IMG/VR virus record: IMGVR_UViG_3300042892_003674 | Length of the DNA: 15,930 nt | Origin: a virus | Lineage: Duplodnaviria; Heunggongvirae; Uroviricota; Caudoviricetes | Direction: 5' to 3' (one strand) | Part shown: one piece after another, positions 1-15,930 of the stretch | How positions within the stretch are numbered: the stretch's first letter is position 1 | How the letters are laid out: each line of letters begins with the position of its first letter | Program-made: the position numbers and the translations under genes | Notes under the pieces: generated by a model | The model's input: the letters and a program-made list of their open reading frames with translations, nothing else | Told to the model about the DNA's origin: nothing | Database searches by the model: none

Positions 1-3000
1 TAATACTATTAGGACCATTACCTAGTGCTTCATTTCCAATAACAATTTCATTTATAGTATTATTATTAAGTGAACTTGTAAATCTACCTATAAATATAGA
101 GTTATCTGCACCTGTTAAATCAATATTAGAAGTTCCATAATAAAGACCTGCCCACATACCTACTCCAATATTATTACTACCTACTCCAATATTACCCAGT
201 GCGCCATATCCAAGTGCAGTATTCATATCTGCAGTAGCAATAGTACCTATACCTATTGAGAATCCACTTCCTCCAGAAGGTCCCAAACTCCAAGAGAATG
301 GACCTGGCACTGCATTAAATCTAGTAGTAGTACTTGTAAGTAAAACACCTCTTCTTTTTAATGTTACTGAACTAACTGTACCACCCGCACCAACAACGAT
401 TGTAGCAGTTGGATATTCACCTGCGTCATTACTAGGTGCAGACCAAAAAGTACCACCACCAGACCATTGTAACCTAACATCTGTGTATGTACCTGGTGTA
501 TAACCAGATCCAGGTGAGAATGTAGCAGATAGTGTAAGTATTCCAGTTGATGCACTTGATAATGCGTAGCCTCCAAGTCCAACACTCCAAAATCCGGTAT
601 AGTATCTCAATGATGAAATACCAACTGATGTATTACGATCTCCAATTGAATTATATTGTAATGAATTTTGACCAAGTGCAACACTACCATAAGCAGTTGT
701 ATTTGAAAACAACGAATTTTGACCAAGTGCAATATTATTATTACCTGTTGTATTATTATGTAATGATTGTAAACCAAGTGCAGTATTCAAAGAACCAGTT
801 GAATTATTACGTAATGAGTATTGTCCAATTGCAATATTATTATTACCTGTTGTATTATTATATAATGACAATATACCAATTGCAGTATTTTGATAACCAT
901 TTGTATTAAAATATAATGATAGATAACCAAGTGCGACATTTTGATAACCCGTTGAATTAGTATATAATGAATTAAAACCAAGTGCAATATTATTATTACC
1001 TATTGTATTTGAATATAATGATTGATAACCAATTGCAGTATTATAAACTCCACCTGTATTTGAATATAATGATCGGTAACCAACTGCAGTATTGGCAAAA
1101 CCTGTCGTGTTAAAAAGTGATTGATAACCAATTGCTGTATTATTAGAACCAAGTGTATTAAACTTTAATGTTTCGTGTCCAATTGCAGTATTATAATTAC
1201 CAGTTGTATTTAATTCTAATGCGCTAGTTCCAACTGCAACACTACCATCAATTGAGATTAAAGATATAATACCTATTTCAAATCCCGCACCAGTGCCACC
1301 GAGATCACCATTATTTACTGTAAAAACTGTTGTAGTATCTAAAAAACCTGATCCCGGTGTTGTTAGTTCTACATAAGTAATAACTCCACTACCATCGACT
1401 TCTATATACACGGTAGGAGCGGATGTAAAGGTACTACTACCAGATAACCATTGTAATTCAACATCATAATACTCACCACCAACATATCCACTACCTGGAG
1501 TAAAACCAGTTGTATCTAGTACTACACCAGATGATTGACTATATAATGCAAAATCCCCTATTGCAACATTACTACCACCAATTGAATTTGACTGTAATGA
1601 ATTATAACCAACTGCGGTATTACGAGAACCAATTCTATTGTTAAATAATGAACTTAATCCAACTGCGGTATTACGAGAACCAGTTGTATTATAAAAAATT
1701 GAAGTATGACCAATTGCAGTATTTTGAGAACCGGTTGTATTACTAAATAAAGTATTAGAACCAATTGCAGTATTGGTAACACCTGTTGAATTAGTATATA
1801 ATGCAGCATAACCATTTGCGGTATTATCACGTCCTGTTATATTTGTAAGTAATGCTTGAACACCAATTGCAGTATTATTATACCCAGTTGTATTTGAATA
1901 TAATGATGACCAACCAACTGCAGTATTATAGAAACCAACTGTATTTGAATATAATGATGCCCAACCAACTGCAGTATTATAGAAACCAGTTGTATTAGAA
2001 TATAGTGACGCATAACCATTTGCAGTATTATTATAACCCGTTGTGTTTAAATATAATGCAAGTGCTGCATTTGCGGTATTTTGATAACCCGTTGAATTAG
2101 TATATAATGCAGCATAACCATTTGCAGTATTCAAATATCCAATTGTGTTTGAATATAATGCGGCATAACCATTTGCAGTATTATTATAACCCGTTGTATT
2201 AAAAGCCAATGATACATAACCAATTGCAGTATTATTATAACCCGTTGTGTTTGAAAATAATGAGATTGCACCAACCGCTGTATTATAACTAGCAGTTGCA
2301 CTAGTTCCTAATGAATTACGACCAATTGCAGTATTATAATCACCAGTTGTATTTGATCCCAATGTTGCGTAACCAATTGCGGTATTAGAAGTGCTGGAAA
2401 TATTAGCAAGTAATGCTTGATATCCAAATACAGTATTACCTTTTCCTCTTGAATCATTATAAACATTTCCATAATTATCGGCTATTAAAGAAACTGTCCC
2501 AGCGGTTGATGAAACAACAAATCTACCATCTGCGGCAGTACCAGTACCTATATTTACATAACCAGTTCTATAAATATTTGATGTTGTATCATATGCATAG
2601 TTAGTAGTTCCTTCTAAATAAAAAGATGATGTTCCACCTATTCCTGATGGGCCTGTCGCACCTGTAGTACCAGATGTACCTGAAGAACCACTAGAACCAG
2701 ATGTACCTGAAGAACCAGACTTACCACTTGAACCGGAACTTCCAGATGTACCTGAAGAACCACTAGAACCAGATGTACCAGAAGAACCACTAGAACCAGA
2801 ACTTCCAGATGTACCTGAAGAACCACTAGAACCAGATGTACCCGAAGAACCACTTGAGCCGGAACTTCCAGATGTACCTGAAGAACCACTTGAGCCGGAA
2901 CTTCCAGATGTACCTGAAGAACCAGATGTACCATCAACACCATTTACCCCAGATAAACCTGATGTACCAGAAGAACCTGAACTACCAGATGTACCTGAAG

Positions 3001-5524
3001 AACCAGATGTACCAGAAGAACCAGACTTACCACTTGAGCCGGAACTTCCAGATGAACCAGAACTACCAGATGTACCTGAAGAACCACTAGAACCAGATGT
3101 ACCTGAAGAACCAGATGATCCACTAGAACCAGAAGTACCTGAACTTCCAGAAGAACCAGATGAACCAGAAGTGCCCGAACTTCCAGATGATCCACTAGAA
3201 CCAGATGTACCAGAAGAACCAGATGTACCAGATGAACCAGAACTACCAGATGTACCTGAAGAACCAGATGTACCAGAAGAACCAGACTTACCACTTGAGC
3301 CGGAACTTCCAGATGAACCAGAACTACCAGATGTACCTGAAGAACCACTAGAACCAGACGTACCAGAAGAACCAGATGTACCACTAGAACCAGATGAACC
3401 AGAAGTACCCGAACTTCCAGATGATCCACTAGAACCACTAGAACCAGAACTACCAGATGTACCTGAAGAACCAGATGATCCACTAGAACCAGACTTACCA
3501 CTTGAACCGGAACTTCCAGATGAACCAGAAGAGCCAGATGTACCACTAGAACCAGAAGTTCCACTACTACCAGACGAACCAGAAGAACCAGAAGTGCCCG
3601 AACTTCCAGATGATCCACTAGAACCAGATGTACCAGAAGAACCTGAAGAACCACTAGAACCAGAAGTTCCACTACTACCAGAAGAACCAGATGTACCACT
3701 ACTACCAGAAGAACCAGATGTACCACTACTACCAGAGCTACCAGATGAACCAGAACTACCAGATGTACCTGAAGAACCACTAGAACCAGAAGTTCCACTA
3801 CTACCAGAAGAACCAGATGAACCAGAACTACCAGAACTACCAGAACTACCAGAAGTACCTGAGGAACCACTAGAACCAGAAGTTCCACTTGTTCCTGATG
3901 CACCATTTACACCATTTATACCACTAGTTCCGGATGAACCACTACTTCCAGATGTACCAGAGCTACCTGAAGAACCACTAGAACCAGATGTACCAGAACT
4001 TCCAGATTTACCAGAAGAACCAGAAGAACCACTAGAACCAGATGTACCTGAACTTCCAGAGCTTCCAGATGTACCAGAGCTACCAGAAGTACCAGAGCTA
4101 CCAGAAGTACCAGAGCTACCAGATGAACCGGAACTTCCAGAGCTACCAGAAGAACCAGATGTACCAGAGCTACCAGAAGTACCTGAACTTCCAGAAGAAC
4201 CAGATGAGCCACTAGAACCAGAAGAACCAGATGAGCCACTAGAACCAGAAGAACCACTAGAACCAGATGTACCTGAACTTCCAGAGCTTCCAGATGTACC
4301 AGAGCTACCAGAAGTACCAGAGCTACCAGAAGTACCAGAGCTACCAGATGAACCGGAACTTCCAGAGCTACCAGAAGAACCAGATGTACCAGAGCTACCA
4401 GAAGTACCTGAACTTCCAGAAGAACCAGATGAGCCACTAGAACCAGAAGAACCACTAGAACCAGATGTACCTGAACTTCCAGAGCTTCCAGATGTACCTG
4501 AACTTCCAGATGTACCTGAACTTCCAGATGAACCGGAACTTCCAGAGCTACCAGAAGTACCTGAACTTCCAGAAGAACCAGATGTACCTGAACTTCCAGA
4601 TGAACCGGAACTTCCAGAGCTACCAGAAGAACCAGATGTACCAGAGCTACCAGAAGTACCTGAACTTCCAGACGAACCAGATGTACCTGAACTTCCAGAT
4701 GAGCCGGAACTTCCAGAGCTACCAGAAGTACCTGAACTTCCAGAAGAACCAGATGTACCTGAACTTCCAGAAGAACCAGATGTACCTGAACTTCCAGATG
4801 AACCAGATGTACCTGAACTTCCAGATGAGCCGGAACTTCCAGAGCTACCAGACGAACCAGATGTACCAGAAGAACCAGATGTACCACTACTACCAGACGT
4901 ACCAGAAGAACCAGAGCTACCAGAAGTACCTGAACTTCCAGAAGAACCAGAGCTACCAGAAGAACCAGATGAACCAGAGCTACCAGAAGTACCTGAACTT
5001 CCAGAAGTACCAGAGCTACCAGAAGTACCTGAACTTCCAGATGAACCGGAACTTCCAGAGCTACCAGAAGAACCAGATGTACCAGAAGAACCAGATGTAC
5101 CACTACTACCAGACGTACCAGACGAACCAGATGAACCACTTGATCCAGAAGAACCACTGCTACCAGATGTACCGGAACTACCAGAAGAACCTGAAGTTCC
5201 ACTTACACCAGTTGCTATCCAGTTAGTACCTGTACTTTCTACATATAAAATTTGATATTGTGTAAGAGTCCTTGTTGTAACTCCGTCTATTGTTTGTGAA
5301 GATGTTGTAGCAACGGTTATTGTACCAGATCCACTATTTTTGATAAAATATATTTTTCCTGCCACACCAACAGCAGTTGGTAATGTAACAGTAAAAGTTC
5401 CACTTGTACAGTCAATTGTTTGATCATCTACACCTATTGGATAGGTTGTAGTAACTGCCTTATATGGGAATGTAATTCCACCTAAGGATATAAGTCCTTT
5501 TCGTAGTATAAACTCGTTTGCCAT
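1..5524 (-). CDS. Giant fibre-like protein, 3'-partial (>=1841 aa): N-terminal beta-sandwich, about 858-aa Gly-Ser/Thr collagen-like repeat, 17-aa NTAxG beta-helical repeats with two GSGY-type insertions
   Basis: Not in the ORF track because no stop falls inside the window. ATG at 5524-5522 translates MANEFILRKGLISLGGITFPYKAVTTTYPIGVDDQTIDCTSGTFTVTLPTAVGVAGKIYFIKNSGSGTITVATTSSQTIDGVTTRTLTQYQILYVESTGTNWIATG, then (GSS/GTS)n. I read the non-repeat parts (5524-5210 and 2640-2) codon by codon without an in-frame stop. The repeat was spot-checked and has the same frame and Gly register at both ends. The last residues in the window are ...NSIFIGRFTSSLNNNTINEIVIGNEALGNGPNSI. The 'TVTLP..G..Y.IKN.G.GTITV....QTIDG....L.......V.S.G.NW' segment resembles beta-domains of phage long tail fibres (recognised by eye). 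Confidence 0.92.
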   Translation of the reverse strand, partial: MANEFILRKGLISLGGITFPYKAVTTTYPIGVDDQTIDCTSGTFTVTLPTAVGVAGKIYFIKNSGSGTITVATTSSQTIDGVTTRTLTQYQILYVESTGTNWIATGVSGTSGSSGSSGTSGSSGSSGSSGSSGSSGTSGSSGTSGSSGTSGSSGSSGSSGSSGSSGTSGSSGTSGSSGTSGSSGSSGSSGSSGSSGSSGTSGSSGSSGTSGSSGTSGSSGTSGSSGSSGSSGSSGSSGTSGSSGSSGTSGSSGSSGTSGSSGSSGTSGSSGSSGSSGSSGTSGSSGSSGTSGSSGTSGSSGSSGSSGSSGSSGTSGSSGSSGTSGSSGSSGSSGSSGTSGSSGTSGSSGSSGTSGSSGSSGSSGSSGSSGSSGTSGSSGTSGSSGSSGSSGSSGSSGTSGSSGTSGSSGTSGSSGSSGTSGSSGSSGSSGSSGSSGSSGSSGSSGSSGTSGSSGTSGSSGSSGSSGSSGSSGTSGSSGTSGSSGTSGSSGSSGTSGSSGSSGSSGKSGSSGTSGSSGSSGSSGTSGSSGSSGTSGINGVNGASGTSGTSGSSGSSGTSGSSGSSGSSGSSGSSGSSGTSGSSGSSGTSGSSGSSGSSGSSGTSGSSGSSGTSGSSGSSGTSGSSGSSGSSGTSGSSGSSGSSGTSGSSGSSGSSGTSGSSGTSGSSGSSGSSGSSGKSGSSGSSGSSGTSGSSGSSGSSGSSGSSGTSGSSGSSGTSGSSGTSGSSGSSGTSGSSGSSGSSGSSGKSGSSGTSGSSGTSGSSGSSGTSGSSGTSGSSGSSGSSGTSGSSGSSGSSGTSGSSGSSGSSGTSGSSGSSGTSGSSGSSGSSGSSGKSGSSGTSGSSGTSGSSGSSGTSGLSGVNGVDGTSGSSGTSGSSGSSGSSGTSGSSGSSGSSGTSGSSGSSGTSGSSGSSGSSGTSGSSGSSGTSGSSGSSGKSGSSGTSGSSGSSGTSGTTGATGPSGIGGTSSFYLEGTTNYAYDTTSNIYRTGYVNIGTGTAADGRFVVSSTAGTVSLIADNYGNVYNDSRGKGNTVFGYQALLANISSTSNTAIGYATLGSNTTGDYNTAIGRNSLGTSATASYNTAVGAISLFSNTTGYNNTAIGYVSLAFNTTGYNNTANGYAALYSNTIGYLNTANGYAALYTNSTGYQNTANAALALYLNTTGYNNTANGYASLYSNTTGFYNTAVGWASLYSNTVGFYNTAVGWSSLYSNTTGYNNTAIGVQALLTNITGRDNTANGYAALYTNSTGVTNTAIGSNTLFSNTTGSQNTAIGHTSIFYNTTGSRNTAVGLSSLFNNRIGSRNTAVGYNSLQSNSIGGSNVAIGDFALYSQSSGVVLDTTGFTPGSGYVGGEYYDVELQWLSGSSTFTSAPTVYIEVDGSGVITYVELTTPGSGFLDTTTVFTVNNGDLGGTGAGFEIGIISLISIDGSVAVGTSALELNTTGNYNTAIGHETLKFNTLGSNNTAIGYQSLFNTTGFANTAVGYRSLYSNTGGVYNTAIGYQSLYSNTIGNNNIALGFNSLYTNSTGYQNVALGYLSLYFNTNGYQNTAIGILSLYNNTTGNNNIAIGQYSLRNNSTGSLNTALGLQSLHNNTTGNNNIALGQNSLFSNTTAYGSVALGQNSLQYNSIGDRNTSVGISSLRYYTGFWSVGLGGYALSSASTGILTLSATFSPGSGYTPGTYTDVRLQWSGGGTFWSAPSNDAGEYPTATIVVGAGGTVSSVTLKRRGVLLTSTTTRFNAVPGPFSWSLGPSGGSGFSIGIGTIATADMNTALGYGALGNIGVGSNNIGVGMWAGLYYGTSNIDLTGADNSIFIGRFTSSLNNNTINEIVIGNEALGNGPNSI
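170..2437 (-). repeat. 17-aa (51-nt) coding repeats, consensus N-T-A-[IVN]-G-x-x-[SA]-L-x-x-N-T-T-G-x-x; probable beta-helix/beta-roll shaft
   Basis: Manual translation gives 18 units at ~1520-2437 (e.g. NTAIGYVSLAFNTTGYN, NTANGYAALYSNTIGYL, NTAVGWSSLYSNTTGYN), 14 units at ~542-1243, and about 2 degenerate units below 223. Exact DNA copies include a 35-mer at 1785-1819 = 2091-2125 (offset 6x51) and a 32-mer at 938-969 = 2078-2109. Confidence 0.88.
2636..5209 (-). repeat. Coding Gly-X-Y tandem array (9-nt period, 286 triplets, X/Y mostly Ser/Thr)
   Basis: Gly codons at 5207, 5108, 3965, 3902, 3542, 3128 and 2642 all fall at position = 5 mod 9. The only non-S/T residues seen are GVS at the start, five Lys (GKS), GINGVNGAS (~3893-3922), GLSGVNGVD (~2930-2959) and terminal GATGPSGIG. 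Confidence 0.93.
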
Positions 5525-5531
5525 TTAATTA

Positions 5532-5555
5532 TCTTTTTTTCACTTTCCAAAAAGA
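5532..5555 (-). promoter_or_regulatory. Putative leader RNA hairpin 7 nt upstream of the fibre-gene ATG
   Basis: Minus strand reads TCTTTTT-GGAAAGTGAA-AAAAAGA-TAATTAA-ATG: a 7-bp stem with a 10-nt purine-rich loop. The stem is AU-rich and weak, and no U-tract follows it. Confidence 0.35.
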
Positions 5556-5610
5556 AGTTAAACTATATATAAAAAGTAACTTATTCTTTTGTGTTAAATA
5601 AGATTATAAT

Positions 5611-5892
5611 TTAATATCCGGCAAAGGTATGTTTAGGATTATTTACTTCAATTTTACTTTCAAATTCGATTTCTTGATCACTCATTACATCATAATGGTA
5701 TCCATCTGCATAAATTGGTTCTGTTATTACATTACCTTCATTATCATAAGTTCCATATTGTAATGTGATTAAACCTATCTCAACAACTGCTTGAATACCT
5801 TGTTGGTAATTACCTTCTAAATCAATTACATTCTTTGTAATTAAGTCAGCTATTGCAGTTTCTTTGTTTGTGTATTTAAGTTTGTATATCAT
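5611..5892 (-). CDS. Small acidic hypothetical protein (93 aa), possible fibre assembly chaperone/adaptor
   Basis: ORF MIYKLKYTNKETAIADL...NNPKHTFAGY, TAA at 5613-5611. I prefer the ATG at 5892 over the track's TTG at 5901. It follows the 1166-aa gene in the same orientation. Function is inferred from position only. Confidence 0.8.
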   Translation of the reverse strand: MIYKLKYTNKETAIADLITKNVIDLEGNYQQGIQAVVEIGLITLQYGTYDNEGNVITEPIYADGYHYDVMSDQEIEFESKIEVNNPKHTFAGY

Positions 5893-5931
5893 ATTATGCA
5901 AAAATTAAATTTTTTTTATTTTTAAATCTTC

Positions 5932-8900
5932 CTACAAGGTTGTTAGATTTATACATTCAACATCTGTTAATTGTTTTTTCCACAGTGCAATCATTTCAAA
6001 TTTTGCAGTTGCATTTTCGGTTAAACTACCAAAATCGAATTTATCTAAAGTAGCAGTAAAATCAGTTGATGATGGATATGTATAGTTCCAAAATAATACT
6101 CCATTAATAAAAACTTTTATAGATGTTTGTGAATACTTGATAATTATGTTTTTATTTGTTTGTAAATTAGGTGATACAACACTTGAATTACTAACACTTA
6201 TGTTATTTTTTCTTACACCATATTCACATCGACCATCAACACCAACACAAAAAATAGAAATTTGATTATTAGTTGATAAACTATTACTTATTCTTAATAT
6301 AACACCTCTTTGTAATTGATATCCTTTAACTAAAATAGTTCCCTCTGTTTGTCCTATTAAACTAGTGGCACTAGTTTTAGAAATAACATCAGCATTTCTT
6401 GTTACCGCAGCAGTTGTTGTTGGGATGTACGAGGTTTCATTGGTAAACAACGGAGTTCCTAATTCTAATTGTGCACCCCATGCATCAAAATCAACAACTT
6501 CACCATTTGCTAGAAATCCTATTTCACTATTAGAACTCCCAGCAGAACTACCAGTTGTAAAAATAACAATAACCCTATACCAACCATTACCGTAATCACT
6601 TAGTAAACTACTAATAATAGTTGGTCTTCCAGTTGTAATTGTACCAGTTGGGGTTGTTGTGATTGTTAAGTTAGTTAAATTAACTACTCCCCTATATTCA
6701 CCATTATTCGGTGAACTAACATTGTTATTATAGTAAAAGCTAAAGGTTTTATTATTGGTTGTTACACTTTTTTTAACAAATACCGATGCTGTATAGGTAG
6801 TGGAACTTGCAAGATTTAAACCTAATCTTCTCCAATATCCGTTAATGTTAGTTATGTTTATATTGTTAGCCGTTGGAATACCATTTGGCCCTATACTTAC
6901 ATTTGGTGTGACGGTCGTATTTAAACCACCAGTCCATAAATTTATTTGTTCTGACTGAATAACTAAATTAGTTCTTTGTGGCTCAACTAATATACTTGGA
7001 CAACTTCCATTTGAATAATCTATTCTTGGTACGTTTTGTCTGTTTGTTGTTGGAAAATAGTCTTTTGGTTGTGTTCCTTGAACCAATTGTGCACCCCATA
7101 CTAGAATACCCGATGTTCCATCTCCTGTGTAATTATCTGTTGTTGCTGATTGTCTTACTACAATAAGATAACTAAGGTTTTGCCCACCCCCTAAATTTGC
7201 TGTGTAAATAGAACATCTATACCAACCGTTGCCTACATTCTCAATACTTGGTGTAAATCCTGATGATGTGCCTGAAATAGTACCATTAGAAAGATTGAAA
7301 TAAATACTTCCACCACTAACACCTCCACCAACACCAAATGATAAAAAATTGTACCCATCTGCTTTTGCATATACTGACAAAACACCTTGACCTGAAAAAT
7401 TAAACTGTTGGAAAATTCTATGCTGATTTAATGTTGTATCTGGAATTATTTTATCTGCTGTTAAAGTTCCTATAGGAGAATTTGCCACATTTGTAGATAT
7501 TGATAATATGTTTTGTCTAGCCCAAAGTCCAGTATTGTCAAACTCTTCACTTCTTTGAAATAAATTATAAGGTACTTGTTCAATAAATCCCTCAGCATTT
7601 ACTCTTGTTGCAGTAGTTGCTCTTGTAACAACCATATCTCCATTTAATTCAAAGGGTACTACACTATAAAGTTTACCTTCTTTATATGTATTTGCAGTCA
7701 CCATCAAAGAAGCACTTTCTAATAAATATTGATTACTAATAACATTTAATTGTCCTTCTAAGCAACTTTCTGCCTCAAATAAACCTAAGTCCTCTAATAC
7801 TCTTGATTTAAAAACATTCTTGATCTCGGTTGTTGATGGTGTATATCTTGATTTAGATGCAGTATATATTGTTGAAATCTCTGTTGCAGTTAAAACTCTG
7901 TTATATATTGCTACCTGACCTATATTTCCTTTGAATGGTTCAGTTCCTGTATTAGTCCAACCTCCTAATCTAAAATTATTATCAGTAGTTGTTTTTTGTT
8001 GACCGGCATCTGTTCGTTGAGATTGCAAACTACCATTTAAGTAAATCAACATCGTTGTATTACCACCTGAAAATGATGAAACAAAACTCATAAAATACCA
8101 AACATTATTAGCTAAATTTGGTGTTGCAAATAAACTTCGTTGAACCCCACCTATGCTATTTGAAAAATGAATATCTCCATTACTTCTAAACGCAAAATAA
8201 GGTAAATACATACCCATAATCATATTATAAGCGTTTATAGATTGTGTTCTTTTAACCCATACAGTCCAAGTGGTACTAGACGGTAGAGTATTAAAAGAAG
8301 TAGTCACTACATCATTTACTCCATCAAAAGAAAACGCTCTTTGACCATCACTAACAAGAGCAACACCATTATTTAATGTACCATTATTGTTATTACCACT
8401 CATATCATATGCAGTACTTGCAGTTGCAACCTGTTTGTCTGTGTTACTACCATCTAATGATAAAGCTAAAGAATCTGTTGGTATAAATCGTTGAAGACCA
8501 GCGTAGTAGTTTTGTAAGATTTCTTGTTCAGTAAGAGATCTGTTGTAGATTTGGGTTGTATAAAATTCTCCCTGAAAGTAAGCAGCGGTGTTATTTCTAG
8601 GTATTGCATGTCCTATAGTATAAAGACTATCTGTTCTTAAAACTACATTAACGGTATTTGTAGATTGTAATATATTATTAAGATAAACTTTACTTTCTTT
8701 ATTATATCTATTTACTACAACACAAACGGGATTACCAGTCATAGTGTTCCCGATACTTTGTTGGTTTACAAGAGCAATACCTCCTATCCATACTCCTCCA
8801 CTCCAAATTAGTATGGTTGGTTGTGAGCTGTATCCACTTGAAAAATAATAATGAGTTTTATTTGATAAAGTTTTAAACCACAGTACAATACAGAAATCAT

Positions 8901-9432
8901 CAGTTATTAAACCAGGTGTACCTAAAGTCACGTAATCATCCACACCATCAAAAACAATACTTCCACCTCCGGAAGTACTAAACGAAGGACCATTCACTAA
9001 TGTTCCATTATTTCCATTACCACTTAAATCTGTCCAAGTAGTTCCATTCTTTGGATATGAAGGTGTATAAGCAGCATCTAAATTTAGAACTAATCCACTT
9101 GTTACAATATTTGGATAATCCATATTAGTACAAAGCATTGTGCTTGATGAGTTAAAGAAATTTAAAGCCCCAGAAATTGTTGTAATTCCACTACCTCCTA
9201 ATTGATTAGACAATGTAATTAAATTTGCATCATTACCCGCTACAAAAACTGATGGACTTCCTACACCATTACTAACATATACTGTATAACCACCAACATT
9301 AGGAGTTTTACCATTATAGAAATTAGTGATGTTAGTTGGTCCGTATCCACCATTATTTACACCAATTGCAAAGTTTGATGTTTTAATAGAATTTGACTGA
9401 GTTGCATTAGTATATTTAATTGGATTTGCCAT
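5932..9432 (-). CDS. Multidomain virion lectin-like protein (1166 aa): N-terminal domain, 2 LamG/ConA-like domains, 2 carbohydrate-binding-module-like repeats, C-terminal degenerate ConA-like domain
   Basis: Long ORF, ATG to TAG. LamG-type motifs 'IVTSGLVLNLDAA...W.DLSGNGNNGTLVNGP...FDGVDDY' and 'IYNRSLTEQEILQNY', with a second copy ending 'IYNRVLTATEISTIY'. The C-terminal half has two 'NL...SE......GNGWYR....WGAQL..G....(Y/F)PT' units, typical of beta-sandwich CBM-like modules of phage spike/fibre proteins (by eye). Confidence 0.9.
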   Translation of the reverse strand: MANPIKYTNATQSNSIKTSNFAIGVNNGGYGPTNITNFYNGKTPNVGGYTVYVSNGVGSPSVFVAGNDANLITLSNQLGGSGITTISGALNFFNSSSTMLCTNMDYPNIVTSGLVLNLDAAYTPSYPKNGTTWTDLSGNGNNGTLVNGPSFSTSGGGSIVFDGVDDYVTLGTPGLITDDFCIVLWFKTLSNKTHYYFSSGYSSQPTILIWSGGVWIGGIALVNQQSIGNTMTGNPVCVVVNRYNKESKVYLNNILQSTNTVNVVLRTDSLYTIGHAIPRNNTAAYFQGEFYTTQIYNRSLTEQEILQNYYAGLQRFIPTDSLALSLDGSNTDKQVATASTAYDMSGNNNNGTLNNGVALVSDGQRAFSFDGVNDVVTTSFNTLPSSTTWTVWVKRTQSINAYNMIMGMYLPYFAFRSNGDIHFSNSIGGVQRSLFATPNLANNVWYFMSFVSSFSGGNTTMLIYLNGSLQSQRTDAGQQKTTTDNNFRLGGWTNTGTEPFKGNIGQVAIYNRVLTATEISTIYTASKSRYTPSTTEIKNVFKSRVLEDLGLFEAESCLEGQLNVISNQYLLESASLMVTANTYKEGKLYSVVPFELNGDMVVTRATTATRVNAEGFIEQVPYNLFQRSEEFDNTGLWARQNILSISTNVANSPIGTLTADKIIPDTTLNQHRIFQQFNFSGQGVLSVYAKADGYNFLSFGVGGGVSGGSIYFNLSNGTISGTSSGFTPSIENVGNGWYRCSIYTANLGGGQNLSYLIVVRQSATTDNYTGDGTSGILVWGAQLVQGTQPKDYFPTTNRQNVPRIDYSNGSCPSILVEPQRTNLVIQSEQINLWTGGLNTTVTPNVSIGPNGIPTANNINITNINGYWRRLGLNLASSTTYTASVFVKKSVTTNNKTFSFYYNNNVSSPNNGEYRGVVNLTNLTITTTPTGTITTGRPTIISSLLSDYGNGWYRVIVIFTTGSSAGSSNSEIGFLANGEVVDFDAWGAQLELGTPLFTNETSYIPTTTAAVTRNADVISKTSATSLIGQTEGTILVKGYQLQRGVILRISNSLSTNNQISIFCVGVDGRCEYGVRKNNISVSNSSVVSPNLQTNKNIIIKYSQTSIKVFINGVLFWNYTYPSSTDFTATLDKFDFGSLTENATAKFEMIALWKKQLTDVECINLTTL

Positions 9433-9451
9433 AACTTATATATTATAATCC
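9430..9451 (-). promoter_or_regulatory. Conserved stop-spacer-start junction motif, copy 1
   Basis: GGATTA-TAA-TATATAAGTT-ATG; matches the copies at 11113-11134 and 13526-13547. Confidence 0.6.
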
Positions 9452-11059
9452 GTATCTTGCTCTTGTTGCGTTATATATTATCGAGATCTCAGTTTGACTT
9501 AGTGATCTATTATAAAAGAATACTTCTGAAATATTACCATTAAATGGATAATCTCCGTTACCATAAGCACCTATTGTTACGTTACCTGTTGAAACGTCTA
9601 AAGGTATAGAATATGCGTTGGAATTTTCTTGTGTTTCGTTAATATATAATATTTTATTAACCTGATTATATGTTAATGTTATAAGATACCATTTACCCAA
9701 TATCAAGTCAGTTGTACCAGAGACTAAAATACCATTGATTCTGTGTTGTATTCTTCTACCACTTTGCCATATCTCAAATGGTCCAATTCCATTGTTACTA
9801 TTATTATTTTTCATAAAAATCTCTTTCACTGCGGATATCGACAGATTAACCCAAAATCCAGCACTAAATTGGTTAGTATTAAAGGTAGAACTATTACCAC
9901 AATTAATATAATCATTTACTCCATCAAATCTCCAAGAACCATCTGCACTTCCAACATATTGAGTTCCATTTAATAGTACTCCATTATTAGCATTACCACT
10001 AATATCATAAGCAGTTGTAGGTGATGTGGCATATAAATTAGTATTTTGTGCATCCAGTGAAAGAACTAAACCATTGGTTGGTATAAATCTTTGAAGACCT
10101 GCATAGTAATTTTGTAGTATTTCTGTTGCTGAAAGAGCCCTATTATAATACATAAATCGTTGAATATTTCCAGGACCACCTGCGGATGAACATCTTAAAT
10201 TTGGTGTAATACTACCACTTCTATTCCAAGATGTTGCACCAACATCCCAGACTTCGGAATCTCTTAACACACCATCAATATAAGTTTTTACATTCCCTTG
10301 ACTATCAAATGTCAATGCGGTTTCATACCATTGATTGGGTAGATAAACATCGTACATTATATTTGCACCGGCATTAGAATAAATTAGCCAAGCATAAGTG
10401 TCAGTTGCCCAAACAGCGTTTCTATAAAAATAAATTAAATTATTTGTAGTTCCACCATCTCTAAAAAAAATAAGTTGAGTAGTGTTATTAAATGGTGGTG
10501 TTTTAAGTTTAATAATAAATGTACCATTTTGTGGTGATCCACTCGTAAATGTATTTATTGGTAAGGTGCAAACATCATCAACACCGTCAAATACAATACT
10601 CCCATAATTTGACGAATCAAAAGTTGGTCCATTAACTAAAGTAGAATTAATATTATTACCACTTAAATCATTCCATCCTGTCCCGCCTTTAGGATAAGAA
10701 GGTACAAATCCTGCATCCAAATTAATAGTAAGTCCCGAAGTCACGATTGAAGGATAGTTTGTATTAGCAACAGTCATATTACTCTGAGAATTGATCCACA
10801 CCAAAGCTTCTGCAACAGTTGAAACATTGCCTCCCAGAATTTTAGTTATATTAACTAAATCAGTATCGTTCTGTGGAGCATAAATTGATGGTCCATTTGA
10901 AGATTTATTGATATAGATGGTATATCCACCATTTATTGGACAGATACCGGTATAAAATTCGGTTAGATCCGCTGGTGTTGCATTGACTCCTATATTAAAC
11001 CCACCAGATTTAATTGAGTTTACTGACACGGGAGTGCTAAATTTTACTATGTTTCCCAT
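9443..11059 (-). CDS. Tandem LamG/ConA-like lectin domain protein (538 aa), paralog of the N-terminal half of the 1166-aa protein
   Basis: ATG to TAA. Shared N-terminal domain (MGNIVKF..NSIK..F.IGVN), two LamG-like domains ('GLTINLDAG...WNDLSGN', 'GLVLSLDAQ...YDISGN'), a junction EILQNYYAGLQRFIPT identical to the paralog, and C-terminus YNRSLSQTEISIIYNATRARYGL. Confidence 0.92.
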   Translation of the reverse strand: MGNIVKFSTPVSVNSIKSGGFNIGVNATPADLTEFYTGICPINGGYTIYINKSSNGPSIYAPQNDTDLVNITKILGGNVSTVAEALVWINSQSNMTVANTNYPSIVTSGLTINLDAGFVPSYPKGGTGWNDLSGNNINSTLVNGPTFDSSNYGSIVFDGVDDVCTLPINTFTSGSPQNGTFIIKLKTPPFNNTTQLIFFRDGGTTNNLIYFYRNAVWATDTYAWLIYSNAGANIMYDVYLPNQWYETALTFDSQGNVKTYIDGVLRDSEVWDVGATSWNRSGSITPNLRCSSAGGPGNIQRFMYYNRALSATEILQNYYAGLQRFIPTNGLVLSLDAQNTNLYATSPTTAYDISGNANNGVLLNGTQYVGSADGSWRFDGVNDYINCGNSSTFNTNQFSAGFWVNLSISAVKEIFMKNNNSNNGIGPFEIWQSGRRIQHRINGILVSGTTDLILGKWYLITLTYNQVNKILYINETQENSNAYSIPLDVSTGNVTIGAYGNGDYPFNGNISEVFFYNRSLSQTEISIIYNATRARYGL

Positions 11060-11115
11060 TAAAAATATATTTTTTTGGATGTAAATTGTATAGATGTAGT
11101 ATATTTAATTGACAT
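11059..11115 (-). CDS. Unannotated 18-aa mini-ORF (MSIKYTTSIQFTSKKIYF); vestigial gene or translational coupler
   Basis: ATG at 11115-11113 is preceded by the same 10-nt spacer motif as two real genes. Its TAA (11061-11059) overlaps the ATG of the 538-aa gene as TAATG. Confidence 0.5.
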   Translation of the reverse strand: MSIKYTTSIQFTSKKIYF

Positions 11116-11134
11116 AGTTTATATATTATATTCC
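11113..11134 (-). promoter_or_regulatory. Conserved stop-spacer-start junction motif, copy 2
   Basis: GGAATA-TAA-TATATAAACT-ATG (ATG of the 18-aa mini-ORF). Confidence 0.55.
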
Positions 11135-11830
11135 GAATCTTGATCTGGTTGCATTGAAGTTTTTTAGTACTTCTGTTGCAGAGAGTGCTCTATTGTATAT
11201 TTGAACATTTGCTATATTACCACTCCAATATTGTCCACTAGTACCCCATTGGTAAATACTCCCACCAATATTTATACCATCTGTTCTATTTTGATTTATT
11301 GATGCGTCTATCCAAGTTGTAGTATTAACCAAAATACTATTTCTATAAAAATAATATTTATTGTCTATATGATTCCAGACTAAAAATATGTTTACAAAAT
11401 CATTTATGTTTACAAAAAAATTAGTAATTGAGGGTATTGGACCATTTGTATGTCCACCACCACTATTCCAATATACAAAATCTAAAGATGTATTTTTTTG
11501 CATTATTTGCCACTCCCAATTAGATGGACCTTTTCCAATAAAGGGAAAATGAGCGGCTAATGAATTTGGTCTAACATATAAAGAAATTGAAACACTATTT
11601 GTGTTGTTCCAACTTAAATCATAACCTGTTGAATAATAATCATTAGTTCCATCAAACCCAATACTTCCCTTATTAGCAGAACTAAAACTAGGTCCATTTG
11701 TTAAAGTACCATTATTTCCTCTACCACTTCTATCAAACCAAGTCGTAGATCCGGACTGATATGATTTAGTATTAGCTGCATCTAAATGTAGAACTAATCC
11801 ATCTGTTATTATTGTTGGTCCTGTAAACAT
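11126..11830 (-). CDS. Single-domain LamG/ConA-like lectin protein (234 aa)
   Basis: MFTGPTIITDGLVLHLDAANTKSY...W.DRSGRGNNGTLTNGP...FDGTNDY ... IYNRALSATEVLKNFNATRSRFGI. ATG to TAA, 3 nt after the upstream stop. Confidence 0.92.
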   Translation of the reverse strand: MFTGPTIITDGLVLHLDAANTKSYQSGSTTWFDRSGRGNNGTLTNGPSFSSANKGSIGFDGTNDYYSTGYDLSWNNTNSVSISLYVRPNSLAAHFPFIGKGPSNWEWQIMQKNTSLDFVYWNSGGGHTNGPIPSITNFFVNINDFVNIFLVWNHIDNKYYFYRNSILVNTTTWIDASINQNRTDGINIGGSIYQWGTSGQYWSGNIANVQIYNRALSATEVLKNFNATRSRFGI

Positions 11831-11833
11831 ATT

Positions 11834-12571
11834 TTATAAATTAAATCTTGATTTTGTGGCATTATAATTTTGTAAGACTTCTTGTGCGGTTAGTACCCTG
11901 TTATATTTTTTAAATATTGAAAAATTTCCATTTATTGAAAAAGAACTATTACCTATCCAACCATCTCCATAAAAATATAATGAACCTATTCCTAAAGGTA
12001 AGTTTGCATTACCTACACTTGTAACACCTCCAGTAATATTATGTGATATAATATTTTGATTTAAACCACCATCAGTATAGTAACCCAATTGAGTTGATGT
12101 GGCCCAAACAACTAGTTGGTGTGTATTTCCATCAGCTATAGAAAATCCTACTGTGGCAGAGGTTGTCCCACTAGTACCTGCTAATAGTGAAAATCCTGTT
12201 GGTGTTACTGAAATATTATATTGACCACTTCCATTCCATGGTTTTGAAATTAATCTACCTACAGTATCACTAGTCTTGACCCATAATTCTATACACAGAA
12301 TAGAACTTCCAATACTACCATCAGCAGTCCAGGCATGTATATTATTCGTCCCACCTCCAGAAAGGATTACATAGTCATTCACTCCATCGAAAGCAATACT
12401 TCCTCCATTTAAAGAATTGAAAGTAGGTCCATTTGTTAAAGTACCATTATATCCATTACCACTTCTATCATACCAAGTACTTCCTGTACCAGAATATGAT
12501 TTAACATTTCCTGCATCTAAATGAAGAACTAATCCACTTGTAACTATACTTGGTCCTCCTAATGTACCCAT
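11834..12571 (-). CDS. Single-domain LamG/ConA-like lectin protein (245 aa)
   Basis: GPSIVTSGLVLHLDAGNVKSY...WYDRSGNGYNGTLTNGP...FDGVNDY ... YNRVLTAQEVLQNYNATKSRFNL. ATG lies 1 nt after the upstream stop. Confidence 0.92.
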   Translation of the reverse strand: MGTLGGPSIVTSGLVLHLDAGNVKSYSGTGSTWYDRSGNGYNGTLTNGPTFNSLNGGSIAFDGVNDYVILSGGGTNNIHAWTADGSIGSSILCIELWVKTSDTVGRLISKPWNGSGQYNISVTPTGFSLLAGTSGTTSATVGFSIADGNTHQLVVWATSTQLGYYTDGGLNQNIISHNITGGVTSVGNANLPLGIGSLYFYGDGWIGNSSFSINGNFSIFKKYNRVLTAQEVLQNYNATKSRFNL

Positions 12572-12572
12572 A

Positions 12573-12836
12573 TTATATTTCTTCGATTGATGAAGTCCAC
12601 TCTTCTGTTGATAAAATAATTATTATTTCATCATATGTATAAGGACCTTCCTTAGTTATTAGTGATGATACACACTCTGGTTCATTTCCATCCCATTTAA
12701 CGAATGTTTTTGTTTCATCAGTAGATTTTCTAACAGTTTCTGCAGATGTCTCTAATACCTGTGTAAAATCGATTTGTGATAATTCTGATACATTAAATAT
12801 CATAAAGTTTCTGTTTTCGTAATTTTGTGTTTCCAT
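12573..12836 (-). CDS. Small acidic hypothetical protein (87 aa) embedded in the lectin gene array
   Basis: ATG to TAA ORF METQNYENRNFMIFNVSELSQIDF...EEWTSSIEEI. Glu/Thr-rich and tightly packed between two LamG genes. Confidence 0.85.
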   Translation of the reverse strand: METQNYENRNFMIFNVSELSQIDFTQVLETSAETVRKSTDETKTFVKWDGNEPECVSSLITKEGPYTYDEIIIILSTEEWTSSIEEI

Positions 12837-12853
12837 ATATTTATATTATTTTT

Positions 12854-13528
12854 TTACAATCCATACCTTGATTTTATGGCATTAAAGTTCTGTAATACTT
12901 CTGTTGCAGAGAGTGCTCTATTGTATCCTTGTACACTTGCTATTCTGCCATTAAAAGGAAATTGACCGGTTGCTCTTTGTCCTATTCGAGCTGTTGAATT
13001 CCAACCACCTACTGTAAATGCTTGTGTAGAAGATGCTACTTCAAATACTCCATTTACGTATATAGAGGTTACATTGTTGTTAACAATTCCTGTAATATGA
13101 TACCATTTATTTGCTTCTATGTTAGTATTACTAATAATTGAAAAATTATTCACGTCGGATGTTTGGGTTGCGAATAGTTGAATTCTATTGTTTGATAAAG
13201 AAAGCCAATTGTCTTGTCCATTTGCTGATGGACCGTATATTACTTGGGTACCTGTTACAATGGATGTATTTACAAAAGCACATATAGTTAAAGGATTTGT
13301 TAAATTTATAATAGTACTTATATCGACATAGTCATTCACACCATCAAATCCAATACTTCCCATATTAGCAGAACTAAAACTAGGTCCATTTGTTAAAGTA
13401 CCATTATTTCTATTACCACTCAAATCACTCCAAGTTGCACCTGTTCCAGTATATGACTTTGGATTAGCAGCATCTAAATGAAGAATTAATCCACTTGTTA
13501 CAATTTGAGGTCCTCTATAAAATCCCAT
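12854..13528 (-). CDS. Single-domain LamG/ConA-like lectin protein (224 aa)
   Basis: MGFYRGPQIVTSGLILHLDAANPKSY...WSDLSGNRNNGTLTNGP...FDGVNDY ... YNRALSATEVLQNFNAIKSRYGL. ATG to TAA. Confidence 0.92.
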   Translation of the reverse strand: MGFYRGPQIVTSGLILHLDAANPKSYTGTGATWSDLSGNRNNGTLTNGPSFSSANMGSIGFDGVNDYVDISTIINLTNPLTICAFVNTSIVTGTQVIYGPSANGQDNWLSLSNNRIQLFATQTSDVNNFSIISNTNIEANKWYHITGIVNNNVTSIYVNGVFEVASSTQAFTVGGWNSTARIGQRATGQFPFNGRIASVQGYNRALSATEVLQNFNAIKSRYGL

Positions 13529-13547
13529 AATTTATATATTATATTAC
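13526..13547 (-). promoter_or_regulatory. Conserved stop-spacer-start junction motif, copy 3
   Basis: GTAATA-TAA-TATATAAATT-ATG. Confidence 0.6.
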
Positions 13548-15930
13548 TCTCGTACCGACTTTTACTTTCCAAGTACCAGTTGTTATTGTTGCTCTTAATC
13601 TAATATCTGTGCCTGAAATATCTACACTAAACTCTATACCAGCAGTTGATGCTACTAAATCAGTTGTCGATGTATCCGTGTAAGCTACTGTAGATCCATT
13701 AGTAACGGACATTACTGTTCCTGCTCTATATGCACCAGTTATTGAATTACTTACATAATAATCAAAGAATACTCCTGTTGATGATGTTACACCATAAGGT
13801 ATAGTCATAACTGTACTTGTTGTTGCTAATCCGGATACATTTGCACTATTCATATAAAGATCACCCGCGATAGTAACTATCTCATCAGTATTTACTGTTA
13901 AAATAGGAGTACCAGAAATATCACTAACTTGAAATACATCACCGATTAAAGTATCTGTAACAGAGAACAACTGACCTGATGCTCCTAATATATTAAAGGC
14001 TGTTCCTGTTGCACCTAGTACAGTACCTATCTCTAACTTATTACCATTAAAGGTTAAGTTACTATTCGCTAGAGCCGATGTAGTTGATGACCCTGTTGCA
14101 GTTAGTATTCTATAGTCTGCTGGAGTTATAATTGCATTAAAACCTGTCCCTGATGTTCCACTTGTACCAGATGAACCAGAACTACCAGATGTACCAGATG
14201 AACCAGAGCTACCAGATGAACCACTAGAACCTGAACTTCCAGAAGAACCAGAAGTACCAGAGCTACCAGACGAACCAGAAGAACCAGAAGTACCAGAAGA
14301 ACCAGATGTACCAGAACTACCAGACGAACCAGATGTACCAGAACTACCAGATGAACCACTAGAACCTGAACTTCCAGAAGAACCAGATGTACCAGACGAA
14401 CCAGAAGAACCAGATGAACCACTTGTACCAGATGAACCTGAACTACCAGATGAACCTGAACTACCAGATGTACCACTAGAACCAGATGTACCAGAACTAC
14501 CAGATGAACCACTAGAACCTGAACTTCCAGAAGAACCAGATGTACCACTTGTACCAGATGAACCAGAACTACCAGATGTACCAGATGAACCACTTGTACC
14601 AGATGTACCAGATGAACCACTTGTACCAGATGAACCAGAACTACCAGATGAACCCGAAGTACCAGAAGAACCACTTGTACCAGATGAACCAGAAGAACCA
14701 GAGCTACCAGATGAACCAGAAGAACCACTTGTACCAGATGAACCACTAGAACCAGAGCTACCAGAACTACCAGATGAGCCTGAACTTCCAGATGTACCAG
14801 AGCTACCAGATGAACCAGAGCTACCAGATGAACCAGAGCTACCAGATGAACCACTTGTACCAGATGAACCAGAACTACCAGATGTACCTGAACTACCAGA
14901 TGAACCCGAAGTACCAGAAGAACCACTTGTACCAGATGAACCAGAAGAACCAGAGCTACCAGATGAACCAGAAGAACCACTTGTACCAGATGAACCACTA
15001 GAACCAGAGCTACCAGAACTACCAGATGAGCCTGAACTTCCAGATGTACCAGAGCTACCAGATGAACCAGAGCTACCAGATGAACCAGAGCTACCAGATG
15101 AACCACTTGTACCAGATGAACCAGAACTACCAGATGAACCAGATGATCCAGAAGAACCAGATGTACCTGAACTACCAGAAGTACCTGAACTACCAGATGA
15201 ACCAGATGTACCTGAACTACCTGAACTTCCAGATGACCCAGAAGAACCAGAAGTACCTGAACTACCAGATGTACCAGAAGAACCAGATTTACCTGAACTA
15301 CCAGAGCTACCAGAACTACCAGATGAGCCACTAGAACCTGAACTACCAGATGTACCAGAAGAACCAGATGTACCAGATGAGCCGCTAGAACCAGAACTAC
15401 CAGAAGTTCCACTAGAACCAGAAGTACCTGAACTACCAGAAGTTCCACTAGAACCAGAAGTACCAGAGCTACCAGAAGAACCAGAACTTCCAGACGAACC
15501 AGATGAGCCACTAGAACCAGAAGTACCAGAGCTACCAGATGAACCACTAGTACCAGACGAACCACTAGAGCCTGAACTTCCAGAAGAACCACTAGAACCT
15601 GAACTTCCAGACGAACCAGATGTACCAGACGAACCAGATGTACCAGATGAGCCGCTAGAACCAGAACTACCAGATGAACCACTAGAACCAGAAGTACCAG
15701 AAGAACCAGATGTACCAGACGAACCAGAAGTACCTGAACTACCAGATGAGCCACTAGAACCAGATGAACCTGAACTTCCAGATGTACCAGATGAACCACT
15801 AGAACCAGATGAACCTGAACTTCCAGATGTACCAGATGAACCACTAGAACCAGATGAACCTGAACTTCCAGATGTACCAGATGAACCACTAGAACCTGAA
15901 CTTCCAGAAGAACCAGATGTACCAGACGAA
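13539..15930 (-). CDS. Second Gly-Ser/Thr repeat fibre-like protein, 5'-partial (>=796 aa), with C-terminal beta-rich domain
   Basis: The track's 143-aa ORF (TTG at 13970) is only the tail. The frame stays open upstream as (GSS/GTS)n-GTGFNAIITPADYRILTATGSSTTSALANSNLTFNGNKLEIGTVLGATGTAFNILGASGQLFSVTDTL...RAGTVMSVTNGSTVAYTDTSTTD...TWKVKVGTRVI*. The same frame and Gly register hold at 14148 and 15921. Confidence 0.92.
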   Translation of the reverse strand, partial: SSGTSGSSGSSGSSGSSGTSGSSGSSGSSGSSGTSGSSGSSGSSGSSGTSGSSGSSGSSGSSGSSGTSGSSGTSGSSGTSGSSGSSGSSGSSGSSGTSGSSGTSGSSGSSGSSGSSGSSGSSGSSGTSGSSGSSGTSGSSGSSGSSGSSGSSGSSGTSGSSGTSGSSGTSGSSGTSGSSGSSGSSGTSGSSGTSGSSGSSGSSGSSGSSGSSGKSGSSGTSGSSGTSGSSGSSGSSGSSGTSGSSGSSGTSGSSGTSGSSGSSGSSGSSGSSGTSGSSGSSGSSGSSGSSGSSGTSGSSGSSGSSGSSGSSGSSGTSGSSGSSGSSGSSGSSGTSGSSGTSGSSGSSGTSGSSGSSGTSGSSGSSGSSGSSGSSGSSGTSGSSGSSGSSGSSGSSGSSGTSGSSGSSGSSGSSGSSGTSGSSGTSGSSGSSGSSGTSGSSGTSGTSGSSGTSGSSGSSGTSGTSGSSGSSGSSGSSGSSGTSGSSGTSGSSGSSGSSGSSGTSGSSGSSGSSGTSGSSGSSGSSGSSGSSGTSGSSGSSGTSGSSGTSGSSGSSGSSGTSGSSGSSGSSGSSGSSGSSGTSGSSGSSGTSGTSGTGFNAIITPADYRILTATGSSTTSALANSNLTFNGNKLEIGTVLGATGTAFNILGASGQLFSVTDTLIGDVFQVSDISGTPILTVNTDEIVTIAGDLYMNSANVSGLATTSTVMTIPYGVTSSTGVFFDYYVSNSITGAYRAGTVMSVTNGSTVAYTDTSTTDLVASTAGIEFSVDISGTDIRLRATITTGTWKVKVGTRVI
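14142..15930 (-). repeat. Coding Gly-X-Y tandem array (>=198 triplets), containing a 252-nt-period near-tandem duplication and 3 x 45-nt tandem copies
   Basis: Gly codons at 14148, 14166, 15903 and 15921 are all at position = 0 mod 9. 14638-14884 is identical to 14890-15136. A perfect 45-nt unit starts at 15751, 15796 and 15841. Confidence 0.92.

Follow-up and report, generated by a model that had tools for sequence, protein, structure and literature searches.

Collagen-like regions that lack proline and charged residues have already been described in bacteria. Specifically, Bucl3 of Burkholderia carries a proline-free, uncharged region of 38-63 triplets that consists almost entirely of Gly-Thr-Ser (GTS) and Gly-Ser-Ser (GSS), known from an in silico description (Bachert et al. 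2015, PMC4565658), and the Burkholderia genomes checked here contain the same type of tract with 52-88 GTS triplets. The outer-membrane efflux protein Bucl8 contains a related repeat of 6-38 triplets, and its proline-free, uncharged (GAS)19 form gave a triple-helix signal in circular dichroism at 25 °C that was lost at 50 °C; the peak is weak, and its authors allow for a mixture of helix and coil (PMC7682875). Gly-X-Y tracts are likewise known from phages, both as the "bacteriophage collagen" of tail fibres (Smith et al. 1998, as cited in PMC1079782) and in the collagen-like proteins of E. coli prophages (PMC3368898). These trimeric fibres vary in length and have a Gly-X-Y shaft that links an attachment domain to a distal binding domain, and the known examples are short, comprising tens of triplets. 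Orf28 of cyanophage P-SSM2, which was checked for comparison, is rich in Pro and Asp, and its longest runs comprise 35 and 23 triplets.

The window analysed here, a 15,930-nucleotide stretch of DNA from a tailed phage (IMG/VR record IMGVR_UViG_3300042892_003674), encodes two fibre genes, A and B, with tracts of this kind at a far larger scale. The tract of gene A shares with Bucl3 a composition almost entirely of GTS and GSS, whereas Bucl3 is cellular, has unrelated flanks and contains a fraction of the triplets, of which the phage fibres have 287 and, in relatives, up to 843. With Bucl8 it shares a proline-free, uncharged Gly-X-Ser repeat of a single triplet type that is anchored on a trimeric domain, but Bucl8 has Ala at X where the phage tract has Ser or Thr. 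As such, the giant phage-fibre form is a variant of the proline-free GTS/GSS collagen-like regions already known. The original prediction, made from the sequence alone, had named proline and charged pairs as the normal stabilisers of such helices; these are indeed the usual ones, but Bucl3 and Bucl8 had already been published as regions without either.

Gene A is read from the minus strand as an open frame of at least 1841 residues (2..5524) that leaves the window at its start. Because the frame runs off the window in this way, the gene is absent from a list of open reading frames without open ends, which bears out the earlier claim that the reading-frame track had missed it. The layout of both fibre genes and of the genes between them is given in Table 1.

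Table 1. Features of the two fibre genes and of the intervening genes in the 15,930-nt window.
Feature	Position	Strand	Basis
Gene A, N-terminal all-beta anchor domain (residues 1-105)	5210..5524	-	AF2, Foldseek and relatives
Gene A, Gly-X-Y tract (G-[S/T]-S; residues 106-966), proposed triple-helical shaft	2627..5209	-	287 uninterrupted triplets
Gene A, "NTAIGY"-type beta-solenoid repeats with two inserted modules (residues 967-1841)	2..2626	-	PHROG, tblastn
Four co-oriented Laminin_G_3 (ConA-like lectin) genes and a fifth paralogue, between the fibre genes	5932..13528	-	Pfam, PHROG
Gene B, whole visible part	13539..15929	-	At least 198 triplets plus C-terminal knob
Gene B, G-[S/T]-S tract, at least 198 uninterrupted triplets, 5' end past the window end	14142..15929	-	Triplet count
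Gene B, C-terminal 200-residue beta domain and stop codon, predicted trimeric knob	13539..14141	-	Homologues, three-copy model

The start of gene A (MANEF...) is kept among homologues, and its N-domain, which has 118 relatives in IMG/VR, is modelled by AF2 at a pLDDT of 89.6. In Foldseek, this model resembles the N-terminal anchor domains found in trimeric tailspikes and in baseplate proteins (CBA120 TSP4, Acinetobacter Solidus gp83, the Pa223 capsid spike and T4 gp9/gp10); a sequence search of the domain against solved structures returned chance-level matches only. At the other end of the visible frame, the solenoid region matches PHROGs 23837, 6002 and 4636 (virion structural protein, tail spike) with E-values to 2.7e-119 and, by tblastn, genes for tail fibres and tailspikes in isolated phages; no solved structure was matched by sequence, and the flanking genes had no megablast match among isolated phages. 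The gene A homologue at the IMG/VR locus L007 ends in a Peptidase_S74 domain (E 4.9e-8, 33.6 bits; cut-off 22), as do the endosialidase-type tailspikes and fibres, and the fold of the N-domain is that of the TSP4, gp10 and gp9 anchor types. In contrast to gene A, neither the Peptidase_S74 fibres nor the TSP4-type anchor families have a giant Gly-X-Y shaft; the C-terminus of gene A itself lies beyond the window. Since the 3' end of the gene is thus out of view, its trimeric stoichiometry is drawn from the likeness of the N-domain fold and from the Peptidase_S74 domain of the L007 homologue, which together suggest by analogy that gene A forms trimers.

Gene A contains 287 consecutive triplets in register. 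The original prediction had placed 286 of them at 2636..5209; the array is real, but the last GTS had been left out of it. GSS accounts for 194 triplets, GTS for 77, GKS for 5 and other types for 11. Position X is occupied by Ser (194), Thr (78), Lys (5), Val (4), Ile (2), Ala (2), Leu (1) and Pro (1), and position Y by Ser in 280 triplets (98%), with Asn (3), Thr (2), Asp (1) and Gly (1) in the rest. The usual collagen stabilisers hence amount to one Pro, five Lys and one Asp among 574 X/Y positions, exactly as counted before, and among the usual stabiliser rules a hydroxyl residue at Y is the only one that the tract follows. The tract scores 161 bits with Pfam Collagen (PF01391), whose cut-off is 27.2.

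A composition without Pro, charge or hydrophobic residues is also typical of flexible linkers, and AF2 models of the monomer reach a pLDDT of only ~35 along the tract. The tract could accordingly be a disordered hydrophilic tether between folded trimeric end domains, a giant GS/GT linker acting as an entropic spring, which is an unlikely reading but the most serious of the alternatives. It would come with the equally doubtful corollary that the period-3 pattern is mainly left over from the expansion of a 9-nt repeat. Indeed, all internal duplications of the gene A tract are multiples of 9 nt, and expansion by such units keeps the register automatically; slippage itself therefore preserves the register, and mutation, not selection, accounts for part of the regularity. 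The codons argue against this being the whole explanation. Across both arrays, the 485 Gly codons (388 GGT, 73 GGA, 21 GGC and 3 GGG) include 97 synonymous variants, as against not a single non-synonymous change at first or second positions. The Ser codons are of both the TCN and the AGY type, including 164 AGT, each one transition away from GGT, and a linker would need no ban on such single-step Gly/Ser swaps. Gly occurs at X or Y just twice in the two genes, both times at array ends. On this codon record, the Gly register is under strict purifying selection. X and Y, moreover, are not equivalent, with Ser fixed at Y and either Ser or Thr at X, a preference that a tether does not account for. 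The tracts of the window contain no register-breaking interruption, and neither the position-indifferent Gly/Ser swaps nor the indels of any length that mark a flexible linker are seen.

The relatives extend this pattern to many independent phages. The free tolerance of register-breaking indels that the original prediction regarded as the sign of a plain linker is not what the homologues display: across 29,071 triplets of the S/T type there are 75 short out-of-register breaks (0.26%), alongside 87 in-register Gly replacements, and Thr makes up ~47% of X against ~5% of Y among the 120 IMG/VR loci listed. Fibres with the same N-domain can also carry more conventional collagen-like tracts in the same place, which a disordered tether would not lead one to expect. 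Specifically, L001 and L002 have G-X-Thr tracts after the N-domain, L006 has G-X-Gln tracts that include Pro, Asp and Lys, and L007 and L011 have G-[S/T]-S tracts, of 658 triplets and at least 241 triplets, respectively. Both the codons and the scarcity of breaks in the register thus speak against the plain GS linker, one of three options offered originally, although we leave it a minor share of the probability.

The tract class is present on at least 120 IMG/VR contigs, with at least 100 uninterrupted triplets in 56 of the 120 listed, and by this count it is common in uncultured phages. It occurs as well in a published 735-kb phage genome, and the paper on these huge phages mentions neither collagen nor fibres. 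A literature search for phage Gly-Ser-Ser, Gly-Thr-Ser or proline-free tracts found no paper. Erwinia jumbo phages, which came up as a blastn match (H43), were ruled out as carriers of the tract, as they have no Gly-X-Y frame.

The relatives also bear on whether the length of the array could be an assembly artefact, a repeat expanded in a short-read metagenome. None of the Logan contigs from four lake runs crosses the whole tract, and one exact internal repeat of 214 nt (at 4016 and 4241, offset 225 nt) is longer than the usual read. Against such an expansion, 2318 of the 2507 77-mers in the gene A tract are distinct, at least three separate studies of lake-water metagenomes (Logan) contain the flanks and unique internal pieces along the tract at 100% identity, and independently assembled relatives carry uninterrupted runs of 200-843 triplets. 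Since only this single repeat exceeds the read length, a plausible error is ~25 triplets either way and not the whole array; an assembly expansion, which the original prediction had raised against itself, could explain at most one 225-nt unit. The assembled length is thus partly verified, and an artefactual array is scarcely credible. Many apparent joints between Logan contigs have sides shorter than 30 nt and are uninformative. A freshwater metatranscriptome shares 0.26 of the sampled words of window positions 1-2626 and two others share less, which is not counted as expression.

Gene B offers a second view of the same architecture, although the two arrays have at most 37 nt of exact sequence in common. 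A single-sequence query with its C-terminal knob matched nothing in IMG/VR, whereas an alignment query found homologues, and these sit after giant G-X-Y tracts (L007/L084, L011/L087, L009/L082, L085 and LR756501). AF2 models the monomer confidently for the last ~100 residues only. The three-copy model of the C-terminal domain reaches an ipSAE of 0.78 against 0.00 for the best control, and 20 of 30 solved homo-oligomer pairs attained the mark applied to this score, as did 1 of 23 single chains. Partner pLDDT is at least 72, and at least 58% of the contacts agree between runs. Residues 72-75 of the construct, directly after the tract, contact their own copies in the model and therefore lie on the symmetry axis. 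The knob is, by this prediction, trimeric. Confident contacts are confined to the C-terminal domain, apart from tract residues 42 and 48; the Gly-X-Y part is placed without confidence, so the model gives no verdict on a triple helix. The layout resembles that of Bacillus anthracis BclA (PDB 1wck), in which a highly stable trimeric beta domain at the C-terminus nucleates a collagen-like stalk with hydroxyl residues at Y and glycosylated Thr. BclA differs in its GPT triplets, with Pro at X, and in Foldseek the gene B knob resembled phage fibre and spike proteins only weakly, with no clear match of the C1q/TNF type. Between the two fibre genes, Pfam PF13385 matches four genes (5932-9432, 9443-11059, 11126-11830 and 12854-13528) with E-values of 1e-14 to 4e-28, and the fifth paralogue (11834-12571), which has no PF13385 match, shares PHROGs 24074 and 8510 with its neighbours.

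Polyglycine-II bundles need short PPII strands, regularly spaced turns and antiparallel packing. A bundle of antiparallel PPII strands like that of the snow-flea antifreeze protein or the gp38 adhesin of phage S16, another of the original options, is very unlikely for the tract of gene A. The Gly-X-X periodicity is compatible with PPII helices, but the reading is disfavoured because no period beyond 3 residues (GTS/GSS autocorrelation |r| of at most 0.12 at lags 2-39) and no turn or capping motif were found across the 861 tract residues; parallel trimeric end domains, moreover, favour a parallel arrangement.

The available data are best compatible with the remaining option, a non-canonical triple helix, because of the homologous architecture, the trimer-forming flanks, the purifying selection on Gly and the hydroxyl residue fixed at Y. 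On balance, the tract is probably a homotrimeric collagen-like shaft of a virion fibre, ~250 nm in length. In animal collagens Y is occupied by hydroxyproline and in bacterial collagens by Thr. Prokaryotic collagens as a rule have a hydroxyl residue at Y (PMC8968730). Standing against a triple helix are the absence of Pro and charge pairs as the usual stabilisers and the low confidence of predictors over the tract; a PDB search with the tract found no G-S-S or G-T-S structure, and the matches share only Gly at every third position.

We infer the conformation, length and function of the fibre from this evidence as follows. On a huge lake-water phage, three parallel chains would be kept in register from both ends by domains that form trimers, namely the tailspike-type anchor at the N-terminus and, at the C-terminus, a beta-solenoid that in a relative would be folded by the Peptidase_S74 intramolecular chaperone. 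Between these ends, the 287 G-[S/T]-S triplets would wind into a collagen-type triple helix, with Gly buried on the axis, Ser as the fixed hydroxyl residue at Y, and Ser or Thr exposed at X. In place of Pro or salt bridges, the helix would draw its stability from length, nucleation at the ends, hydration networks of Ser and Thr, a cold habitat and, possibly, glycosylation. With ~0.29 nm per residue, such a shaft would hold the distal binding domains ~250 nm off the particle and thereby enlarge its capture radius.

The part played by glycosylation could be greater. A dependence of the helix on glycosylation has been proposed for BclA and is known for the cuticle collagen of Riftia, and about two thirds of the tract residues are potential O-glycosylation sites. 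The helix might thus form only once phage glycosyltransferases have O-glycosylated Ser and Thr, with the unmodified chain unfolded, a version that we consider quite unlikely. Glycosylation of BclA is thought to help hydration (PMC8968730), and two related contigs, one of them a complete 548-kb genome, have 8-9 family-2 glycosyltransferase genes each, which may leave room for the idea. However, the search for glycosyltransferases that the original prediction had suggested found none within the window and none beside the fibre genes at the loci examined, and unglycosylated (GAS)19 from E. coli gave the triple-helix signal (PMC7682875).

The spread of the class raises a wider proposition, which is more tentative and falls somewhat short of probable: that G-[S/T]-S tracts constitute a widespread viral collagen class of stable triple helices, hundreds of nanometres long, without Pro, hydroxyproline or charge pairs. 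Such helices would extend up to ~0.7 micrometres for 843 triplets and would be stabilised solely by the hydration of Ser/Thr hydroxyls or by phage-directed glycosylation. If triple-helical, the tract would push the stability rules of collagen to an extreme, with nearly 900 residues that have neither imino acids nor salt bridges, and would provide a simple uncharged rod that can be genetically encoded and tuned in length. If true, the viral class would give the collagen fold a third regime of stabilisation, and huge phages hair-like capture fibres. Huge lake phages would then bear fibres several times the length of their tails, with a bearing on how rare, large particles find their hosts in dilute water.

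Against a background of about 30-35% GC, the AT-rich window rises to about 46% GC in two stretches, 2500-5200 and 14000-15930, both strongly skewed towards A over T. The first falls within gene A, a minus-strand frame at 2..5524 with 1841 open codons, whose 3' end lies off the window and which appears solely in an ORF listing that allows open ends. Specifically, the 287 triplets of its tract comprise 194 GSS, 77 GTS, 5 GKS and 11 others; Ser fills position Y in 280 of 287 and position X in 194, with Thr at X in 78, and Pro and Asp occur once each. Translation and triplet counts thereby show the Gly-X-Y tract described in the original prediction to be exact. GTS triplets are hardly ever adjacent (1 of 76 spacings; lag-1 autocorrelation -0.35), unlike in the viral relatives L007, L011 and L005, where GTSGTS is frequent. 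The second fibre gene, gene B, holds at least 198 triplets (GSS 146, GTS 50); the 200 residues that come after them form a C-terminal domain without a Pfam or PHROG match, and an exact 247-nt duplication lies inside the array. The two genes together call for about 970 Ser codons; the arrays account for about 950, mostly TCT, AGT and TCA.

Features of the window, with tracts that follow the gene A-type N-terminal domain in related viral loci
Feature	Position	Strand	Description	Basis
Gene A N-terminal domain	residues 1-105	-	105 residues	translation
Gene A Gly-X-Y tract	residues 106-966, window 2627..5209	-	287 unbroken triplets	translation
Gene A solenoid	after tract, to window start	-	875 residues, ~15-17-residue 'NTAIGY..SL.SNTTG' repeats	translation
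Gene B	13539..15929	-	5' end off window; carries the 14000-15930 GC-rich stretch	
Five co-oriented paralogous genes between the fibre genes	5932-13528		Laminin_G_3 (ConA-like lectin) in four	Pfam
Fifth paralogue	11834-12571		shared PHROGs only	
L007	after N-domain		658 G-[S/T]-S triplets; 2775-aa protein	
L011	after N-domain		at least 241 triplets	
L001, L002	after N-domain		G-X-Thr tracts, X = E, T, F, A or Q	
L006	after N-domain		G-X-Gln tracts, with Pro, Asp, Lys	

The units of the gene A array are well diverged in DNA (65-70% matches in Tandem Repeats Finder), 2318 of its 2507 77-mers are distinct, and a single exact repeat exceeds short-read length, a 214-nt stretch that occurs at 4016 and again 225 nt further on, at 4241. 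In lake-water metagenomes of several independent studies both flanks recur with zero differences, as do internal pieces that are unique (e.g. 2895-2977, 3249-3338, 3545-3679 and 3810-3957), though no Logan contig from such metagenomes spans the whole array and the contigs break inside it. As such, the total length may be off by about one 25-triplet unit, but the array itself is not an artefact. Even longer runs occur in independently assembled relatives.

All repeat offsets in the gene A array are multiples of 9 nt, and slippage by 9 nt preserves a Gly-X-Y register. The codons point to selection on that register. The 485 Gly codons of the two arrays (GGT 388, GGA 73, GGC 21, GGG 3) are all unchanged at positions 1 and 2, as against 97 synonymous variants, and none of 164 AGT Ser codons has turned into GGT within the array bodies; Ser is written with all of TCT, TCA, TCC, TCG, AGT and AGC, and the arrays are old enough for abundant synonymous variation. 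Because the longest exact sequence common to both arrays is at most 37 nt, they follow one protein rule independently. X and Y differ as well: Thr occupies X 78 times and Y twice in gene A, and about 47% of X versus about 5% of Y positions across the 120 IMG/VR loci listed, with Y the constant position in relatives too (Ser, Thr or Gln) and X variable. Among 29,071 distinct S/T-type triplets from 225 viral loci and the window, we counted 87 in-register single Gly replacements (Ala 33, Gln 31, Lys 7, Arg 6, Ser 4, Glu 3 and Asp 3) and 75 short register-shifting breaks (0.26%); homologues that break the register freely, which the original prediction had named as speaking for a plain linker, are thus not what is found. 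In L005:4692-9875, Ala repeatedly stands in for Gly with the register kept (GTSGTSATSGTS...), a natural Gly-to-Ala 'break' series that could calibrate the tolerance of the fold.

The gene A N-terminal domain has 118 relatives in IMG/VR, and its AF2 model (pLDDT 89.6) resembles the N-terminal anchors found in trimeric tailspikes and baseplate proteins (CBA120 TSP4, Acinetobacter phage Solidus gp83, Pa223 capsid spike, T4 gp9 and gp10). Wherever this domain is N-terminal in the relatives examined, a Gly-X-Y tract comes next. In many 430-575-aa proteins of other viral contigs (L012-L080, IMG/VR) the 100-aa domain is instead C-terminal; it is therefore a shuffled module, which fibre or spike proteins carry at one terminus or the other. 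The solenoid matches PHROGs annotated as virion structural protein or tail spike (E down to 2.7e-119) and, by tblastn, genes for tail fibres and tailspikes in isolated phages. In L007, the same repeats follow the tract and precede a terminal Peptidase_S74 intramolecular chaperone domain (E 4.9e-8, above the cut-off), which is familiar from trimeric endosialidase-type spikes and fibres. The gene B C-terminal domain recurs in orthologues (L007/L084, L011/L087, L009/L082, L085 and the 735-kb phage LR756501), where it closes tracts of 614, 569+191, 49 and 63 triplets. Modelling three copies of the last 20 gene B triplets plus this domain, alongside three controls, gave an ipSAE of 0.78 versus 0.00 for the best control, a mark that 20 of 30 solved homo-oligomer pairs attain, as does 1 of 23 single chains (partner pLDDT at least 72; contact agreement between runs at least 58%). 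The interface that is predicted with confidence lies in the C-terminal domain, and the verdict bears on this domain and not on the Gly-X-Y tract; construct residues 72-75, directly after the tract, touch their own copies and so would lie on the symmetry axis. The model supports, short of proof, trimerisation of this domain.

We favour a collagen-type triple helix, in which the tract would be the shaft of a homotrimeric fibre, about 250 nm long at 0.29 nm per residue. This reading would account for the strict need for Gly, the smallest residue, in the first place of each triplet across hundreds of residues, the non-equivalence of X and Y with a constant hydroxyl residue at Y, the apparent placement between trimer-forming domains, and an architecture homologous to that of fibres with more conventional collagen-like tracts. 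Of the alternatives in the original prediction, a polyglycine-II bundle is disfavoured: the GSS/GTS pattern of gene A has no periodicity beyond three residues, which argues against a bundle with turns. A disordered tether is a less likely alternative; structure predictors have low confidence over the tract and, to our knowledge, no G-S-S helix has ever been measured. For the favoured triple helix, the usual collagen stabilisers, Pro and charge pairs, are absent from the gene A tract; stability might come from nucleation at the ends, a cold habitat, glycosylation or hydration of Ser/Thr hydroxyls, the last a mechanism proposed for polar bacterial collagens (PMC8968730). Two related contigs that carry giant Gly-X-Y fibres (those of L001 and L128, the latter 548 kb) each encode 8-9 family-2 glycosyltransferases, partly clustered (e.g. 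at 366-370 kb in the L128 contig), with none adjoining the fibre genes.

Collagen-like tracts in phage fibres have been known since 1998, going by a citation in PMC1079782, whose authors noted Gly-X-Y with Pro, Ser or Thr in cyanophage P-SSM2. That protein differs from gene A in being rich in Pro and Asp, with runs of at most 35 triplets rather than 287. Closer in being Pro-free and uncharged are Burkholderia Bucl3, with 38-63 GTS/GSS triplets, the GTS repeats of other Burkholderia proteins (PMC4565658; runs of 52-88 triplets in our genome scan), and the (GAS)19 of Bucl8, whose triple-helix CD signal was weak at 25 C and gone at 50 C (PMC7682875). Our literature search found no papers describing G-[S/T]-S tracts in phages.

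At least 120 IMG/VR contigs match, and 56 of those listed hold at least 100 unbroken triplets. The published, unannotated huge phage genome LR756501 yielded at least 40 matching pieces by blastn; in its region 96721-121709 (LR756501.1), several genes contain G-T-S tracts, with runs of 89, 301 and 425 triplets, and a C-terminal domain of the gene B type is present. Additionally, the nucleotide pattern (GGN WSN WSN)x20 matches three IMG/VR contigs labelled GVMAG, for giant-virus MAGs (L109, L126, L171). Unbroken runs of 248-323 S/T-type triplets also occur in short contigs of freshwater bacterial MAGs (L240, L265, L305; Betaproteobacteria, Rhodobacteraceae, Flavobacteriales), which are probably mis-binned phage contigs.

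Among the lectin-like paralogues between the fibre genes, the 1166-aa one has a further match, in its C-terminal half, to a 'tail protein' PHROG. The Laminin_G_3 genes and the PHROG-only paralogue would fit a host-capture apparatus. Taken together, the new elements are the Pro-free G-[S/T]-S tract set in phage fibres, its extreme unbroken length (287 triplets in gene A, against 301 and 425 in LR756501 and as many as 843 in IMG/VR), the codon-level evidence for a selected register, and how abundant the class is among uncultured aquatic phages, most of them large.

Follow-up and report, generated by a model that had tools for sequence, protein, structure and literature searches.

Tandem genes for lectin-like proteins in a huge lake-water phage raise the question of how modules that share nearly identical DNA at their ends have come to hold cores that can barely be aligned. 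In the window, by which we mean the whole stretch of 15,930 nucleotides that was analysed, a paralog-derived HMM identifies seven complete LamG (Laminin_G_3) modules across five co-oriented genes, the same count as in a previous sequence-only reading of this DNA, with collagen-like fibre genes on one side of the array and a tail-protein-like domain on the other. All genes of the array lie on the minus strand. Three of them hold a single module: g224 (12854-13528; N flank 13325-13528, core of type T1 12950-13324, C flank 12857-12949), g245 (11834-12571; N flank 12368-12571, core 11930-12367, C flank 11837-11929) and g234 (11126-11830; N flank 11633-11830, core of type T2 11222-11632, C flank 11129-11221). 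Two modules each are found in g538 (9443-11059; 538a at 10079-10756, 538b at 9446-10084) and g1166 (5932-9432; 1166a at 8479-9123, 1166b at 7837-8484), in both of which Pfam Laminin_G_3 also matches two stretches. The scores against PF13385 (cutoff 27.6 bits) are 54.6 bits for g234 (E = 1.7e-14), 80.3 for g224 (E = 2.2e-22), 98.8 for g538 and 88.3 for g1166; g245 has no Pfam match at E <= 0.01, scores 253.7 bits with the paralog HMM and matches PHROGs 24074 and 8510. The C-terminal part of g1166, about 635 residues, is tail-protein-like (PHROG 5939 'tail protein', E = 2.8e-53). The small gene g87 (12573-12836, minus strand) has no Pfam or PHROG family match, and a gene of 85-89 residues likewise occurs with the LamG arrays of L009, L014, L015, L016, L019 and L023. 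A megablast of 9400-13600 against 50,697 phage records gave no match and an IMG/VR search gave relatives at 37% or less only; whole-length relatives of g224 at 62-82% occur on many metagenome contigs.

The AlphaFold2 model of g224 (pLDDT 82.6, pTM 0.84) has 16 strands and one C-terminal helix, and Foldseek places it near lectin-like jelly rolls with a TM of about 0.70 and 13-21% identity, a similarity at the fold level only. On this model, g224 is predicted to be a β-sandwich with the ConA-like jelly-roll fold. The annotations of homologs point to virion structural or tail-fibre-like proteins (PHROG 8510 among them), and the LamG module family is probably part of the virion. We infer that the predicted lectin cores may set glycan or host specificity, and that the many core alleles may be maintained through selection by variation of the host surface. 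The first 65 or so residues of the module make up strands 1-5 and the start of strand 6, the last 31 or so the final strand and the helix, and the invariant or nearly invariant columns of alignment A1 lie mostly within these flanks.

Comparing the paralogs of the window, we reproduced exactly the shared-run counts, the 27-mer positions and the four-gene motif of the sequence-only reading. Between g234 and g224, 68 of 70 nucleotides agree in the N flanks (11649-11718 versus 13341-13410), with an exact run of 48 nt (11671-11718 = 13363-13410) that contains the 27-mer found in all three small genes (at 11689, 12424-12450 and 13381), while their C flanks share an exact run of 31 nt (31/31; 11168-11198 = 12896-12926). 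The motif gcatctaaat..agaa.taatcca, which reads G-L-x-L-x-L-D-A on the coding strand, occurs at 9074, 11778, 12513 and 13470. Exact shared runs of at least 27 nt are found only among the three small genes and are at most 18 nt in all other pairs, so that four of the seven modules have no longer run with any paralog. The cores, as had been claimed, are barely alignable, with 8-24% amino acid identity between paralogs.

The claim that identity at synonymous sites exceeds what the protein requires proved true of one part of the array. Where the N flanks of g234, g245 and g224 have the same amino acid they also have the same codon at 38/42, 37/45 and 36/48 positions, against 22-24 expected from codon usage, and the excess persists with column-specific codon frequencies taken from other genomes (p = 5e-6 to 5e-3). 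Codon identity is likewise raised in the N flank of 1166a, and among C flanks only for g234-g224 (17/23, expected 11.9); it does not extend to modules 538a, 538b and 1166b, which are near the codon-usage expectation in most pairings. The paralog cores are at that expectation, with saturated synonymous sites. These counts show that in some paralogs the core is older than the N flank. Averaged over all modules, however, N flanks are no more alike within a genome (0.49) than between genomes (0.48); we found no general flank homogenisation within genomes on this average, and homogenisation is therefore confined to some paralogs.

The cores can also be compared between near-identical strains, for which we used two separate assemblies, L017 and L018. 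Both match the window at 0.997 identity over 2.2 kb (11881-14093) and at 0.97-0.99 in four further blocks, yet in the cores of four modules out of seven nucleotide identity is no more than 43-58%: it is 0.43-0.46 in g234, 538b and 1166a, which also have indels, and about 0.58 in 538a. The first replaced block, relative to L017 (11222-11880), comprises the end of g245 and, in g234, the N flank together with the core; the sequence upstream (11881-14093) is 0.997 identical and that downstream (11026-11221) 0.98, but inside the block identity is 0.43 in the core and 0.58-0.75 in the flank, with indels. The counterpart of g234 in both strains is a 220-aa gene with an unrelated core, whereas g224 is near-identical in L017 and g245 is identical there apart from its last 50 or so nucleotides. 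The second block (10150-10746, module 538a) is a divergent allele that aligns without gaps, at 0.52-0.72 identity against 0.97-0.98 on the upstream side and with 53% amino acid identity in the core. In the third (9472-9986), 538b has its core and some of its N flank replaced, at 0.46 with indels, 0.99 resuming from 9471, and in the fourth (8520-8981) the core of 1166a is replaced at 0.44, bracketed by flanks at 0.99. The block edges (11880, 11222, 10746, 9986/9472, 8981 and 8520) all lie in or beside N or C flanks, where identity between the strains drops abruptly. The replacement cores, at most 33% identical to any core in the window, were not drawn from the local array; a close donor for the 220-aa allele of L017 was not found, its best relative in the protein collection being 66% identical.

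A contig from X13, a run of 2016 that belongs to another, third study, joins the same conserved blocks across replaced cores of other lengths: 469 other letters replace 442 at the 538b core, and 394 replace 409 at the 1166a core, a third allele. There are thus at least three alleles (window, L017/L018, X13) at two array positions. Many shorter 'joints' between paralogous flanks in X13 were not accepted as chimeric alleles, since their sides are 23-33 nt and most likely belong to other LamG genes. The X11 and X13 bins without cover were excluded from the evidence. One X13 contig also joins 11885 to 12371 across the g245 core, which we take as a hint only.

Mosaics of the same kind were observed in other lineages. 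Between L013 and L015, syntenic flanks are 95-100% identical and the cores at positions 1 and 3 about 45%, with breakpoints again within or next to conserved flanks; here the T1 cassette, 86.9% identical over 601 nt, is third in the array of L013 but first in that of L015. L016 and L019 form a third mosaic pair. A gene-order swap considered for this pair was not supported, the proteins being only 36% identical either way.

Flank and core trees, built separately, show that the two histories disagree in the sequences sampled. With the genome as label, 19 changes are required on the N-flank DNA tree, compared with a mean of 25.8 after shuffling (0 of 200 shuffles were as low), and 26 on the core tree, compared with 25.9; the flanks thus cluster by genome and the cores do not. 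T1 cores form a clade (support 99/98), but a single clade of T1 (g224-type) flanks is rejected (AU p = 6e-5, delta lnL 135). The reverse AU tests on the core tree, which constrained positional partners to group with one another, did not reach significance (p = 0.13 and 0.06). Each core type represents a deep lineage and has relatives at 55-80%. Between genomes, the more distant g224-type pairs show greater divergence in the flanks than in the core: W224 and L009 share the same codon at 83/101 core positions (expected 50) and at 21/38 N-flank positions (expected 18), and in such T1 ortholog pairs it is the core that is the younger part. The notion of a constant framework around variable cores does not survive this observation, nor the lack of average homogenisation within genomes.

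Could the likeness of the flanks have arisen with no exchange at all, from the constraint of the LamG fold and AT-rich codon bias acting on old, independent paralogs? The flank motifs are indeed the conserved ends of the family in the columns of A1, N-flank DNA matches even Flavobacterium and Synechococcus phages at 75-80%, and 538a and most pairings of 538b and 1166b show no codon excess. Four modules nevertheless do, and the fall from 99.7% to about 45% between strains is abrupt; the rejection of a single T1 flank clade speaks against this explanation too, and the change of T1 position between L013 and L015 contradicts it, so that we consider it very unlikely. It is also highly improbable that the mosaics are chimeras of metagenome assembly at repeated flanks. 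Repeats do confuse assemblers, as the Logan contigs from the likely source run end precisely at flanks, and the end of L017 has an odd inverted join of 76 nt, for which no inverted repeats able to explain it were found in 5500-8000; but the gene order 224-87-244-220 recurs in three assemblies from different samples, one X13 contig of 3653 nt covers three replaced cores, and an X2 contig of 1319 nt covers g234 and most of g245 at about 98% in the arrangement of the window.

Programmed diversification, through a diversity-generating retroelement (DGR), an invertase, a shufflon or some other dedicated enzyme acting at the flanks, would likewise vary a phage receptor-binding protein around a constant scaffold, and both the array layout with its repeated flanks, which resembles cassette systems, and the proteins with an Mtd_N domain near the related array in L022 might be taken to favour it. 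DGRs, such as that of Bordetella phage BPP-1 Mtd, need a reverse transcriptase and a template repeat, and invertible tail-fibre segments (Mu G, P1 C, shufflons) need an invertase and inverted sites. No reverse transcriptase was found among the window proteins searched or the precomputed Pfam matches of genes within 10 kb in L009-L023, and no invertase among the window proteins searched and the precomputed Pfam matches of the fetched flanks; no window protein matches a site-specific recombinase in Pfam, and 5500-8000 contains only two weak AT-rich inverted pairs. In 538a, the sole divergent block that can be aligned, 126/215 mismatches involve A and 89/215 do not, whereas a DGR would give nearly all of them at A; the other alleles are unalignable, with indels. 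Moreover, every copy is a complete co-oriented gene and not a silent partial cassette. A dedicated enzyme is thus hardly credible, and the claim that neither reverse transcriptase nor invertase is needed agrees with these searches. A freely mixing population, in which recombination homogenises backbone and flanks, the cores are old alleles under frequency-dependent selection and the flank nucleotides have no special role beyond homology, would account for the deep core lineages with relatives at 55-80%, for replacement cores unrelated to local ones and for at least three alleles at two positions. It is hard to separate from the explanation we prefer because flank crossovers are needed in both; taken alone, it leaves unexplained the T1 change of array position and the excess codon identity among paralogous flanks of one genome, and we regard it as unlikely.

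Cassette replacement at the flanks, through recombination or gene conversion, is real, given the mosaic strains, the X13 contig, the T1 position shift and the disagreeing flank and core trees, and on this point the sequence-only reading was right. The recombination events would be those that a comparison of assemblies implies, none having been directly observed. We hypothesize, as the likely explanation, that this is a tandem LamG family whose cores are replaced via general homologous recombination at conserved flank DNA. The module ends would be conserved elements of the fold, whose coding DNA is alike enough to serve as homology tracts; exchange partners would be co-infecting relatives and paralogs, and the central core of 120-145 residues, sometimes the entire module, would be swapped as a unit, with array size and order shifting as a result. 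The minimal homology for recombination in E. coli is about 20-30 bp, and the exact runs of 27-48 nt may therefore be long enough to start it. We stress that nothing suggests programmed switching inside one genome; together with the non-local origin of the replacement cores, this takes away the ground for an antibody-like repertoire.

Gene conversion homogenises tandem multigene families in concerted evolution, and a likeness to this is seen in the conserved segments of g224, g245, g234 and 1166a, and in one pair each from L009 and L014, which agree in their synonymous states, the variable parts being saturated; here homogenisation is partial and not general across arrays. The principle has been published for the gp37/gp38 adhesins of T-even phages, in which specificity is swapped by recombination between conserved motifs (PMC3157838, Trojet et al. 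2011, citing Tetart 1996, 1998), and an undescribed diversification system cannot be claimed. By that analogy, the process at work would be ordinary recombination where the gene ends are conserved, and no new molecular mechanism. In both systems conserved structural-core motifs alternate with hypervariable segments (PMC3157838), no dedicated enzyme is needed, and chimeric receptor-binding proteins result; as there, near-identical backbones carry unrelated variable segments (L017/L018, L013/L015, L016/L019, X13) and breakpoints lie in or next to conserved motifs. The gp37 and gp38 families are absent among the Pfam and PHROG matches of window proteins, and the fold is a ConA-like jelly roll rather than the glycine-rich-motif core of gp38. 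The exchanged unit, too, differs, being a globular-domain interior of about 130 residues or a whole module instead of short loops, and the design is repeated at 7 loci here and 11 in L023, in a Bacteroidota-type huge phage known, unlike the T-even phages, from sequence alone. Host-recognition genes likewise vary among co-occurring near-identical lineages in the metaviromic islands of marine phages, a concept that is defined through metagenome recruitment and leaves breakpoints within a domain unspecified (Mizuno et al. 2014, PMC3909814).

The array illustrates, clearly and in measurable form, one way in which huge phages of uncultured freshwater bacteria may change the hosts that they recognise, with whole interiors of lectin domains swapped at several loci simultaneously and the remaining sequence still about 99.7% identical, and it extends motif-mediated adhesin swapping to a different fold, to crossovers within a domain and to arrays of 7-11 modules. 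Four replacements stand against a backbone divergence of 0.3%. It is conceivable, though rather doubtful, that the flank nucleotides themselves are kept as recombination handles, the array being a multi-locus platform that draws lectin cores from the shared pool of co-infecting relatives far faster than point mutation would supply them; if so, it would be an enzyme-free analogue of antigenic-variation systems acting inside a single protein domain. Two natural splice points, one following the FDGxxDY strand and one preceding the G-x-I...YNR strand, delimit LamG cores that appear interchangeable, a hypothesis that can be tested in protein engineering and in the use of metagenomes to read phage-host dynamics at the strain level.

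All sizeable genes of the window lie on the minus strand and follow one another, in gene direction, as a Gly-X-Y fibre gene (ending at 13539), g224 (12854-13528), g87 (12573-12836), g245 (11834-12571), g234 (11126-11830), g538 (9443-11059), g1166 (5932-9432), a 96-aa gene and a second long fibre gene. Matches to Pfam Laminin_G_3 number one each in g224 and g234 and two each in g538 and g1166; including the module of g245, found with an HMM made from the paralogs, there are seven full LamG modules, those of the two larger genes being termed 538a, 538b, 1166a and 1166b. With its C-terminal 632 aa, g1166 hits PHROG 5939 'tail protein' (E = 2.8e-53), and the hit of the small genes is PHROG 8510 'virion structural protein'. 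Synechococcus phage S-PM2 and Flavobacterium phages have tblastn homologs at 30-38%, whose annotation is virion structural or tail-fibre-like. The stretch occurs in sequencing runs of lake, estuary and freshwater metagenomes, 16 studies in all. We found no Pfam or PHROG match for g87, which may have a role in assembly or attachment; in at least six contigs of related phages, similar genes of 85-89 aa, likewise without a match, stand beside the LamG arrays.

The AlphaFold2 model of g224 (pLDDT 82.6) is a ConA-like jelly roll; Foldseek pairs it with lectin-like jelly rolls from a variety of proteins (TM ~0.70, 13-21% identity), a likeness at the level of the fold only. The N flank of a module (~65 residues) runs from strand 1 of this model into the beginning of strand 6, the C flank (~31 residues) comprises its last long strand and terminal helix, and most invariant columns in an alignment of 44 sequences fall within these two segments. 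At the protein level, therefore, the 'framework' is merely the conserved ends of the fold.

At the DNA level we reproduced every count of the sequence-only reading: 68 of 70 nt (48 nt of them in one exact run) and 31 of 31 nt between g224 and g234, a 27-mer common to the three small genes, and a GLxLxLDA-coding motif in four genes. Exact runs of at least 27 nt are common only to the three small genes, and the cores of the window have 8-24% amino-acid identity. The claimed excess of identity at synonymous sites holds for part of the array. Counting identical codons where amino acids are identical over N flanks of ~66 codons, we obtained 38/42, 37/45 and 36/48 for the three small genes, against 22-24 expected from codon usage, and 26-31 of ~40 for 1166a, against ~20; 538a, 538b and 1166b stay near expectation in most pairings, and the cores are at expectation. 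The N-flank excess remains significant against column-specific codon frequencies of other genomes (p = 5e-6 to 5e-3). Between genomes the flank statistic is 0.50 against 0.45 expected, so the flank is under no general nucleotide-level constraint.

Whole-length relatives of g224 (62-82%) occur in many metagenome contigs, and g224 itself, with at most one amino-acid change, in the near-identical strains L017 (ENA) and L018 (JGI) and, at the protein level, in a third assembly; the genes after it encode 87, 244 and 220 aa in all three, against 87, 245 and 234 in the window. Identity to L017 is 0.997 (7 mismatches) over 11881-14093 (fibre C-terminus, g224, g87, g245), 0.43-0.75 with indels over 11222-11880 (end of g245, g234 N flank and core), 0.97-0.98 over 10747-11221 (g234 C flank, start of g538), 0.52-0.72 without gaps over 10150-10746 (module 538a), ~0.94 over 9987-10149 (538a C flank, start of the 538b N flank), 0.46-0.72 with indels over 9472-9986 (remainder of that flank and the 538b core), 0.99 over 8982-9471 (538b C flank, start of g1166, 1166a N flank), 0.44-0.71 over 8520-8981 (1166a core) and, except for a 22-nt dip, 0.97-0.99 over 7839-8519 (1166a C flank and 1166b). 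The divergent blocks have their edges in or next to an N or C flank. For 538a, the alleles of L017 and the window are 53% identical; at the positions of g234, 538b and 1166a, no L017 core exceeds 33% identity to any of the window's seven, and in a collection of 5.8 billion proteins the 220-aa gene has its nearest relative at 66%, so replacement cores have their source outside the local array, in lineages not closely sampled so far. The same collection contains the window's g224; the exact g234 protein is absent from it, the best match being 98% (P0121, estuary run).

Logan contigs from four runs, placed on 7700-14100, bear on the possibility that such joins are assembly chimeras. One 3653-nt contig of X13, from a different study (2016), matches 7700-8524, 8934-9508, 9951-10156 and 10655-11197 at ~96-97% and carries 394 other letters in place of the 409 of the 1166a core and 469 in place of the 442 of the 538b core; with ~439 letters in L017 at the 1166a site, from BLAST coordinates, the differing lengths imply at least three alleles there. 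In the estuary run X2, a 1319-nt contig covers g234 and most of g245 at ~98%, confirming the window's own arrangement. The X1 contigs are 100% identical to the window and broken at the flanks, as expected of repeats. With several assemblies repeating these joins, chimeras are unlikely. In X13, one contig links 11885 to 12371 over the g245 core, a hint that this core too is replaced in some strains, though identical in L017. The L017 homolog of g1166 ends after LamG module b (544 aa, terminus ...RYTPSS), and the last 76 nt of the contig (L017:6855-6930) equal 5688-5763, within the 96-aa gene, at 100% but inverted: either a true rearrangement, by which the C-terminal, tail-protein-like part is detached, or an artefact at the contig end. 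The 3653-nt contig of X13 runs on into 7700-7833 as the window does.

Other lineages present the same picture. The related phages L013 and L015 have syntenic flanks at 95-100% and cores of ~45% at array positions 1 and 3, and the cassette of the g224 core type (T1) stands at position 3 in L013 (5714-6310) and position 1 in L015 (10021-10617), 86.9% identical over 601 nt. L016 and L019 agree at 87-99% until ~56 nt into the gene after an 88-aa gene and at ~45% thereafter, rising to 68-90% in islands at a number of module ends and gene junctions. Two-domain proteins of this pair (L016:2945-5442, L019:1650-4141) start with the first LamG strand (GPxIVTSGLVLHLDAxNxKS), followed by an unrelated ~170-200 aa (GDGxSGVYxWG in one pair) and the remaining N flank (DRSGNG..GTL.NGP), which looks like a domain inserted within that flank.

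Flanks and cores also differ in history. Among 43 full modules, with cores clustered at ≥45% identity, T1 occurs in 8 genomes, the g234 type (T2) in 3, and 23 cores are singletons. The core tree recovers T1, T2 and T3 each as a clade (99/98, 100/99, 99/95) with genome labels at random (26 changes, shuffled mean 25.9), whereas in the N-flank DNA tree genome labels cluster (19 changes against 25.8; 0/200 shuffles as low) and T1 flanks are scattered, grouping with other core types of the same genome or position, as in L015 T1 with L013 T8 (99/96) and the L009 pair (84/91). Forcing T1 flanks into one clade costs 135 lnL units (AU p = 6e-5); the reverse AU tests, on short, saturated cores, gave no significant result. 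Among T1 orthologs, the more distant pairs have cores younger than their flanks: g224 and L009 share 104/125 residues and 83/101 codons in the core (expected 50), against 39/62 and 21/38 (expected 18) in the N flank, and L013 and L015 share 94/108 core and 27/48 flank codons. In the closest pairs (g224 with L016, L019 and L011) the flank is no older than the core, and flanks of different types are on average no more alike within genomes (0.49) than between them (0.48); flank homogenisation is patchy.

What was first read from the window holds as an observation, and the replacement of cassettes at the conserved flanks has good comparative support. The further claim of an antibody-like, undescribed system is not supported. 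The same principle is known from the T-even gp38 adhesins, in which conserved glycine-rich motifs have hypervariable segments between them (Trojet et al. 2011, PMC3157838). We found neither a reverse transcriptase nor a recombinase in the searched proteins of the window or within 10 kb of related loci. We found no paper on such exchange in LamG arrays of huge phages, within an incomplete coverage of the literature. Mutagenesis by a diversity-generating retroelement (DGR) was ruled out for 538a, the only alignable divergent block: 89 of its 215 mismatches involve no adenine, and third codon positions hold 97 against 62 and 56 at the others, a pattern of ordinary divergence. The LamG copies are all complete, co-oriented genes.

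Arrays range from 2 single-module genes to 11, the largest being in a 71-kb contig (L023:775-8861), where eleven tandem genes have mutually unrelated cores. Mtd_N is the N-terminal domain of Mtd, the DGR target of a Bordetella phage; two Mtd_N-domain proteins (L022:2108-3835 and 12536-14983) flank a related LamG array, with no reverse transcriptase seen within 10 kb. Homing endonucleases are able to drive local gene conversion. We saw none in the window; directly after the LamG array of L014 lies an 89-aa gene (L014:4076-4345) with a weak GIY-YIG (homing-endonuclease-type) match.
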